The position numbers and the translations under genes are program-made. The notes under the pieces are model-generated. The model was not told where the DNA came from. It saw nothing but the letters and a program-made list of their open reading frames with translations, and made no database searches. Positions 1-64,000 of a DNA stretch of 64,000 nucleotides are shown here, piece by piece. Source of the stretch: Candidatus Moraniibacteriota bacterium (GTDB lineage Bacteria > Patescibacteriota > Minisyncoccia > Moranbacterales > UBA1568). How positions within the stretch are numbered: the stretch's first letter is position 1; each line of letters begins with the position of its first letter. The stretch covers positions 73,617 to 137,616 of the forward strand of contig JAQTRS010000002.1 in the NCBI GenBank assembly GCA_028711705.1, written 5' to 3'.

Positions 1-756
1 CCCGAGGTCGTGCGCGAAACGCAGCCCGTGATAGCTCGCCTCCGGTTCATTGAAGAGCGAAAATTTCGCATCGGTCCAATCGAATTTCCCTGCATCGACA
101 ACGATGCCGCCGATGGCCGAGCCATGCCCGCCGATCCACTTGGTCAATGAATGGATCACCACATCGGCACCGTGCTTGATCGGCTGCAGAAGCGTGGGCG
201 GGGTGAAGGTCGAGTCGACTATCAAGGGTAGCCCTGCCTCGTGCGCGATTTTCGCGATGGCCTCGATATCCGCCACCTCGAGCGCCGGATTGCCGATGGT
301 TTCGATGAATACCGCACGCGTTTTTTCGGTGATGGCTTTTTTGAAGGCCTCGTGATCATGCACGTTGACGAAACGCGTCGTGATGCCGAATTGCGGAAGC
401 ACGCTTTTGAACATCGTGTGCGTCCCGCCATACAGATTGCTCGCCGAAACGATTTCGTCCCCCGCCCTGCAGACGTTGATGATTGCATAGAAGATCGCGG
501 CCGTTCCCGATGCGACCGCCACCGCCGCCACCCCGCCCTCAAGCTCCGCGATGCGCTTTTCCAAAACATCCGTCGTCGGATTCATGAGGCGGGTATAGAT
601 ATTGCCCAATTCCTTGAGCGCGAACAGATCGGATGCGTGCTTGGCATTCTTGAACACATACGACGTCGTGCGATAGACCGGCACGCCACGCGAAAGGGTT
701 GTCGGTTCCGGCACTTGGCCTGCGTGAAGCGATGAAGTCTCGATACTGTTTGTCAT
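1..756 (-). CDS. metY: O-acetylhomoserine/O-acetylserine sulfhydrylase (MetY/CysD family, PLP-dependent); runs off the left window edge
   Basis: Not in ORF track. Manual translation from ATG 756 gives MTNSIETSSLHAGQVPEPTTLSRGVPVYRTTSYVF...ELGNIYTRLMNPTT and the PLP-lysine motif VIHSLTKWIGGHG near 121-160. Confidence 0.92.
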   Translation of the reverse strand, partial: MTNSIETSSLHAGQVPEPTTLSRGVPVYRTTSYVFKNAKHASDLFALKELGNIYTRLMNPTTDVLEKRIAELEGGVAAVAVASGTAAIFYAIINVCRAGDEIVSASNLYGGTHTMFKSVLPQFGITTRFVNVHDHEAFKKAITEKTRAVFIETIGNPALEVADIEAIAKIAHEAGLPLIVDSTFTPPTLLQPIKHGADVVIHSLTKWIGGHGSAIGGIVVDAGKFDWTDAKFSLFNEPEASYHGLRFAHDLG

Positions 757-787
757 ACGATTATAGTGAGATGGATGAAAGAGATAC

Positions 788-811
788 AAAAAAGCTCAGG
801 TCCGTCCTGAG
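788..811 (-). terminator. Intrinsic terminator (attenuator) in the metY leader
   Basis: Minus strand CTCAGG-ACGGA-CCTGAG followed by CTTTTTT, about 30 nt upstream of the metY ATG. Confidence 0.75.
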
Positions 812-845
812 AGTTCTTTCTTCATCTGCTATAACCGTGGCAGTT

Positions 846-950
846 CTACCAAAACCATAGCGAAAGAATCCTCGAGGATGACCCGAGCCTAGGCATTATG
901 CAGCACACTGTCTGCGTATTCACATAAGACATATTCTTTCTTTTTTCCAT
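846..950 (-). CDS. Putative leaderless leader peptide 2, MEKRKNMSYVNTQTVCCIMPRLGSSSRILSLWFW (34 aa)
   Basis: ATG lies 6 nt after the -10 box; tandem TGC TGC at 905-900 sits just before the 5' arm of the antiterminator. Confidence 0.65.
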   Translation of the reverse strand: MEKRKNMSYVNTQTVCCIMPRLGSSSRILSLWFW

Positions 951-956
951 ACTTGC

Positions 957-985
957 ATACTAACACTCCTCCCCACCCCACGCAA
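957..985 (-). promoter_or_regulatory. Sigma70 promoter for leader 2/metY
   Basis: TTGCGT(985-980), 17-nt spacer, TAGTAT(962-957), with extended -10 TGn. Confidence 0.65.
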
Positions 986-998
986 GGGACCTGTTTCA

Positions 999-1790
999 TT
1001 AGATGATATGCCCCCGCTGCGTATGCGTCCGGATATCGATTTCCAGCAGGGTATGATTCGGCATCGGCCTCCACATCGATTCCGGAACGTCCAACTTTTC
1101 CGAGCAGACCGCCATGACTTTCCCTTGGCTATTCATCGCCACATAGAGGGACAGATACTCGAACGAGCAACTCCCTTTGACGAGGGCATTCCTCTCATTG
1201 ACCTCACGCAATGCCCAGAGCTTTTTCCCGTCGCTCAGCAGGATATTGAGCGCCACATAATCATGATGCTGCCGTATATACGCGACCGTATCGATGATGC
1301 CGGCGCGGATATTTTTCGGATCGCCGGATATTTTCCGCAGATTACCCATAATGGAGAGGAAAAGGCGCTCCGTATCGCTCGTGCCCCGGACACAGGCCTT
1401 CATTTCTTCGGAAAGCGGAATGCTTTCGCTCCCAAACAACGTACCATTATGACACAGGCTCCAGTTATCGAGCAAAAACGGATGCGTGTTTTCCTCGGCG
1501 ACCGCTCCGATCGACTGCTTGCGAAGATGGACCATGCTAAGCTCCGGCACCTCCGCGCTTATTTTTTCCACCACCTGCCCATAGGAACTGTCCTTGGAAG
1601 CATCGGTCGCCCTCTTCGCTTTCTGAACAACCCGTCCATCCCGATAGCACACCATCCCCCATCCGTCCCGATGACCCGCCTCACTTCCCTCCATAACAAG
1701 ACCGCTCTCGGCGAGCGATCCGAATTGAATGAGCGTCGTTGCGAGGGAAAGCTTGGGCAATTGCTGTGTGAGCGCTAGTATACGGCACAT
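999..1790 (-). CDS. Class II glutamine amidotransferase-like Ntn hydrolase (YafJ/EgtC/Dug3 family)
   Basis: N-terminal MCR nucleophile Cys; H-x-DGWG, HLRK, NTHPF, HNGT and TSDTE motifs. Confidence 0.85.
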   Translation of the reverse strand: MCRILALTQQLPKLSLATTLIQFGSLAESGLVMEGSEAGHRDGWGMVCYRDGRVVQKAKRATDASKDSSYGQVVEKISAEVPELSMVHLRKQSIGAVAEENTHPFLLDNWSLCHNGTLFGSESIPLSEEMKACVRGTSDTERLFLSIMGNLRKISGDPKNIRAGIIDTVAYIRQHHDYVALNILLSDGKKLWALREVNERNALVKGSCSFEYLSLYVAMNSQGKVMAVCSEKLDVPESMWRPMPNHTLLEIDIRTHTQRGHII

Positions 1791-1809
1791 ATGTTCGATA
1801 TTAACAATG

Positions 1810-1837
1810 AAAAAGCCGATCCTTGTGAGACCGGCTT
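1810..1837 (-). terminator. Intrinsic terminator (attenuator) upstream of the Ntn hydrolase
   Basis: Minus strand AAGCCGGTC-TCACAAG-GATCGGCTT-TTT. Confidence 0.75.
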
Positions 1838-1862
1838 CGTATTATCATCAAAAGGATAACCT

Positions 1863-1949
1863 TTACTTTCCTGACAACAACGACAAACCGGTCTCACACA
1901 TACAGTTGAAACAGCTACGCATCGATTGTCGGGAAAAATAGGATTTCAT
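1863..1949 (-). CDS. Putative leaderless leader peptide 1, MKSYFSRQSMRSCFNCMCETGLSLLSGK (28 aa)
   Basis: ATG lies 6 nt after the -10 box; Cys codons 13, 16, 18 and Met codons 10, 17; the ORF overlaps the antiterminator strand 1898-1885. Confidence 0.7.
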   Translation of the reverse strand: MKSYFSRQSMRSCFNCMCETGLSLLSGK

Positions 1950-1955
1950 ACCGAA

Positions 1956-1984
1956 AGAGTATCATGAAAAGAATCGGGTGTCAA
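1956..1984 (-). promoter_or_regulatory. Sigma70 promoter for leader 1
   Basis: TTGACA(1984-1979), 17-nt spacer, TACTCT(1961-1956), with extended -10 TGn. Confidence 0.75.
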
Positions 1985-2164
1985 GGGAAACGTCTTAAAT
2001 TCCATTCTGAATCGCAATCACCCAGAAAGCAAATCAGATGTCTTGTATGTATGGTTTCGGAGTATTAAGATAAAATTTTCTCTGATTTTTATCTGTTGAA
2101 TATGAAAAGAGGGAGCAAATAATATTACTCCCTCACTCAGACATCACCACTCCCATGATAACCC

Positions 2165-2731
2165 TCAATAGACAGGGATTTTTTTAAAAACGCTCCGCAT
2201 AGGATTATCGATTGAAACTTCCATATCATCCATCGCTTGACGAATATCGTGTTCAACAATTTTCTTAACATCACGCAAAGACGCCAATACCGCAACGATC
2301 AGCGGCACTTGCCGAGCCAATAATCGAAACACGTCAGATTCCATTCCGCCGATTGATACCAGTCTCGAATACGCCATGATACTCATATCTATGTAGTATC
2401 GGGAACCGACGTACTGAACGCGCCTGGAATTCGGAAATAATCCGGCTAAAAGCCAAGACCAATCGCCAAGACCCTGGAGGCGCGCATGAAGCAAATGATA
2501 TCCATCTGCCAACATCACATGAGTATAGTGCTCATAAGCGTAAAAATTGACCGTCGCCTCATACGATTTCAAATCTCGCAAAAGTACCAACTCGACATAA
2601 TTTTTCGCATAAAGCTCCAAATGCTTCCCAACCCGATCCTCACCAAGAGCGATGATTTCGGAAAATGAACTTTCTTGAACTAACATGAGATTTACTCCCT
2701 TGAAAATGAACTGCAAAAACACGCTACGCAA
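2165..2731 (-). CDS. Hypothetical protein
   Basis: 188-aa ORF followed by a terminator-like hairpin at about 2106-2134; no recognisable motif. Confidence 0.55.
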   Translation of the reverse strand: MRSVFLQFIFKGVNLMLVQESSFSEIIALGEDRVGKHLELYAKNYVELVLLRDLKSYEATVNFYAYEHYTHVMLADGYHLLHARLQGLGDWSWLLAGLFPNSRRVQYVGSRYYIDMSIMAYSRLVSIGGMESDVFRLLARQVPLIVAVLASLRDVKKIVEHDIRQAMDDMEVSIDNPMRSVFKKIPVY

Positions 2732-2849
2732 CCGCCTGTAGCTATGCGGTTATCATATATATATGACAACTTCGCATTGTATCACAATATTTATATTTTG
2801 TCCAGTACTCAAAAATCCACCGGGGACACCGGCGAATTTTCGGACTTTG

Positions 2850-2923
2850 CGGGAGCGACGGGACTCGAACCCGCGACCTTCTGCGTGACAGGCAGACGCT
2901 CTAACCAGCTGAGCTACACCCCC
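2850..2923 (-). tRNA. tRNA-Asp(GTC)
   Basis: GGGGGTGTAGCTCAGCTGGTTAGAGCG...CTGTCAC...GGTTCGAGTCC cloverleaf. Confidence 0.95.
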
Positions 2924-3026
2924 AAATTTTCCTCTTTTCCCCTTGGCACAAACAAAAAACACTCTTATTAAGGAGTGTTTCTATTGTAGGGTAAAACTAT
3001 CTTTTCGTCAAATACCGTTTTATCGC

Positions 3027-3659
3027 TTATCTGGACGGCTCAGGCTCCCCGAAATCGAGTCCGAAACGCTTCTCTACCCAGTCCAAAATGCCCGGGATGA
3101 TATTGAAGACGATCGGGAAAGCATACAGGAAAAGCGCGGCCGGGATGGATATGAAAACCATCGCCATGCCCAAGGCGGTCATGATCGGCGTTAGGGCTAC
3201 GCGGATGGTCGACTGCCTGATCCGGCGTGCCGAAACGTGCTCCGTATCGATTTCGTCGGACACGAGGGCATAGCGGAGCATGATGTAGTTCACGACGCCC
3301 AAAAGGAAAATATGAAGGCCATAGAGAACGACCGCAAGCTTGGTATGAGCATAGCTTCCCAGCATATGCGTCGAGAACGGCACGAAGGCCATCAGGGCCA
3401 GATAGGCCATATTGATCTGGATCATGATGCGGTTGACGTTTTTCGTGAAGATATGGAAGAGCTTGTTATGCGACACCCAGAACATATCCAGCACGATAAA
3501 GCTCACCAGGTACGCAAGGAATTCCGGCGCGAGCTTGGTGAGTTCCTGCGAAAGCGATATCCCCTCTTTGAATTCAGGGAGGCGGAATTCAACCGCCAAG
3601 ATGGTCATGATAATGGCGAAGGCACCATCCAAAAGAGCTTCGAGTCGGTTCTTATTCAT
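3027..3659 (-). CDS. TMEM175-family potassium channel
   Basis: RLEAxxDGxFAIxxT N-terminal motif, FWxSH, about 6 TM helices; start refined to MNKNRL. Confidence 0.85.
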   Translation of the reverse strand: MNKNRLEALLDGAFAIIMTILAVEFRLPEFKEGISLSQELTKLAPEFLAYLVSFIVLDMFWVSHNKLFHIFTKNVNRIMIQINMAYLALMAFVPFSTHMLGSYAHTKLAVVLYGLHIFLLGVVNYIMLRYALVSDEIDTEHVSARRIRQSTIRVALTPIMTALGMAMVFISIPAALFLYAFPIVFNIIPGILDWVEKRFGLDFGEPEPSR

Positions 3660-3773
3660 GGGGATATCGATAAAAATAAATGATGGCAAGCATATGCATA
3701 GTATATCATGCTCCCTATTTCGGGATACAAAAAACTGCCGGGGGCAGTACTGAAGAAAACTATGGCATTATGA

Positions 3774-3850
3774 TGGTAGCAGGAGAGAGATTCGAACTCT
3801 CGACCTCGGGCTTATGAGTCCCGCGCTCTAACCAACTGAGCTATCCTGCC
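3774..3850 (-). tRNA. tRNA-Met(CAT), probably elongator
   Basis: GGCAGGATAGCTCAG...CTCATAA...GTTCGAATC...ACCA; paired 1:72. Confidence 0.9.
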
Positions 3851-3857
3851 AAAATGA

Positions 3858-3928
3858 CAATAACCAATGACCAAAATCCAATCATCAAAAGAGCTTATCT
3901 TGATTATTGGAGCCTGATTATTGGTTAT
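3858..3928. repeat. Period-7 imperfect hairpin repeat between tRNA genes (copy 1)
   Basis: CCAAT-type heptamer units mirrored by ATTGG units; 30/33 nt identical to 49691-49723. Confidence 0.6.
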
Positions 3929-3936
3929 GTATAAAT

Positions 3937-4011
<75 letters not shown>

Positions 4012-4189
4012 ATATATCTACCGCTTCGTTTCAATCACTCATGATCAACATCTGAACGCCGATTACCCATAAGCGATACTCTGCTAAGAGTATCACACAA
4101 AAACCCTACTGTAAAGACCTGGACCATCGTAGTCTTTGCGGAAATCGGAATTTGGTTATTGGTCATTCCGAGCATGAAGCGCGGACTTG

Positions 4190-4263
4190 TGGGTGATCCA
4201 GGACTCGAACCTGGGACCTCGACATTATCAGTGTCGCGCTCTAACCACCTGAGCTAATCACCC
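4190..4263 (-). tRNA. tRNA-Ile(GAT)
   Basis: GGGTGATTAGCTCAGGTGG...CTGATAA...GGTTCGAGTCC. Confidence 0.95.
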
Positions 4264-4366
4264 GTTTCGCGATACAAAAAACATAACCCATAGGGTACAT
4301 ATCCAATTGTAGCAGGATTATGAAAAAAATCAAGAGGCGGTATCGCCTGCCGAAGCTATGTCCTCT

Positions 4367-4759
4367 TTACGCTTTATCAAGCCATTCCTGGAGTATGAGC
4401 CGGGCCGCTTCCTGATCATCGAGGCTGCGTTCCTTGCCGCTTTGCAAAAGGTTGGACTGCGCCATCTTGGTCGTGAACATCTCCTGGAAAAATTCCACCT
4501 TCACGCCGCATTCCTTGGCCACCCTCTCCCCGAAGGTCCGCGCCGCATCCCCCACCCCTTGCGCATGCGCGAAGCTTGACGGGACGCCCACCACCACCGT
4601 CTCAACATCGTTTTCCTGCACGATCTTTTTCAAGGCGTCGAAAAGCTGGCCATCGTTTCTGATGATCGAATGCGCGAACGCCATCCGCGTCTCATCATCG
4701 GCGAGCGCCACGCCCACTTTCGCCTTACCCCAGTCCAGTCCCAAGAAATATCGTGTCAT
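4367..4759 (-). CDS. ruvX: YqgF/RuvX family nuclease (pre-16S rRNA processing)
   Basis: LGLDWGxxxxGVA, VVGVP and E-x-F-T-T motifs, C-terminal AAxxILQ. Confidence 0.9.
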   Translation of the reverse strand: MTRYFLGLDWGKAKVGVALADDETRMAFAHSIIRNDGQLFDALKKIVQENDVETVVVGVPSSFAHAQGVGDAARTFGERVAKECGVKVEFFQEMFTTKMAQSNLLQSGKERSLDDQEAARLILQEWLDKA

Positions 4760-4873
4760 AGAGTATACAAATAGTAATCGAACCCCTGTAAAAGTGCTTG
4801 CAAATAATCTTCAAGATCGATGTGAGCACACATATGGTCATGAAAAATTTTTGCAGCACTTTTACACCCCAAG

Positions 4874-5635
4874 CTACCGCGTCACGATTTCCACCCCATC
4901 TTTGGAAAAGATGACCGTGTCTTCGAAGTGCGCGCTCAAAGAGGCATCGGAAGTAACGAATGTCCAACCGTCCTTGCCGATCTTCACATGATGCTTGCCG
5001 AGATTGATCATCGGCTCGAGCGCCACCGCCATCCCCTCGCGAAACAGCATATCGTCCATCTTGCGGCTCACATAGTTCGGGATATAGGGGTCCTCATGCA
5101 ATTCGAAGCCCACCCCGTGCCCCACCAATTCGCGCACCACGGAACATCCGTTGGATTCGGCATAGCCTTGCACGGCCGCTGCGTAGTCGGAAATGCACGC
5201 GCCGATCTTGAGCCGGCCGATACCGCGCTCCAAGCTCTCGCGAGTGACATCCAGAATCTTCTGCGCGTCCTTGCTCACCGTGCCGACCGCGAAGGTGCGC
5301 GCCATGTCGCTCACCATACCGTCGAAGCGCAATCCCATATCGATCTTCACCAGATCGCCTTCCTTGATGATGCGGTCGCGCCTGGGGATGCCATGCACCA
5401 CCTCCTCATTGAGCGAGGTGCAGATGGAGGCCGGAAAGGGCGTGCCATGCGATGCGCCATAGCCCTTGAAAATCGGGATACCGCCAAGCTGACGGATCTT
5501 TGCCTCGGCCAGTTCGTCCAATTCGCCCGTGCTAATACCGGGAGCGACGCTTTCGGACATAAGCTTCATCACCTGTGCCAAACGGCTGCCGCTTTGTCGC
5601 AGGGCTTCCAATTGTTTCTCATTCTTCAGTCGCAT
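4874..5635 (-). CDS. map: Methionine aminopeptidase type I
   Basis: NEEVVHGIP, GHGVG, HEDP, LEPMI and SAHFEDT motifs. Confidence 0.97.
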   Translation of the reverse strand: MRLKNEKQLEALRQSGSRLAQVMKLMSESVAPGISTGELDELAEAKIRQLGGIPIFKGYGASHGTPFPASICTSLNEEVVHGIPRRDRIIKEGDLVKIDMGLRFDGMVSDMARTFAVGTVSKDAQKILDVTRESLERGIGRLKIGACISDYAAAVQGYAESNGCSVVRELVGHGVGFELHEDPYIPNYVSRKMDDMLFREGMAVALEPMINLGKHHVKIGKDGWTFVTSDASLSAHFEDTVIFSKDGVEIVTR

Positions 5636-5649
5636 AGGCGTATGTCTTC

Positions 5650-6327
5650 TTATTTAGCTTCCTCTATCGACGCAAGGATACCCGCAACGATATCGTGATA
5701 GATCTCTTCCGCGGTTTTGGTGCCATCGACTTCGAGCAGCTTCCCTATCGCGCGGTAGTGCTCGATGACCGGCGTCGTTTCCTTTGCGAACACCGCGAGC
5801 CGCTTGCGCACGCCCTCCGGGGTATCGTCGACGCGCTGCTCCAGCTGACCGCCGCATTCGGAACACGAAAGGTCGTGCGTAAGCTGTTCGTTTGCATCGA
5901 TCACGTAGGCTTTGCTGCACAGCGAGCAAGCGAAACGCGAAGCGATACGGGCGACGGAAACCTCTGTGGGGATATTGATGAAGATGGCCTTGTCGATGGT
6001 CCGGTCGTAATCGGCCAGGACGCGCTCCACGCTCTGTATCTGACTTTCCTTGCGCGGCGCTCCATCCAAGATGATGCCCTGATCGTCGTCGATGTCCCCG
6101 ATCACATGGTGCAGTATCTTGGAAACCAACTCATCCGACACGAGTTCCTTGCGCACGTTCATAATCTCATTCACCTGCCTCCCGAGATAGGTATCTTTTT
6201 TCGCAATGGTACGCAAGGCGGACCCCATATCCACGTGTATCATACCGAGGTGCTGGACCAGCATTTTCGCTTGTGTGCTTTTGCCCGATCCCTGCGGCCC
6301 CAAGAGAATAAGATTATGTTTATTCAT
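5650..6327 (-). CDS. adk: Adenylate kinase with Zn-lid
   Basis: GPQGSGKSTQA P-loop, ILDGAPR, CxxC...CxxC lid; start refined to MNKHNL. Confidence 0.95.
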   Translation of the reverse strand: MNKHNLILLGPQGSGKSTQAKMLVQHLGMIHVDMGSALRTIAKKDTYLGRQVNEIMNVRKELVSDELVSKILHHVIGDIDDDQGIILDGAPRKESQIQSVERVLADYDRTIDKAIFINIPTEVSVARIASRFACSLCSKAYVIDANEQLTHDLSCSECGGQLEQRVDDTPEGVRKRLAVFAKETTPVIEHYRAIGKLLEVDGTKTAEEIYHDIVAGILASIEEAK

Positions 6328-6429
6328 GCGTGAAATCGATTTATATAAATTATGGCCCCGGACAGCATTCAAACTCTGGTGAAACGGGTCACAGAGTTTG
6401 AATAAACGGATAAGCGGCTGCACTGTCCT

Positions 6430-7704
6430 CTAGAAACCGTCGTAATTGCGCATCGTGAGCTGGCTCTCTATGTGCTTGACCATGTCGAGTACGACGGCCA
6501 CGACGATCAGGATGCTCGTGCCTCCCAAAGCGAGCGACTGGATACCGGTCATCTGCTGTATGGCGATCGGGAGCACTGCGATGGCGCCGAGAAACAAAGC
6601 GCCCGCCAAAGTGATGCGGTTGATGATGAAATACAGGTACTGCGCCGTCGAGTTTCCCGGACGGATGCCCGGAACATAGCCGCCTTGCTTTTGCAGGTTC
6701 TCGGAAATTTTCATCGGATCGAAGACGACCGCGGTATAGAAATACGTGAAGAGGACGACCAGGATGAAGTAGAGCGCGCCATAAAACATCTGGTTCTGAA
6801 AGAGCGCGTTCACCTGACTGGCGATGCTGGACACCTTCTCATGGCTCGATTGCATCAGAAAGCTTGCGACCATGCCCGGCACCAAGATAAGCGAGACCGC
6901 GAAAATGATCGGGATCACGCCGGCCTGGTTGACACGGAGCGGCAGGTGCGTGGTCGATCCGCCGCCATAGGTTCTGTCCCCGCGCACGCGCTTGGCATAA
7001 GCGACCGGGATATTGCGCTGCGCTTCGTTGATCATGATGACACCCGCCACCGTGATCAGGGCGATGGCCAAGAAAATGATGTAGGTGAAGAGTTTGGTCG
7101 AGTCGAAATCCGCCCAGGCATGAGAGACCATGGTCGGGAGTCCGGAGGCGATTCCGGCGAAAATCAGGATTGAAATACCGTTGCCGATACCCTTCTCCGT
7201 GATAAGCTCGCCGATCCACATCAGCAGCACCGTTCCGGCCGTGGCGGTCACCACGATGGCGATGGTATCGAAGGTCGAGACCGAGGTCAGCACCTGCTGC
7301 GAGCGCAGGAGGGATATCATACCGAATGACTGGAGCATGGCGAACGGGACGGTCAGCCACCGTGTAATCATATTGAATTTCTGACGGCCGGCTTCGCCCT
7401 CCTCCTTATACATCTGCTCCAAGCGGGGCACGATGGTGGTCATGAGCTGCATGATGATCGATGCGGTGATATACGGAGCGACACCGAGGAGCACGATGGA
7501 GATATTGCTCAAGCCGCCGCCGGAAAAGATATTGAGCAGGCCGAAGAGCTGATTGCTATCGAAAAACCGCTGGAGCTGATCGAAGTCAACACCAGGCAGA
7601 GGGATAGCCGCCACCAACCGATACACCACCAACACGCCGAGAATAAAGAATATCTTATTGCGCAGCTCTTTTATTTTGAAAATCTGAACGAGTGTCGACA
7701 TCAT
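6430..7704 (-). CDS. secY: Preprotein translocase subunit SecY
   Basis: LGVAPYITASII, GIGNGISILIF, GVIPIIFA and PGIRPG motifs. Confidence 0.98.
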   Translation of the reverse strand: MMSTLVQIFKIKELRNKIFFILGVLVVYRLVAAIPLPGVDFDQLQRFFDSNQLFGLLNIFSGGGLSNISIVLLGVAPYITASIIMQLMTTIVPRLEQMYKEEGEAGRQKFNMITRWLTVPFAMLQSFGMISLLRSQQVLTSVSTFDTIAIVVTATAGTVLLMWIGELITEKGIGNGISILIFAGIASGLPTMVSHAWADFDSTKLFTYIIFLAIALITVAGVIMINEAQRNIPVAYAKRVRGDRTYGGGSTTHLPLRVNQAGVIPIIFAVSLILVPGMVASFLMQSSHEKVSSIASQVNALFQNQMFYGALYFILVVLFTYFYTAVVFDPMKISENLQKQGGYVPGIRPGNSTAQYLYFIINRITLAGALFLGAIAVLPIAIQQMTGIQSLALGGTSILIVVAVVLDMVKHIESQLTMRNYDGF

Positions 7705-7764
7705 ATGGTCTCATTGTAACATATATTATGTGCGAAAGCGAGAGAAAAAAAGAGGCCAAAGCCC

Positions 7765-8217
7765 CTAGTTTTCTTCTGCTACCACTTCGATCGAGCCCCC
7801 GGCTTTCTCAATGGCGGCTTTCGCCGTTTCGGAAACCAGAAGTCCGGATGCAATGGTAAGTTTTTTTGTGAGCGTTCCGCTGGAAAGGATCTTGATACCG
7901 TTCTTGACCAAGGATTCCTTGATCAGGCCTTTCGCGACCAAAGTCTCGGAAGAAACGACCTCGCCGTTCGAAAACCACTTCTCCAGAGCCGTCAGATTGA
8001 ATACCGACTTCCTCGGATGGATGGACTTAAAACCGCGAACCTTCTTCAAGTGATCCACCAAGGAAGAACGCCCTCCTTCGAACAACGGATCGACATTGCC
8101 ACCGGAACGGGCCTTCTGACCCTTCATTCCGCGACCGGAATACGTTCCGCGCTTACCTCCGCGTCCGATACGCTTCGAGCTCTGCTTTTTTGGAACACTG
8201 AGTTCATGAATCTGCAT
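7765..8217 (-). CDS. rplO: 50S ribosomal protein L15
   Basis: GRGMKGQKARSG and FEGG motifs. Confidence 0.97.
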   Translation of the reverse strand: MQIHELSVPKKQSSKRIGRGGKRGTYSGRGMKGQKARSGGNVDPLFEGGRSSLVDHLKKVRGFKSIHPRKSVFNLTALEKWFSNGEVVSSETLVAKGLIKESLVKNGIKILSSGTLTKKLTIASGLLVSETAKAAIEKAGGSIEVVAEEN

Positions 8218-8236
8218 AAAACTGAAAAACAATAAA

Positions 8237-8731
8237 TTACTTCTTCGCTTCCGGGCGCGGTGCGCGAGGAGCCTTGAGCTCCCTTAAGGCCTCGATAGTA
8301 GCACGTGCCACATTGAGCTTGTTGGATGCGCCCAAAGACTTCGAAACGATGTCCTTGATGCCTGCCAAGTCCACAACGGAACGGACAGCTCCGCCGGCGA
8401 TAACGCCGCGTCCTTCGGCAGCCGGCTTCAGGAGCACCTTCGCGCTTCCCAATTTCTTGAAAACGTCGTGAGGGATGGTCGTTCCTGCGATCTTGATATC
8501 GATAAGATTCTTCTGAGCGTCATTGTATGCCTTCTGAATGGCATCCGAAACATCGGATCCCTTCGAAACGCCTACTCCCACCTTGCCCTTGCGATTGCCG
8601 ATAACAAGCGTCGCTCGGAAGCGGAATCTTCGACCGCCCTTTACCACGCGGGTCACGCGAGCCAGATCCAAAAGCTTCTGATCGAACTCGGGCTTTTCTC
8701 GTCTCCCAAATTTTTTACCTTGTTTTGCCAT
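8237..8731 (-). CDS. rpsE: 30S ribosomal protein S5
   Basis: RVTRVVKGGRRFRF; abuts rplO with no rpmD between. Confidence 0.98.
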   Translation of the reverse strand: MAKQGKKFGRREKPEFDQKLLDLARVTRVVKGGRRFRFRATLVIGNRKGKVGVGVSKGSDVSDAIQKAYNDAQKNLIDIKIAGTTIPHDVFKKLGSAKVLLKPAAEGRGVIAGGAVRSVVDLAGIKDIVSKSLGASNKLNVARATIEALRELKAPRAPRPEAKK

Positions 8732-8782
8732 AAATCTGTCGCCAATAATGATACGTTAAATAAATCCTGTTTCGAAAATAGA

Positions 8783-9136
8783 TTAGAAGAGCAGGCCGCC
8801 GGAGCGAGCGCCTTCCGCCAAAGCTTTGACGCGTCCGTGATAGCGGTATCCCGCTCGATCGAACACGACATCTTCAATCTTCAGCGCCGCGCACTTGGAT
8901 GCGATCAACTTACCCACTTCCTCCGCGCCAGCGATCGTGTTCGCTACTTTACCGCCGATTTCCCGAAGGCTTGCGGCCGCGAGCGTATGACCGGCCTGAT
9001 CATCGATAACCTGCACCGAAATATTCTTCAAGCTACGAAACACAGCCAAGCGAGGGCAGCTTGCGGTACCGGAAATCTTGGCACGCACGCGAGCCTTTCG
9101 ATGGAGTCTCATTTTTTCACGAGTCTGCTTTTTCAT
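8783..9136 (-). CDS. rplR: 50S ribosomal protein L18
   Basis: PRLAVFRS and [12 protein letters not shown] motifs. Confidence 0.97.
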
Positions 9137-9166
9137 AATAACAAATGCTCACTTATCAATTACCTG

Positions 9167-9703
9167 TTAGGCGGAAGCCTTCTTACCTTCCTTTCGTCGA
9201 ACGATCTCACCGACATACTTGAATCCCTTTCCTTTGTACGGCTCTACCGGCTTAAGGTCGCGGATCTCGGCAGCCAACTGGCCGACTTTCTGCTTGTCGA
9301 TACCGGAAATGGTCAAGACATTGCCCTCGATCTTGGCATCCAGATCCTCCGGGACGATGACCTCGACAGGGTGGGAAAATCCCAAAGCCATGGAAATCTT
9401 CTTTCCGGCGACCGACATACGGAAACCGACGCCGTTCAATTCCAATTGTTTCTGAAATCCAACCGTGACACCCTCGACCAAATTGGAGAGAATCTTGGTC
9501 GTCGTGCCCCAGATAGCGGAAGCCTTCTTCGAACCGCCCGTCTTCTCGACCGTCACCGCCTCAGCGGCGATGTGCAGGGTGACTTCATGGTGATGGACGA
9601 ACTCCAACGATCCCTTGGGACCCTTCACCTTCACCACATTGGCTTCGAGCTTCATCTCGACTCCCTGTGGGATAACGACTGATTTTTTACCTATTCTACT
9701 CAT
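9167..9703 (-). CDS. rplF: 50S ribosomal protein L6
   Basis: MSRIGK start, EPYKGKG. Confidence 0.97.
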   Translation of the reverse strand: MSRIGKKSVVIPQGVEMKLEANVVKVKGPKGSLEFVHHHEVTLHIAAEAVTVEKTGGSKKASAIWGTTTKILSNLVEGVTVGFQKQLELNGVGFRMSVAGKKISMALGFSHPVEVIVPEDLDAKIEGNVLTISGIDKQKVGQLAAEIRDLKPVEPYKGKGFKYVGEIVRRKEGKKASA

Positions 9704-9732
9704 ACGATTTGAATTACAAAAACTCAATGAAA

Positions 9733-10137
9733 TTACCAGACCTCGCAAAGATACTCTCCGCCCAATCCCTGACGATACGCATCACGTCCTGTCATCACAC
9801 CCTTGGATGTCGATACCACCGCGATACCATAGCCGTTCTTGACCTTCTTGATATCCTCTTTCTTCACATAAATACGCTGCCCTTCATGGCTCACTCGCTT
9901 GATCTCACGGATAGCCGGATCCTTCCTTGTCTGCGACACCTTGATGTACTTCAATCCGATGCGGATATTCTCGAAAACTCCTTCGGTCTCGGTCTCCACC
10001 TTTTCTATGAAGTTTTCTTTCTCGAGAATGCGTGCGATGGACAGCTTCAACTTGGAGGATGGCATGACCACTTCCCTATGTCCTGCTCTCTGAGCATTAC
10101 GGATTCGAGTTAACATGTCTGCGATTGGATCTAACAT
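9733..10137 (-). CDS. rpsH: 30S ribosomal protein S8
   Basis: DPIADMLTRIRNA, STSKGVM. Confidence 0.98.
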   Translation of the reverse strand: MLDPIADMLTRIRNAQRAGHREVVMPSSKLKLSIARILEKENFIEKVETETEGVFENIRIGLKYIKVSQTRKDPAIREIKRVSHEGQRIYVKKEDIKKVKNGYGIAVVSTSKGVMTGRDAYRQGLGGEYLCEVW

Positions 10138-10192
10138 AACGAAAAAATTAATTCTAGCTCCTTTTAAACTGCTTCAAGTTCTGATTAACGCC

Positions 10193-10378
10193 CTACCACG
10201 ATGATTTCTTCACTCCAGGAATCTCTCCTTTGCTCGCTAACTCCCGGAAACAAATTCGACAGATATCAAATCTTCGAAGGTAACCGTGTTTGCGACCGCA
10301 CTTCCAACATCGTCTCACGATGCGAGTTGAAAATTTTGGTTGTTTCCTGGCGCGAGCCTCGGTTGATGTCTTTGCCAT
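10193..10378 (-). CDS. rpsN: 30S ribosomal protein S14 (Zn-binding type Z)
   Basis: RCxxCGR...CRICFRELA. Confidence 0.97.
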
Positions 10379-10412
10379 ATCCGCTATTGCTAATTACTAA
10401 TAGTTCTCTCTT

Positions 10413-10970
10413 TTAATTAACTTCTTTGTTCTGGAGTGGGAATCCCAATGACCTGAAAAGCGCTACTCCCTCCTCATGATTCTTGGCCGTCGTCGTGACG
10501 TTCACTTGGAAGCCGAAGATGGTCTGCACCTTTTCCGCGACGATTTCCGGGAATACCATATGTTCCTTGAGTCCCGCGTTCAAATTTCCGTGACTGTCCA
10601 CCGAGCTTACGGTAATACCCTGAAGGTCCCTCACGCGCGGCATCGCCGTCTTCACGAAGCGATCCAAGAAGCTCCACATGCGCTCTCCGCGAAGGGTGAC
10701 GCGCACTCCGATCTCCTGATTCTCTCGGATCTTGAAACCTGCCACGGCCTTCCTTGCCTTCACGAGCACCACTTTCTGTCCCGTGATAGTTTCCAAAGAA
10801 GCGACGATCTCCTCGATACGCTTAGGCTCCTTGAGGAATCGGCCCAAACCGGCATTGACCACGACCTTTTGGATTTTCGGTATGGCGAACGTGTTGGTAT
10901 GACCGAACTGCTCGATGAGCATAGGCACCGCCTTCTTTACGTATATTGTCTTGATAGATTCATGTTTCAT
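10413..10970 (-). CDS. rplE: 50S ribosomal protein L5
   Basis: ITGQK, VTLRGERM, PRVRD. Confidence 0.97.
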   Translation of the reverse strand: MKHESIKTIYVKKAVPMLIEQFGHTNTFAIPKIQKVVVNAGLGRFLKEPKRIEEIVASLETITGQKVVLVKARKAVAGFKIRENQEIGVRVTLRGERMWSFLDRFVKTAMPRVRDLQGITVSSVDSHGNLNAGLKEHMVFPEIVAEKVQTIFGFQVNVTTTAKNHEEGVALFRSLGFPLQNKEVN

Positions 10971-11015
10971 AGGTATTCCTTTGCTACAAATTTCCTTACA
11001 AATGATACTTCGCGA

Positions 11016-11321
11016 TTAGATTTCCTTTTGAGCTCGCTTGCTGATCCGAACCTTCTGATTGCCCTCTACTTTGTAGCCGACTCGCGTCAGTTTGTCGGTG
11101 TGAGGACAGACGAGCATCACGTTGGAAACGTCGATCGGAGAAGCGACTTCGATCCGCTGTCCTTTTTCGCCTTCCTTGCGGGCCTTAGTGTGCTTCTTGA
11201 TGATGTTCAATCCTTCAACGACAACTTTCGCGAAACGCGGCAATGTGTGGGTCACCTTACCTCGCTTGCCCTTGTCCTTTCCGGCAATGATCTCTATGTT
11301 GTCGCCTTTCTTAATTTTCAT
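11016..11321 (-). CDS. rplX: 50S ribosomal protein L24
   Basis: KIKKGD...GKDKGKRG KOW motif. Confidence 0.97.
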   Translation of the reverse strand: MKIKKGDNIEIIAGKDKGKRGKVTHTLPRFAKVVVEGLNIIKKHTKARKEGEKGQRIEVASPIDVSNVMLVCPHTDKLTRVGYKVEGNQKVRISKRAQKEI

Positions 11322-11359
11322 ACCTTTAAACGTAATATGTATAAAACCCTCGATTCTTT

Positions 11360-11731
11360 CTATAACACCTCGGGAGCCAATGAAACGATCTTCGTGAATC
11401 CCTTTTCTCGGAGCTCACGGGCCACCGGTCCGAAGATACGGCTTCCCTTCGGTTCGACACTATCACCGTTGAGGATAACTGCGGCGTTTTCATCAAAACG
11501 GATATAGGAGTTGTCCTTTCGCTTGTATGACTTCTTGATGCGAACGATAACCGCCTTCACCTTGTCACCCTTCTTGACAGATCCGCGAGGGGTGGAGGCC
11601 TTCACCGAACAGACGATGATATCGCCGAGACTAGCATAACGACGCTTGCTTCCGCCGAGCACCTTGAAACACTCGATGAGTGTCGCTCCGGAATTGTCCG
11701 CTACCTTTAATTTGCTTTCCGCTTGAATCAT
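11360..11731 (-). CDS. rplN: 50S ribosomal protein L14
   Basis: [18 protein letters not shown]. Confidence 0.98.
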
Positions 11732-11759
11732 ATCTTTACAATTATACTGCCTATAAACA

Positions 11760-12014
11760 TTATGCTGCTACTACCGTGTGACGCTTATCCTTGCTGATAG
11801 GCCGGCACTCCTGGAACATCACCTCGTCGCCCTTCTTGAACGTATTGTCCGCGTCGTGCACCTTGTACTTCTTGGTGGAACGATACTTCTTCAGATACTT
11901 GGGGTGCGTTTTGAGCGTTTCTACCGCGACAACGATAGTCTTGTCCATAGCATCGCTTACGACCAATCCTTTGAGCTTTGGAGCCTTTTTCACTTTTTCT
12001 TGAACCTGTGTCAT
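11760..12014 (-). CDS. rpsQ: 30S ribosomal protein S17
   Basis: GxVVSDxMDKT, ECRPISK. Confidence 0.97.
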
Positions 12015-12043
12015 AACATGTACGAAATAATTGAATCAACTGT

Positions 12044-12226
12044 CTAGATTTCTCTCATCAGAGTAAGCGTTCGCGCGATGTCCTTCTTCAGACTACGATA
12101 AGCTCGATGAGATTTAGTCTGCTGACCGGCGATTTCGAAACGAAGGGCACGCAACGATGCGCGGGACTCCGCCAGAAACTTCTCTTTCTCGATTAGACTC
12201 TTTTCTCGTAGTTCTTGCGCTTTCAT
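12044..12226 (-). CDS. rpmC: 50S ribosomal protein L29
   Basis: MKAQELR...LRF...KDIARxLT; expected operon position. Confidence 0.93.
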   Translation of the reverse strand: MKAQELREKSLIEKEKFLAESRASLRALRFEIAGQQTKSHRAYRSLKKDIARTLTLMREI

Positions 12227-12266
12227 ACTCTAATACTTTTATAATAAATAGTCTTGGGCTCGTCCG

Positions 12267-12677
12267 TTACTGTCGGTCGATGAATTTCGTCTTGACAGGG
12301 AGCTTGTAGGCCGCGAGCTTCATAGCGCGCATAGCCACCTCGCGTGTCACGCCGTCCATTTCAAACATCATTCTTCCGGACTGAATCTTGGCTACGAAGT
12401 GATCGACGCTTCCCTTACCCTTACCCATCGGGGTTTCATCACCCTTCTTGGTCATAGGCTTATCGGGAAAGATGCGGATCCACACCTTGCCTCCTCGCTG
12501 GACATAACGGGTCATAGCTCGACGAGCCGACTCGATCTGGCGCGAAGTGATCAACCCGCCCTCGATCGCCTTCAATCCGAAAGCTCCGAAGCTGACTTTG
12601 TCACCGCGAGTGGCGACACCACTCACTTCTCCTCCTCGCTGGATCTTTCTGTGCTTTACTTTTTTTGGCATCAACAT
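12267..12677 (-). CDS. rplP: 50S ribosomal protein L16
   Basis: [15 protein letters not shown]. Confidence 0.98.
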
Positions 12678-12691
12678 ATGCGCTGTTCTTA

Positions 12692-12727
12692 CCCGCCTGC
12701 AACGCTTTGCGTAGCAATGCGGGCAGG
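12692..12727. repeat. 36-nt REP-like palindrome (copy 1)
   Basis: CCCGCCTGCAACGCTTTGCGTAGCAATGCGGGCAGG; 28/36 identical to 17538-17573. Confidence 0.7.
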
Positions 12728-12762
12728 TTCTCTAAATTATTCTATTACCTAATCTCATCTAT

Positions 12763-13407
12763 CTAGATAGCAAACTTCTCTCCCTTGTATACCCAGACCT
12801 TCACGCCGATAGCTCCATACGTCGTGGTAGCGGTCGCCCTTGAAAAATCGATGTCGGCACGCAATGTATGAAGAGGGATAGTGCCTCTGGACAACCATTC
12901 CCGACGGGACATTTCCGCACCGCCCAGGCGTCCGGAAAGCTCGATCTTCACACCCTTGACATTCTTGTTCTTTTCAACCTGGTCAAGCATTCCCTTGAGG
13001 ATACGCCGAAACGGCATACGTCGCTCCAACTGCTCGGCAACCTGCTGAGCCACCAACGAAGCGCTCTCCTCAAAATTCTTCACTTCCTGGATTTCGATCT
13101 TGAGGCTCGTCTTCTTTCCGGAGAAGAATCGTGTCTTAACCACGCGAGTCAGATCCTCGATTCCCGTGCCTCCTCGACCGATCAATACACCCGGCCTCGA
13201 AGTCTGGATGATGATCCGAACCACATTAGCAGATCGCTCGATATCCAATGAGGCGATGGCAGCCGCTTTCCAGCGGGTCAAAATGAATTGACGCATCTGC
13301 ACATCTTCGCGCAAATTGCTCCTGTAATCTTTTTTCCCGAACCAGCGAGACTTCCAAGTGGTGGTAATCCCCAACCGAATGCCCGTCGGATTTACTTTAT
13401 GACCCAT
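12763..13407 (-). CDS. rpsC: 30S ribosomal protein S3
   Basis: MGHKVNP, PLHTLRADID. Confidence 0.98.
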   Translation of the reverse strand: MGHKVNPTGIRLGITTTWKSRWFGKKDYRSNLREDVQMRQFILTRWKAAAIASLDIERSANVVRIIIQTSRPGVLIGRGGTGIEDLTRVVKTRFFSGKKTSLKIEIQEVKNFEESASLVAQQVAEQLERRMPFRRILKGMLDQVEKNKNVKGVKIELSGRLGGAEMSRREWLSRGTIPLHTLRADIDFSRATATTTYGAIGVKVWVYKGEKFAI

Positions 13408-13448
13408 ATCAAGTTCCAATTTAAGCTTTTATTATCCTCATGCCCTAC

Positions 13449-13976
13449 TTATACCGCCTTTCTTTGAAATGTCTTCTTCGTGAATCCTGCTCCGCGAGTC
13501 TTTCCGTGGGTGATCGCTTTCTGCGGGAGCGTCTTGCCTGTCTTCTTGATGGAAGCGCTCTTCCCTTCCTCGACAACCGCATCCTTCACCTCAGTCGCCT
13601 CTTTCTTCACGGTCGTTTTCTTCTTTTTCACGATCTTGCCCTCTTCGCGTTCTGCGAGCACGATCCGTATCTTCGACATACGGCGCCACAGCGGCGTGGC
13701 CCGCCCCTGCGCGCGTGGTGTCCAGCGCTTGAGCTTCTGGCCTTCTCCCACCCACACATCTTCGACAAAGAGGTTATTGCGATCGAGACTGAAATTGTGT
13801 TCAGCATTCGCGATAGCGCTCTGCAAAAGCTTCGTTAAAGGAAGAGACGCTTTTTTCAACATCTTATCGAATTGAACCAAAGCCTCTCCCACACCCAAAC
13901 CTCTGACAGCATAGGCTACCAAACGGACTTTGCGAGGAGTCATTTTTAAATTGTTGAGACTTGCTTCCACTTTCAT
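13449..13976 (-). CDS. rplV: 50S ribosomal protein L22 with Lys-rich C-terminal extension
   Basis: PRKVRLV, SAIANAEHN, PRAQGRA. Confidence 0.96.
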   Translation of the reverse strand: MKVEASLNNLKMTPRKVRLVAYAVRGLGVGEALVQFDKMLKKASLPLTKLLQSAIANAEHNFSLDRNNLFVEDVWVGEGQKLKRWTPRAQGRATPLWRRMSKIRIVLAEREEGKIVKKKKTTVKKEATEVKDAVVEEGKSASIKKTGKTLPQKAITHGKTRGAGFTKKTFQRKAV

Positions 13977-14014
13977 AATATCCAATATATAAATGATTCT
14001 AACCCTTTACATCT

Positions 14015-14359
14015 TTACTTTTTCTTTGCGGCCGAACTTGCTTTCGCGGCCTTCGCTGCATCGAGCTCTCGCTGTTTTGCCGCTGCCTCCAAGTCTTTCT
14101 GCATCTTACCTCCATGACGGACGAACTTGCGTGTCGGAGAAAACTCCCCGAGGCGGTGCCCGACCATCTCTTCAGTCACGAGTACCGAGATAAAATCTTT
14201 TCCGTTATGCACACCGAAGGTGAATCCAAGCATCTCGGGAGTGATGGTGCAGGCGCGTGACCACGTCTTGATTACCACTCGATCCGCAGGGCTTTTCCCT
14301 TCGATTTTCTTCATTACCCTTTCGTCCACATAAGGACCTTTTTTCAAACTCCTTGACAT
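14015..14359 (-). CDS. rpsS: 30S ribosomal protein S19
   Basis: [21 protein letters not shown]. Confidence 0.98.
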
Positions 14360-14376
14360 ATATAGTTCGGTTGTGA

Positions 14377-15201
14377 TTATTTCCTTCGCTTGACAATATA
14401 TTTGGTGCTCGCCTTCTTCTTCTTTCGAGTTCGCTTTCCGAGAGCCGGCTTACCCCATGGGGTCTTCGGATACTTCAGACCGACTCCCTGGCGACCCTCT
14501 CCACCTCCGTGCGGGTGATCAACCGGGTTCATGGCCGAACCACGGACTGTCGGGCGCTTACCGAGCCAGCGGCTTCGTCCCGCTTTTCCAAGCTTGACAG
14601 CGCTGTGTTCGAAGTTGCTTACTTGTCCTACGGTAGCATAACATTCCCGATTAATCAAGCGGATTTCTCCGGAAGTCATCTTTATCTGAGCCATTTTATC
14701 GTCGATTGACATCAGAGTCGCACCCGTTCCGGCGCTGCGCACCATCTGACCTCCCTTACCCACCATCATTTCGATATTGGAGATAACGGTTCCGACGGGG
14801 ATATTCTTCAGTTTCAAGCGATTTCCCTTGACGATAGGAGCGTCTTCATCGGTCAGAATCTGCTGGCCGACACTCATGCCCTCAACGGCAAGGATATAGC
14901 TCTTCTCACCGTCGACATAATGAATCAAAGCTATCAAAGCGGATCGATTCGGATCCTTTTCAAGAGCAGCGATAGTTCCCGGGATGCCGAGCTTGTTTTG
15001 CTTGAAATCAACCATACGATAGCGGCGCTTGTGCCCGCCTCCTTTGTGACGTACCGAAATCTTGCCATGGGAACGTCCGGATTTCTTGCTCAAAGCAGAA
15101 AGCAAAGACTTCTCCGGCTTCTTCTCCGTAACTCCGTCCGGCTTGACTACCGACATATTGCGTCGTCCTGCCGTATTCTTTTGATAGACCTTGATTGCCA
15201 T
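14377..15201 (-). CDS. rplB: 50S ribosomal protein L2
   Basis: [14 protein letters not shown]. Confidence 0.98.
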
Positions 15202-15246
15202 ACAATTCTGATAAAAAATTTCCTTCTTACTTAAGCTGCTGCGTTA

Positions 15247-15621
15247 TTATTCCGCCTGGAACAGATCGATCGAATCCCCCTCCTTCAGCGTGACGATCGC
15301 TTTCTTGATGCTCGACTTGAATCCGCTGCTTCGTCCGAAATTCCGCTTCTTCGCAGGAATGGTCACGGTGTTCACGGCCACCACGCTCACGCCGTATATC
15401 TCCTCTACCGCTTTCTTCACCAATACTTTGGTGGCATCCGCCGATACCTGGAAGACATATTTGTTGAGCCCGAGCACTGTATGCGCTTTTTCCGTGATGC
15501 GAGGCTTCGTCAATATCCTGTACGCAACCGAATCGGTAGTGGCCACGATACTCTTTTTCTTCTTTTTCGGAGCTGTTACTTTCTTTTCAGTTGTTTCCTC
15601 CTTATTTGCAAACAATGCCAT
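15247..15621 (-). CDS. rplW: 50S ribosomal protein L23
   Basis: PRITEK, KKAIVTL. Confidence 0.96.
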   Translation of the reverse strand: MALFANKEETTEKKVTAPKKKKKSIVATTDSVAYRILTKPRITEKAHTVLGLNKYVFQVSADATKVLVKKAVEEIYGVSVVAVNTVTIPAKKRNFGRSSGFKSSIKKAIVTLKEGDSIDLFQAE

Positions 15622-15636
15622 ATGATTTCTCTCAGA

Positions 15637-16299
15637 TTACTTAGTTGCCTGCGCTTTCTCCTCCTGCGAAGGAAGGAATTTCTTCTCCAATCCCTGCAAA
15701 GACTCTTTGCTCACGACGAAGTACTGGTGATTCAACAGGTCCGCAACGTTCACATTATCTGCCAAAATATTCTTCAGACGAGGGATGTTTCGGCTTACCT
15801 TCTCGAATTCCTTCTCATTGGCGGACAATCCCATAACAACGCTCTTATTCGAGATATTCAAACTCTTGAGCGTAGCTGCCATAAGCTTGGTTTTCTGTTC
15901 CGGGAAAGAGAGAGCATCTAAAACGATCAGTTTGCCTTCGCGAATCTTCTCGCTCAGCGCGATCATGACGGCCTTGCGACGCATCTTCTGATTGATCTTC
16001 TGCACGAAGTTACGGTTATTGCGAGGACCGAATACGATTCCACCACCCTTCCATACCGGGGTTCTGACGGAACCGACACGGGCGCGACCCGTACCCTTCT
16101 GCTTCCAAGGTTTCTTTCCGGATCCGGACACCTCGGAACGGGTCTTGGTGTGCGCGTATACGCCGCGGATATTCGCCATAAGCGCAACGAATACCTGATG
16201 GAGCAAGGTGTTGTTCGAAGGCATGTCAAAAACCGAGTCAGCGATTTCGAGCTTCTCAACTTCCTCTCCCTGTACATTGTAGACTGATATCTTTGCCAT
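15637..16299 (-). CDS. rplD: 50S ribosomal protein L4
   Basis: KPWKQKGTGRAR. Confidence 0.98.
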   Translation of the reverse strand: MAKISVYNVQGEEVEKLEIADSVFDMPSNNTLLHQVFVALMANIRGVYAHTKTRSEVSGSGKKPWKQKGTGRARVGSVRTPVWKGGGIVFGPRNNRNFVQKINQKMRRKAVMIALSEKIREGKLIVLDALSFPEQKTKLMAATLKSLNISNKSVVMGLSANEKEFEKVSRNIPRLKNILADNVNVADLLNHQYFVVSKESLQGLEKKFLPSQEEKAQATK

Positions 16300-16348
16300 A
16301 ACATTGCTAGAACACTGTTCTCTTAATCCTATTGTTTATATATGAAGT

Positions 16349-16948
16349 CTATGATCGAGCCCAAACCTCGACCATCCTACCGTTGACACCTGCTACAGCA
16401 CCCTTCACAGCGATCAGATTCTTGGTCTCGTCGATAAGGACTATCGTGAGATTCTGCATCGTGCTTCGGTCAGCACCCATGCGTCCCGCCATGCGCTTTC
16501 CCTTGATAACGTGCTGCGGCTGCTGAGCTCCGATGGAACCGGGAGCACGAAGGTCGTGCTTATGACCGTGGGTTCGCGGGGAACCCTTGAAGCTATGGCG
16601 CTTAACGACGCCCTGAAATCCCTTTCCTTTCGAGACGCCCGTCACATTCACCACATCGCCGACGGAAAAGACGCTCACGTCCAAAGTCTTCCCTACCTCA
16701 TAGGCAGCGAGCTCCTTTTCTGCATCCTCTTGAGAAACCTGCGGGGCATCGAGACGGAACTCTTTTGTGAGCTTGCGCTTCGATGTCTTCATCGCCTCGA
16801 TCTGAACCGCCGTATAACCGTCCCGCTCCGGAGTCCGAAGCAAAGAAACCATGTTCGTATCACACTCGATCAGTGTCACATTCAAGGCTCCCTGCTCCGC
16901 GTCCTGCAAGGTCGTCATTCCAAGTTTTCTTCCAAGTAAGAATTTCAT
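16349..16948 (-). CDS. rplC: 50S ribosomal protein L3
   Basis: GRKLGMT, SKGKGFQGVVKRH. Confidence 0.98.
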   Translation of the reverse strand: MKFLLGRKLGMTTLQDAEQGALNVTLIECDTNMVSLLRTPERDGYTAVQIEAMKTSKRKLTKEFRLDAPQVSQEDAEKELAAYEVGKTLDVSVFSVGDVVNVTGVSKGKGFQGVVKRHSFKGSPRTHGHKHDLRAPGSIGAQQPQHVIKGKRMAGRMGADRSTMQNLTIVLIDETKNLIAVKGAVAGVNGRMVEVWARS

Positions 16949-17099
16949 AATCTTTGCTTTACTACTATCGAAAATTTAACAAACAAAAAACCGGGATAAT
17001 CAAGCCAGTGATTCGACTCAAGGACTAGGCCTTTCCCGATTCTGGCTCGTTAGGTTTCCGCTACGGGAGCGGACGTTAACGAGTAATAAGTATATTCTA

Positions 17100-17429
17100 T
17101 TACATTTTGATCTCAATGTCCACTCCTGCCGGCAAATCCATGCTCGTAAGCTGATCGATGGTCTTTGCTGTCGGGTTCCAGATATCGATCATTCTCTTAT
17201 GGATACGCATTTCGTACTGATCCCGAGAATTCTTATGGACGAAGGTCGATCGGTTCACGGTCATCTTGTGAGTCTCGGTAGGAAGCGGCACCGGGCCCGT
17301 GATGGAAGCGCCCGTCCTCTCCGCCGTCTCGACGATCTTTCGCGCCGATTGATCGATCACCTTGTGATCATATGCTTTGATTTTGATTCTCAATCGCGTT
17401 GACTGAGCATCTGTTTCTGTCTTTTTCAT
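17100..17429 (-). CDS. rpsJ: 30S ribosomal protein S10
   Basis: [23 protein letters not shown]. Confidence 0.97.
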
Positions 17430-17483
17430 TGAAACCAAAATAAGTTATTAATGCAACCGTTCATCCTTCTCCATATTCGAGAG

Positions 17484-17530
17484 AAAAGTGTGAGCACAGC
17501 GCCCGAAAGGGCCGCTCTGCTCACTATTTC
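17484..17530 (-). terminator. Terminator-like hairpin downstream of tuf
   Basis: GTGAGCAGAGCGGCCC-TTTC-GGGCGCTGTGCTCAC followed by ACTTTTC. Confidence 0.55.
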
Positions 17531-17537
17531 GCTCAAA

Positions 17538-17573
17538 CCTGCCCGAAACGCTTCACGTAACAACGCGGGCGGG
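17538..17573. repeat. 36-nt REP-like palindrome (copy 2)
   Basis: CCTGCCCGAAACGCTTCACGTAACAACGCGGGCGGG, 2 nt after the tuf stop. Confidence 0.7.
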
Positions 17574-17575
17574 AA

Positions 17576-18769
17576 CTATTTGATAATCTTCGTTGCGACT
17601 CCTGCACCCACAGTACGGCCACCTTCACGGATTGCGAATCGCATTCCCGCTTCCATAGCGACTGGAGCCAAAAGCTTGACTTTCAAAGTAACGGTATCGC
17701 CAGGCATCACCATCTCGGTTCCTTCCGGGAGCTCGACTTCTCCGGTCACGTCCGTCGTACGGATGTAAAACTGAGGCTTGTATCCCTTAAAGAATGGGGT
17801 GTGACGTCCGCCTTCCTCCTTGCTCAAGATATAGATTTCACCTTCGAACTCGGTGTGAGGGGTGATAGAACCGGTCTTGGCCAAAACCTGACCGCGCTCC
17901 ACGTCTTCTTTCTTGACACCACGGAGCAAAAGTCCCGCGTTATCGCCTGCAACACCCTGAGCAAGGTTCTTGTTGAACATTTCGATTCCGGTCACGACCG
18001 TTTTCGCTGTCGGATGGATTCCGACGATTTCAACTTCCTCGCCAGTATTGATGACACCACGCTCGATGCGTCCGGTAACAACCGTACCGCGACCTTCGAT
18101 GGAGAAGATGTCTTCGATAGGCATAAGGAAAGGCTTGTCAGTATCGCGAACCGGGTCCGGGATCTGGGAGTCAAGAGCGGCCATCAGATCGAGGATAGGC
18201 TTAGCATCTGCATCATCAACCGATTTCGCGTTAAGAGCCTTGAGGGCGCTTCCGCGAACGACGATCGCGTTCGCACCGTCGAATTCATACTTGGAAAGCA
18301 ACTCACGGACTTCTTCTTCGACGAGGTCAACGAGCTCGAGGTCGTCTACCATATCAACCTTGTTCAGGAAGACAACGATAGCGGGTACACCCACCTGACG
18401 TGCAAGCAGGATGTGCTCACGAGTCTGCGGCATAGGACCATCGGTAGCGCTCACGACGAGGATGGCACCATCCATCTGAGCCGCACCAGTAATCATGTTC
18501 TTGATATAGTCGGCGTGACCAGGACAATCAACGTGCGCATAGTGACGAGCATCCGACTCGTATTCACAGTGAGCGGTTGCGATGGTGATACCGCGATCGC
18601 GCTCTTCCGGAGCCTTGTCGATTTCATTGATATCCTTCTTCTTTGCAAAACCCTTCATGCTGAGCACGCTTAAGATAGCGGCGGTCAGGGTGGTTTTTCC
18701 GTGGTCAACGTGTCCGATCGTTCCGACGTTTACATGAGGTTTGGTTCGCTCAAATTGCTCTGCTGCCAT
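17576..18769 (-). CDS. tuf: Elongation factor Tu
   Basis: [21 protein letters not shown]. Confidence 0.99.
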
Positions 18770-18894
18770 ATGCTTTGACAATTAATTTTAATTACGAAAA
18801 ATTATAACTTATTCAGTATAATCCAACTCTGCGTTTTTGGCAAGCTTTTCACGGATAAGTCCTAAAAAACCTCCTCAAGCGGAGTACTTCACTT

Positions 18895-18923
18895 ATCATA
18901 GCAACCGACTATCCCCTTGTCAA
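18895..18923 (-). promoter_or_regulatory. Sigma70 promoter for tuf and the S10 cluster
   Basis: TTGACA, 17-nt spacer, TATGAT with TGn. Confidence 0.75.
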
Positions 18924-19032
18924 GAGCCAATACCGCACCCCATAGCTATAAAAAAGACCTCCGAGGAGCAGCGCTTTCAGAAGCCTCGACTTTCGTGTGT
19001 TTCGCATTGAAAAGGTCTTTTTTTCGCAAACG

Positions 19033-22000
19033 CTAGGCTTCTATAGTATGTGCATCCGAGGTATCTTTGCGTTCCTGTTTGCCCCACCTTACAAAGCGAC
19101 CCTTGATGGCGGCGGCGACGGACTTAATGGCCACATAGTACATGAGTTGGCGATAGAAAAATCGCTGCAGCGGGAGCAGTACCAGCAATCGCATTTGTTC
19201 CTTGCGTTCGAGGATGAACGGCACAAGACTAGTCGTCATGTCGACCACCAAGAAAAGCAGATAGTATATAAGCATACCGTGCAGCTCCTGATACGCATCA
19301 TAGGCGATCGGATGCTGATACTTCTGCCAGGCCACCCATACGAGCGAGCAGATGATGGCTGCATCCATAAACGGCGAGACGAGGGTGAAAAAGATCTGGA
19401 AAATGAAGACATTGGGTATGGCGAAGAATCCGAGCGCACCGAAACGAGACCTGAATAGGACGTCTTTGTGTTTCCAGGCGGTCTGCATCGTCCCGTACAT
19501 CCAGCGGAAACGCTGCTTGATGAAACCCCTCACAGTATCCGGCGCCTCGGTAAATGCGATCGCTTCATCCTCATAGGCGATATGATGCCCGAGGCGCAGA
19601 ATACTGAATGTCAAATCGGCATCTTCAGCCAGAGTGTCATTGGAAAATCCACCCGCATCAAGCACGGCATCACGCCTCCATGCTCCCACCGATCCGGGCA
19701 CCACCGAAATGCAGTTCATCAACTCGAAGGCGCGGCGATCGAGGTTCTGGCTGGTAATATATTCAAGCGCCTGCCATTTGGTGAGTATGTTGACGCGGTT
19801 ACCCACCTTGGCATTGCCGGCGATGGCAGCGATTTTCTGATTCTGGAACCGTCTGATGAGCTTCTCGATCGTGTCCGGCTGGAAAATGGTATCAGCATCG
19901 AGCGTCACCAGTATCTCATCACGTTCATCCGTCAGGGCGATGCCGAAATTGAGCGCGCTCGACTTCCCGCCGTTCGTTTTCGTATACAGCTCTATGTGCG
20001 ATCGGTTCCTAAACGCCCGTTGCAGCAACCCGAACGTCTCATCGGTAGAGCCATCATCAACAACAATGATGCGTAGGTGTCTGTAAGTGGACGAAAAAAT
20101 GGACATCACCGTCCTGACAATCACCTTCTCCTCATTGAAGGCTGGTATGATAACCGCAACCCGAGGGTGGAATGCTTCAGTGTCGAGCGTACACAGTTGT
20201 TTCTTCACGAAAAAGTACTGGGCCACGGCCAAGATACCGATAAACACGATGCGCGTGATACCCAGGAAAATTCCGATAATGAACACGACGGAAAGCAGGT
20301 GCGTAAAACCGTACAGCGAAAGGAGAGCAACCTTGTTGATGTACGAAAGCCCTCTCTCCTGAGAACCGATGGGCGGCATCACATCGTCCTTGGAGAGTCC
20401 AAGAATATCCGACACGGTAACAAACTCATAGCCATCCGCTTGAAGCGTTTCGATAATCCTCGGCAGCGCCTCTACTGTCTGACTGCGATCCCCTCCGCTA
20501 TCATGCATCAACACGACATTTCCCACGCCGGCGCGCCGCTCATCGATCACCGTCTGCGCGATAGCATCGACACCGGGCCGTTTCCAATCAGTTGGGTCGA
20601 TATTGATTCCCACTGTGTAGTATCCCAGGTTGCTCGAAATCGCCAACGGCGACACCTGCTCGGGAGTGACTGGCTCGATATCCTCCGCATACGGCGGCCG
20701 AAACAGCAATGATTTTCGTCCCAATAAGCCCTCGAGCAATCGCTCGGTCGCATCGATCTCGACCCGGAACTGATCTTTGGAAATGGCACTCACATCAGGG
20801 TGCGTGTAGGTATGATTACCTATCTCATGACCCTCTGAAACGATACGCTTCAAAATATCCGGATGGGCGTTCGCATTGAGACCCATCACGAAAAACGTGG
20901 CTGGAACATTGTATCGCTTCAGAATATCCAGTACCTGCGGCGTATACTTTTCACTAGGTCCGTCATCGAACGTCAATACGACTTTCTTATCCTCCGTACC
21001 CCCGTAACGCGTGATGGTATAGGGCGAAGGGAATCTCGTGATCGATTCTTCGAATATGAAACCAGAGATGCTGTTATAGGAGATATCACGTGCGCCTTCC
21101 TGAGGGGCGCCTGTCACGCGAAGCACCTCCCCATCCCCTTTATATCCAACGTCATAGCTGTAGCGAAGTCTCTGAAGCGACGCAGCCGCCGAGGCATCAA
21201 GAGCATCCCGCTTGGACACGATATTCCACAAACTCGGATCTTCGGAACCAAGCCGCCATAAAACATAGCCCTGCGGTGATCCGAGCTTGCTTGCGGCCTG
21301 TATCTGATTGAACGACGCCACCGCATCCAAAAACCAGGCGTGATGCAATATATTGTCGCCGTCATAATATGAGTAGGTCGGGTTGAGCGACTGCGCATTC
21401 AAAACGATATCCGCTTTGGCGCCTTGGGCTATTCGGATGGCTTCGCCGAACGTCGTTTCGACACCAATGTCCGTATCCTCTTCCCAATCATAGCCATAGC
21501 CGCCGATCGACACGATATATTCTTCCGAAGGCAATTCCTTGAAGCGCTTCGCGAGCCCCCGCACATACCAACCCTGCGAAGACACAGGTCCGGCCTGCGA
21601 ACCATAGGTCGTGTGCTCATCATAAGCCATCAGGATCAACGCGTCCGTATATTTGCCGAGCTCCTTCGCATCGAATGACTCGTCGTCGAGCGGGATGCTT
21701 TGCGAAACCTGCAGGTTCGCCTCATGAAATTTCGCGTACAGCTCCTGCATAAACAGATTGAGGTTGGGCTGTTCTTTTTTCGGAACGTCCTCAAAATCTA
21801 TGCTGATACCGGAAAATCCGAGTATCGTCGTGAAATTGAAAAGATTCTGCACCAGCGTTTGGCGCGATTCCTCGGAACCGATCACCGACACCAGCATCTC
21901 CCTATCCCAGTCCTGCGTATCATTATTGAAATTGTTGATTAAGGGAACGATGGTCAGATCGGGCTTCGCGGAGCGGATGAATTGCAGTGTTTTTTTGGTC

Positions 22001-22440
22001 TGAGTGGGATCATCGAGCGTAATTTTGCCGCTACCGTCGGCCAGATGCAGCCACTCCGGCACCAAAACATCGATTGCTTCGATATTGGACCTAAGCGACG
22101 TCAAACTGTTCTCATCCCAATTGACATAAAACCCCATCATCTTGCTCGCAGTGCTGCGCGGGCCTGCAGCGATCGCCTTGCTGCTGGCCGTGAAGGCGTC
22201 GATATCGAAATAGACAGGCGGCTGATCCCCCAGGACTTCATGCATCACAACACTAGAAGCGCCACGAGTATTGGCCGCAGGAACCGAAACATTCAGAAAC
22301 GGCAATTCAGGACGAATCACAAGACTCACCCCGAATACTACAAACGCTGCCGCTATCAGCATAAGTCCAATCCAAACCAAGCGCCTGGAGCGTCGCCATC
22401 GATTCTGGTTGGAATCATAGAAAACCGGTAGAGTTATCAT
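19033..22440 (-). CDS. GH18-like + NodB polysaccharide deacetylase + GT2 glycosyltransferase fusion (PgaC/IcaA-like)
   Basis: ISIDFE and LMAYDEH (GH18); LTFDDGP, NHTYTH, FRPPY (NodB); DDGSTD, DAD, AED, QRFRW (GT2). Confidence 0.9.
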   Translation of the reverse strand: MITLPVFYDSNQNRWRRSRRLVWIGLMLIAAAFVVFGVSLVIRPELPFLNVSVPAANTRGASSVVMHEVLGDQPPVYFDIDAFTASSKAIAAGPRSTASKMMGFYVNWDENSLTSLRSNIEAIDVLVPEWLHLADGSGKITLDDPTQTKKTLQFIRSAKPDLTIVPLINNFNNDTQDWDREMLVSVIGSEESRQTLVQNLFNFTTILGFSGISIDFEDVPKKEQPNLNLFMQELYAKFHEANLQVSQSIPLDDESFDAKELGKYTDALILMAYDEHTTYGSQAGPVSSQGWYVRGLAKRFKELPSEEYIVSIGGYGYDWEEDTDIGVETTFGEAIRIAQGAKADIVLNAQSLNPTYSYYDGDNILHHAWFLDAVASFNQIQAASKLGSPQGYVLWRLGSEDPSLWNIVSKRDALDASAAASLQRLRYSYDVGYKGDGEVLRVTGAPQEGARDISYNSISGFIFEESITRFPSPYTITRYGGTEDKKVVLTFDDGPSEKYTPQVLDILKRYNVPATFFVMGLNANAHPDILKRIVSEGHEIGNHTYTHPDVSAISKDQFRVEIDATERLLEGLLGRKSLLFRPPYAEDIEPVTPEQVSPLAISSNLGYYTVGINIDPTDWKRPGVDAIAQTVIDERRAGVGNVVLMHDSGGDRSQTVEALPRIIETLQADGYEFVTVSDILGLSKDDVMPPIGSQERGLSYINKVALLSLYGFTHLLSVVFIIGIFLGITRIVFIGILAVAQYFFVKKQLCTLDTEAFHPRVAVIIPAFNEEKVIVRTVMSIFSSTYRHLRIIVVDDGSTDETFGLLQRAFRNRSHIELYTKTNGGKSSALNFGIALTDERDEILVTLDADTIFQPDTIEKLIRRFQNQKIAAIAGNAKVGNRVNILTKWQALEYITSQNLDRRAFELMNCISVVPGSVGAWRRDAVLDAGGFSNDTLAEDADLTFSILRLGHHIAYEDEAIAFTEAPDTVRGFIKQRFRWMYGTMQTAWKHKDVLFRSRFGALGFFAIPNVFIFQIFFTLVSPFMDAAIICSLVWVAWQKYQHPIAYDAYQELHGMLIYYLLFLVVDMTTSLVPFILERKEQMRLLVLLPLQRFFYRQLMYYVAIKSVAAAIKGRFVRWGKQERKDTSDAHTIEA

Positions 22441-22448
22441 ATATACAG

Positions 22449-22477
22449 CTTATACTCTCCTCTTCGTAGCACGTCAA
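22449..22477 (-). promoter_or_regulatory. Sigma70-like promoter, near-leaderless, for the GT2 fusion gene
   Basis: TTGACG, 17-nt spacer, TATAAG; ATG lies 8 nt downstream. Confidence 0.5.
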
Positions 22478-22509
22478 CACTCCCCGCATCTCTCCAACCC
22501 GGAAACATC

Positions 22510-23469
22510 CTATTTCCAATTGATCTGCGAAGTCGTGACAATGGTCTTCCATGGCCCAGCAGGTACCTCGTCCGGGTTCACGAACTGCCAATCCACCGTG
22601 TCGATATCTGACAGTCCGAGCATATCCTTGACGGCCGGAGAAACATCCAATCCCGCATGATTATTGATCTTACTCTTCGGTGTTGCAGTCCCGAAAACAT
22701 AGTTGACGTCGTCTTCCTTGAACGGTCCGACATCCTGCCACTGCGCATAGGCCACCTTGCCGTTTTTGGTGATTTTTATCCACTGATTCTTGAGCATCGA
22801 TTCATTATCCTTCCATGCACGCTTCCCTGCCCAAGCGACCACCCGGCTCACCTCTTGCTTGCGATTGCCGTCCTCATCGAAATCATTGTATGGAAGCGCG
22901 AAATAGAACGGGTTCTCTTTCGGCGTGAATCCGGACGGCATATACCCGGACCTTTTGCCCGGCGCATCCACGCCCCCGAAGTGCCTCACCCATTCTTCGT
23001 CCCACGCGCTCGGCAAATTGGAGATGTTTTTGTTATCCTTCCCTGCTTCCTCGCCCGCCCAAAAAATGGTCGTCGTGATGTTCTTATGCACCGGATGATT
23101 CGATGCAGGCATTGAACTCGGAGTCAGCTTATTTGCCACCGATTCCGCAGCGGATACGACATCGCCTTGCAGACCCTGATCAACCGGCTTTGCTATTGGC
23201 TTATCATCGGACGTTTCCTTTGAAGCGATTTCTGTCGCATTCCCTGCTTGCGATTGCGCCACCTCCTGCTTTTCCGGTTCCTCCGCCACGACCGCCTCAA
23301 GAGGCGTCTGTGTTGTTTTTGGGACATCCGTCATTGCCTCGGCAAGACGCGGCTTATCCGAACTAAAAACATTGCTCGATTTTTTCGCGTACAAAAAACC
23401 GGTAATCAAAAAAACGGTAATCAATCCCGCAATGACGACCGACCGTTTCTTGAGGAACGTTTTTTTCAT
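22510..23469 (-). CDS. Membrane-anchored/secreted protein, possible double-psi beta-barrel glycan-active domain
   Basis: N-terminal TM, low-complexity linker, QWQDVGP and GLDVSPAV motifs. Confidence 0.6.
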   Translation of the reverse strand: MKKTFLKKRSVVIAGLITVFLITGFLYAKKSSNVFSSDKPRLAEAMTDVPKTTQTPLEAVVAEEPEKQEVAQSQAGNATEIASKETSDDKPIAKPVDQGLQGDVVSAAESVANKLTPSSMPASNHPVHKNITTTIFWAGEEAGKDNKNISNLPSAWDEEWVRHFGGVDAPGKRSGYMPSGFTPKENPFYFALPYNDFDEDGNRKQEVSRVVAWAGKRAWKDNESMLKNQWIKITKNGKVAYAQWQDVGPFKEDDVNYVFGTATPKSKINNHAGLDVSPAVKDMLGLSDIDTVDWQFVNPDEVPAGPWKTIVTTSQINWK

Positions 23470-23660
23470 AAAGTATTGTTATAAGTAATATCGCTCTCGA
23501 AAAGTCCGGCTTGGACCTCAAAATACGACGGTAATATCATAATGTACACCGCACAAATTGTGTACGTACATACGGAGCATGAAATCTCAGGTACGAAAAA
23601 ACTGAACTTCAGCAACAAAGAACATCCTTATGGATGTTCTTACTTTTTCAATACAGTCCC

Positions 23661-24851
23661 TTAACAAGCCTGGGCGCATTCAAATTTCGAATATCTCCGC
23701 ACATCAATACCGCCGTCTGACGTGAGAACCTCGGCAAGATCCTTCTCCATCAAAAAAAGATACTCGTGATGTTTTCCATCGCTATTGATCCACTCATTTG
23801 TCCGTCGCATATTCGCCATAACATTCTGCTTGTAGTCTATCTCGACGGCTTTCAGAAGTTTTCCGGATTCGCTGATAATCTCATTTAATTCCTGCTTCGT
23901 AGCCCTGCCGCCAGAACTGTACGACAGGAGGATATAACGGGATTTCGTTTGTTGCACCATTCTTCGAAGCGCCTGCATGGCGATGAAAGAGCCGTTTTCA
24001 TCTTTTCTGAATTCCTCGAACACCGAACAAGCCACGCGATCGCGACTATCTTCCCGCCGATTCACCTTTCCAAACACTGTCGGCTTGTCGTGATTTATGA
24101 TCGTTGTCCAGATATGATAATATGAGGCGTAACGGACCCTGCTCGGGGGCATTTTCTCATTGTTCGATCCATATGGCGGGTCGAAATATGCCAGATCATA
24201 TTCATCATCAGCCAATGTTTCGAAGATATCGCCACAAACGACCCGATGATGTCCTTGAGTGGTATCGAATCGCCTTGGAAGTTTGAGATACAAATCATTA
24301 TACGATCGCGAAGACCATTTCGACAAATAGGCGGCATAATGCCCCAGCGTGCTATCAACAGAGTCAAGTGCGTAAATCAAACTCGTCAGAATAACGCATT
24401 TATCCTCCCACTCCAGATTCAAAACTTCTATCTCATCCCTGATAGCATCCAGCCTTCGCGTGTTCTTTTCCTGAAACGGTCGTTTCACTTCATTCGAAAC
24501 GGCACCGTAATATTCCGTATACCAGCCGTCATGGCCCTTAAGACCGTTCAAGTGATCCAAAATCCTCTGATAAAACGCGTCCGGTTTCTTCGACTTAAGA
24601 TAGCAAGTCGAAAACACCTCGGACCATGCGGAAATATCGCTCGATGTCACATCATATCCGAGCTGCGCTAATGCCTGAGAAACTCTCGTGGTGCCACTAA
24701 AACCATCCAACACTTTCTTCACACCCTTCAATTCCGAAACGATACCGATGATGGAAGGTAGTATCTTTAACTTCGAACCGGCATATTTGATGCCTTCTGT
24801 TTTTGGCGTCACCATAATACTATTTCCGAATATATCCTGTTGGATACTCAT
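23661..24851 (-). CDS. N6-adenine DNA methyltransferase (D12 class)
   Basis: KYAGSK, DGFSGT motif I, YFDPPY motif IV. Confidence 0.9.
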   Translation of the reverse strand: MSIQQDIFGNSIMVTPKTEGIKYAGSKLKILPSIIGIVSELKGVKKVLDGFSGTTRVSQALAQLGYDVTSSDISAWSEVFSTCYLKSKKPDAFYQRILDHLNGLKGHDGWYTEYYGAVSNEVKRPFQEKNTRRLDAIRDEIEVLNLEWEDKCVILTSLIYALDSVDSTLGHYAAYLSKWSSRSYNDLYLKLPRRFDTTQGHHRVVCGDIFETLADDEYDLAYFDPPYGSNNEKMPPSRVRYASYYHIWTTIINHDKPTVFGKVNRREDSRDRVACSVFEEFRKDENGSFIAMQALRRMVQQTKSRYILLSYSSGGRATKQELNEIISESGKLLKAVEIDYKQNVMANMRRTNEWINSDGKHHEYLFLMEKDLAEVLTSDGGIDVRRYSKFECAQAC

Positions 24852-25717
24852 AATGTTTTAAGTCTATCAATATCCTTCTGAAGAATCTCGTTTGCCATAG
24901 CGTGTCCCTGCTCCGAACTGTTGAGTGCAAGGCTGAACAATTTTACAAGCGTGTGGTTGTGTGAATAATCGACCCATCCGTTCGTCAGGGAATCGAAATA
25001 TGAAACGGCATTCTTCGTATGCGTCCACAAACCGCGCTGAAGCGCATTTGCAGAGGCGCCACCGTAGCGGACTTCACAAATATATTTTCCATCTTTATCG
25101 ATGAATATAAAGATAGGATGGGATCGACCTTTTCCAGAAACAACCCTTCTTTTCTCCGAATCGAACCGCTGGCTCTTTCCAACATACACGATGCGATCGG
25201 TATTTCGTATCACCTTCACATGATCGAAAATCATAATATTGCATCGCTGCTTTTTCTCATCGTAAATGAGCGGCATCACATTGATCGCATTGAACTCGGA
25301 GAATTCTTTCGATGAAAATATCTCCCGAATTTTATCTTTATCGATGATATTTTTCCCCTGTTTCTCCAAAAACGGGAACATCTTTTGATCGCTATCCGTC
25401 GAAAGCTGAAGCGGTCCGTCGCCGTACGCTTTCAGACTCACAGGAAACTCCGTGTTGGTGATTTCATTTATGATAACGATATCTTCTTCATGCTCCTTCG
25501 CCCTGAACCTATCCTTCCCGACGTGGATACTCTTGAAATCGTACATGAACTGATTGATGAATTCAGCTATACCGATTTCAGCGAGATCGCCGTGCGTTTT
25601 ATTGCCTATCAAACGCATCGTGAAAATATTAGACAAGGTATTCACAACCAGATGTTGATTTTTACCGGCAAGCAATTTGAATCTGTTCTTGAAATCTTCG
25701 TATGCGGACATATTCAT
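24848..25717 (-). CDS. Putative type II restriction endonuclease
   Basis: Overlaps the MTase start by 4 nt; GDLAE...EEDI...VSLK resembles a PD-(D/E)xK-variant core. Confidence 0.65.
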   Translation of the reverse strand: MNMSAYEDFKNRFKLLAGKNQHLVVNTLSNIFTMRLIGNKTHGDLAEIGIAEFINQFMYDFKSIHVGKDRFRAKEHEEDIVIINEITNTEFPVSLKAYGDGPLQLSTDSDQKMFPFLEKQGKNIIDKDKIREIFSSKEFSEFNAINVMPLIYDEKKQRCNIMIFDHVKVIRNTDRIVYVGKSQRFDSEKRRVVSGKGRSHPIFIFIDKDGKYICEVRYGGASANALQRGLWTHTKNAVSYFDSLTNGWVDYSHNHTLVKLFSLALNSSEQGHAMANEILQKDIDRLKTL

Positions 25718-25870
25718 ACTTTTTCTTGGTTTACTAAGCTTATTTTAACACTATTTCCAAGATAACAAAAACATCCCCGAAAGGATGCCTTTGTTTCTTT
25801 TTCCGGATTGTAGATCACTCGACCACGCTCGTGATGACATTAGGAAAGTAGGAATGACACGAACGAGAAA

Positions 25871-27961
25871 CTATTTCTTCCCTCCGCCGGCCACGATTTC
25901 GTTCGCGACGTTGGTCGGGACTTCGGCGTAGTGCGCGAACTCCATGGAGTAGTTAGCGCGGCCTTGCGTCATCGATCGCATCTGCGTGGCATAGCCGAAC
26001 ATAGAGGCGAGCGGCACTTCGGCTTCGATATCCTTCACGCGGGAAGCGCCTTCTCCGCGATCATTCATTTCCTTGATAATTCCTCGCTTCGCATTGAGAT
26101 CGCCCACGATATCGCCCATGAACTGTTCTGGAGTGATGACCGTTACGCGCATGATAGGCTCCAGAAGCACCGGCTTAGCACGCTTGGCAGCCTCTTTGAA
26201 TCCCATGGATCCAGCGATCTTGAAGGCGGCTTCGGAGGAGTCGACATCATGGAAGGATCCGTCATATACGGTCGCCTTGATATCCACCATCGGGAATCCG
26301 GCGAGCACACCATTGAGCATCGCTTCCTCGATACCCTTACCGATAGGCTTGATGTATTCCAAAGGAATCGCACCGCCCTTGATTTCGCTCACATACTCGA
26401 AGCCCTTGCCAGGCTCTTGCGGCTCCAAGCGAATCCAACAATGGCCATACTGTCCGCGTCCACCGGACTGACGGACGAACTTTCCTTCCGCCTCGGCCAT
26501 CATCTTGATCGTTTCACGGTAGGCCACCTGCGGACGACCCACATTGACTTCGACCTTGAACTCGCGTTTCATACGATCGACGATGATTTCGAGGTGAAGC
26601 TCACCCATTCCGGAAAGGATAGTCTGCGCGGTCTCCTCGTCGGTGTGCACACGGAAGGTCGGATCCTCTTCGGCGAGTTTCTTAAGCGCCATACCCATGC
26701 GCTCCTGGTCAGCCTTCGTCTTCGGCTCGATAGAGATATCGATAACCGGTTCCGGGAAGACGATGTTCTCGAGAATCACCGGCTTGTCGACGTCGCAGAG
26801 GGTGTCTCCGGTGGTGGTGTTTTTCATACCGACCAATGCGCCGATGCCGCCTGCCTGCAATTCATCGATTTCCTCGCGGTGATTGGCATGGATGCGCAGG
26901 ATGCGTCCGATGCGCTCCTTCTCACCCTTGCTTGAGTTCAAAACATAAGAACCGGCCTTGACAACCCCGGAGTATACGCGGAAGAAGGTAAGCTGCCCCA
27001 CGAAAGGATCGGTCGCGATCTTGAAAGCCAAAGCGGAAAACGGCTCCTCATCGTCGGCGTGACGCAAAATCTCCTCATTCGTCTTGACATCGACACCGTT
27101 GATAGAAGGGATGTCCTTCGGAGACGGGAGGTAATCCACGACACCGTCGAGCACGAGCTGCACGCCCTTGTTGCGAAGCGCGGTTCCAATAAAGACCGGG
27201 ATCAGGCGCACAGCGATTACGGCAGCGCGCAAGGCAGTTTTGAGTTCCTCGACGGAGATCTCTTCACCCGCCAAGTATTTCTCCATCAAAGCATCGTCGG
27301 TCTCGACGATCCGCTCGACCATCTTGTCACGCCATGCCTTGGCATTGTCCAAAAGCTCGGGAGCAATTTCGCCCTCGATCACGATTTCGCCCATCTTTCC
27401 ATCAAAGGTATAGGCCTTCATCTTCATCAGGTCGATTACACCGGAAAAGTCTCCACGCTCACCGATAGGATACTGCACTGCGACGGCGTTCGGGGTCAAA
27501 CGGTTCCAGATGGTCCCCAAAGCGGTCTCGAACACGGCGCCTTCCTTGTCGATCTTGTTGATGAAACAGATACGCGGCACATTGTATTTGTCTGCCTGGC
27601 GCCACACAGTCTCGGACTGCGGTTCGACGCCTTCTTTCGCATCGAACACCACGACACCTCCGTCGAGCACGCGCAAAGAACGCTCCACCTCCACGGTGAA
27701 GTCCACGTGACCCGGAGTATCGATGATGTTCACCTGATGACCCTTCCAGTAGCAGGTCGTCGCAGCGGAGGTGATGGTGATACCACGCTCCTGTTCCTGC
27801 TCCATCCAGTCCATAGTCGCCGCACCCTCGTGCACTTCTCCGATCTTGTGCGTGATGCCGGTATAGAACAAGACACGCTCGGTCGTGGTAGTTTTTCCAG
27901 CATCGATGTGGGCGATGATACCTATATTACGAAACTTCTCAATGGGGGTTTGACGGGCCAT
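25871..27961 (-). CDS. fusA: Elongation factor G
   Basis: [23 protein letters not shown]. Confidence 0.99.
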
Positions 27962-28085
27962 AAGATTTTTATTATTGAACCAAAATTATTATTTACTCCT
28001 GGAGATTCATGTATATAAGCAAAAGAGCAAAAGAGAACTGGACTCTCCTTTGCTCTCTGCATACAATGCAACTGTCCTATGATGC

Positions 28086-28553
28086 TTAAGCAAAGTGAGC
28101 GAAAGCCTTGTTGGCGTCTGCCATACGGTGCACATCATCACGCTTCTTCATCGCAGCTCCGGTCTTATTGGATGCATCAAGAAGTTCGTCAGCCAATCTT
28201 TCAGCCATACGCCTCCCTTTCTTCTTACGGCATACTTCGCGGATCCATCGCATCGCGAGTGTTTGGCGTCGCTCTCCGGAAACCGGCACCGGCACCTGAT
28301 AGTTGGCACCACCGACACGTCGGCTCTTGAGTTCGAGGAGCGGAGAAACATTCTTGATGGCCTGTTCGAAAATATTGAGGCCGCCTTTCTTGGTGCGCTC
28401 GTGAATCACATCGAAGGCATCGTAAATGATATTTTCAGCGATACTTTTCTTGCCATCCCACATGATCATTCCGATGAAATGACCAACGAGAGGATTGCCG
28501 AAGCGGGAATCCACTTTCCACTGCTTCTTGAATTGTCGTTTTCTTCTAGGCAT
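28086..28553 (-). CDS. rpsG: 30S ribosomal protein S7
   Basis: RRVGGANYQVP, ANKAFAHF. Confidence 0.98.
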   Translation of the reverse strand: MPRRKRQFKKQWKVDSRFGNPLVGHFIGMIMWDGKKSIAENIIYDAFDVIHERTKKGGLNIFEQAIKNVSPLLELKSRRVGGANYQVPVPVSGERRQTLAMRWIREVCRKKKGRRMAERLADELLDASNKTGAAMKKRDDVHRMADANKAFAHFA

Positions 28554-28604
28554 AGTAAAAATTCAAAATGTAAATCTTCTTAAAGTAACCAATCCTACCC
28601 GGAT

Positions 28605-29024
28605 TTACTCAGCCTTCTTCGGGCGCTTGGCACCGTATTTGCTGCGGCTGCGGCGACGATCGTTCACTCCGCTGGAGTCTAAGACGCCACGGACGATGTG
28701 GTAGCGAACACCCGGAAGGTCTTTCACGCGTCCTCCGCGAATCATCACGATGGAGTGCTCCTGCAGGTTGTGTCCGATGCCCGGGATATAGGCGGTCACT
28801 TCCAAACCGTTCGTCAGACGGACGCGAGCGATTTTACGCAACGCCGAGTTAGGCTTCTTCGGGGTGGTTGTCGAAACCTTAAGGCATACGCCACGCTTGA
28901 AAGGACCCTGGGAATTTACAGGCTTGTTCTTCAAGCTGTTCATAACATAGGTCATCGCGGGAGACTTCGTCTTTTTCTTCACTGATTGTCGGGAACGCTT
29001 TGTCAGCTGATTGATAGTAGGCAC
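28605..29024 (-). CDS. rpsL: 30S ribosomal protein S12 (GTG start)
   Basis: [24 protein letters not shown]. Confidence 0.98.
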
Positions 29025-29226
29025 AGATATTGCATGCAACATCTTGCGTTCTCCAAAAGATGGAAACCACCTACTAAGAGAACCCAAAAAATTGCTTGAT
29101 TACAGCAAATTAAATATATAAATGGAAATTGTAGGTTTTTTCCGCAACTCCTATCCGCCACAGACAGGCCAGAGGCAACCCCTGGGAGCTTCTACAAAAA
29201 AGAAGTGGCTAACACTTCACTTCCCT

Positions 29227-29255
29227 ATACTAAAGGAAGGCTCGGGAATTGTCAA
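29227..29255 (-). promoter_or_regulatory. Sigma70 promoter of the str operon
   Basis: TTGACA, 17-nt spacer, TAGTAT. Confidence 0.7.
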
Positions 29256-29271
29256 ATGAAATCCGGGCTCT

Positions 29272-29997
29272 TTACAATGCCAGATTGAAGAAGAAATACA
29301 GCACCAGAGTGATGACATGCATAATCGGCGCGGATATGGGTGAAAAAATCACTAAGAGAAGCAAAAGGAAGCCGAGCTGCTCAAAGAGAATGATGGTTTC
29401 GGTACGCAGCGAAAAAATCGAATACATGAGCTTCGATCCATCCAAGGGTGGGATCGGCAACAGATTAAACATGCCCAAAACCACGTTCCAGAAGATGATC
29501 ATGATCAGGAGGCCAAAGAAAATGCTGCCGCCCGATCCGGCCACCGCCTCGGCCAACTGCCCCCAACGGTCGGACCAATCCCCCACCCCGCTCAATACGC
29601 CCACGAACCTGTCCAACACATCGAATTTGATGGCCAATGCCACCGGCAAAATCTTGGCGATCATCGCCGCAATGAGAGCTATCAAAAAGTTGGAGGCAGG
29701 TCCGGCCAGCGCCACCCATGCCGGTCCCCATTTCTGATCCCGGAGATTATAAGGGTTGTAAGGCACCGGTTTTGCCCAGCCGAAAGCGAATCCGGTCGTG
29801 AACATCATTACCAGCGGCACGGCAATCGAGCCGATCGGGTCGATGTGATGCACGGGATTGAGATTGAGGCGCCCCGCATATTTGGCAGTAAGATCTCCTA
29901 ACCACAGCGCCATGACGCCATGAGATACCTCGTGTATGATGACCGAGTACAACAGAATGACGATATAGAATCCGGCGAGGACGATTTCTTGAGACAT
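29272..29997 (-). CDS. Site-2 protease (peptidase M50)
   Basis: HEVSH, AGPASN, NLLPIPPLDG. Confidence 0.93.
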   Translation of the reverse strand: MSQEIVLAGFYIVILLYSVIIHEVSHGVMALWLGDLTAKYAGRLNLNPVHHIDPIGSIAVPLVMMFTTGFAFGWAKPVPYNPYNLRDQKWGPAWVALAGPASNFLIALIAAMIAKILPVALAIKFDVLDRFVGVLSGVGDWSDRWGQLAEAVAGSGGSIFFGLLIMIIFWNVVLGMFNLLPIPPLDGSKLMYSIFSLRTETIILFEQLGFLLLLLVIFSPISAPIMHVITLVLYFFFNLAL

Positions 29998-30112
29998 ACT
30001 GAAAAAATTCAAAATTAACCCTTTTTCGGCACTGTTTATGCCCCTTCCCTTGCCAATCATGCAATGCTATGATAACCTGTATATACGAATTAATCAACTT
30101 AAGGAGAACGTT

Positions 30113-30304
30113 ATGAGTCGTGTGTGCCAAATGACCGGACGAAAAACACAATCAGGTAATGCTCGAAGCCATTCCAATACCGCTACCAAACGGACGTTTA
30201 AGATTAATCTTCAGACAAAACGAGTCACTTTGGACAATGGACAGAGAGTGAAAATGCGCCTCAGCACCAAGGCAATCAAGACGCTTGCCAAGGCAGCAAG
30301 ATAA
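30113..30304 (+). CDS. rpmB: 50S ribosomal protein L28
   Basis: MSRVCQMTG, GNARSHS, NLQ. Confidence 0.95.
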   Translation: MSRVCQMTGRKTQSGNARSHSNTATKRTFKINLQTKRVTLDNGQRVKMRLSTKAIKTLAKAAR

Positions 30305-30318
30305 GCAGTCTATCCTGA

Positions 30319-30379
30319 TTGGGAAACAAAAAACATCCTCACGCGTATATACGTATCGGGATGTTTTTTGTTTCCCCAA
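30319..30379 (+). terminator. Long hairpin terminator after rpmB
   Basis: GGGAAACAAAAAACATCC...GGATGTTTTTTGTTTCCC. Confidence 0.7.
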
Positions 30380-30414
30380 GGTACGCTATACTGTAATCAT
30401 CGAATATAAACCAT

Positions 30415-30876
30415 ATGATTATCCCCATGCTCAAAGAATTCAAAGAGTTCGCCGTCAAAGGCAATGTCGTCGACATGGCCGTCGGTATCATTATCGGTAC
30501 CGCTTTCGGTAAGATCGTCACATCCCTGGTGACCGACGTGGTGATGCCGCCTATCGGGCTCATCCTGAACAATGTGGATTTCTCCAATCTCTATTTCAAC
30601 CTTTCCGGCACCGACTATGCCACCCTTGCCGAAGCGCAGGCCGCCGGAGCACCCACCATCAACTACGGCCTTTTCCTCAACGCCTCCATCAACTTCATCA
30701 TCATTGCCTTCGTCGTCTTCCTGCTCATCAAACAGGTCAACCGCCTGCGCAAAACGGGCAAGGAGGCCGCCAAGACTATCAAGTGCCCATTCTGCACTTC
30801 CGCCATCTCGAAAAAAGCGATCCGCTGCCCGAATTGCACCTCGAAATTGGAAGTTCTTGCGCCGGTCAAAAAATAA
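30415..30876 (+). CDS. mscL: Large-conductance mechanosensitive channel with C-terminal CxxC-CxxC
   Basis: [23 protein letters not shown]; C-terminal CPFC...CPNC. Confidence 0.95.
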
Positions 30877-30893
30877 CCCTGGCCGCCGTGTCC

Positions 30894-32243
30894 CTACGAC
30901 TTCCCGGCATATATCCGAAAGTCTCGCCGCGTTTCCCGATGATCCGGATTTATGGACGGGACTTTTCCGAATACCGGGCGCGCTGTCTTGCTCGGGGTAT
31001 CATACGTACCTCCGATAGCTCTGGTGATGTTCAGATAGCTGCTCGTGTCCCACCCGCTGATACCATATTTTTCGGTCAGCGTGATAGCAATGCGTATCGC
31101 CTCCTCCGGAGAGCGCGTCCACTCAAGCAGCCTCTTTGCCCAGTATATCCTTGCCCAACCGAAAATCCTCCCGCTTAACGCGAATTCCCGCTGGATACTA
31201 TTCCACAGCTTGTCGTGCGTCTTGCACTGCTCCAGCATGCGTTTCGAATACGTATGTTCCCGCATATCGTCCCGATGCCTATCGAGCGTTTCCTGCGCCC
31301 ACTTCGGGAAACCGCGGACCGAACTGTAATACGGATTGAACTCGCAGAAATGATCGGCCAATTCCCGACGCGTGATGAGCGCCTCCAGGAACATCGCCTT
31401 GAAACGGGGGTCAATTTCCGAATGCATCACCGCCCACACCACCTTCTGTATGGAGAGCTGCCCGAAATGCAGATACGGCTGCAATCGCCACTGCCACTCC
31501 TCTCGCGCGCCACTCTGCACTTTTCCTGACTTATATTCGCGGATCCTCTGTTTCAAAAACTTCCGAAACGTTTTCTGCGCTTCTGTTTCACCGGACTTGA
31601 CCCACGACACCTCCGTCACCGAACAATCCAAAGGCAGCGTATCCACTATGTGTTTCCAATCGATCGCAGGAATTTTTCCACGAAATGAAATGGGGTGCTT
31701 TCGCACCACCGGAAAAGCGTTCAAAAACGAAGGGAGTGCCGAACGGAGCTTCACGCGGAAGCTTTCCGTGCTTTTTGCCTGCGCGGAAAAGAGCCTCCAG
31801 CACGGCACGATATTATGCGAGTCCACCTCGAAAATAGGCAAAGATACTTTCCTGGACACGTCCTTCAGCCAGCGCTTCTTGGTCTGGAACGGACTGAAGT
31901 CCACGAACAAGCTGCTCGCCTTCACGCGGCGCAAAAACGAAGGTATCGCCTCTTTCGGCTCTCCCGAGAGGAAGAAAAACGGGATATTCCTTTTTTTCAA
32001 ACCGCTTTCCACCTGCGATAAGCCCTTGAGCATGAACCCGTATTGCCGGAGCGTCCCCTTGAGAAAGTGCGGGACAAAACAAAAAAGCACCACTAAAGGT
32101 ACTTTCCGTTTGACGGCCTCTTTCTGGGCATAGAGCAATGCCCAGTTGTCTCGCACGCGCTGATCCCGGCTCATCCAATACACCACCGGACCGGACGAGA
32201 CATACTGCACGTCATTGATTTGTCGAGATCGGTCATTATCCAT
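30894..32243 (-). CDS. Class II CPD photolyase homolog with degenerate FAD-binding motifs
   Basis: YWMSRDQRVRDNWAL, VDSHNIVP, PYLHFGQ, YWAKRLLEW. Confidence 0.85.
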   Translation of the reverse strand: MDNDRSRQINDVQYVSSGPVVYWMSRDQRVRDNWALLYAQKEAVKRKVPLVVLFCFVPHFLKGTLRQYGFMLKGLSQVESGLKKRNIPFFFLSGEPKEAIPSFLRRVKASSLFVDFSPFQTKKRWLKDVSRKVSLPIFEVDSHNIVPCWRLFSAQAKSTESFRVKLRSALPSFLNAFPVVRKHPISFRGKIPAIDWKHIVDTLPLDCSVTEVSWVKSGETEAQKTFRKFLKQRIREYKSGKVQSGAREEWQWRLQPYLHFGQLSIQKVVWAVMHSEIDPRFKAMFLEALITRRELADHFCEFNPYYSSVRGFPKWAQETLDRHRDDMREHTYSKRMLEQCKTHDKLWNSIQREFALSGRIFGWARIYWAKRLLEWTRSPEEAIRIAITLTEKYGISGWDTSSYLNITRAIGGTYDTPSKTARPVFGKVPSINPDHRETRRDFRIYAGKS

Positions 32244-32287
32244 AGTGATGCACTTCTGGATTATACGTCCTCCCCCACCCGTTTCTT

Positions 32288-32893
32288 CTATTCGAAGATA
32301 CCGTCGAGGTTCACATCATACAGAACCTGCTCCTGAAGCAAACGGTATCCGATGATTTCCTGCTTATCGAACCACAACGCGATTTCGCGCTCCGCCTCCT
32401 CCGGACTGTCCGAGCAATGGATCAGGTTTCGCACGGCGCGGTTGTCGATGCTTGAAAGCGCATAGGAATCCACCGTCAGATCCCCACGGATGGTTCCGAC
32501 ATCGGAAGTGGTTGGTTCGGTTCCGCCCACCAGTTTCTTGACGATAGCCACCGACTGATTACCCTCAATCACCATGGCGAGCACAGGGCCCGCGGTGAAA
32601 AACTTCACATTCGAGAGGATGATATCTTTGCCATAGTCCATGACTTCCTTTTCGAGCGGCAATCCTTGAGCCTTTCGATCCTCGACGATACGCACGCCCT
32701 TGGCAAGGAACCACGCATCATCCTTGGCATAGTGCTTCCAGCACTGATCCTCGGTCGGTACGGTGAACTTGATGCCGACGAATTTCAGACCCGTGCGCTC
32801 AAGACGGCGCATAATCTCACCCATAAGCGATCGTTGGACGGCGTCCGGTTTCAATATTACGAGTGTTCGCTCCTTCTTTGGGTGTGCATGCAT
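32288..32893 (-). CDS. ndk: Nucleoside diphosphate kinase
   Basis: ERTLVILKPD, GTIRGD, NLIHCSDS. Confidence 0.95.
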   Translation of the reverse strand: MHAHPKKERTLVILKPDAVQRSLMGEIMRRLERTGLKFVGIKFTVPTEDQCWKHYAKDDAWFLAKGVRIVEDRKAQGLPLEKEVMDYGKDIILSNVKFFTAGPVLAMVIEGNQSVAIVKKLVGGTEPTTSDVGTIRGDLTVDSYALSSIDNRAVRNLIHCSDSPEEAEREIALWFDKQEIIGYRLLQEQVLYDVNLDGIFE

Positions 32894-33021
32894 AGTCTTC
32901 TCTTTAATGGTTGTTTACGTATACTACCTCAACGCTATCATAAATCACCAAAAAGTACAAACTTTTTTGGCTTTACAGAGTGTCAATACTCGCTGACACA
33001 CAGTTTTGAAGGTTTAATTCC

Positions 33022-34719
33022 CTACCCCAACTCCACAATAAAACTCGTGCCCTTGCCCTCGCCTTCAGACTCGATCCATATCTTGCCCTCATGGGCTTCG
33101 ACGATGTTTTTGGCGACATAAAGACCCAGGCCGGTGCCGTTGGCGTGCAGGCGGTCGATGTCTTTGCCGCGTGAAAACTTGGTGAAAAGGTAGGGGATTT
33201 CCGTTGCCGGGATGCCGATGCCCGAGTCTTTGACGGTGATGCGCATCTTATCGTTTTCCGGGTTCTGCTCCACCGTAACGATAACGCTTCCCTTCTTGGT
33301 GTATTTGATGGCGTTATCGATGAGATTGGAGAAAACCTCCTGCAGCTTCTGTTTGTCCACTCGGAGCAATGGCGAAGGTTTTTCGGGCAATTCGAGCCTA
33401 AGGGTCAGATTTTTCAATGCCGCCGTGAACGAGAAGGATTCATATAGCTCACCCAAGATATTCTCGACACGATAGTCTTCGAATTCATATTCCATGCGCC
33501 CCGCCTCCATACGGGAAACGTTGAGCAGGTTTTCGACAAGATTGACCAGGCGGTTATTGGAAGAGATGATGCGGCGGATCGCTTCTTCCATCGGCACCGT
33601 GACCGTACCATACGCGCCCTCGAGCATCAATGAACAATACCCTTTGATAGCGGTGAGCGGCGTGCGCAGCTGATGCGAGGCGATGGAGATGAACTCGGTC
33701 TTGGTATTGTCCATCTCACGGAGGCGGTCATTGGAAATCGCCAATCTGTCCGCCATCACCTGAAGCTCTTCCTTGTGCTCCTCGGATTGCTTATATGATC
33801 GGATGAGTATGACCCCTGCAATGACAACCAAGAAGAATGTGATCGCGGTCAAGATGAGATTCATGTGCGTCTTGACGAAGAAAAACTGGGACCCGATAAG
33901 GAGGATCAGCGTGACCACCAGCGCCTGCGTCGCGAAGGCCCTGATATTGAAGGCCTTGAACTGGACGATCAGATAGCCGAGGAAGGCCATGAATATCGGC
34001 ATACCGAAAAGACCATAGATGCCTATGGTGAAATTATCGATAAGGCTGGCGATGTAGCCGGTGATGAAGAACGATATCAGAAACAGCTCGATACCGGCAG
34101 AAAACAGAAGGATTTGCATGCGCTTGTGGTGCGAATGAGCCTTCCAATACCGGCTCACGGCCAAAACCGCAATCCATAGCAGGATGAAGGCGCCGTAGAG
34201 ATGATAATAGTTCGTGAGCCAAACACCCTCCACCGCTTCGCAGCTCAAACCATCAAAACCCGAGAGATTCCAGCGTGTCGAAGTGAGCACCATAACCGGA
34301 AGAACCGGCAGAAAAATGACAAGTTTCTTCTTCAGAGAAATATCTTTCCTATCGAAAAAAACGTAGGTGAAATACAGACCCAACGCGAAGATGAGCATGA
34401 ACAGAAACCCGAGCGGCGCCCAAGCGAACATAGTCAGACGCGTGTCATACACCGTCCACACGACAAGATCGAGCACGGACCAAAGCGAAAAGAGGACCGA
34501 CATGAGCAATAACAGCCTGCTACTGAATATTTTTCCGCTTTTATAAAAGATGAAGGAACTGACAAATAGAGCGATAAGCGCTGTTGGGATATGGGAATAA
34601 TATATGAGCTTTAGAAAATCAGCATTCTCCTGAATAATCCTGTAACAGAACTCATTATTCACAACGATATCAAAACTCATAGTTTTTGTTTTTAAACGAT
34701 ACTCCTCAATAAGAAACAC
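33022..34719 (-). CDS. Multi-pass membrane sensor histidine kinase (7TM-type sensor, HisKA, HATPase)
   Basis: SHQLRTPLT, NLIDNAIKY, DSGIG, GTGLGL; N-terminal TM helices; start may be the ATG at 34680. Confidence 0.93.
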   Translation of the reverse strand: MFLIEEYRLKTKTMSFDIVVNNEFCYRIIQENADFLKLIYYSHIPTALIALFVSSFIFYKSGKIFSSRLLLLMSVLFSLWSVLDLVVWTVYDTRLTMFAWAPLGFLFMLIFALGLYFTYVFFDRKDISLKKKLVIFLPVLPVMVLTSTRWNLSGFDGLSCEAVEGVWLTNYYHLYGAFILLWIAVLAVSRYWKAHSHHKRMQILLFSAGIELFLISFFITGYIASLIDNFTIGIYGLFGMPIFMAFLGYLIVQFKAFNIRAFATQALVVTLILLIGSQFFFVKTHMNLILTAITFFLVVIAGVILIRSYKQSEEHKEELQVMADRLAISNDRLREMDNTKTEFISIASHQLRTPLTAIKGYCSLMLEGAYGTVTVPMEEAIRRIISSNNRLVNLVENLLNVSRMEAGRMEYEFEDYRVENILGELYESFSFTAALKNLTLRLELPEKPSPLLRVDKQKLQEVFSNLIDNAIKYTKKGSVIVTVEQNPENDKMRITVKDSGIGIPATEIPYLFTKFSRGKDIDRLHANGTGLGLYVAKNIVEAHEGKIWIESEGEGKGTSFIVELG

Positions 34720-34721
34720 TC

Positions 34722-35642
34722 TTACCTTATAAATTCATTTGGAATCAATTGCTTCATGGATTCAGGATACCGCATCCATTCTTCACCAGCATCATCCATC
34801 ACGTTTACATTTTTCGAGTGAAACAGAGGTATTATCAAAGGCCTTACACCAAACAAAGTCTCCAGCTGATCCATGGCTGGTATAATAATGCTATCGACAA
34901 ACCCTCTTTCTTTTTTATTATACATCAAAAACACGTCTGCCAAAACGCCGTAACACAAAAACAATGCGAGATATTGGATATAATATTTCTTAGCAGTTCT
35001 TCCATGCTTCGAAAGCCAGTCTGAAAAATCACACACATTATCTTCGATAGGTGTGATTTCCTGGAGCATTCTATGATGAAACTCTATAAAAGACTCTCCC
35101 CATTTCGTCTGCATACTTTGAATACTATGTCCGTCACCACCATCTATCTCGTTAACTATTTTTACGCCATTGTCTTTATTATCAAAGAAAAGTTTACCTA
35201 AATAATATTTATCCGGATTCAAGGCTACGAATTTATCATTCAGATATTCACCAAATAAAGGTTGCAAATCTACCTGCTGTGCTACACGCAAAAAATGAAC
35301 GGACTCCTTGTTCGGACTCGCAATATTTCGTGCCAGCACGACACGAGGCGAATTTTTTAAACAATCAGGGATATCCCCTCCCAAAAACGCCTCGACTTTC
35401 GCTCGAAGTTCCTTGTCATTCCAACGCCTCCAGATTTCTTCCTTGGCCACCTCGATCGGCGTATACAGACGACTGATTTCGGGATCATCCAAGATACCTG
35501 TCGAAGCTTGCATTTGATCCACCTGTACCACAGATACCTGCAAAGGCTGCGTTTCGATTGTCATAGCAGTATCGCCCCCAGATACATTCTCGTCCACCCC
35601 CGAAGTCACATGCAATTCCCCCTTCAATAAGGCGCTTCCCAT
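34722..35642 (-). CDS. Unknown soluble protein adjacent to the histidine kinase
   Basis: 306-aa AT-rich ORF ending 2 nt before the kinase ORF. Confidence 0.75.
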   Translation of the reverse strand: MGSALLKGELHVTSGVDENVSGGDTAMTIETQPLQVSVVQVDQMQASTGILDDPEISRLYTPIEVAKEEIWRRWNDKELRAKVEAFLGGDIPDCLKNSPRVVLARNIASPNKESVHFLRVAQQVDLQPLFGEYLNDKFVALNPDKYYLGKLFFDNKDNGVKIVNEIDGGDGHSIQSMQTKWGESFIEFHHRMLQEITPIEDNVCDFSDWLSKHGRTAKKYYIQYLALFLCYGVLADVFLMYNKKERGFVDSIIIPAMDQLETLFGVRPLIIPLFHSKNVNVMDDAGEEWMRYPESMKQLIPNEFIR

Positions 35643-35896
35643 ACACGAAGTATACTATAAAATTATATGAATCATTCAATCATGCAACACACCAGTATAC
35701 ACTATTTAAGCCATTTGTCAATACACCATGTCATTATTAGTTGACAAAATACCCAATCTGTTTTCAAAAAAAATACACTACAAACGCTCTATAAAGCCAT
35801 TTATGAGAAACGAATTATTCAACGAACATTGACAAGTGACGCAAAAGATGGGCATCTGACGGTCTTGTCAATGAGCACCTTCCTATGGTCGGATTC

Positions 35897-36487
35897 CTAT
35901 AAAATGCGCAGGAAATACCGGATAACCACCACTAAGCCATAGCTGCGGAGGGTCCAGTAGAAATTAGATAGGACGCTGCTTGAGAGGAAAATCACCCAGT
36001 CCTTCTTTTTAAGCCCGTCGAATTTCCCGTGGCGCAGATAGATGGTCGTGACAAAGGGATCGGAAATGATGCTGAGCCCGACGAACGCGAGCGCGTCGCC
36101 CTTATTGAGCATCCATAAGGCGACACGAAAAAAGAGTACTGGGAAGTACATGAGTATTTTGACAAAGTAGCGCGGGAACATATTCTCATAGCCGTCCCCG
36201 CTGAATTTTTGGATCCAGGCATCGCCATTGTCCCGCACGGCACGGAGCGCGTCCATCCCCATCCAGTCCACCTTCTTGTATTCATAGACGATCAGGAAAA
36301 TAGCCGTGACCAGTATCGCGATAGCGGACATGACGATGCCGCCCACCACCACGCCCTGCCACGCGATCACTCCGGGATACGCGACATTGTCGAACACCCA
36401 GCTGGTGCCGCTCCAAAAACCGAAACCGGCCGTGACCTGCGCGATGCGTTTGAATTTTGCGGAACCAAAATAGGCCGATTCGCTCAT
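35897..36487 (-). CDS. Hypothetical membrane protein
   Basis: 196 aa with several hydrophobic helices. Confidence 0.7.
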   Translation of the reverse strand: MSESAYFGSAKFKRIAQVTAGFGFWSGTSWVFDNVAYPGVIAWQGVVVGGIVMSAIAILVTAIFLIVYEYKKVDWMGMDALRAVRDNGDAWIQKFSGDGYENMFPRYFVKILMYFPVLFFRVALWMLNKGDALAFVGLSIISDPFVTTIYLRHGKFDGLKKKDWVIFLSSSVLSNFYWTLRSYGLVVVIRYFLRIL

Positions 36488-36524
36488 GGGGTTTCAGAAA
36501 AATTCTTAGATGCTCACGCTCGTC

Positions 36525-37088
36525 CTAGTATAAAACGGGAGGTTCTGACGTTCCGGTCGGCACAGGGACAACCGATGTCGCTTCCTGACTTTGCTCTGCG
36601 GCAGGCGCCGGTTCGGATGACTCCCCTTGGGCAGGAATTTCTTCCTCGGAAACAGCCCCTTCGACCGATTCGTCTATCAGCACCTCTTCCTCCTCTTCGG
36701 GGACGATATCCGATTCATCGCTGCAACGCTCGCCCTGTGCCACCGTCGTTTCATCGCAATAGGTCACGCTGCACTTGCGCTCGCCTTCCTGACACACGAG
36801 CATCGCCTGGCAGGCATCGTCGTTTGGGTCGCAGTCGGGCATATTGCGCGCCTCCTTATGCAGGATGGCATAGTAGCTCGTATCTTCCGTCGGGTCTCCT
36901 GTGCACTCTTCCGCTTCCGGATCGCACTGCGCCACGAAACACGACTGCGTCTTCGGATCGCAAGCCACGCCCACCGACACATCGTAGGTAAGGGAATATA
37001 TGAAACGGTAATACGAAAATCCCGCCGAAAAAATGGCGATCAGCGCGAGCAGTACGAAAAACTTTTTTGATTGCTCATCCATCATCAT
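36525..37088 (-). CDS. Membrane-anchored Cys-rich acidic protein
   Basis: N-terminal TM, 10 Cys with repeated CDP motifs, acidic tail. Confidence 0.75.
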   Translation of the reverse strand: MMMDEQSKKFFVLLALIAIFSAGFSYYRFIYSLTYDVSVGVACDPKTQSCFVAQCDPEAEECTGDPTEDTSYYAILHKEARNMPDCDPNDDACQAMLVCQEGERKCSVTYCDETTVAQGERCSDESDIVPEEEEEVLIDESVEGAVSEEEIPAQGESSEPAPAAEQSQEATSVVPVPTGTSEPPVLY

Positions 37089-37116
37089 AGATCTGGAGTA
37101 AAGGATTATACTTCCG

Positions 37117-37920
37117 CTAAAACATCATCACATATTGCAATATAGGGAACATTTTAGGTAACAGCGCCACAATGATGACGCCCAGCACCAGAAACGGCGC
37201 GAACGGGACCTGGCTCTTCATCCCCTTTTTTCCGAGGGCGATCAGGGTCAATCCGCCCGCCGCACCCAGGCCGAACGAGAACGTCATCGCCCACAAAACC
37301 CCCGGCCAACCCGTGACCAAGCCGACCAGCAGCGCCAGATAGACATCGCCCATACCCATCCATGTCTCGTGCGACACCCATACCAAAAGCCAAAAGAAAA
37401 TGCCCGCCCCGACGCCGGCAAAGATATACGGCAGCGAAACCAACGGGATGCCATCCATACCCGATGACTGGCTATATGCGAGCCACTGCGACAGCGCAAG
37501 GTAGGCGGCCGTCCATGAAAGCGCTATCCAGATCATGATCATCGGGATATACATCGTCAGAAGGTCATGCACGAAGATGACCACCAGCATCGAAAAAAGC
37601 CCGAGATAGAATATGGTCGGAAGAAAACTCGTCGGATCCGTCGGGGAAAATATGAACTGCCCCACCAGAGCAAACAAAATCCCCGTCCAAAATTCCACCA
37701 ATGGGTACTGCCAGGATATCTCGTCCGTGCAATTGCGGCATTTCCCCCGCAGAATCAGGAAACTGAGGAGCGGCACATTGTCATACCAAGCGATCCGCTT
37801 CTCGCATTTCGTGCAGTGCGATCGCCCCAAAAGCGTTTCTTCCGTCTGCAGACGGCAAATCACCACATTCAAAAAGCTCCCGATGATAATCCCGAAAAGG
37901 AAAAAGAGGATGGTAATCAT
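37117..37920 (-). CDS. pilD: Prepilin peptidase (A24)
   Basis: GSFLNV, RSHCxxC, GKCRNC, MGMGD, PFAPFL. Confidence 0.93.
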   Translation of the reverse strand: MITILFFLFGIIIGSFLNVVICRLQTEETLLGRSHCTKCEKRIAWYDNVPLLSFLILRGKCRNCTDEISWQYPLVEFWTGILFALVGQFIFSPTDPTSFLPTIFYLGLFSMLVVIFVHDLLTMYIPMIMIWIALSWTAAYLALSQWLAYSQSSGMDGIPLVSLPYIFAGVGAGIFFWLLVWVSHETWMGMGDVYLALLVGLVTGWPGVLWAMTFSFGLGAAGGLTLIALGKKGMKSQVPFAPFLVLGVIIVALLPKMFPILQYVMMF

Positions 37921-37959
37921 ATGCTTAGAGTATATCTTCTTTCCAAACGGGCGTCAAAA

Positions 37960-38618
37960 TCAGACTGCTTTCAACACCTCGGGCACGTCATTCCTCGGAT
38001 TGTTTATCAGGGTCGATATTTTCCGAATCTTCATAGCCTTTGCCGGAAACGGGCGGAGGAGTTTTTTGGCATCATCCGTATCGACATCCGGATTCAGCCA
38101 CGCTTCCTCGCCTTGCTCGCTCAAAATAACGGGCATGCGGTCATGGATTTTCGAAACCAACGCGTTCGATGTGGTCGTGATGATAGAAAACGAGTTGATG
38201 TCTTTTCCCGACCTGTCGTGCCACGTATCGCAAATGCCTGCAAAAGCGAACAGTTCTTCATCCTTGAGGGTCACCCTATACGGAGTTTTTTCGGGCCTTT
38301 TGTATCCCATTCATAAAAACCGTCAGCCAAAACCAAACAACGATGCTTTTGAAGCAGACGTTTGAAGATAGGTTTTTCGGCCACCGTTTCCGACCTAGCA
38401 TTGATCAAGTGACTCCCGATTCTCGGATCCTTGGCCCACACGGGAACCAATCCCCAATGGTAGAAGCGCGCTTCATGGGGCGATTCCTGGGGTATGACCA
38501 GCATATCCTGACTCGGCGCAGCATTGTATCTTGGCGCATGCCGCCCCTTCGGGAGTTTGACATCGAATCTTTTTTCAAGATCCTCCCGAGAAGATATGAG
38601 TGAAAATCTTCCGCACAT
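37960..38618 (-). pseudogene. yedK: SOS response-associated peptidase (SRAP/YedK/HMCES), frameshifted
   Basis: MCGRF start at 38618, RYNAAPSQ, INARSET and FYEW in one frame; IHDRMPVIL in the other; break at the A6 run 38286-38291. Confidence 0.85.
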
Positions 38619-38737
38619 ACGGGTATCCTTACGATTACTCCAACACCCCCGCCGAACTGACAAAGGCCGTCCCATTCCTTTCTTCGTTATACTGAATCGC
38701 GCCTGCCGGTCTTTCAATGCGATGCGAGGAATCGCCC

Positions 38738-39595
38738 TTAAGCATTCAGGAATTTTTTCATGAAAATATCGTAGCGGAACTGTCGAAGCTTGGGCCATTT
38801 GTGCATACGGACCAGCAACCACACTGCGCGGCAAAATTCAAACTCATGGGTATATTGCGATACGGGGGGCAGTCCCGCCTCAGCAAAGACACTATCTATC
38901 ACCTCCAAGTACCGCTGTTTTTGTTTGTCTGTAAACTGATAGCCGGTAATGAATTCATAGCCCGGCACGGAAGGAAAATAGTCAACGGTCACCAGCGCGC
39001 TTATCAAGTCATACCCGATAGGACCGGATGAGGCGACTTCCAGATCGATGATGCCACCGGTATGGATATTGTGCGGATTGCAATCTCCATGAGTGAGGCA
39101 AAATGGGAACAGTGCCAATTTTTTCATCGCTTCGATATAATACTTCTGGATACGCGGCGCAAGATCAGGAAATTCATCTAGCAACATCGGCATATGGATA
39201 CTGTCCGCGAAACGGTCCTCATCTCTTTGCTCGCCGCATGTCGAAACTTGCGCCCGAGCGAAACGTTTCATGATAGCAAGAAAATCTTCAAACCTCTCAT
39301 CGCTTATACGTCCATACTTCTTCACATCCCGTGCAAACAATTCCCCATAATGCTCCGCTCCGAGGGAGGTCTCGATAAAATATAATTGCCCTTCATACTC
39401 CCCTTCCTTAAGCAAACGCGCCACAGGAAATGAAAGTTCTTCCATCCGCTTATGGATAGCTAATTCCTGAATGATTCTCCCCTTCTCTCCCAAACGCAAA
39501 AATGTATCCGCTCCCTTGTAGATTGCCGATTCATTATCCCGCTGTATCTTTACCAACACAAAGTTTTCACCGTTGATTGCTATAGAAGGCTTCAT
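38738..39595 (-). CDS. Aminoglycoside phosphotransferase/choline kinase-like protein
   Basis: HGDCNPHN Brenner motif, IIDLE. Confidence 0.8.
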   Translation of the reverse strand: MKPSIAINGENFVLVKIQRDNESAIYKGADTFLRLGEKGRIIQELAIHKRMEELSFPVARLLKEGEYEGQLYFIETSLGAEHYGELFARDVKKYGRISDERFEDFLAIMKRFARAQVSTCGEQRDEDRFADSIHMPMLLDEFPDLAPRIQKYYIEAMKKLALFPFCLTHGDCNPHNIHTGGIIDLEVASSGPIGYDLISALVTVDYFPSVPGYEFITGYQFTDKQKQRYLEVIDSVFAEAGLPPVSQYTHEFEFCRAVWLLVRMHKWPKLRQFRYDIFMKKFLNA

Positions 39596-39742
39596 AGACC
39601 GTATACTCAATAGTACTTTGAGTATGATGCAATCCGCTGTGCCTGTCAAAATGAAAACCACAAATACACTCCTGCCGATAAAATACCTCGGAAATCAAAA
39701 GCATGCTACAATAAACCGGCAAACACGCTACTATTCAGACTT

Positions 39743-40210
39743 ATGATAAAAATCTACTATAAAGATTCTGGGGCGCCAAAACCCAATCAACCAATAATCC
39801 CCTCTGTGCATGGCGTCATTATAAACGATTCCGATGAGATTCTTCTTCATAAAAGAGAAGACAGCCCTATTTGGGCAATTCCTGGAGGAAAAATTGAAAT
39901 CAACGAGTCGATTGAACAATGCCTCAAGCGTGAAATGCAAGAGGAGCTTGGTGTCGAAGTCTCCGCAAAACGCTTGCTGGGAGTCTATACTGATCCATCC
40001 TATATTCTCGCCTTGGGTGATAATATACAGAGAGTCTTCCTTATAGTGTTCCTTTGCACCATTACAAGTGGGAATCTTAAACTTACAAATGAAACTATGG
40101 AATATCGCTGGTTTACAAAAAAAGATTTGTCTTCCATTGAAACTTTTCCGCTTGTCAAAGAAATAGCAAATCAAATTTTTGATGACACAAAAACCGTTTT
40201 TTTCGATTAA
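39743..40210 (+). CDS. NUDIX hydrolase
   Basis: PGGKIEINESIEQCLKREMQEELG Nudix box. Confidence 0.92.
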   Translation: MIKIYYKDSGAPKPNQPIIPSVHGVIINDSDEILLHKREDSPIWAIPGGKIEINESIEQCLKREMQEELGVEVSAKRLLGVYTDPSYILALGDNIQRVFLIVFLCTITSGNLKLTNETMEYRWFTKKDLSSIETFPLVKEIANQIFDDTKTVFFD

Positions 40211-40515
40211 AAAGAGGCATGTATTTTTCAATACACACCTCATCAGACTCCTTACAAATCGTTGTTTGCTATTAATATTGGATATTAGATCCCGCCTTTT
40301 CATCCCTACTCCATGTAAGAACACTCAAATATACCATATTCAAAGGATTTTGCAAATCTAAGTCTTAAAAAACATAGGATACGTCCTATATAGACTTATT
40401 TTTTATAAACGTGGACTATATCCGACACAATTGAAACCAATTGATCGAAGAATTGCAAACTTAGCATGAACTAGAGATAGACATCAAACAACATCAACTA
40501 ACCTGAAATCAAATT

Positions 40516-41031
40516 TTAAATCTTCTTTTTTGCGATAATATGAAGCTCGAAAAAAGTATGAGGACCAAGCTTTCTATGCATACCCTCATACGAAAAAGCT
40601 TTCTGCTTGACGATTTCTAAATCCCCTATCGCCTGTACGATTTCTTCAAGCGTATACTTGGTCGGCACATTAAGGGTTTCTTCGGGAGTAAACGAAAAAA
40701 CTTCCAAAACTCCGCCAGGATTCAGCGCTTTGCATAATGCGGGGAGAAATTCTTGAAGTGCGTACTCTTTCGGTAAAAATTGGATACTGTGATGTGCGAC
40801 AATGATGTCATATTTTTTAACAGGCTTCCAATTTTTAAGGTCAGCGGAGATATATGAAACGGTAGGGATGCTCTGAAGCGGTCCGGGTGTCTCGGTTTCG
40901 ATGTCTACAGCGTCCACCCGTAAACCGCGTGCGGCCGCATACAAAGGAATAAATCCTTGTCCGCAACCGAGATCAAGAAAAGTCTTGGCGGTTGGGTGTA
41001 TTTCAAAAAGACTCGGATATGAATACTTCAT
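40516..41031 (-). CDS. Class I SAM-dependent methyltransferase
   Basis: LDLGCGQG, AVD, LNPGG. Confidence 0.88.
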   Translation of the reverse strand: MKYSYPSLFEIHPTAKTFLDLGCGQGFIPLYAAARGLRVDAVDIETETPGPLQSIPTVSYISADLKNWKPVKKYDIIVAHHSIQFLPKEYALQEFLPALCKALNPGGVLEVFSFTPEETLNVPTKYTLEEIVQAIGDLEIVKQKAFSYEGMHRKLGPHTFFELHIIAKKKI

Positions 41032-41225
41032 ACGGAATAGTGAAATTAATATGGGCAAGAAAACCACGAGCGACCGTGGTTATTATATCGTTGTGGTCAG
41101 GGATATTTTCTCGCCGTCGCTCAAAAATTCCACGACCCTGGCTCGCGGTTTCATTTACTAATAAAACATCGCTCCGCCCTCCACAAACTAAAAATCGCAA
41201 GCAGTTGCGGTTTTCTTGACGTTTG

Positions 41226-41298
41226 TGGACCCTATCGGAGTCGAACCGATGACCTCCGCATTGCAAATGCGGCGCTCTACCAACTAAGCTAAGGGCCC
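41226..41298 (-). tRNA. tRNA-Ala(TGC)
   Basis: Cloverleaf with anticodon loop TTTGCAA and the G3:U70 pair. Confidence 0.95.
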
Positions 41299-41478
41299 TC
41301 ATAGTGTCGGCGCTTTTTCAGCACTTTTTACAGTGTAAAGGAAAATGCGATTCTTGTCCACCCCTTTTGATACGCATGCCCAAACATTCGCGATTTTACT
41401 TGATTTATGGCGTAATTTTGGTATACTGAAGGCAGCGTAATTTCTCGCCTATCACCTTAAACGCGCCCGAACATACCT

Positions 41479-42948
41479 ATGAAACAGCTCCCTCGCCGCC
41501 TCATTTTCATCCTTTTTGTGTGCTCGTTCTTTTCGACTGCAAGTTTCATCACCTTCTACACCCTCGGCTACCGCTACAATACCGAAAGGGGTATTTTCAT
41601 CTACACCGGATCCATCACCGTTCAGTCCAATCCGGCTATCGTCAATATCTCCGTGGACAATGAACCGAGCAAAGCGAATATCAATCAGCTCAACGGATCC
41701 TATCACCTCGCAGGACTTCAGCCCGGAGAACACTTCATCGAGGTAAGCGCCGACGGCTATACTACCTGGTCCAAGAAATTCATCGTCAATAGCGGCATCT
41801 CCACGGAATTTTGGAATGTCATGCTCACCAAGACCGCGTACGCCGAAACCACCTATCCGACCGAACCGATCAATAAGGTCTTCCCGTCACCGACCAGCAC
41901 CTTGCTCGCCTACGTTTCTACCACCGATGGCGGGTTTTCGGTCAATACCTTCGACACCGAAGCCAATGAGACGGTTTCCATCTTCGATACCCAAGACTAC
42001 GCCTTCGACCGCGATGACAAGGAAAACATCGAGTGGTCCATCGACTCCGACTACGTGAGCATTCCCGTCACAAAAAACGACCAGAAAAACTATTTCATCG
42101 TCAACAACGACACCAAGGAGGTCATCAATCTCCACGATATCGCTCAAATAGAGGATATTCACGGCGTCCGATGGGATTCGTCGCGCAATAAATTCGTGCT
42201 CGCCCTCTCCGGAAAAACGCTTTATGAAGTGAATATCGACAGCCCGGAGGACAAGAAGGTACTCGCGGAGAATGTCCAAAGCTATGATATTTCCGGCAAC
42301 GATATCTATATTTTCGAGCCCGCCCCGAGCCACATCGTCTACAAAACCTCGATCAACAATCTCGAAACGCGCATTCCTGTCACCACCCTCCCGGAATTTT
42401 ATGCCGATGATGACCGCTATTCCATCATAGCCTATGACCAGAACCGCCTTATCCTCATCAACTATTTCACCGGCAAGCTTTTCGGGTATAACAAAAACGA
42501 CGCTTCCATCCGCACCTTCTCGGTCGATGCCGACGCGAAAGGCGCGCAATTCTCCGATGACGGCAAGAAAGTTCTCTATTGGACGGATCGCGAGATGTTT
42601 GTGTACTTCAACCGCGACTGGGAGACCCAACCGGTGCGCCTTGCCGATACATCCATCACGCTCGGACGATTCTCTCAAGGCATCAACAATATCCACTGGG
42701 CCAAGGACTATGAGCACGCCACCTTCTCGGTCGGCAATAGCGTCAAACTCATCGAACTGGATAATCGCGGGGAAAAGAGCATTATGGATGTCATCACGCT
42801 TCCCTACCCGCCGCTCCAGATTCTCAGCAACTTCGACCAGAATATGCTCTTCTACACCCTTACGGAAGGATCCCTCCAAAACCAAGGCCTACGGTCTATC
42901 AATTTCCCCGAGGAAGTCGCCGGACTCTTCACTCCCAACCGGCAGTAG
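41479..42948 (+). CDS. PEGA-domain membrane-anchored protein with beta-propeller region
   Basis: N-terminal TM, GSITVQSNP...LQPGEH...GYTTW (PEGA), FSDDGKK repeats. Confidence 0.75.
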   Translation: MKQLPRRLIFILFVCSFFSTASFITFYTLGYRYNTERGIFIYTGSITVQSNPAIVNISVDNEPSKANINQLNGSYHLAGLQPGEHFIEVSADGYTTWSKKFIVNSGISTEFWNVMLTKTAYAETTYPTEPINKVFPSPTSTLLAYVSTTDGGFSVNTFDTEANETVSIFDTQDYAFDRDDKENIEWSIDSDYVSIPVTKNDQKNYFIVNNDTKEVINLHDIAQIEDIHGVRWDSSRNKFVLALSGKTLYEVNIDSPEDKKVLAENVQSYDISGNDIYIFEPAPSHIVYKTSINNLETRIPVTTLPEFYADDDRYSIIAYDQNRLILINYFTGKLFGYNKNDASIRTFSVDADAKGAQFSDDGKKVLYWTDREMFVYFNRDWETQPVRLADTSITLGRFSQGINNIHWAKDYEHATFSVGNSVKLIELDNRGEKSIMDVITLPYPPLQILSNFDQNMLFYTLTEGSLQNQGLRSINFPEEVAGLFTPNRQ

Positions 42949-42970
42949 TGAACACGGAAAATATGCAGAC

Positions 42971-43001
42971 AAAAAAAACTCCGCCCTGAGGGCGGAGTTT
43001 T
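42971..43001. terminator. Bidirectional intrinsic terminator
   Basis: AAAAAAAACTCCGCCC-TGA-GGGCGGAGTTTT between convergent genes. Confidence 0.85.
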
Positions 43002-43023
43002 GAAGTATGTACAAGTATGATCC

Positions 43024-43476
43024 TTAACGCTTGCTCCACTGTGGAGAACGGCGAGCTTTCTTGAGGCCCGGCTTCTTTCGTTCCACCTCGCGGGAGTCGC
43101 GAACCAGAAGTCCGTTCGCCTTGAGCAGCGCGCGGTTGGCAGCGTCCAATTTGACGAAAGCACGAGCGATAGCCAAACGAGCGGCATCGGCCTGACCATG
43201 AACACCGCCGCCACGGACGAGCAATGTCACGCGGTATCCCATAGCTCCCAAGACGCGAAACGGCGCCATGAAGATATTCTGCAGCTGAGTCGTCGGGAAA
43301 TATTCGCTTCCTGCACGTTCGTTCACCACTACGCCCGGCTCGGCAGCCTTTTCATCAACGAAGAGGCGCACCTGCGCTGTAGCGGTCTTGCGGCGCCCGA
43401 CGGCATAGAAGTACTCTTCGGCAGGAGCCTTCTTCTTCGGGGCGGTCTTTACTTGAGCTTGTTTCGTCGTTGCCAT
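43024..43476 (-). CDS. rpsI: 30S ribosomal protein S9
   Basis: GRRKTA, ERKKPGLKKAR, QWSKR. Confidence 0.98.
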   Translation of the reverse strand: MATTKQAQVKTAPKKKAPAEEYFYAVGRRKTATAQVRLFVDEKAAEPGVVVNERAGSEYFPTTQLQNIFMAPFRVLGAMGYRVTLLVRGGGVHGQADAARLAIARAFVKLDAANRALLKANGLLVRDSREVERKKPGLKKARRSPQWSKR

Positions 43477-43500
43477 ACTTGAAAAAATTACCTTTGAAAA

Positions 43501-43914
43501 TTAAACAGTTCCTTCTGTCACATGGATGTTGTGCGGTTGCTCGGCGGTCTTATACAAAAGAAGCCGGGTAGTCATGCGATCTCGCAGCTTATTCTTCGGA
43601 AGCATCCCATAGACCGCGCTGTAGAGAACCTTTCGGGAATCCTTCTTCATCTGATCGCGGAATGTGATCGATGTGATTCCTCCCGGGTAGCCGCTGAATC
43701 GGTGATACACCTTTCCATCCTGCTTACTTCCCGTCACAATGAGCTCATCCGTGTTGATAACCACTACGAAATCCCCGCCATCTATATGTGGAGCAAAATC
43801 AACCTTCCCTCGTCCGCTCAAAACACGCGTAATTTCAGTCGCCAAACGACCGAGCACTTTGCCTCGTGCATCAAAAAGGTAGTATCTGCGATTGATCGAT
43901 TTCTTTGTTGTCAT
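43501..43914 (-). CDS. rplM: 50S ribosomal protein L13
   Basis: LGRLAT, SGYPGG, GMLPKN. Confidence 0.97.
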   Translation of the reverse strand: MTTKKSINRRYYLFDARGKVLGRLATEITRVLSGRGKVDFAPHIDGGDFVVVINTDELIVTGSKQDGKVYHRFSGYPGGITSITFRDQMKKDSRKVLYSAVYGMLPKNKLRDRMTTRLLLYKTAEQPHNIHVTEGTV

Positions 43915-43938
43915 AACTTAGGTTCTTATACTCACGTT

Positions 43939-44304
43939 TTATACGAATTCAATGATGGCCATCCGAGCTCCGTCGGTCTTGCGTGGTTCAAGCTTGACGA
44001 CACGGACGTATCCGCTCTGTCTGGTCTCGAATCGCTGAGAGAAATCGCTGAGCATCTTCTTGGCGGCCATAGCAGGCAGATCCTGATTGAGTCCTCGGAG
44101 CAGGGCGACCTTTCGATCGACGTCGCTGCGAGCTTCCTTGGCCTTGTTAACAACCTGATCGATGAAGTTCTTGATCTCCTTAGCCTTGGCTTCGGTGGTC
44201 GTAATCCTCTCATGCATCACCAAGCTTCCCAAAAGAGTCTTGATAAGAGCCTTCCTTTGGTTTCGTTCCCTGCCAAGAGTTCGTCCTGCTACTCTGTGTT
44301 TCAT
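43939..44304 (-). CDS. rplQ: 50S ribosomal protein L17
   Basis: MKHR, ITTTEAKAKE, DGARMAIIE. Confidence 0.96.
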   Translation of the reverse strand: MKHRVAGRTLGRERNQRKALIKTLLGSLVMHERITTTEAKAKEIKNFIDQVVNKAKEARSDVDRKVALLRGLNQDLPAMAAKKMLSDFSQRFETRQSGYVRVVKLEPRKTDGARMAIIEFV

Positions 44305-44359
44305 ATGCGTATACAATATCAGCCACCAAGAGTCTTCTTTCTCGATCGCCTTTCTTACT

Positions 44360-45292
44360 TTACTTAAGACTTAATCCCTTCGCTTCAAGCGCTTTTTTGA
44401 TATCCTTGATCGCCTTGGCGGTAATGCCGGTCATCGATGCAAGGGTTTCTTCTGTCTGCTTCGCCAAATCATGGGCAGTCTTAATATCATTCTCTTCCAA
44501 AACCTTCACCACCTTCGCAGAAATGCCCGTAAGGCCGGCTACCAAAACGATAGAGGCAGCCTCGCTGTCGATGTCATGCGCCGCTTCGGTGTCGATCGCT
44601 TCCGGAGCCTCCACTCCCAATAATGCGGAGTACTGCTCCACCAGGATCGTCGTCGCCTTGGTAAATGCCTCTTCCGGAGAAACGCTACCGTCGGTCACGA
44701 TTTCAAGAGTTACCTTGTCGAAGTCAGTCCGCTTTCCGACACGCATATTCTCCACATCGTAGTTCACGCGACGGATAGGGGTGTAGATCGCGTCGATAGC
44801 GATTACGCCGATTTCCTTGGACTCGCGCTCCTGCTGCTCGACGGGAATATATCCGACTCCCTTATCGACTTCGATTTCCATAGTGAGTTCGGTTTTCTTG
44901 TCGGTGATGGTCGCGATAAGCTGATCCAGGTTGACCACTTCGATATCCGAAGTCGTCTTGAAGGACTTCGCGGTCACTTCTCCCTCGCCCTTGGCGTGCA
45001 AAGTGAGTTTGATAGCGTCGTCACCCTGCATGCGAAAACGGAGCTTCTTGAGATTGAGGATAATCTGAACCACGTCTTCCATCACCCCTGGAAGCGTAGA
45101 AAATTCGTGCGTCACACCCTCGATTTTGACGGATCTGATAGCAGATCCTTCCAGCGAGGAAAGCAAAACACGTCGCAAGGCATTGCCTAAGGTAGGGCCG
45201 TATCCAGGGTAGCAACCGTGGATTTCAAACGTACCATGGCTTTCGCTGATGGCAGTATACTTTGGCTTGTGAGGGAGTGATATTCTCTGCAT
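44360..45292 (-). CDS. rpoA: RNA polymerase alpha subunit
   Basis: TLGNALRRVLLSS, HEFSTLPGV. Confidence 0.98.
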   Translation of the reverse strand: MQRISLPHKPKYTAISESHGTFEIHGCYPGYGPTLGNALRRVLLSSLEGSAIRSVKIEGVTHEFSTLPGVMEDVVQIILNLKKLRFRMQGDDAIKLTLHAKGEGEVTAKSFKTTSDIEVVNLDQLIATITDKKTELTMEIEVDKGVGYIPVEQQERESKEIGVIAIDAIYTPIRRVNYDVENMRVGKRTDFDKVTLEIVTDGSVSPEEAFTKATTILVEQYSALLGVEAPEAIDTEAAHDIDSEAASIVLVAGLTGISAKVVKVLEENDIKTAHDLAKQTEETLASMTGITAKAIKDIKKALEAKGLSLK

Positions 45293-45364
45293 AACCTTGT
45301 CACTAATTTAATAATAGTTACCCTTGGATTCTCTACGAAAAGTTTAAAGACGAAAGTTTGGGCT

Positions 45365-45994
45365 TTACTTCGAGTAGTATTCGACCACGATCTGCGGATC
45401 GACACTGATTCCGATACTGTCGCGAGTCGGCAAAGCGATCACCCTACCCTCAAGTTTCGCGGCGTCCAAATCGAGCCATGTCGGAACATCTTTCTTGTTT
45501 TTCAACATTTCCACTTGATTTTTGATATACGTCTTATCTTTCTTGAGGTCACGGATAGCGACCACATCACCGATCTTCACTTTCGCGGAAGGAACATTGA
45601 GCATCACGCCGTTGACGGAAAACATCTTATGACTCACCAACTGCCTCGCCAAAGCGCGGGAAGGCGCGAATCCTAAGCGATACACCACATTGTCAAGGCG
45701 CATCTCGAGGCGGACCAAGAGCAAATCACCCGTAATACCGGCTTTGTTCTGAATTTCCTCGAAGTGTTTGCGGAACTGACGCTCCATGACACCGTAAATA
45801 CGCTTGATCTTCTGCTTCATAGCCAACTGCTTGCCATACTCGCTCAAAGAACGAGAAATGCTCTTGCCATGCGCTCCCGGAGCATACGGCTTGCGAACTA
45901 TAGCGCATTTCGGCCCAAGGCAACGATCACCCTTCAAAAAAAGCTTCTCTCCTGCCCGCCTGCACAATTTACATTTATCCTGAATTCTTGCCAT
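45365..45994 (-). CDS. rpsD: 30S ribosomal protein S4 (Zn-type)
   Basis: CKLCRR, LEMRLDNVVYR, VEYYS. Confidence 0.98.
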   Translation of the reverse strand: MARIQDKCKLCRRAGEKLFLKGDRCLGPKCAIVRKPYAPGAHGKSISRSLSEYGKQLAMKQKIKRIYGVMERQFRKHFEEIQNKAGITGDLLLVRLEMRLDNVVYRLGFAPSRALARQLVSHKMFSVNGVMLNVPSAKVKIGDVVAIRDLKKDKTYIKNQVEMLKNKKDVPTWLDLDAAKLEGRVIALPTRDSIGISVDPQIVVEYYSK

Positions 45995-46036
45995 AGATAT
46001 TGAAAAACGAAATAATCACTCTGTTTAAAACTTTCC

Positions 46037-46501
46037 TTAGACGCGACGCGGCTTGCGTGGACGGCAACCGTTATGAGGTACCGGTGTAATATCTTTGATA
46101 GTGAGGATATTGAAACCATTGTTGGCCAAAGCGCGGATAGCCGCTTCACGTCCGCTTCCCACACCCTTCACAAACACTTCAAGCTCTTGCAGTCCATATT
46201 TCTTCACCTTTTCAGAAACTTCGGCCACCACCTGCGTCGAGGCATAAGGGGTCGATTTCTTCGCGCCCTTGAATCCGAGGTGTCCGGAGCTTGACCAAGC
46301 CAAAACAGCTCCATTGATATCGCAGAGCGATACGATGGTATTGTTATAGGTGCACTGGATGCTGGCGCGTCCCTTCAGAATCTGATTCTTGATCTTCTTC
46401 TTTTTCTTCGCAGGAGCCTCCGCAGCGTCAGTTTTTGGTGCCATGGCGGAGTCGGAAGACTCGCTCGCAACCATATTGTCTTGTGTTCGTTCTTCGGTCA
46501 T
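46037..46501 (-). CDS. rpsK: 30S ribosomal protein S11
   Basis: GFKGAKKSTPYA, PHNGCRP. Confidence 0.98.
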   Translation of the reverse strand: MTEERTQDNMVASESSDSAMAPKTDAAEAPAKKKKKIKNQILKGRASIQCTYNNTIVSLCDINGAVLAWSSSGHLGFKGAKKSTPYASTQVVAEVSEKVKKYGLQELEVFVKGVGSGREAAIRALANNGFNILTIKDITPVPHNGCRPRKPRRV

Positions 46502-46543
46502 AAACAAAGGTGGTTTATCAATCTTAATAAAATGAAGGGGGTC

Positions 46544-46930
46544 TTAGGTCTTTTCAGCCGATCGTCTTCCGCTTCCCATCGTCTTTCGCACATTACCCCG
46601 TACGGTGCGGGTATTGGTCTTGGTTCGCTGTCCGCGGACCGGGAGGCCTTTCTGATGTCTTGAACCGCGATAGCAGCCGATTTCCTTCAGGCGTTTGATG
46701 TTCATTTTGACAGAGTGTCGGAGCTCTCCCTCGACACGAACGCTTTTCTCGATCTCTTCACGCAATTTGTTGGCATCCGCATCACTCAAATCTTTCGTAC
46801 GGATATTCGGGTCGACACCGACCTCGGCGAGGATTTTTTTGCTTATCGAAAGACCGACACCGAAAATATACGTGAGGGCGATTTCGATTCTCTTATTATC
46901 TGGAATGTTAACTCCTGCTATTCTTACCAT
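46544..46930 (-). CDS. rpsM: 30S ribosomal protein S13
   Basis: [19 protein letters not shown]. Confidence 0.98.
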
Positions 46931-46995
46931 ACGTGAGGTTCTCAATGTTCATGAATTAAATACGGGATACCGCGGAGGCTCAAACGAATCTTGAT

Positions 46996-47112
46996 TTATC
47001 CCTGACGCTGCTTGTGCTTCGGATTGGTCAGGCAGATAACATACAGACTCCCTCGTCGCTTTACCACCTTGCACTTCGCACATATTTTTTTGACAGACGC
47101 TCGTACCTTCAT
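46996..47112 (-). CDS. rpmJ: 50S ribosomal protein L36
   Basis: Not in ORF track; manual translation [38 protein letters not shown]. Confidence 0.97.
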
Positions 47113-47151
47113 AACTTCAAAATTATCAATAACTTTATAAGGAAACTTCCT

Positions 47152-47379
47152 TTATTTCATCCGCTGCACGATCCGTCCTTTCGTCAAATCGTAGGGACTC
47201 ATCTCCAAAACAACCCTATCACCCGGCAAAAGCCGGATGTAATTCACTCGCATTCTCCCAGAGATATGCGCCAAGACATCATGTCCATTATCCAGTTTTA
47301 CACGGAATGTCGTACTTGGCAAGGTCTCGATGACCTCTCCCTCCATTCGGATAACCTCCTTCTCGTTCCCTTTTGCCAT
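47152..47379 (-). CDS. infA: Translation initiation factor IF-1
   Basis: [19 protein letters not shown]. Confidence 0.98.
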
Positions 47380-47533
47380 AGTATGTCGATATTCCTTCTA
47401 TACGCATAAGGGCAAACACCCCGTAAAAAACAAAAAACAGAGGACAGGTACTTAGGAATTCCCGTATGGAAGCCACACAAGAAAATACCTCTATTTGAAG
47501 CTCTTTATGCAATTTTTTATTAGTGTACTTTGT

Positions 47534-47561
47534 ATTGTAGCAAAGATTAAACTTTTGTCAA
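47534..47561 (-). promoter_or_regulatory. Sigma70 promoter of the infA-alpha cluster
   Basis: TTGACA, 16-nt spacer, TACAAT with TGn. Confidence 0.65.
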
Positions 47562-47608
47562 ATGTTTGGGGCATATCGACCCTTTGAATTGCCTGGAAAT
47601 AATCGCTC

Positions 47609-48340
47609 CTACTTCCCGAAGCGGCGGCCGCGGTTCTGATAGTCCTCGATGGCGAGGATGAATTCCTTCTCATCGAAGTCCGGGTAGCGCTTGTCTGAAA
47701 AATAGAGCTGGGAATTGGCGATGTCCCACATCATGAATCCGGCGCTCAAATGGGGCTCCCCGCCCGTCCGGATGAGCAGATCCACCGGAGGAAGCTCATG
47801 CGTCATCAGATTTCGCTTGATAACGGAGGTGTCGATAGCATCCGGTTCGCCGCCATACTGAGCTGCGATCTTACGGATAGCCAGCATCATCTCGTCGTCC
47901 CCGCTATAGGCCAGGAAGAAATTAAGGAAATACTGATCGTAATCCTTGGTGCTTTCGATACATCGGTACAGGATCTTCTTGAGCGGTGACGGGAATTGCT
48001 CTTCCCAGTGTCCGATGAAGTTGATACGTGCCCTGTCCTGATGGATGTCCGGACTGTCGCAGAGTTTTGAAAAATACGTCGTATAGATCTTGATCAGAGC
48101 CTGGGTTTCCGGGAGTGGACGCTTTTCAAGATTCTCCACCGATGAACCCCAGATGGAGACGTGGCGAATACCCATGGCACGCGCCTGACGGACCAATCTT
48201 TCCGTGTTCTGAGCGCCGGCCTCATGACCCTCCCATGGTTTCAATCCCCGATCGGTCGCCCACCGGCGATTGCCATCGGGAATGATGACAACATGCTTCG
48301 GGAGTGGTTTTTGTTCGCTTAACTGTTCCGCCATGATCAT
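47609..48340 (-). CDS. uppS: Undecaprenyl diphosphate synthase (cis-prenyltransferase)
   Basis: IIPDGNRRWA, DLLIRTGGE. Confidence 0.95.
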   Translation of the reverse strand: MIMAEQLSEQKPLPKHVVIIPDGNRRWATDRGLKPWEGHEAGAQNTERLVRQARAMGIRHVSIWGSSVENLEKRPLPETQALIKIYTTYFSKLCDSPDIHQDRARINFIGHWEEQFPSPLKKILYRCIESTKDYDQYFLNFFLAYSGDDEMMLAIRKIAAQYGGEPDAIDTSVIKRNLMTHELPPVDLLIRTGGEPHLSAGFMMWDIANSQLYFSDKRYPDFDEKEFILAIEDYQNRGRRFGK

Positions 48341-48438
48341 TTCTTACTACTTAGATACGTTCATATATTGATTCACCTTACCGTGCTTTGCCCCTCCGGT
48401 CAAGACACATAAAAAAACAGCCTTTCGTATCAGGACAA

Positions 48439-49512
48439 TCAACAATCGCGCTGCATCATATAGTCCGCTACGCCGATCAGAAATTCTTGCGCCTCATTAT
48501 CGATACCCTCTAATTCTAACACAGCTTTTCGTCCTTCCGAAATATATCGCTTCGCCATAGACTGTGCGTATTCCAAAGCGCCGGACTGGCGTACCAAGAC
48601 GCGGAAGCGATCCCTATCCTCTCTTGTCAAAGCGATCCCTTTCTGAAGCAGCTGCAAGAATTCCTCCTTTTCACCGGGAGCTAACGATCGTACGGCGTGA
48701 CACACTAAAAGCGTCCACTTCCCTTCCACGATATCCGAACCCACCGGCTTACCAAGCTTTTCTTCAGATCCGAAAATACCTAAGATATCGTCTTGTATCT
48801 GAAACGCGATGCCTATCGGAATGGCATAGCGGCTCAATCCATCCAGGAGCGCATCGCTGCCGCTGCCAAAAATGGCCCCTAGCTGCAAAGGCCCTTCGAC
48901 AGTATAGCGCGCCGTCTTGTATTCATACATACGCAGAATTTCCTCTTCCGTCGCCTCCTTGGCATATTCGATATATACATCCTTCGTCTGGCCGATAACG
49001 GTGAGCGCCACGATGGACTGTAGCTTCGAAAGAGCCTTCAGGATAAGCGCCGAGTCGAAGGGCGAATCAAACAGCACCTGGTTGCCCAAAGCATACATCA
49101 TATCCCCCATGATGAGGGCTATCGAATTGCCGAAGTGATCCCCTTCCAGCTTCGGGAAGATCTTCTTTCCGATTTTCCCATAGTGGACATGCACCGTTTC
49201 CACATTATGCCGCAGGGCGTCGCGGTCGATGATATCATCATGAATGAGAAGGAAGATGTGGATGAGCTCGACGCTGAGCGCCACCTTGAGCATCCTCTCC
49301 TTCTCCTGACCGCCGGAAGCCAGGTATCCATAGTACATGAATGTCGATCGCAAACGTTTCCCGCCCGAAAGCGAGAAGGTTTTGATATATTCCAGCGCTC
49401 CCGACACGAACGTATCCTGCTTTTGCGCCTCCTCGATAACCTTATCCAGATACAGAGCCAATTCGACATCAAACTTCTGCTTATACTCCCTCAAGACCGC
49501 CTGAATATCCAT
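48439..49512 (-). CDS. trans-Polyprenyl diphosphate synthase
   Basis: GGKRLR, LIHDDIID, FQIQDDIL. Confidence 0.93.
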   Translation of the reverse strand: MDIQAVLREYKQKFDVELALYLDKVIEEAQKQDTFVSGALEYIKTFSLSGGKRLRSTFMYYGYLASGGQEKERMLKVALSVELIHIFLLIHDDIIDRDALRHNVETVHVHYGKIGKKIFPKLEGDHFGNSIALIMGDMMYALGNQVLFDSPFDSALILKALSKLQSIVALTVIGQTKDVYIEYAKEATEEEILRMYEYKTARYTVEGPLQLGAIFGSGSDALLDGLSRYAIPIGIAFQIQDDILGIFGSEEKLGKPVGSDIVEGKWTLLVCHAVRSLAPGEKEEFLQLLQKGIALTREDRDRFRVLVRQSGALEYAQSMAKRYISEGRKAVLELEGIDNEAQEFLIGVADYMMQRDC

Positions 49513-49603
49513 AGTTCATCCACATCATTTATGCACTCCATTGTAGCATTTAAATACCAATGATACAAAAAGATTCCATTTTCGATGGAATCTTTTTTGC
49601 ATG

Positions 49604-49675
49604 TGACCTTAAGGGGAATCGAACCCCTGTTACCAGGATGAGAACCTGGCGTCCTAGCCGCTAGACGATAAGGCC
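49604..49675 (-). tRNA. tRNA-Glu(CTC)
   Basis: GGCCTTATCGTCTAGCGG...TTCTCAT...GGTTCGATTCC. Confidence 0.93.
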
Positions 49676-49690
49676 TATAGCACTTCATTC

Positions 49691-49765
49691 CAATAACCGA
49701 TAACCAAAATCCAATAATCAAAAAATCACTTTGGAAATTGGAATTGGATGATTGGTTATTGGTTT
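49691..49765. repeat. Period-7 imperfect hairpin repeat between tRNA genes (copy 2)
   Basis: CCAAT/ATTGG heptamer array; matches 3858-3890. Confidence 0.6.
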
Positions 49766-49839
49766 TGGCAGGAGTGGTAGGAATCGAACCTACGCAAACG
49801 GTTTTGGAGACCGTTGTACTACCATTATACGACACTCCC
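49766..49839 (-). tRNA. tRNA-Trp(CCA)
   Basis: Anticodon loop CTCCAAA; encoded CCA end. Confidence 0.93.
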
Positions 49840-49854
49840 AAAAGCAGATGAGAG

Positions 49855-50016
49855 CTACTTGCTCTCAGTATGCTTGGTATTCTTGCGGCACCACTTACAG
49901 AATTTGCTCAATTCCAGTTTCTCTTTCACCTTCTTCTTATTCCGGCTCGTGTGGTGCGTGATGTTCTTGCAATCAACACACTTCATCTTGGCCATAGTAT
50001 CCTTAATCTGTCCCAT
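49855..50016 (-). CDS. rpmG: 50S ribosomal protein L33 (Zn-type)
   Basis: Not in ORF track; manual translation MGQIKDTMAKMKCVDCKNITHHTSRNKKKVKEKLELSKFCKWCRKNTKHTESK. Confidence 0.93.
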   Translation of the reverse strand: MGQIKDTMAKMKCVDCKNITHHTSRNKKKVKEKLELSKFCKWCRKNTKHTESK

Positions 50017-50042
50017 ACAACATATCTTAACGAATAAAACGC

Positions 50043-50164
50043 TTCTTTAGCCTTGAGCCATTGATCCCGACCAGGTCGGGATGACCTTGTCTTTCTTTAG
50101 CCTTGAGCCATTGATCCCGACCAGGTCGGGATGACCTTGTCTTTCTTTAGCCTTGAGCCATTGA
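50043..50164. repeat. 50-bp tandem repeat (about 2.4 copies) derived from the tRNA-Thr 3' end
   Basis: TTCTTTAGCCTTGAGCCATTGATCCCGACCAGGTCGGGATGACCTTGTCT twice, plus a 22-nt partial copy overlapping the tRNA. Confidence 0.9.
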
Positions 50165-50228
50165 CCGGATTCGGACCGGTGACCTCGTCCTTACCAAGGA
50201 CGTGCTCTACCAGCTGAGCTACAACGGC
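50156..50228 (-). tRNA. tRNA-Thr(GGT)
   Basis: GCCGTTGTAGCTCAG...TTGGTAA...; T-loop TCCGAAT. Confidence 0.92.
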
Positions 50229-50258
50229 TTGCAACTACTACTCTTTACAACAATTTTG

Positions 50259-50342
50259 TGGGTAGGGAGGGATTCGAACCCCCGTAGGCATAAAGCCGAC
50301 AGATTTACAGTCTGCTACGATTGACCACTCCGTCACCTACCC
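50259..50342 (-). tRNA. tRNA-Tyr(GTA)
   Basis: Anticodon loop CTGTAAA; long variable arm. Confidence 0.95.
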
Positions 50343-50370
50343 ATAGCCTATTCTCTTTTCTATCTCACTG

Positions 50371-50443
50371 AGCCACCTGTCGGACTCGAACCGACGACCC
50401 ACGGTTTACAAAACCGTTGCTCTACCAGCTGAGCTAAGGTGGC
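50371..50443 (-). tRNA. tRNA-Thr(TGT)
   Basis: GCCACCTTAGCTCAG...TTTGTAA...GGTTCGAGTCC. Confidence 0.95.
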
Positions 50444-50509
50444 TGGAAACATTATTTCCGCGTTTTTGAAAACACAACAATAACCCCCTCTATTTATATA
50501 CCATTATTC

Positions 50510-51199
50510 TTATTTTTGTTCAAGCATTTTTTCAAGACGCCTGATTTTGATTTTCGCAAGACGATGGACGGGACTGAGCCTTAACACCTGCCTGTAACAT
50601 TCCTTGGCATCCTGCAGATTCCCCTGCTCCATATAATACTCGCCCAAGCGCTCATAGGCCTCCAAATCACGCGGGTTGGCCGCTATGCGCTCGACTAAAA
50701 TGTCCTCAAGCTGATTTTTAATCGCTGGCGAAGGTGGTTCGATGATTGCGGAAGGCTTAGCTACCGAAGGCTTCACTCTCGGTTCCGGCTGCGCCACCCG
50801 TTGACTCACCATCGGGCGGATTCTACGATCCCTCGCTTCAGGCTGCGGCGGCGCCTGCGTTTCCTCACGCCGCTGAGGGGCGGCATCTTCCGAAACAATG
50901 ACTGCCGGCTTGACGGGAGTCTTGGATTTCTTCTCCCGAATCGACTGTGTCCAGCTGTGCAAGGCATTATATGTACGCAGCGTCATCACCTTGAACCACT
51001 GCGCGAGCCGTTCCAATATATACAGCGAACCGCGTTTCAACGAATCGAAAATATGCAGATTGTAAGCGCTCTTCACTTCCGGATCGCTCAGGTGTGCCGT
51101 AATCTCCTTTTCAACGCGAGGGAACCTCCGAGAAAAGAAATACACCAAACCGACGAGCGCTGCGATGACGATAATGGGAGGCAGTGTCAAATACCACAT
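50510..51199 (-). CDS. Membrane-anchored protein with C-terminal TPR
   Basis: N-terminal TM; AYERLGEYY...AKECYRQVLRLSP TPR pattern. Confidence 0.8.
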   Translation of the reverse strand: MWYLTLPPIIVIAALVGLVYFFSRRFPRVEKEITAHLSDPEVKSAYNLHIFDSLKRGSLYILERLAQWFKVMTLRTYNALHSWTQSIREKKSKTPVKPAVIVSEDAAPQRREETQAPPQPEARDRRIRPMVSQRVAQPEPRVKPSVAKPSAIIEPPSPAIKNQLEDILVERIAANPRDLEAYERLGEYYMEQGNLQDAKECYRQVLRLSPVHRLAKIKIRRLEKMLEQK

Positions 51200-51230
51200 G
51201 AGAAGTTTTTTTCAAGCTTAAGGCTTTTAT

Positions 51231-51812
51231 TTACAATTCATATCGCACGAAATCTCCCACCACGATATTCTCTCCCATCTTTCCGACCGCTTCGGCGATA
51301 AGGTCCTGCACCGTCTTGTTGGGGTCTTTCACGAAAGGCTGCGACAAAAGCGCCATATCTTCGCGGAATTTCTTTTCCTTGCCGGCCATGATGGTCTCGA
51401 ACATATTTTCAGGCTTCTTTTCGGCCTGAAGCTGCTCTATCCAAATAGCCTTCTCCTTCTCTATTACTTCGGAGGCGACATCCTCTGCGCGCAACACCTT
51501 CGGACCAAGGGCGGCGACATGCATCGCGATATCTTTCGCCAAGTCCTGGAATTCCTCGTTGCGACCCACGAATTCGGTCTCGCAGAAAAGCTTCACCATA
51601 GAACCGACTTTTTTGTTCGGGTGCAGATACATCGCGATAACGCCCTCTTTCGTCTCTCGATCGGTCTTCTTCAAGGCCTTTGCCTGACCGCGCTTTCGCA
51701 GGATATCCAACGCCTTTTCCATATCCCCGTTCGCTTCGTCAAAAGCCTTCTTGGCATCAACAACACCGGCGCCGGTCTTTTCGCGTAATTCTTTCACTAA
51801 TGCTAAACTCAT
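51231..51812 (-). CDS. tsf: Elongation factor Ts (short form)
   Basis: VKELREKTGAG, CETEFV, 193 aa. Confidence 0.96.
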   Translation of the reverse strand: MSLALVKELREKTGAGVVDAKKAFDEANGDMEKALDILRKRGQAKALKKTDRETKEGVIAMYLHPNKKVGSMVKLFCETEFVGRNEEFQDLAKDIAMHVAALGPKVLRAEDVASEVIEKEKAIWIEQLQAEKKPENMFETIMAGKEKKFREDMALLSQPFVKDPNKTVQDLIAEAVGKMGENIVVGDFVRYEL

Positions 51813-51868
51813 AGTTTTGGATTTTAACGGTTTTAAGCTTCCCTCAAAAAGATTCCAAGCATATGCGA

Positions 51869-52654
51869 CTACTTCGTGGAGACGTTCTCGGACAAAGCCT
51901 TACCGATACAGGCCAGGATCAAACGGAGTGAAGAGATAGCATCGTCGTTGGCAGGAATCGGATAGTCGATACAAGAAGGGTCCGTGTTGGTATCGACGAT
52001 ACCGGATACGGGAATATTGAGCTTACGAGCCTCCTGGACTACGATAGAGCTTTCTTTGACATCAGCGATAAACACAGCACCCGGGAGCTCGGTCATTTCT
52101 TTGATACCGCCCATGCGCTTTTCCAATTTCTCCAGTTCTTCGGTCTTTTTCGCCTGTTCGAACTTGGTGTACTTCTTGAATTCCCCGCGAGCCTGCTGCT
52201 CTTCGGATTCCTTCAAATACTTGGTTCGGCTGCGAATCACCTTGAAATTGGTGAATGTTCCGCCGATCCAGCGCTCCACGACATAAAGAGCGTTCAAACG
52301 GTGCGCCAATGACTCAATAAGGTCGTTGGCCTGCTTTTTGGTGCCGACAAACAACACTTTCTTACCGTCTTTCTGCACGGAAGCCAGGAATTTCATCGCT
52401 TCCTGGAGCTTTTCCATCGTCTTCTGCAAGTCGATGATGTTGATATTATTACGTGTCGTATAGATATACTCATCCATTTTCGGATGACGACGGGATTTCA
52501 TATGTCCAAAATGAACACCGCTTTTGAGCATCGATTCCAGGGTCATTTCCACCTTCGAGAAATCGAACTCGGCAAAATAAGTGTCGGTGTTATGCTTCGC
52601 GTTCTTCTTCGTTGCTGCCGCCTCTGGGGCGATCGCTTTCGTTTCTTCTGTCAT
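51869..52654 (-). CDS. rpsB: 30S ribosomal protein S2
   Basis: GVHFGH, RWIGGTFTN, IPANDDA. Confidence 0.98.
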   Translation of the reverse strand: MTEETKAIAPEAAATKKNAKHNTDTYFAEFDFSKVEMTLESMLKSGVHFGHMKSRRHPKMDEYIYTTRNNINIIDLQKTMEKLQEAMKFLASVQKDGKKVLFVGTKKQANDLIESLAHRLNALYVVERWIGGTFTNFKVIRSRTKYLKESEEQQARGEFKKYTKFEQAKKTEELEKLEKRMGGIKEMTELPGAVFIADVKESSIVVQEARKLNIPVSGIVDTNTDPSCIDYPIPANDDAISSLRLILACIGKALSENVSTK

Positions 52655-52823
52655 ACGTCTTATTCCTTATAAATTACGTCTATCGTTCCGCATATAAGCC
52701 TTATTTCCCAACAAAAAGCCGGGTCAGGACGGCAATGAGCGCGTTTCAAACCCCCGTAGAAAGGGGTCAGAAGCAAGCTCTGGAGCGATATGTGAATTTC
52801 TCCCAATCGGGAGATGTATGAAA

Positions 52824-52851
52824 AGTATAGCAAATTCATGAAGCTTGTCAA
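52824..52851 (-). promoter_or_regulatory. Sigma70 promoter of rpsB-tsf
   Basis: TTGACA, 16-nt spacer, TATACT with TGn. Confidence 0.7.
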
Positions 52852-52924
52852 TTTTCAAGACACGTGCTACACTAATTCAATCAATATGGGAATGATTTAA
52901 ATTACACATTATAATGACGCGAAT

Positions 52925-53209
52925 ATGAAATCAAGCATTCATCCAAAATACTTTGAAAAAGCGGAAATTACCTGCGCTTGCGGAGCCGTCCTTACTGTCG
53001 GATCGACCGTGGAAAAGATGAGTATTGAAATCTGCTCCAACTGCCATCCTTTCTATACCGGAAAGAAAAAGACTATCGACTCGACCGGTCGTGTTGATCG
53101 CTTCAAGAAGCTTTCCCAGAAGGCTCAGGCACTCAAAACAACCAAGCCTGCCACCTCCAAGAAGGAAAAAATCGCCGCTCGCAAAGAAAAGCAAGCTATC
53201 GAAAAATAG
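52925..53209 (+). CDS. rpmE: 50S ribosomal protein L31 (Zn-type)
   Basis: [19 protein letters not shown]. Confidence 0.97.
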
Positions 53210-53320
53210 CGTCCCTTCAAGCATACGAAAAAGTTGCCCGATGATCGTCGTTGGCAACTTTTTGTTTACAAGAAAGCATAAACTCGCTACAGTACAAGTA
53301 CTCCCTAAAAGAATATCGTT

Positions 53321-54403
53321 ATGAAAAAACTCATCGAGGATATCAAAAAAGAATACGCGGACATCACCAAGAAGCTCGAAATGACACAAACCCTTTCCGA
53401 TGCGCAGCTGATGATGAAGCTCGGCAAACGACAGTCGGAGCTCAATAACGTGCTCGGATACATCAATGCGCTCGAAAAGATCGAGGCGGACATGAAGGGT
53501 AATGCAGAAATCATCAACAGCGAAACCGATGAGGAGCTCAAAGCTATGGCCATGGAGGAAAACATGGGGCTTGTCACCGCCAAAGAAGAGACTGAACAAC
53601 TCCTCAAAAAACTCCTCCTTCCCAAGGATCCGCATGACGACAAGGATGTTATCGTGGAAATCAGAGGCGGAGCCGGCGGCGATGAGTCAGCTCTCTTTGC
53701 GGCCAGTCTGTTCCGTATGTACTCGCGCTATGCCGAAAAGGAAGGTTGGCGGATCAATATCTTGCACAGCAATCAAACCGGTATCGGCGGCTACAAGGAA
53801 ATCGTCTTCGAAATGAATAAAGGCTTCGGAGAACACAGCGTCTTCCAAAAGATGAAGTACGAGTCCGGCGTCCATCGCGTACAACGCATCCCTGAAACGG
53901 AAAAATCCGGACGCATCCACACCTCCACCGCGACCGTCGCTGTGTTGCCGCAGGCGGAAGAGGTCGATCTTGTCATCCACGAGAACGACCTGCGCATCGA
54001 CACCTACTGCTCATCCGGACCCGGAGGACAGTCGGTCAATACCACCAAGTCCGCCATCCGCATCACGCATATCCCAACCGGGCTCGTGGTAACCTGTCAG
54101 GATGAGAAGTCCCAGCACAAGAACAAGGACAAGGCGCTTCAGGTGCTCCGTTCCCGCCTCTTGCAGCAAGAAGAAGACAAGCAAAGCAAAGAACTCGGCG
54201 ATGCCCGGCGCGATCAGATCGGCACCGGCGACCGCAGCGAAAAGATCAGGACATACAACTTCCCGCAAGACCGTGTCACCGACCATCGCATCAAGCAGTC
54301 CTGGAGCAATATCCCGGGTATCCTCGACGGAAAATTCGACGACATCATCACCGCCCTCGAGGAGGAAGACATGAAACGCAAACTCGAGGCGCAGTCGAAA
54401 TAA
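53321..54403 (+). CDS. prfA: Peptide chain release factor 1
   Basis: [11 protein letters not shown] (PxT), GGQ, RTYNFPQ. Confidence 0.97.
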
Positions 54404-54485
54404 AAACGGTAGCGAGGCCATTGCCCGCTACCGCAGTGTGAGTTATTTTTCAACCTCCGATTCAGATTTTGAAATGAGAGCCGAT

Positions 54486-54899
54486 TCAATAGTATTGTTC
54501 TACCCTATCCAAGGATACGCTCTCATTCGAAGCCAATGTCAAAATATAAGAGGCACCGGTCCTAGGAATTTTGAAAGGGGTCCCGAGCTCGATAGTCTCA
54601 TCATAGTGCCCTCCTCCATTCAGGTATTTTCCATGCAATTTGAAAACCCCTTCGTCAGGCCGAGTGACGAGCAGATATTCCATGCCCGCATCACGCACGA
54701 ACGGATGACTTTCCAAAAGCTGCTTTCCTACACCGACGACAACGCAATCCACTGACCTATACTTCAGTACATACTTCATATCGATCATCACAACACCTCG
54801 CTTATCTTTACAAAAAAACATTCGCCATAAAAACAGCATCCTTTGAATGAATCTGCGCAACCCTACATTCAAACGATGCCCCATCTTAACGCTTTCCAC
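54486..54899 (-). CDS. Hypothetical protein in opposite orientation between prfA and prmC
   Basis: 137-aa ORF filling the gap; start uncertain. Confidence 0.4.
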   Translation of the reverse strand: MESVKMGHRLNVGLRRFIQRMLFLWRMFFCKDKRGVVMIDMKYVLKYRSVDCVVVGVGKQLLESHPFVRDAGMEYLLVTRPDEGVFKLHGKYLNGGGHYDETIELGTPFKIPRTGASYILTLASNESVSLDRVEQYY

Positions 54900-54904
54900 A
54901 CGCT

Positions 54905-55804
54905 ATGTCAACCACCATCAAAGATATCCTCACTTCACAATCATCGGCTATCGATTCGCTCGATCGCGAGCTTATCGTCGCGCATGCCATCCAAAGGCCG
55001 CGCGAATTCGTTCTGACATATCCGGAACACCCGCTTACCGAAGAGCAATGCGCCCTGACAGAATCCCTTCTGAAGCGGCGCGCTCGGCATGAACCGCTCG
55101 CCTATCTTCTCGGGCATCGGGAGTTTTTCGGACTGGATTTTGACGTGACTCCGGATACGCTCATCCCGAGACCGGAGACGGAACTTATGATCGAAGAAAT
55201 CGTGAAACGTGAATCCGGAATCAAGATGCAGGAATCAAACGATACGAAAACCTGCATCGTCGATGTCGGAACGGGATCGGGATGCATCATCATCACGCTC
55301 GCGAAGGAACTTCTGAAAAATACGCCCGACATAATACCACCTCTTTTCTTCGGTGTCGATATCTCACCGGAAGCAATCATGGTCGCTCAAGAAAATGCTC
55401 GCGTATATGGCCTTGAAAATACCGTTCTGTTCTCGCCATCCGATCTGCTGGAAAACATTTCGGAGCAACTCCTCGATCCATCGATCGGATCGCTTATCAT
55501 CACGGCCAATCTCCCCTACCTCTCGCGTGAGATATACGAAGCATCTATGCCCGATGTACGAAACTTCGAACCCCTATCCGCCTTAGTGAGCAATGAGGAA
55601 GGATTGCAGCACTATCGAAGATTGCTGAAGCAGATACGAAGCATACTCTCAGTAAAAAAGATGCGCACGCAACTTTTCTTCGAGATCAGTCCCGAACAAA
55701 AAGACGGTATCGAAAAACTCATCGGAAACTATTTTCCACAGGCATCCCCAAGGACGCTGCGCGATCTTTCCGGAAAATACCGCCTTACCATCGTCAACAT
55801 CTAG
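54905..55804 (+). CDS. prmC: Release factor glutamine methyltransferase
   Basis: LIPRPETE, DVGTGSG, NLPY. Confidence 0.95.
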   Translation: MSTTIKDILTSQSSAIDSLDRELIVAHAIQRPREFVLTYPEHPLTEEQCALTESLLKRRARHEPLAYLLGHREFFGLDFDVTPDTLIPRPETELMIEEIVKRESGIKMQESNDTKTCIVDVGTGSGCIIITLAKELLKNTPDIIPPLFFGVDISPEAIMVAQENARVYGLENTVLFSPSDLLENISEQLLDPSIGSLIITANLPYLSREIYEASMPDVRNFEPLSALVSNEEGLQHYRRLLKQIRSILSVKKMRTQLFFEISPEQKDGIEKLIGNYFPQASPRTLRDLSGKYRLTIVNI

Positions 55805-55811
55805 CCGGACA

Positions 55812-55933
55812 TACATTCAATGGTTCGAGTGCAGCTCTCTGAGCGTAAGCGAGGAGTGAAATAGTCCCAATGGCTATCGGGATGTCGAGCACCGGAGCTT
55901 ACAACAACGACACGTACCGAACCATTGAACGTA
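55812..55933 (+). ncRNA. ssrS: Candidate minimal 6S RNA
   Basis: 12-bp closing stem TTCAATGGTTCG/CGAACCATTGAA; CTGAGC, ACGACAC and GAACC motifs in the same order as in E. coli 6S. Confidence 0.5.
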
Positions 55934-55980
55934 GATACAACAAAGCCGCCTCATTGGGCGGCTTTGTTGTATCTACGTTT
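55928..55980. terminator. Long bidirectional terminator hairpin
   Basis: AACGTAGATACAACAAAGCCGCC/GGCGGCTTTGTTGTATCTACGTT, perfect 23-bp stem. Confidence 0.85.
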
Positions 55981-56008
55981 CAGAAGCAAGATTAAAAATC
56001 AATCTTGA

Positions 56009-56203
56009 TTATTTTTTCTTGGAAGTCTTCTTCACGGCCTTCTTGGCTACCTTCTTCACAGCCTTCTTGGCTACTTTTTTCACAGCCTTCTTCACGGCCT
56101 TCTTGGCTACTTTCTTCACAGCCTTCTTAGGTGCTACTTTTTTCACAGCCTTTTTCACCGCTTTCTTCACAGCCTTCTTGGCTACTTTTTTCTTTGCTGC
56201 CAT
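56009..56203 (-). CDS. Histone H1-like Lys/Ala/Val repeat protein
   Basis: Composed almost entirely of KKAV/KKVA repeats. Confidence 0.8.
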   Translation of the reverse strand: MAAKKKVAKKAVKKAVKKAVKKVAPKKAVKKVAKKAVKKAVKKVAKKAVKKVAKKAVKKTSKKK

Positions 56204-56991
56204 ATGTGTCACCTCCTTTCTTATTTTTATTTTTATTTAACGTGGGAAAATTCTATAACACGTATTCCGAAAACGATTTCCGAAATTTTCTTTCACGCGA
56301 TTACAGTATAATTTATTTCTTTGCATCTTGCAAAAATATTTCATCGCGAGTACATTCATTATACATGAAAAAAATCTTTTTAAAAATATTCTGTCAAGCG
56401 ATGACGTGTAAAAAATTCACAACGCTTCTTGCACACGAAGTATCATCGCAGAAAAAATATATCACCGGCTCTTTGGAGCATAAACCTACATTCATTCGAA
56501 GCGCTGACAAACAGCTATCTTCTACTACGAAAATTCATCGTTTCTTTTTTCATAAAAATTATTTTCTCTCACATGGGGAAAAATTTTATTTTCCATTCTT
56601 CCTCCTTACATCTCTTCTGAAAAATATACAGCGAACTATTTTCACACGACGCGTGCAAAAACATCATCCATCGATCCGATGAGAACCCTTCCATCTTTCA
56701 CGTGATTTTCGTCCATATTTTTTGACACTCCCGGCCGCCTTTCGATCGAAAAAATACGCGGTATCGGCACGCGGATTTTGGCTGTGATTACGATACAAAA
56801 CACATTTTTTGTCGAGTTGACGCCAAAAAACGTAACGGATACAATACTAGGTAGTTGGGGGTCGATACTGCTCACCCACATTTTGCCGCAAGCTTACAAG
56901 GCTTTTGGCGAAATGAGGATAAGGCACGGCTTCAACGCAAGCTACGCTGCATCACTGATAAAAATATATTCTAGGAAGGAAGGTGAATTCT

Positions 56992-57606
56992 ATGAATGAA
57001 AACAACCCGAATACTGATAGTAACGGTAGCACGGTAAAGGCATGGCTTGAGGACAATCTTCGCGTTCTCTTGAGCATCCTTATCGTAGTGGCTATCGCTG
57101 GAGGAATTTACTCTTATTCCAAGCGATCGCAGGCACCGACAGTTACCGATATCGCGCAAGATAGTCAGGATTCTCTGCTCGAGCAGTTCGCATCCGATCA
57201 GGAAGGATCAAGCGAGATGAAGGCAGTGGATGAAGCAGACACAAAAGATAGCGCCGTATCAGGAGATAAGCAGGTAACATCGGTCGCGACTGAGACGAGC
57301 AAGGAAACAGAAAACTCCTTCATTGAATCTGCGAAGCGAGGCGATGGAGTGACTCATCTTGCAAGACGCGCCACGGCCAACTATCTCGAGAAGAATCCAG
57401 ATTCCACGCTCACTCGTGAGCATAAGATCTATATCGAGGATTACCTCCGAAAGAATGTCCAGAAGAAAAACGGATTAGCGATCGGATCATCGGTCGAATT
57501 TCAGAAAGACCTGATCAAGGGCGCTATCGAAAAATCCAAGCAGCTCAATGACAAGCAACTTCAGAATCTGAAAAAATACTCTGCACGCGCACCGTCACTC
57601 AAATAA
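56992..57606 (+). CDS. Membrane-anchored hypothetical protein
   Basis: Single TM; GDGVTHLARRA and IYIEDYL motifs; terminator hairpin at about 57662-57684. Confidence 0.75.
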   Translation: MNENNPNTDSNGSTVKAWLEDNLRVLLSILIVVAIAGGIYSYSKRSQAPTVTDIAQDSQDSLLEQFASDQEGSSEMKAVDEADTKDSAVSGDKQVTSVATETSKETENSFIESAKRGDGVTHLARRATANYLEKNPDSTLTREHKIYIEDYLRKNVQKKNGLAIGSSVEFQKDLIKGAIEKSKQLNDKQLQNLKKYSARAPSLK

Positions 57607-57714
57607 AAGGTATTTGAAAAACAGAAGCTCTGTCTGGAAAAGAAGCCCATAGTACATGCATAAAACCCCGCAACGCGGGGTTTTATGCTGTTTTGCTTTC
57701 GTGGCGCTCTTTTA

Positions 57715-58731
57715 TCATTTCGACTGACGTTCTATCCAGAAGAAAAATATGCCCGTCAAAACAATAAGGCCAGCGAGCGTCATCAGCTTTTCCAGCGCAT
57801 CCGCATGCAGAGCTATCGCCGCGATGATGATCGTGATGCCATACAGGAAGAGCGTGATGGAAAGCGATGACCAACCGATCCCCCGCAATCGATGGTGCAG
57901 ATGACGCGTATCGGCAGCGAAAATAGACACTCCGGAACGTAGTCTGTCGAATACCACCCACACCGCATCCAGAAGCGGAAGAGCCAATACCAATACCGCC
58001 GTCGCGATTTTCGTTCCGGAAAACAAGGCCAATACCGCCAGCATGAAACCCAAAAACCATGACCCGCTCGTCCCGGCGAAAATCCTGGCCGGGTAGAAAT
58101 TAAAAAGAAGGAATCCTAGGCTTGCTCCGGCAAGCGCAAGAGAGAAAATGGCCACCGGAGGCTGATTGACTTCCGGCCGAAGACTGAGAAGAAACACGGT
58201 CGAAAATCCGATGAATGCTATGCCTCCACACAGACCATCGATTCCATCCGCCCAGTTCACGGCATTCATCACCACGATGATCCATGCGACGGTAACGATG
58301 AAGCTCACACCGAGCATCCAGCCTGCATCGAAAAAGATAGCTTCCCCGAAAGGATTGGTGAGCGACAGTATGCGGATGCCGAAAGCGAAGGCCACGGCGC
58401 CCGCGAGCATCTGGGCCATAAGCTGCGACTTCCACGAGATTTCTTTCATATCATCGAGCAGACCGACGATAAGTATCAGCATCGAAATGCTGATTACCCC
58501 CCACCAAGAAGTTGTCAACACCAGATGACTGTTCAGAAACAATGTCACCAAAAAAGAGATGACCAATGCCGCACCACCGAAACGCAGTATCCCTCGCTTG
58601 TGATCATGACGCGCCCCATGCCGCGCTTCCTTGGGACGGATACGCCAAAAAATAATCTGTACAAGCACGATGCATGCTATGGAAAGGAAGAACGCAATCA
58701 AGAAGGGCGAGAGGTAAAACGAAGCATCCAT
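57715..58731 (-). CDS. MraY/WecA/TagO-family polyprenyl-phosphate sugar-1-phosphate transferase
   Basis: GLLDD, NAVNWADGIDGL, FNFYPARIF, HLHHRL. Confidence 0.92.
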   Translation of the reverse strand: MDASFYLSPFLIAFFLSIACIVLVQIIFWRIRPKEARHGARHDHKRGILRFGGAALVISFLVTLFLNSHLVLTTSWWGVISISMLILIVGLLDDMKEISWKSQLMAQMLAGAVAFAFGIRILSLTNPFGEAIFFDAGWMLGVSFIVTVAWIIVVMNAVNWADGIDGLCGGIAFIGFSTVFLLSLRPEVNQPPVAIFSLALAGASLGFLLFNFYPARIFAGTSGSWFLGFMLAVLALFSGTKIATAVLVLALPLLDAVWVVFDRLRSGVSIFAADTRHLHHRLRGIGWSSLSITLFLYGITIIIAAIALHADALEKLMTLAGLIVLTGIFFFWIERQSK

Positions 58732-58763
58732 ATACCGATATACTATTTCTTAAGTTCCTTTGG

Positions 58764-59165
58764 CTAATAATTGATAAAGGCGATGCTGGCGCACGCGAAC
58801 ACCGATCCCAAACTGATCAGGATGGATGTCAGCAGCAGCACATAGGAAGCGATTCTTTCTTGCTGCCCATAGAACCACTGCGCCAACAGTGTATTGATGA
58901 TAACGAATACCAGGACGATAGCCGGAATCATGAATACCTGCCCCCACTCCCCGATCAGATCGACACCGAAATAGACATTATAATGCAATATCACTATGGA
59001 TTGCTGCGAGCGCACGAAAATCGCCAATAAAACCGCTCCGATAATCTGCAGTATACCCGACGTCAACAGCGAAAAGCGTACGAGCGTATTATGATAAAAA
59101 GTATGCACATCACCGAGTATGCCACCCCTTACCAGATCCGTTAAAATGTGTCTCCCCTTTTTCAT
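58764..59165 (-). CDS. Small membrane protein
   Basis: 3 TM helices; ILHYNVYFGVD motif. Confidence 0.7.
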   Translation of the reverse strand: MKKGRHILTDLVRGGILGDVHTFYHNTLVRFSLLTSGILQIIGAVLLAIFVRSQQSIVILHYNVYFGVDLIGEWGQVFMIPAIVLVFVIINTLLAQWFYGQQERIASYVLLLTSILISLGSVFACASIAFINY

Positions 59166-59170
59166 GTGCC

Positions 59171-60241
59171 TTAATCTTCAATGTTCTCAGCTATTGCTAT
59201 CTCTCCCAATTTTGTCCGCTCCAATTGCTCGGCCACCCGCTCCAATCGCTTATCAGCCTCTTCATACTTATTCTTGGCATTATTGAGGTGACCGCCCAGC
59301 ACCTCGAATTCGCGCGAAAAACGCTCGTATTCACGTCCCAACTTATCCAGATGCCCCATGATTTCCTTGGCGCGTTTCTCGATCTGAAATCCCTGGAGCC
59401 CCAAAAGGATGGTACGCATATAGGCATAGAACGAGTTGGGCGAAACGGGCACCACCTTTTTCTGATAGAGATACTCCACCAGACTCTTCTCGTCGCCATC
59501 GCGCACGATCAATTCGTAGTACACGTTTTCCGCGGGGATATACATGAGTGCGAAATCGAGTGTCCCTTCCTCAGGCACGATATATTTCTGTGCGATCGCA
59601 TCTACATGCTTTTTGACATCATTATAGAACACGCGGCGATATTGTTTGCGTTCCTCGTCGGAATTCGCTTCGATCAATTTGCGGAAATTTTCCAGCGGGA
59701 ATTTCGAATCGATACTGATAGATCCACCCTTAAGTTTTATGAACGCATCCACGATCTCGCCGCTCTTGAAGATATGCTGTATGGAATAATGCTCTTTGGG
59801 AAGCATCTGCGAAAGAAGGTCTTGCAGCATAAGCTCGCCGAAGCCACCCCGCATTTTCGGTGATTTCAAAATTTCCTGAAGCGAAGCTACCTCCTTGCCG
59901 ACCTCGAAAATCTGCTGACTCGACTGACGGACTTCCTCGAGCGCTGCGCGTACCTGAACGAATGACTGCGTAGCGCCGTCGAGTCGTTGATCCAAACGGG
60001 TGGTATTGTCGCGAAGACGGCTATCGATGGTATGCTGCAGATTGCCGAGCTGGTGGATAAACGAGGTGGAAAACTGATGCATCTGCTCCGCGACCCGACG
60101 ATCCAAAACATCCATTCGCGAGAAAAGTTCCTGTTGAGAATCGGGGCCCACACCGGGCAAAAGCTTGTCTCGGAACAAAAAAAACGCTATACCAAGCACG
60201 AGTATAGCCAAAAAAATACCGATGAGAATGAATAAAGACAT
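59171..60241 (-). CDS. rmuC: DNA recombination protein RmuC
   Basis: RGGFGE, IDSKFP, DFALMYIPAE, VSPNS. Confidence 0.93.
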   Translation of the reverse strand: MSLFILIGIFLAILVLGIAFFLFRDKLLPGVGPDSQQELFSRMDVLDRRVAEQMHQFSTSFIHQLGNLQHTIDSRLRDNTTRLDQRLDGATQSFVQVRAALEEVRQSSQQIFEVGKEVASLQEILKSPKMRGGFGELMLQDLLSQMLPKEHYSIQHIFKSGEIVDAFIKLKGGSISIDSKFPLENFRKLIEANSDEERKQYRRVFYNDVKKHVDAIAQKYIVPEEGTLDFALMYIPAENVYYELIVRDGDEKSLVEYLYQKKVVPVSPNSFYAYMRTILLGLQGFQIEKRAKEIMGHLDKLGREYERFSREFEVLGGHLNNAKNKYEEADKRLERVAEQLERTKLGEIAIAENIED

Positions 60242-60289
60242 AGTTGCTGATATATTGGTTTGTATATGTTCGGCGGCCGCTTTTGCTAC

Positions 60290-60892
60290 CTACCTTTTTA
60301 ATCCGGCGACGAATCGCTTCAATTCGGGAGCTTTGTTGATAATTTCTTGATGAGAGTGCTCCAAAAACTCCATCAGGAACCGATCCATCATGTTCAAACG
60401 GTATTGCAGCTCCTCGTTGTTCATCAGGACGAAACGGATATCCCGCCCGATTTCCGCCTCAAGGTAGCTCATAGCCGATTTGAGCTTCGCGCGATTGACA
60501 TTATTGACCACCAAGATCATATCCGCCTTGCTCTTGGCGTAATTGAGGAAAACGCCGCTCACCAGCACCAGTTTCACCTCACCGATAGAGCTCAATTTCT
60601 GAAACGCCTTCGACTGCGCATCGATATCGGACTTCGAAAACAGGCCCTTGAGCTCGATATAGAATGGGAACTGCGTATTTACCACGATGACCTTCTTGTT
60701 TTTCTTGGTGCGCTCGTTGACGAGCTTGATTTTCTTGAGCAGTGTGAGCTCCTTGGTCGCTTCAGCCTTTCGTAGAAGCGTCTTCTCCAACAGATCCTCG
60801 AAGGAAAACTCTTTTTCTGAATTCAACAGCAGTAAACGCAACATCCGTACCCGCGATTTCGATCCGAACAGTACTTCAAAAATATCAGCCAT
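60290..60892 (-). CDS. Winged-HTH plus degenerate nucleotidyltransferase-like protein
   Basis: LFGSKSRVRML N-terminal HTH; SGVF...ADMILV. Confidence 0.65.
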   Translation of the reverse strand: MADIFEVLFGSKSRVRMLRLLLLNSEKEFSFEDLLEKTLLRKAEATKELTLLKKIKLVNERTKKNKKVIVVNTQFPFYIELKGLFSKSDIDAQSKAFQKLSSIGEVKLVLVSGVFLNYAKSKADMILVVNNVNRAKLKSAMSYLEAEIGRDIRFVLMNNEELQYRLNMMDRFLMEFLEHSHQEIINKAPELKRFVAGLKR

Positions 60893-61065
60893 AGCTTTTT
60901 CATCAATCTACCTTGCTTTTTATTAAATGTTTTTCCGAGAAGATCGTTCTCTTTTTCCTCTCTATGGGGTATTATATACCCAAAAGCACCTTGTACGCAA
61001 AGTTTTTTCAGGAAGCTCGGCTCAGCTGAAATGATCCGGCATTTTATGGTATACTATAGAAGGCT

Positions 61066-63318
61066 ATGACACGTACAAAAAACGATCTTATAAAACCACT
61101 ACAGAAAATTGAGATTTCCGTTACCGAGATTCTTATCGCCGGCGATGGATCGCTCAAGCCATATATACAGACATTCCATCATGAGCCCGAAAATATCGCG
61201 CTTCAGCCGCTCGGGTCTGTTTTTGGTATCTTCGAAATCGAGGACCACAGCGAAGATTCAGCCTATATCGTCAACTTTCTCGCCTCCGTCGTCAAAAAAG
61301 AATACTTCTCACACCCCAAGCGTGCCGCTATCGAAAGTCTTGAAGCAACTCTCCATAAGATCAACCTCGCTCTTTCGGAGCTCATCAAGCAAGATAATAC
61401 CGCCTGGCTCGGCAAACTCAATGCGACACTATGCGTATTCGAGAAAAACAATGTCCACTTTTCCGTTTCCGGTAAAGCCAAGACACTGCTCGTGCGGGGC
61501 GGGGTTTTGAGCGATATCAGCGACGGCCTCGCCGAGGAATCCAATACTCATCCACTCAAGACGTTCACGGAAGTTTCCAGCGGACGATTGAAGTCCGACG
61601 ACAAGGTTATCCTCACGACGCCTGGTCTTTTCGAGCTGTTTTCCCCTCAAGAACTCCAGAAAAACGCGAAACGATTCTCCAATGAGAAATTTTCACAATT
61701 CCTCAAGACAGCACTCGTCAATCAATTGCTCTTCGGAGGCACGCTCATCATAGATATCGCCGAAGCCGATTGTAAGGAACCGATTCTCAAAAAATCGACT
61801 TCTTCCTCGGTAAATGTCCAAGATATCCCGAACGCTTTCAGTCAGTCCGCTTTTTCGGCGAAGAAGTCGCCTGCCGCAGCGCGCGATATCGCGCTTCAGA
61901 CACCGCTATCGGAACTGATAAATGAGACGCTGCCGGAAAATGACTATACGGATTCTAAAACCGGCCATATCTATGTACAGGGTGATGTGCCGGAAGTGGC
62001 ATCCAATGAGACATGGATACATATCCAATGGGTTACCGAGGAATTGTTCGAGACATTCATCTCCGAAACGAAAAAGCTTTCGACTCGGTGCTTCAAAAAT
62101 GTGCGGACTTTTTTTGAGAAAAGGCCGCTGCCAGCCCATACTAAACCGAAGTCTGAGGCAGATGCGTACGCTCAGGAGCCTTTGGAAAACAAATCCCTTC
62201 GATATGCATCATCCGATCAAGAATCATCTCTCGCCGTCCGATCATCCTTCAAGGATTCCTTCTCCCTCCTGTGGCAGCGCATACGATCATTTTTGCAGGG
62301 TACTGTCGCACTCAAAAATATCCCACGAACAATAGCGCCGATCCTCCGGAAGATTCCTCGATGGGGAGCCATCCGACAGGAATTCTCACGACTTAGCCCT
62401 ACACAGAAAAAATACGCGATCGCCGCGCTTGTTTCCATATTCATCATCCCCTTTCTCATTATCAAACTCCAGGGACCGTCCAAGGCTGTGAGCATTCCTG
62501 TTGAGGAAAAAGCTCCCATAGCAACACCCGGACCGCTCTCCTCAGACAAGAACACTCATTTCATTGCCTCCACCCAATCCGTACTGACGAATAATGCCGT
62601 CATCACCACACTGCTCCTCAAGGACACGCTCTTTGCCGTCACCAAAAACACCGTCGTCAATCTCGAAGATCCGAAAAAAACACAGGCCTATCCGTTACCG
62701 GAAGCGTATGGCGCAAGCATTATCCGTGCGACCGCCATGAACGACTTAAACGTTATTTTCCTCCTTACCGATACCGGCAAGATCATTTCTTTCACACCCT
62801 CCAATCACGCTTTCACAGAGAACCATATCACGCTTCCCGATGCCTCGCACATCACCGATATGGCAACCTACCTCACCTATCTCTATATCCTGGACAGCAA
62901 AAGCGACACCATTCATCGCTATCCGCGTTCCGATGGTGGTTTCGGAGAGGATTCGCTCTGGCTCAAGGAAACGGTCGCTATCAACGACACCGATACGATG
63001 GCCATCAACGAAGATCTGTATCTCACGCAAAACGACCATCTCATAGCCTTCAACAAAGGCAGACGCGACCCTATTTCTATCGAGGACTCTGCCACACCCA
63101 TCATCTTCTCGGAAGTCTTCACTCAAACGGATACGCAATTCCTCTATGTCCTCGATGCCGTCAACGGTAGACTGATCCAGTTCGAAAGGTCTGGCGCCAT
63201 CGTCAATCAGTACGCGCAAGATAAGATCAAGGAATCCTCATCCATCACCGTTGATGAACAAAACCGTAAAGCCTATTTCACCACGTCATCCGAAGTCTTC
63301 TTGATAGCTCTTGACTGA
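61066..63318 (+). CDS. Large single-pass membrane protein (PP2C-like N-terminal domain, C-terminal beta-propeller)
   Basis: SGRLKSDDKVILTTPG; TM near aa 450; YLYILD/FLYVLD propeller repeats. Confidence 0.7.
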   Translation: MTRTKNDLIKPLQKIEISVTEILIAGDGSLKPYIQTFHHEPENIALQPLGSVFGIFEIEDHSEDSAYIVNFLASVVKKEYFSHPKRAAIESLEATLHKINLALSELIKQDNTAWLGKLNATLCVFEKNNVHFSVSGKAKTLLVRGGVLSDISDGLAEESNTHPLKTFTEVSSGRLKSDDKVILTTPGLFELFSPQELQKNAKRFSNEKFSQFLKTALVNQLLFGGTLIIDIAEADCKEPILKKSTSSSVNVQDIPNAFSQSAFSAKKSPAAARDIALQTPLSELINETLPENDYTDSKTGHIYVQGDVPEVASNETWIHIQWVTEELFETFISETKKLSTRCFKNVRTFFEKRPLPAHTKPKSEADAYAQEPLENKSLRYASSDQESSLAVRSSFKDSFSLLWQRIRSFLQGTVALKNIPRTIAPILRKIPRWGAIRQEFSRLSPTQKKYAIAALVSIFIIPFLIIKLQGPSKAVSIPVEEKAPIATPGPLSSDKNTHFIASTQSVLTNNAVITTLLLKDTLFAVTKNTVVNLEDPKKTQAYPLPEAYGASIIRATAMNDLNVIFLLTDTGKIISFTPSNHAFTENHITLPDASHITDMATYLTYLYILDSKSDTIHRYPRSDGGFGEDSLWLKETVAINDTDTMAINEDLYLTQNDHLIAFNKGRRDPISIEDSATPIIFSEVFTQTDTQFLYVLDAVNGRLIQFERSGAIVNQYAQDKIKESSSITVDEQNRKAYFTTSSEVFLIALD

Positions 63319-63341
63319 TTCTCCCTAAAAACAACTCTTAT

Positions 63342-63380
63342 AAAAGGCTGCTTGCAAGAGTTCTGCGAGCAGCCTTTTTT
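63342..63380. terminator. Bidirectional terminator
   Basis: AAAAGGCTGCTTGCA...TGCGAGCAGCCTTTTTT. Confidence 0.8.
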
Positions 63381-63381
63381 A

Positions 63382-63867
63382 TTAGTTTACACAATCGATA
63401 ATCACCACGTTTGAAGTCAGGCTGTAGGTAATCGTGACGCAAGCCCTCCAGTTCCCATATGCGATATCGACCTTTATAGCGCTGGCTCCCGCTATCATCT
63501 CTGCGGGTTCTTCAATAACCTCGTCGATTCTTTGAACCGCAAGGCCGCTCAATCGTGAGCACAACTGTTGTCGCCGCATCATTTCCGTACAGGCGCTTTT
63601 TTTTGGAAAACCATCCTCGTAAAACCTTGCATAAAACACCTCTGCGGCAGTGGTATTTTTCATCTGGAACACGAAGTCGCCATACAACTTATGCCAAACG
63701 GTATGCCGAACATCAGCATCAAGCCTCGCAGCCTGGATGAACCGCGCAAAGCCTTCGCCATCGCCAGTTCGTTTCCTGCAAAAATCATGCAGCATCCCTA
63801 AGACATTCATTGTCCTGTCTCTTTGCACCCTCTCTGAATCACTTTCATTTTTCATGGTACACCTCAC
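63382..63867 (-). CDS. Hypothetical protein
   Basis: 161-aa ORF ending at the terminator. Confidence 0.55.
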   Translation of the reverse strand: MRCTMKNESDSERVQRDRTMNVLGMLHDFCRKRTGDGEGFARFIQAARLDADVRHTVWHKLYGDFVFQMKNTTAAEVFYARFYEDGFPKKSACTEMMRRQQLCSRLSGLAVQRIDEVIEEPAEMIAGASAIKVDIAYGNWRACVTITYSLTSNVVIIDCVN

Positions 63868-64000
63868 TCAACACCCGAAACAATACCCATCATATTCCCA
63901 CCCCCATAAGGAGTGTTCTTCTCACAGCCTACAACACAGGAAGTTTTCGGTCAAGCAAGGGCTACATCAACCGATTACGCTCAAGGATTTCGCGGTTGAC

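Follow-up and report, generated by a model that had tools for sequence, protein, structure and literature searches.

The leader of the metY gene in the window, by which we mean the whole 64-kb stretch of DNA analysed here, is predicted to be a transcription attenuator through which a translating ribosome monitors shortage of charged Cys-tRNA and Met-tRNA. Modelled folding of the leader with a ribosome on its upstream open reading frame (uORF) makes this combined sensing a fairly probable reading, and ribosome-read sensing of sulfur amino acids in some form is predicted with high confidence. The fold is real, and the attenuator is probably functional. Contig C9, from which the window comes, is part of a 1.16 Mb genome rated 99.5% complete; relatives have genomes of about 0.7-1.4 Mb, which is compatible with a CPR lineage. 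Elsewhere in the window a gene for a TMEM175-family potassium channel (3027-3689, minus strand) has tRNA genes on both sides. The elements of the metY leader are the following:

1 to 756, continuing to G000:C9:73098, minus strand: 5' part of metY, encoding an O-acetylhomoserine/O-acetylserine sulfhydrylase of 424 aa (TIGR01326)
788 to 811, minus strand: intrinsic terminator, a hairpin at 811-795 followed by C and U6 (terminator scan, folding)
792 to 890, minus strand: rod-shaped antiterminator, a 2:3 helix with an outer helix in which the terminator 3' arm is paired (minimum-energy fold, shuffles)
871 to 887, minus strand: predicted 1:2 protector hairpin CUCGGG/CUCGAG, -7.2 kcal/mol (folding)
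846 to 950, minus strand: leader uORF of 34 codons, MEKRKNMSYVNTQTVCCIMPRLGSSSRILSLWFW (translation of the open reading frame)
894 to 905, minus strand: control codons Cys16-Cys17-Ile18-Met19 (sequence, folding, register)
957 to 965, minus strand: predicted extended -10 element (TG-n-TAGTAT), 17 nt from the -35 hexamer and 6 nt before the uORF ATG
980 to 985, minus strand: predicted -35 hexamer TTGCGT (sequence, pattern match)

The position of the predicted -10 element, 6 nt before the uORF ATG, points to a leaderless start. A TAnnnT motif at this distance precedes 38 of the 601 genes here; the counts for the flanking positions are 7 and 17, and that for 8 nt is 30. The full -35/-10 pattern with a 6-nt gap occurs at three sites in the window, two of which belong to the leaders of metY and of the neighbouring amidotransferase gene; genome-wide it is not enriched at this gap (21 sites versus 26-56 at other gaps), so that the leaderless start keeps the standing of a prediction. 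The third promoter-like site with this spacing (2742-2812, minus strand) opens an 11-codon frame with one Cys and one internal Met, which precedes an unassigned 188-aa ORF and is followed by no evident terminator. Cysteine accounts for 0.86% of codons in the genome, and small ORFs with a Cys-Cys pair (CC) were found in 18 of 459 intergenic regions, the metY uORF being the only one of the leaderless type. A further frame of 12 codons, ending Cys-Leu-Met, is opened by a GGAGGAG 7 nt ahead of an ATG at 958 (920-972, minus strand). This Shine-Dalgarno-led frame (958-920) overlaps with both the predicted promoter and the beginning of the uORF and stops short of the rod, and could therefore be relevant only on read-through transcripts. 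The uORF peptide is absent from the protein collection searched and has no Pfam match, the leader has no second copy elsewhere in the genome, and its terminator pattern has no match in viral contigs.

The first-pass annotation had drawn 890-792 of the minus strand as one long imperfect hairpin that consumes both arms of the terminator. The helices it named are present in the sequence and in the minimum-energy fold, which pairs 890-880 with 792-802, 878-875 with 805-808, 873-870 with 809-812, 868-862 with 814-820 and 861-853 with 828-836, thereby capturing both terminator arms. The 103-nt piece containing the rod has a folding energy of -45.8 kcal/mol (z -5.39), and none of 200 shuffled sequences was as stable; the whole 211-nt leader region is weaker (z -1.99, with 9 of 200 shuffles as stable). 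The coordinates proposed for the end of the uORF (846), for the Cys16-Cys17 codons (905-900) and for the start of the rod 9 nt downstream of them were reproduced, placing the Cys codons outside the rod, the other end of which (792) is 36 nt before the metY ATG. The hairpin tip does fall at the uORF stop codon as had been proposed, but the 6-bp helix TGGTAG/CTGCCA drawn there would need a 2-nt loop; the fold instead has five pairs capped by the loop GAAC and leaves the stop codon's G without a partner. The terminator that the rod captures is modest (-7.9 kcal/mol, U-tract 793-788), and when the intervening RNA was shuffled 52 of 200 shuffles also blocked it, none as fully. On short transcripts the 887-871 hairpin forms first, with a probability of about 0.8, and this predicted protector gives the modelled leader the classical 1:2 / 2:3 / 3:4 attenuator layout.

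The plainness of this fold, and the way its position follows the codons, argue against a switch of the SAM type or of another kind that binds a metabolite or protein and in which the uORF is incidental. Among 20 outside loci scanned, 11 do have a SAM riboswitch ahead of metY; the leader studied here reaches the gathering score of no Rfam family, the SAM riboswitch and T-box models included, gives only chance-level matches at E<=10, and belongs to a genome in which MetK was not found. A binding switch is accordingly a most improbable explanation.

In the mechanism that we propose, transcription would start at the A of the uORF AUG (950), so that the ribosome would load on a leaderless message. 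With ample Cys- and Met-tRNA it would enter codons 20-34 and melt the inner rod; the freed 5' arm would be covered or folded on itself (887-871), the 811-795 hairpin would close, and RNA polymerase would halt at the U-tract about 30 nt ahead of metY. With a ribosome waiting at Cys16/17, the rod would zip from its tip and capture the 5' arm of the terminator. A ribosome waiting at Met19 would also cover segment 1, as in classical attenuators, and here the capture would be most complete. In either case, capture of this arm would let the polymerase read through into metY.

An equilibrium sweep, in which the ribosome footprint was masked codon by codon and the probability of the terminator read, agrees with much of this scheme. 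The terminator is off at every ribosome position up to that with Met19 in the A site and on at P-site codons 20-28, with a sharp switch between P-site codons 19 and 20. At equilibrium the sweep is thus in line with the first-pass proposals that a ribosome stalled at Cys-Cys permits read-through and that an advancing one lets the terminator form, the latter as far as codon 28. From P-site codon 29 to the stop codon, however, the 5' arm re-emerges and the outer stem re-forms; with the ribosome at the stop and its footprint alone masked, P_term is 0, the outer stem being favoured (-20.5 versus -14.7 kcal/mol). This return of the outer stem is the weak point of the first-pass model, and because of it termination with the ribosome parked at the stop codon is predicted to need either timing or the 887-871 protector hairpin. 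To reach the outer stem from that hairpin, the RNA has to pass a saddle lying about 9 kcal/mol higher than the hairpin, compared with 3.5 for closing of the terminator. While the terminator 3' arm has not yet emerged, the rod holds the 5' arm with a probability of 0.74-0.88 in a Cys stall and 0.86-1.0 in a Met stall, versus 0.06-0.13 with the ribosome at the stop; in a test admitting any upstream partner, the 5' arm is still 0.74 paired with the ribosome at the stop.

A second, two-state model takes the terminator 3' arm to be concealed in RNA polymerase, so that it pairs only in the terminator. Under this hidden-3'-arm model the Cys stall gives no antitermination (P_term 0.95-1.0), against what had been proposed for it, and Cys sensing would therefore depend on the outer helix or on kinetics. 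For a Met19 stall P_term falls from 0.97 to 0.20 as the footprint is lengthened from 12 to 17 nt, antitermination being seen with footprints of 15-17 nt (0.41-0.20). The best antiterminated state still has a P_term of about 0.2, and codons past 22 give about 1. Sensing at Met19 thus works in both folding models at longer footprints.

A further view of such leaders comes from cysK, a gene carried by 72 of the 319 genomes of the order and not found in the metY-bearing one. We examined 70 of the 74 listed cysK matches, 68 of which have at least 250 nt upstream. A uORF with CC or CxC precedes 45 of these 68 genes, as against CC small ORFs in 18 of 459 intergenic regions of the metY-bearing genome, and a T-box motif precedes 18; the two kinds of element are nearly mutually exclusive, overlapping once. 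The Cys-run elements (at L183 and L193-L242, families f5, f6, f8 and f9) include 43 leaders with a terminator, and the seven that were scanned had no Rfam match at gathering score. In 33 of the 43 the switch comes 2-4 codons past the last Cys, and the terminator is blocked by a stall at the last Cys in 32 of 40, compared with 29 of 1000 shuffles. Switching is seen in 36 of 43 leaders under the two-state model, but in only 9 of 40 in the any-upstream-partner test; leaders L236-L238 were left out of that test and of the covariation alignment, and included in the two-state model and the register. In an alignment of 39 leaders the antiterminator helix shows 80.4% pairing (67.5 when shuffled, at most 52.5 when slid) and carries 64 double changes versus 26.5 in shuffled data, figures that overstate the covariation because the helix was taken from the alignment itself and the kin are not independent. 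Of the 45 cysK leaders, 19 have a TAnnnT 6 nt upstream of the ATG, the starts having been chosen in a way that favoured this spacing. The T-box-like elements (at L184-L202, L219 and L243-L248, families f3 and f8) gave weak Rfam T-box matches at each of nine T-box-bearing loci (E 3e-8 to 0.064, below gathering score); in those of L186 and L191 a very short stem carries TGC in its loop, possibly a specifier. A model of the cysK-leader family searched against 107 family genomes returned five weak matches, none of them a Cys leader on inspection, and cysS of the metY-bearing genome has no such leader.

The metY leader shares with the cysK leaders the order of its segments (Cys run, 1, 2, stop, 3, 4, U-tract), a stop codon near the rod tip, a CUC/GAG core and the 6-nt -10 spacing that is often seen in them. 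It differs in that the cysK leaders have three or four Cys codons, almost never Met, and no outer helix. A covariance model of the cysK leaders did not recover the metY leader among its 7 matches with E<=5 (the second leader, before the amidotransferase, scored E 2.7), and the best local score of the metY leader against them was equalled by 43 of 400 shuffles and by 63 of 204 control terminators. Hence, by segment order the metY leader may work as the cysK leaders do, while its sequence similarity to them is not significant. One cysK locus (L207) has a look-alike of metY-leader segments 1-2, which is a hint only.

The register of the cysK leaders bears on which codons are sensed. In them the last Cys lies 11-22 nt before segment 2, whereas in the metY leader this distance is 25 nt for Cys17 and 19 nt for Met19; Cys17 thus falls outside, and Met19 inside, the sensing register of the 43 leaders, only one of which has a Met at the equivalent place. 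The first-pass idea of a Cys-sensing switch accordingly stands in its ribosome-controlled terminator and antiterminator, which are well supported, and is too narrow in admitting Cys only. A Cys-only attenuator, with Met19 incidental and MetY replacing the missing CysK, is an unlikely reading that nevertheless draws on several observations: a Cys stall blocks the terminator completely at full equilibrium, leaders before cysK in this order are Cys-only, searches of this genome gave no CysK, and TIGR01326 includes both sulfhydrylase activities. Two Cys codons are also enough in mycobacterial leaders, as far as these are described (10.1101/834739). Against it, Cys17 lies beyond the family register, the hidden-3'-arm model gives no antitermination for Cys and performs best around Met19, and metY leaders of other phyla combine Met and Cys codons. 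With Cys17 out of register and the Cys stall failing in one model, the combined Cys/Met sensor is the best reading. The mixed leaders of other phyla are those at Bacteroidota, Chloroflexota, Calditrichia and Nakamurella loci, recorded without a control count. At the Calditrichia locus (L034:1070-1360) a Cys4-Met3 leader with a terminator stands in tandem with a SAM-I riboswitch, and metY at L139 is preceded by a tandem pair of Met-rich uORFs, located upstream of the match at 1501.

The leader has a relative in a 924-nt contig of run X1, possibly the source run of the DNA analysed here; this contig aligns at 788-906 with 17 other letters and 4 gaps and within metY at 546-726 with 28 other letters. 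The gaps lie at 827-839, all 3' of the uORF stop codon, and the frame is intact. Neither the spacer 727-787 nor the sequence beyond 906 on the upstream side aligned, so the conserved block outside metY extends from the position of the Cys pair to the U-tract, and it is about as conserved as the metY coding sequence. A second relative, the ortholog P0002, has a 28-residue N-terminal extension in which 9 residues match the translation of 815-789, i.e. the terminator, which it thus appears to retain. Loci from two contig collections (160 in all) included none of the three closest MetY orthologs.

Two further explanations meet this conservation. In the first, the hairpin does no more than terminate the upstream gene, and metY is transcribed from a promoter of its own, the TATAAT that the first-pass annotation had placed 3 nt before the metY ATG and that is indeed present at 765-760, with the ATG at 756. 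The hexamer is perfect, and a TTGTAT lies 18 nt upstream of it. With sigma-70 geometry, transcription starts 6-7 nt after the -10 element, which here would fall inside or beyond the metY ATG. The spacer is unaligned in the relative, the matching codons of P0002 read His-Tyr-Lys, so that the final T of the hexamer is not conserved, and the rod would disable the terminator; an internal promoter is therefore very improbable. In the second, the attenuator has decayed or become detuned, and amino-acid supply no longer decides whether metY is read through or terminated, for instance on transcripts from the upstream gene. The naked leader RNA is fully antiterminated at equilibrium, the terminator scan has no entry between the amidotransferase stop codon and the metY leader, the pathway partners of MetY are missing, and a genome of the same genus has only a remnant of the amidotransferase. 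Detuning is rendered improbable by the conservation of 788-906 at the level of coding sequence with an intact frame, and by the finding that 25 of 40 cysK leaders are likewise antiterminated when naked.

MetY itself matches TIGR01326 with 636.9 bits against a cut-off of 495.1; the model spans both O-acetylhomoserine and O-acetylserine sulfhydrylase activities. An ortholog search did not find the gene in 318 other genomes of the order; a class-level search of 400 genomes gave only 7 partial matches of 48-51% identity, and a phylum-level search of 350 genomes gave 3 matches, none with a comparable leader. The closest database proteins are three of 85-89% identity, and the next, at <=74%, come from other phyla wherever these are named. 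Thus, metY was likely acquired laterally. The closest outside metY genes adjoin genes for MetA, a homoserine acyltransferase, for alpha/beta hydrolases read as MetX-like, for Rrf2 regulators or for CysK; on a contig labelled Micrarchaeota (L006) a 65% identical MetY adjoins an alpha/beta hydrolase. MetX, MetA, CysE, CysK, MetE and MetK were not found in the metY-bearing genome, so that the acylated substrate must be supplied from outside or the enzyme must catalyse another reaction. Some MetY enzymes make methionine directly with methanethiol. NusA is present in the genome and Rho was not found, which agrees with intrinsic termination.

The gene upstream of metY has a leader of its own:

999 to 1790, minus strand: class II glutamine amidotransferase (GATase_4; EgtC-like, below the EgtC cut-off; profile matches)
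1812 to 1838, minus strand: second-leader terminator, -15.4 kcal/mol (terminator scan, folding)
1863 to 1949, minus strand: second leader uORF, MKSYFSRQSMRSCFNCMCETGLSLLSGK, of the leaderless type (translation, small-ORF scan)
1956 to 1984, minus strand: predicted second-leader promoter TTGACA-17-TACTCT, 6 nt before the ATG (pattern match)

This uORF carries Cys-Phe-Asn-Cys-Met-Cys, and its 3' part is complementary to the 5' arm of the terminator. The folding sweep is a clean 1:2 / 2:3 / 3:4 series, in which termination prevails in the naked RNA (0.73-0.85), gives way to antitermination with a ribosome at codons 2-13 and returns with one at codons 16-26; with the ribosome at the stop codon the same doubt applies as for the metY leader. 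Going by these folds, expression of the amidotransferase is likely under the control of a leader built like that of metY. The Cys/Met codons of this leader suggest that the enzyme releases cysteine, e.g. from gamma-glutamyl compounds. Four other amidotransferase loci of the order had no clear matching leader. The amidotransferase locus L173 has a 5-Cys uORF of uncertain meaning, and G001, from the same genus, has just a 3' remnant of the amidotransferase gene (L175:1500-1620), with no metY found.

Attenuation by leader peptides is itself a known kind of control. As far as they are described in the source (10.1101/834739), E. coli trpL and Salmonella hisL share with the metY leader a uORF of control codons, the 1:2 / 2:3 / 3:4 alternatives and an intrinsic terminator. 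The metY leader differs from these in its sulfur amino-acid codons, predicted leaderless start and rod of about 100 nt with an outer helix, and also in that it reads through without a ribosome and that a ribosome at the stop leaves segment 2 uncovered. Ribosome-mediated attenuation has been proposed, as a prediction, for uORFC-8-2 before cysS of Rhodobacterales (PMC8632094); going by its published description, this resembles the metY leader in two tandem Cys codons at about positions 14-15, a preference for UGC and an intrinsic terminator, and is set apart from it by gene and lineage and by the extra Met codon and predicted leaderless start of the latter. For mycobacteria, Cys attenuation is reported as shown experimentally, at the translational level (10.1101/834739; PMC1262725), and the account gives two Cys codons as sufficient (10.1101/834739). 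Ms5788A and other mycobacterial leaders resemble the metY leader, within what these sources describe, in a uORF that carries two or more Cys codons in a row ahead of sulfur genes, leaderless in mycobacteria and predicted to be so for metY, and in a long stable duplex (10.1101/834739; PMC1262725). Ms5788A is described as hiding a Shine-Dalgarno site to control translation, whereas the output of the metY leader is an intrinsic terminator; the mycobacterial cys operons, as presented there, have no conserved terminator, and in the present case the metY start lies outside the fold (10.1101/834739). Pairing of the mycobacterial type, between the Cys tract and the ribosome-binding site, was not found in the metY leader, the rod of which excludes the Cys codons. 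In a literature search with thin coverage of subscription journals, neither attenuation or cysK leaders in CPR bacteria nor Met/Cys leaders of metY turned up as the subject of a paper. Such cases may figure in older comparative studies of attenuation.

Taken more broadly, the order may use two interchangeable tRNA-sensing devices for sulfur genes, namely leaderless Cys attenuators and divergent T-boxes, and the foreign metY may have received a native cysK-type attenuator that was retuned to methionine by four codons (Ile-Met-Pro-Arg) gained between the Cys pair and segment 1, a gain that would also have created the outer helix. We put this forward tentatively, as a scenario that is rather doubtful as a whole. 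If the retuning is true, it would be a visible case of an attenuator switching its amino-acid specificity and would point to coupling of ribosome and polymerase in CPR cells. The value of the metY leader lies in its lineage, in the tandem leader pair and in the cysK-leader family behind it, the 43 natural members of which, with their fixed codon-to-helix register, form a test set for leaderless, terminator-based Cys sensing. If true, these predictions would mark CysK, MetY and the amidotransferase as active supply routes, and would mean that reduced genomes usually seen as amino-acid scavengers keep watch on charged tRNA and control their few remaining sulfur enzymes.

Follow-up and report, generated by a model that had tools for sequence, protein, structure and literature searches.

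We consider it likely that two adjacent sulfur-related genes of this reduced Candidatus Moraniibacteriota (CPR) genome are each preceded by a classical ribosome-stalling transcription attenuator, and that these two attenuators, which are unrelated in sequence, permit read-through when charged tRNA-Cys, and probably also charged tRNA-Met, is scarce. The locus lies at the start of the window, by which we mean the whole stretch of 64,000 nucleotides that was analysed. The tandem twin architecture proposed in a first-pass annotation was confirmed base for base, and all elements lie on the minus strand, as do all features described below. Each unit is 140 to 160 nt long and consists, in order, of a sigma70-like promoter, a gap of 6 nt, an ATG, a short upstream ORF (uORF) with a Cys/Met cluster, an antiterminator strand and an intrinsic terminator, with an enzyme gene following. 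The 17-nt promoter spacers, the TGn −10 boxes, the ATG 6 nt after them, and the 28- and 34-codon uORFs with CFNCMC and VCCIM were all found as previously described, and the two leaders indeed show no sequence kinship (local score of 19, below the shuffle 95th percentile of 21). A consensus scanner called both leader terminators and neither promoter, and we therefore grade the promoters as plausible, not strong. Genome-wide, an extended −10 box at 6 nt was found before 10 of 518 genes, compared with about 2 at other offsets, showing that leaderless genes form a small minority class in this genome.

Unit 1 precedes a gene for a class II glutamine amidotransferase (GATase; 999..1790). Its predicted promoter (1956..1984) has a perfect −35 box (TTGACA, 1984-1979), a 17-nt spacer ending in TGA, and a −10 box (TACTCT, 1961-1956) that matches the consensus at three of six positions. 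The transcript is predicted to start at about 1949 and to be leaderless, with the ATG of uORF1 (1863..1949; ATG at 1949, TAA at 1865-1863) at its 5' end. CFNCMC occupies codons 13 to 18 of this 28-codon frame, which contains Met10, Cys13, Cys16, Met17 and Cys18. In the minimum free energy fold without a bound ribosome, region 1 (1907..1937), the anti-antiterminator strand, pairs with region 2 (1868..1898), the antiterminator; the first 14 nt of region 2 can instead pair with the 5' arm and loop of terminator 1 (1805..1838), which has an 11-bp stem (1838-1812) and a U tract. The folds thus display the full 1:2/2:3/3:4 four-region design. The leader:terminator duplex (−29.4 kcal/mol) was matched by none of 1000 dinucleotide shuffles, and the folding z score was −3.75. 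A terminator scan placed the terminator of an upstream 173-aa ORF at 2109..2134, which insulates unit 1, and terminator 1 is therefore not the end of that ORF's gene.

A candidate extra extended −10 box (TG-T-TAATAT, 1798..1806) stands past terminator 1, 7 nt before the GATase ATG at 1790, and is possibly a separate leaderless promoter of the GATase gene. Unit 1 would then be bypassed or vestigial, a reading that is compatible with a working unit 2 and that we regard as doubtful, though a serious candidate. Similar boxes, read by eye, lie 6 to 7 nt before the start of several GATase homologues that have no uORF. Furthermore, leader 1 yielded no homologue in a DNA search of 106 family genomes, before three full-length GATase genes of the order, or in the 42 loci examined of 80 metagenomic GATase loci. 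On the other hand, the candidate box lacks a TTG −35 element, and leader 1 is intact, with its perfect −35 box, the strongest duplex and the complete set of alternative pairings, features that decay would erode.

Unit 2 precedes metY (1..756). Its predicted promoter (957..985) is weaker than promoter 1; the −35 box (TTGCGT, 985-980) matches three of six consensus positions, and a G-rich 17-nt spacer ending in TGT leads to TAGTAT (962-957). Transcription is predicted to start at about 950, again without an untranslated leader before the ATG of uORF2 (846..950; ATG at 950, TAG at 848-846), a frame of 34 codons in which VCCIM occupies codons 15 to 19 and supplies Cys16, Cys17 and Met19. Region 2 of this unit (871..890) can either act as the antiterminator by pairing along the full terminator or fold back on itself (887-871). 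Terminator 2 (787..811) is weak, having a 6-bp core stem (811-795; −7.4 kcal/mol) followed by CTTTTTT. The leader:terminator duplex (−22.0 kcal/mol) was matched by 2 of 1000 dinucleotide shuffles, and the folding z score was −3.61. In both units the antiterminator, which is mutually exclusive with the terminator, overlaps the 3' part of the uORF. Neither enzyme gene is preceded by a Shine-Dalgarno sequence. A TATAAT at 765-760 was judged unlikely to be an internal metY promoter, as it lies merely 3 nt ahead of the ATG; in addition, a related contig differs after the terminator, where its 30 available letters contain no TATAAT.

That contig is the sole homologue of leader 2 that was found, a single low-depth contig of 924 nt from a related organism in sequencing run X1, which is possibly the source of the present genome. 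Its alignments cover 546-726 in metY and 788-906 in leader 2, and the similarity to the leader sets in precisely with the Cys codons. All 11 substitutions listed fall in the spacer 828-861, the four indels are all 3' of the uORF2 stop, and at most six unlisted changes are distributed across the Cys codons, region 2 and the terminator. The frame is kept, and the stop is TAA instead of TAG at the same position. By hand reading, the loose end of the contig is colinear and stop-free over uORF2 codons 6 to 15; its codon 7 is not Met, and hence the start would lie further upstream in the uORF2 frame. The Cys codons of the uORFs had been expected to be conserved; for leader 2 this one contig retains the frame, the stop and the terminator region, whereas leader 1 has no homologue with which it could be compared in the 106 family genomes.

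The related contig also bears on whether unit 2 has a promoter of its own. One could envisage that unit 2 depends entirely on read-through from unit 1 for its transcription, so that the locus has one gate, not two. A second ORF (920..972) begins with GGAGGAG (972-966), 7 nt before an ATG at 958, and runs for 12 codons out of the uORF2 frame; the 16S rRNA carries an anti-Shine-Dalgarno sequence at its 3' end, promoter 2 is a weak match, and the terminator scan detected none from the GATase stop to 985. This ORF could be used only on RNA reading through from unit 1. Translation of the ATG 958 frame would end ahead of region 2, so the antiterminator would stay on. The 17-nt and 6-nt spacings of unit 2 are, however, identical to those of unit 1, and the contig keeps the uORF2 frame, its stop and the segment from the Cys codons to the terminator, with a residue other than Met at codon 7. 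We therefore regard a single gate as unlikely.

The behaviour of the two leaders was modelled by ribosome-mask folding, an equilibrium model that gives the probability of the terminator for each codon in the ribosomal A site. In uORF1 the terminator probability was about 0 with the A site at codons 4 to 15 and about 1 from codon 17; in uORF2 it was about 0 through codon 20 and 0.7 to 1.0 at codons 21 to 29. Both leaders thus flip from read-through to termination right behind the Cys/Met codons. The register is such that Cys16 of uORF1 is borderline and Met17 and Cys18 are outside the read-through window, and that Met10 of uORF1 and Met19 of uORF2 are also inside it. In unrestricted equilibrium folding the terminator was lost again as the ribosome approached either stop, and the model therefore requires kinetics or local refolding; with the stop codon occupying the A site and no base pairs allowed to span the ribosome, both terminators formed.

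According to the mechanism we propose, transcription would start at the uORF ATG and a ribosome would trail the polymerase. With plentiful Cys, the ribosome would move onto region 2 and block the antiterminator, and transcription would end at the terminator, near 1806 or 788. Stalling at Cys13 of uORF1 (Cys16 being borderline, and Met10 another such site), or at Cys16, Cys17 or Met19 of uORF2, would free region 2 to capture the terminator arm, and the read-through would let RNA polymerase reach the amidotransferase-like gene in unit 1 and metY in unit 2. Unit 1 would be of the trp-like four-region type and off without a ribosome; unit 2 would be on by default, with a translating ribosome required for switching it off.

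Some switching was also seen in shuffled leaders (2 of 40 for unit 1 and 8 of 40 for unit 2), so the switch alone is weak evidence, above all in unit 2. A promoter-anchored scan of the genome detected 129 intergenic promoter-plus-start sites, of which 66 open an ORF of 8 to 60 aa and 12 of these 66 are followed by a terminator; a gene-anchored version missed unit 2, as gene calls covered 78% of the genome and the terminator filter was stricter. These 12 units, which arise by pattern alone, together with the switching shuffles, are what an explanation by ordinary terminators, chance short ORFs and chance complementarity would build on. Of the 12, only units 1 and 2 show a sharp switch placed just after a Cys/Met cluster. 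Cys makes up 0.74% of residues in this genome, and at least two Cys and one Met within six stop-free codons occur in 0.13% of its non-coding windows, a pattern picked after the data were seen. An explanation by chance requires that duplex strength, this clustering, the register, the position beside a sulfur enzyme and the pattern of conservation coincide twice, and constitutive terminators directly ahead of both genes would silence them; we consider it very improbable.

Alternatively, the leaders might belong to an undescribed class of RNAs that bind metabolites or proteins, with incidental uORFs. Both leaders fold far better than shuffles, and undescribed riboswitches would be missing from Rfam. 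Rfam gave no riboswitch, T-box or SAM riboswitch in 1-4200, where tRNAs alone scored at E values up to 5, and no match on 7 or on 20 related loci; moreover, MetK is absent from this genome, making a SAM sensor of doubtful use. Both leaders fold into simple alternative hairpins, the switch point falls on Cys/Met codons in both units, and the spacer in which an aptamer might lie is where the homologue has changed most, with its frame left intact. We give such a binding RNA hardly any weight. The mask folds, the duplexes, the Rfam result and the related contig together support the original proposal of ribosome-stalling transcription attenuation in Patescibacteria without a known riboswitch.

Which charged tRNA is sensed can be judged partly from Met-codon attenuators that we found before 7 of 8 metA genes among 101 genomes around another Patescibacteria genome. 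These leaders resemble units 1 and 2 in their Patescibacteria hosts and classical design, and switch directly behind the Met codons in ribosome-mask folding; they differ in having Met runs where units 1 and 2 have Cys/Met clusters, and share no sequence similarity with them by blastn. In four of the seven, 7 nt separate the −10 box from the ATG. The antiterminator begins about 9 to 11 nt past the last Met, and one leader (L108) carries a three-way compensatory change, read directly off an alignment of four metA leaders. The MetY enzymes of these genomes are far from the present MetY in the tree. A literature search found no paper on Met-codon attenuators before metA in Patescibacteria.

Could units 1 and 2 likewise sense mainly Met-tRNA, with the Cys codons secondary? 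MetY is classically an enzyme of the Met pathway, Met10 and Met19 are within the read-through window, the metA leaders keep MM or MMM and have lost Cys in L107 and L108, and a Met shortage that blocked initiation would leave unit 2 on. Against this, the permissive window of each uORF holds one Met as compared with tandem or repeated Cys, the metA-type spacing in unit 2 fits Cys17 and not Met19, and MetE and MetH were not found, so that homocysteine could not be completed to Met. A mainly Met-sensing pair therefore seems to us quite unlikely. The best reading is that the two leaders were independently derived and sense mainly Cys-tRNA, and Met probably contributes; the earlier claim of Cys-tRNA sensing may be too narrow, given the Met codons that also fall in the read-through window and the metA leaders, which retain Met and not Cys.

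The GATase, an Ntn hydrolase (GATase_4, YafJ/EgtC/Dug3-like; PF13230, E 2e-19), begins with Met-Cys and has structure matches to PDB 1te5 and 3mdn. It scored 54 bits against the EgtC model TIGR03442, far under the curated cut-off of 219; the gamma-glutamyl-thiol activity suggested in the first-pass annotation is therefore a tentative one. MetY, of the O-acetylhomoserine/O-acetylserine sulfhydrylase family (PF01053), has 424 aa and runs past the window start; its best NCBIfam matches are homocysteine synthase and TIGR01326, the latter at 636.5 bits, over the curated cut-off of 495. The connection of the uORF codons with the downstream gene is clear for metY, and we infer it for the GATase gene. 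The genome lacks enzymes that make the substrates of MetY or complete Met synthesis, and the pair would thus serve salvage: Cys might be made from host-derived O-acetylserine and sulfide or from gamma-glutamyl-Cys, and Met from O-acetylhomoserine and methanethiol.

The locus is accessory and limited to this organism plus one close relative. Only one of the 319 genomes of the order carries metY, and this MetY groups with non-CPR enzymes. A binning artefact was judged unlikely, since the locus is on a 211-kb contig adjoining tRNA and ribosomal-protein genes, its GC3 is like that of housekeeping genes, and one contig of run X1 (possibly the source of this DNA) covers 1-2681 with zero differences. 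The promoter-anchored scan detected no third Cys/Met-cluster unit in the genome, and the upstream region of cysS has no comparable leader; the term regulon, and the meaning once attached to it for the lineage, were overstated. Scanning metagenomes with the GATase protein as the single query gave 92 pattern matches, none confirmed, and the metagenome alignment scan returned GATase homologues only 27-38% identical, whereas closer ones exist at 46-64% identity. At the 29 loci examined for other Cys/Met PLP enzymes in the class (55 other genomes had a match) no leader was found, nor was there one before metY in another CPR genome (G374). In other phyla, leaders preceded metY at 2 of the 78 loci whose upstream DNA was long enough and at 2 of 30 loci around a Kiritimatiellae genome (loci were available for 30 of 54 matches); around an Auribacterota genome none was convincing in 30 loci (30 of 38 matches). 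In a Kiritimatiellae relative (L239), the metY locus is preceded by a CCMC leader that switches cleanly; of Cys-rich non-CPR metY leaders put through the same model, L058 showed no switch and L090 a weak one.

Classical leader-peptide transcription attenuators include trpL, hisL, thrL, leuL and pheL. They are summarised in bioRxiv 10.1101/834739. Units 1 and 2 share with them a uORF of clustered codons, an antiterminator competing with an intrinsic terminator, a switch just 3' of the sensing codons and, in unit 1, the complete four-region layout; they differ in their Cys/Met codons, predicted leaderless start and Patescibacteria host, in being two unrelated copies on adjacent genes of an incomplete pathway, and in that unit 2 is on by default. 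The mycobacterial "Cys ribulon" of polycysteine leaderless sORF attenuators (Canestrari et al., bioRxiv 10.1101/834739) is similar in its leaderless uORFs (predicted here), Cys codons, sulfur-related targets, several independent origins and independence of a transcription factor. The case studied there acts by Shine-Dalgarno sequestration and is stated not to involve transcription termination, and its polycysteine tracts contrast with the two to three Cys codons and intrinsic terminators here. The predicted uORFC-8-2 motif before Rhodobacterales cysS (Brewer et al. 2021, PMC8632094) also has a tandem-Cys uORF, usually with Cys at positions 14-15, and then an intrinsic terminator; the likeness is one of design, the passage on the motif does not describe it as leaderless, and it differs in lineage and target, the targets here being GATase and metY and cysS having no such leader. 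In Actinobacteria, Cys-run leader peptides precede cys operons, and Seliverstov et al. 2005 (PMC1262725) report no conserved terminator hairpins and suggest Rho; the Cys-codon uORFs are alike, but Rho was not found in the present genome.

The attenuation mechanism itself is known already, and the Patescibacteria host and the paired layout appear undescribed. Our literature search found no Cys-codon attenuator described for Patescibacteria and no experimentally supported terminator-type Cys attenuator, the Rhodobacterales case being a prediction; the novelty first suggested for Patescibacteria agrees with that search result and is lessened by the Cys uORF and terminator already predicted in PMC8632094.

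We propose, tentatively and as a possibility rather than an expectation, that a Patescibacteria lineage assembled two leaderless Cys-sensing terminator attenuators de novo around sulfur genes gained by horizontal transfer and placed them in series, that an episymbiont without Cys/Met biosynthesis could in this way sense its own Cys-tRNA charge and direct host-sulfur salvage, and that these and the Met-type leaders may represent a recurrent, repeatedly invented form of CPR amino-acid sensing. Patescibacteria are regarded as mostly without amino-acid synthesis and regulation. If the attenuators work, some Patescibacteria would monitor their supply of sulfur amino acids, and tight transcription-translation coupling and leaderless initiation would be required in these cells. 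The attenuator codons also hint at the function of obscure genes, tying a YafJ/EgtC-like hydrolase and an orphan MetY to the supply of Cys and Met.

Each of the two enzyme genes was said by the first-pass annotation to follow a sigma70-type promoter, a leaderless Cys-containing short ORF (uORF) and an intrinsic terminator, and inspection of the sequence located every one of these elements in the place claimed. In unit 1, TTGACA is followed by 17 nt, TACTCT, 6 nt and the ATG at 1949 (minus strand) that opens uORF1, a frame of 28 codons with the cluster CFNCMC; terminator 1 spans 1838-1812 (minus). In unit 2, TTGCGT, 17 nt, TAGTAT and 6 nt precede the ATG at 950 (minus) of uORF2, which has 34 codons and the cluster VCCIM, and terminator 2 spans 811-795 (minus). 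Both -10 boxes carry a TG extension. A consensus scanner called both terminators and neither promoter. The two leaders showed no sequence relation to each other, to the rest of the genome or to the compared loci, and an Rfam search over 1-4200 returned only tRNAs.

The genome (G000) comprises 1.16 Mb in 21 contigs with a completeness rating of 99.5%, and the window corresponds to C9:73617-137616. The minus-strand order is tRNA cluster, 173-aa ORF, terminator of that ORF (2134-2109, minus), leader 1, the GATase_4 gene (1790-999, minus), leader 2, metY, which starts at 756 (minus) and runs on past the window start, and a serine-hydrolase gene outside the window. The 173-aa ORF (2165-2804, minus) has its own promoter and terminator, a lower GC3 (0.45) and no Pfam or NCBIfam match; ahead of it, at about 2777, a frame of 11 codons that includes Cys and Met gave no stable switch. 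Elsewhere in the window (7765-8731), rplO directly follows rpsE, an arrangement typical of CPR; among ORFs of at least 60 aa, no uL30 was seen between them.

Both leaders were compared with chance expectation. Folding z-scores were -3.75 for leader 1 and -3.61 for leader 2, and the leader:terminator duplexes (-29.4 kcal/mol in unit 1, -22.0 kcal/mol in unit 2) were matched in strength by 0 and 2, respectively, of 1000 dinucleotide shuffles. Among 365,933 windows lying outside the called genes, 0.13% contained two or more Cys and one Met within six stop-free codons, a pattern defined post hoc. On the other side, some switch appeared in 2 of 40 shuffled versions of leader 1 and 8 of 40 of leader 2, which counts against the two units. 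A regulon of such units had been proposed; a promoter-anchored scan of the genome, which yielded 129 intergenic promoter-plus-start sites (66 of these open an ORF of 8-60 aa, and 12 of the 66 have a terminator), recovered units 1 and 2 but no third sharp Cys/Met-cluster switch. The scan also encountered, at C9:210610 (minus), a short Arg-rich frame without Cys or internal Met, with a weak terminator and a gradual switch rise, before an ORF that may encode pyruvate kinase.

We modeled translation of the leaders by moving a masked ribosome footprint along each of them one codon at a time; terminator pairing (3:4) was computed at every step, region 2 being the antiterminator strand. With no ribosome, unit 1 was predicted to form the 1:2 pairing and the terminator (0.9), and unit 2 the long antiterminator. 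Terminator 1 was at approximately 0 with codons 4-15 in the A site, borderline at codon 16 and close to 1 from codon 17 onward, giving a predicted read-through window that includes Met10, Cys13 and perhaps Cys16. Unit 2 was predicted to stay on through codon 20 and to terminate at 0.7-1.0 at codons 21-29, the read-through window including Cys16, Cys17 and Met19. At unrestricted equilibrium both modeled terminators were lost again as the ribosome neared the stops, because region 2 is freed behind it; when pairing across the ribosome was excluded, both formed, and region 2 of unit 2 folded on itself. Termination would hold if, kinetically, no pairing occurs across a ribosome near the stop.

Natural variation was found in sequencing run X1, which may be the source of G000 and also carries lower-depth contigs of related sequence, some aligning to the GATase gene and to the 173-aa ORF. 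A 924-nt related contig aligns to 546-726 of metY and to leader 2 at 788-906, where it differs from G000 by 17 substitutions and 4 gaps. The 11 listed substitutions all lie within 828-861, including a change at 846 that converts TAG to TAA and retains the uORF2 stop; the 4 indels lie within 827-839, 3' of that stop. The remaining 6 substitutions, whose positions are unlisted, are near the alignment ends and may touch Cys codons. The alignment begins exactly at the uORF2 Cys codons, and the loose end of the contig, read by hand, is colinear and free of stops across codons 6-15; about half of it is identical, and codon 7 is not Met. This is the pattern expected of an attenuator, and it comes from one contig, sequenced at depth 3.7. 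Searches of relatives' genomes and GATase loci gave no homologue of leader 1.

Either unit may be circumvented. Judged by sequence, a candidate extended -10 box 7 nt before the GATase ATG could bypass unit 1. Inside promoter 2, a perfect Shine-Dalgarno sequence precedes an ATG at 958, which opens a 12-codon frame ending in Cys-Leu-Met (Shine-Dalgarno and frame together 920-972, minus). On read-through RNA, ATG 958 could be used, as the 16S rRNA of G000 has an anti-Shine-Dalgarno sequence, and would leave unit 2 on; its frame might recouple or bypass that unit. Leaderless genes appear to be a minor class in G000.

TIGR01326 scored above cut-off in 3 of 401 genomes of the phylum. In G574, a genome of the same phylum whose MetA bears the label 'Patescibacteria group bacterium', which upholds the CPR assignment, a leader lies ahead of the metA-metY operon: TTGCAT and TATAAT are 17 nt apart, and after 7 nt comes a Met-Met uORF of 15 codons, with an antiterminator and a terminator. 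A survey of 101 genomes around G574 found metA in 8; in 7 of the 8, a Met-run uORF with a terminator lies about 90-300 nt before the gene (L105-L110 and L112, in G574, G704-G707, G719 and G749). All seven switched at or just past the Met run in the ribosome-mask model. The ATG lies 7 nt after the -10 box in four of them, predicted to be leaderless, which belong to one genus and are not independent. In the alignment of these leaders, regions 2, 3 and 4 of L108 are altered together, a three-way compensatory change; Cys6 varies among the leaders. In G574 a tandem 7-nt repeat, ACTACCA, separates the attenuator from metA (L105, about 1430-1500) and is shorter in relatives. Outside CPR, 2 of 78 metY loci had a Cys-cluster uORF with a terminator upstream. 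The uORFs seen, with terminators, before the non-CPR metY loci L090/L143, L239 (Kiritimatiellae-centred) and L058 are of the CCMC or CACMCCCM type; a GCCMCSVPGR leader recurs in L239, where the model gave a clean switch, with a weak one in L090 and none in L058. In a locus from the same class as G000 (L130), a structured leader lies about 330-170 nt before a PF01053 gene, and a short frame (MCC) and a terminator come after it; the leader looked SAM-I-like, and Rfam gave no match at the gathering score.

This MetY was found in one of 319 genomes in the order, and a full-length GATase homologue in 3 of 300 others. A stop-interrupted C-terminal GATase remnant near a tRNA-like fragment in a genome of the same genus (L096, G001:C3:70170-70304) suggests gain and loss of the gene. 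In a midpoint-rooted FastTree phylogeny of 143 sequences, which assigns no donor, MetY grouped (support 0.86) with three non-CPR enzymes, L012, L022 and L053, well away from the remaining CPR MetY and the leader-bearing non-CPR ones. No such leader was seen directly upstream of these three neighbours, and cysS in G000 has none either. Family models found no GCS2, PALP/CysK, MetX, MetA, MetE, CysE, MetH, MetK or Rho in G000, which leaves MetY an orphan whose O-acetyl substrates would have to be imported; as Met synthase is among the enzymes not found, its useful product, from known MetY chemistry, would be Cys, or Met via methanethiol. The GATase resembles YafJ-like structures and, by score, is not EgtC. 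Two homologues have a GCS2-type ligase beside them, identified by Pfam in L093 and by 52% identity to the L093 ligase in L153, a weak hint of gamma-glutamyl chemistry. The GCS2-GATase pair of L093, from the same order, is separated from a TTGACA promoter by a long structured 5' region (3115-3450, minus) with no Rfam match.

Related Cys leaders are known: published work describes mycobacterial leaderless polycysteine sORFs under translational control, forming a 'ribulon' (Canestrari et al., bioRxiv 10.1101/834739), Cys leaders without terminators (Seliverstov et al., PMC1262725), and a predicted tandem-Cys uORF with a terminator before Rhodobacterales cysS (Brewer et al., PMC8632094), and leader peptides may arise repeatedly (Naville and Gautheret, PMC2965389). 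Nothing on CPR attenuation came from PMC12641261 or PMC13434334, and a literature search, mainly of the main texts of openly available papers, brought up no CPR leader-peptide attenuation case. Units 1 and 2 belong neither to the mycobacterial polycysteine family nor to the uORFC-8-2 family; they would work in the same way as trpL and hisL, with which they share a clustered-codon uORF, an intrinsic terminator, an overlapping antiterminator and, in the model, the switch register. We conclude that the two are real and are likely to be functional attenuators of the classical type; that unit 2, at least, is an attenuator is highly probable, and that sensing by the two is led by Cys is fairly probable.
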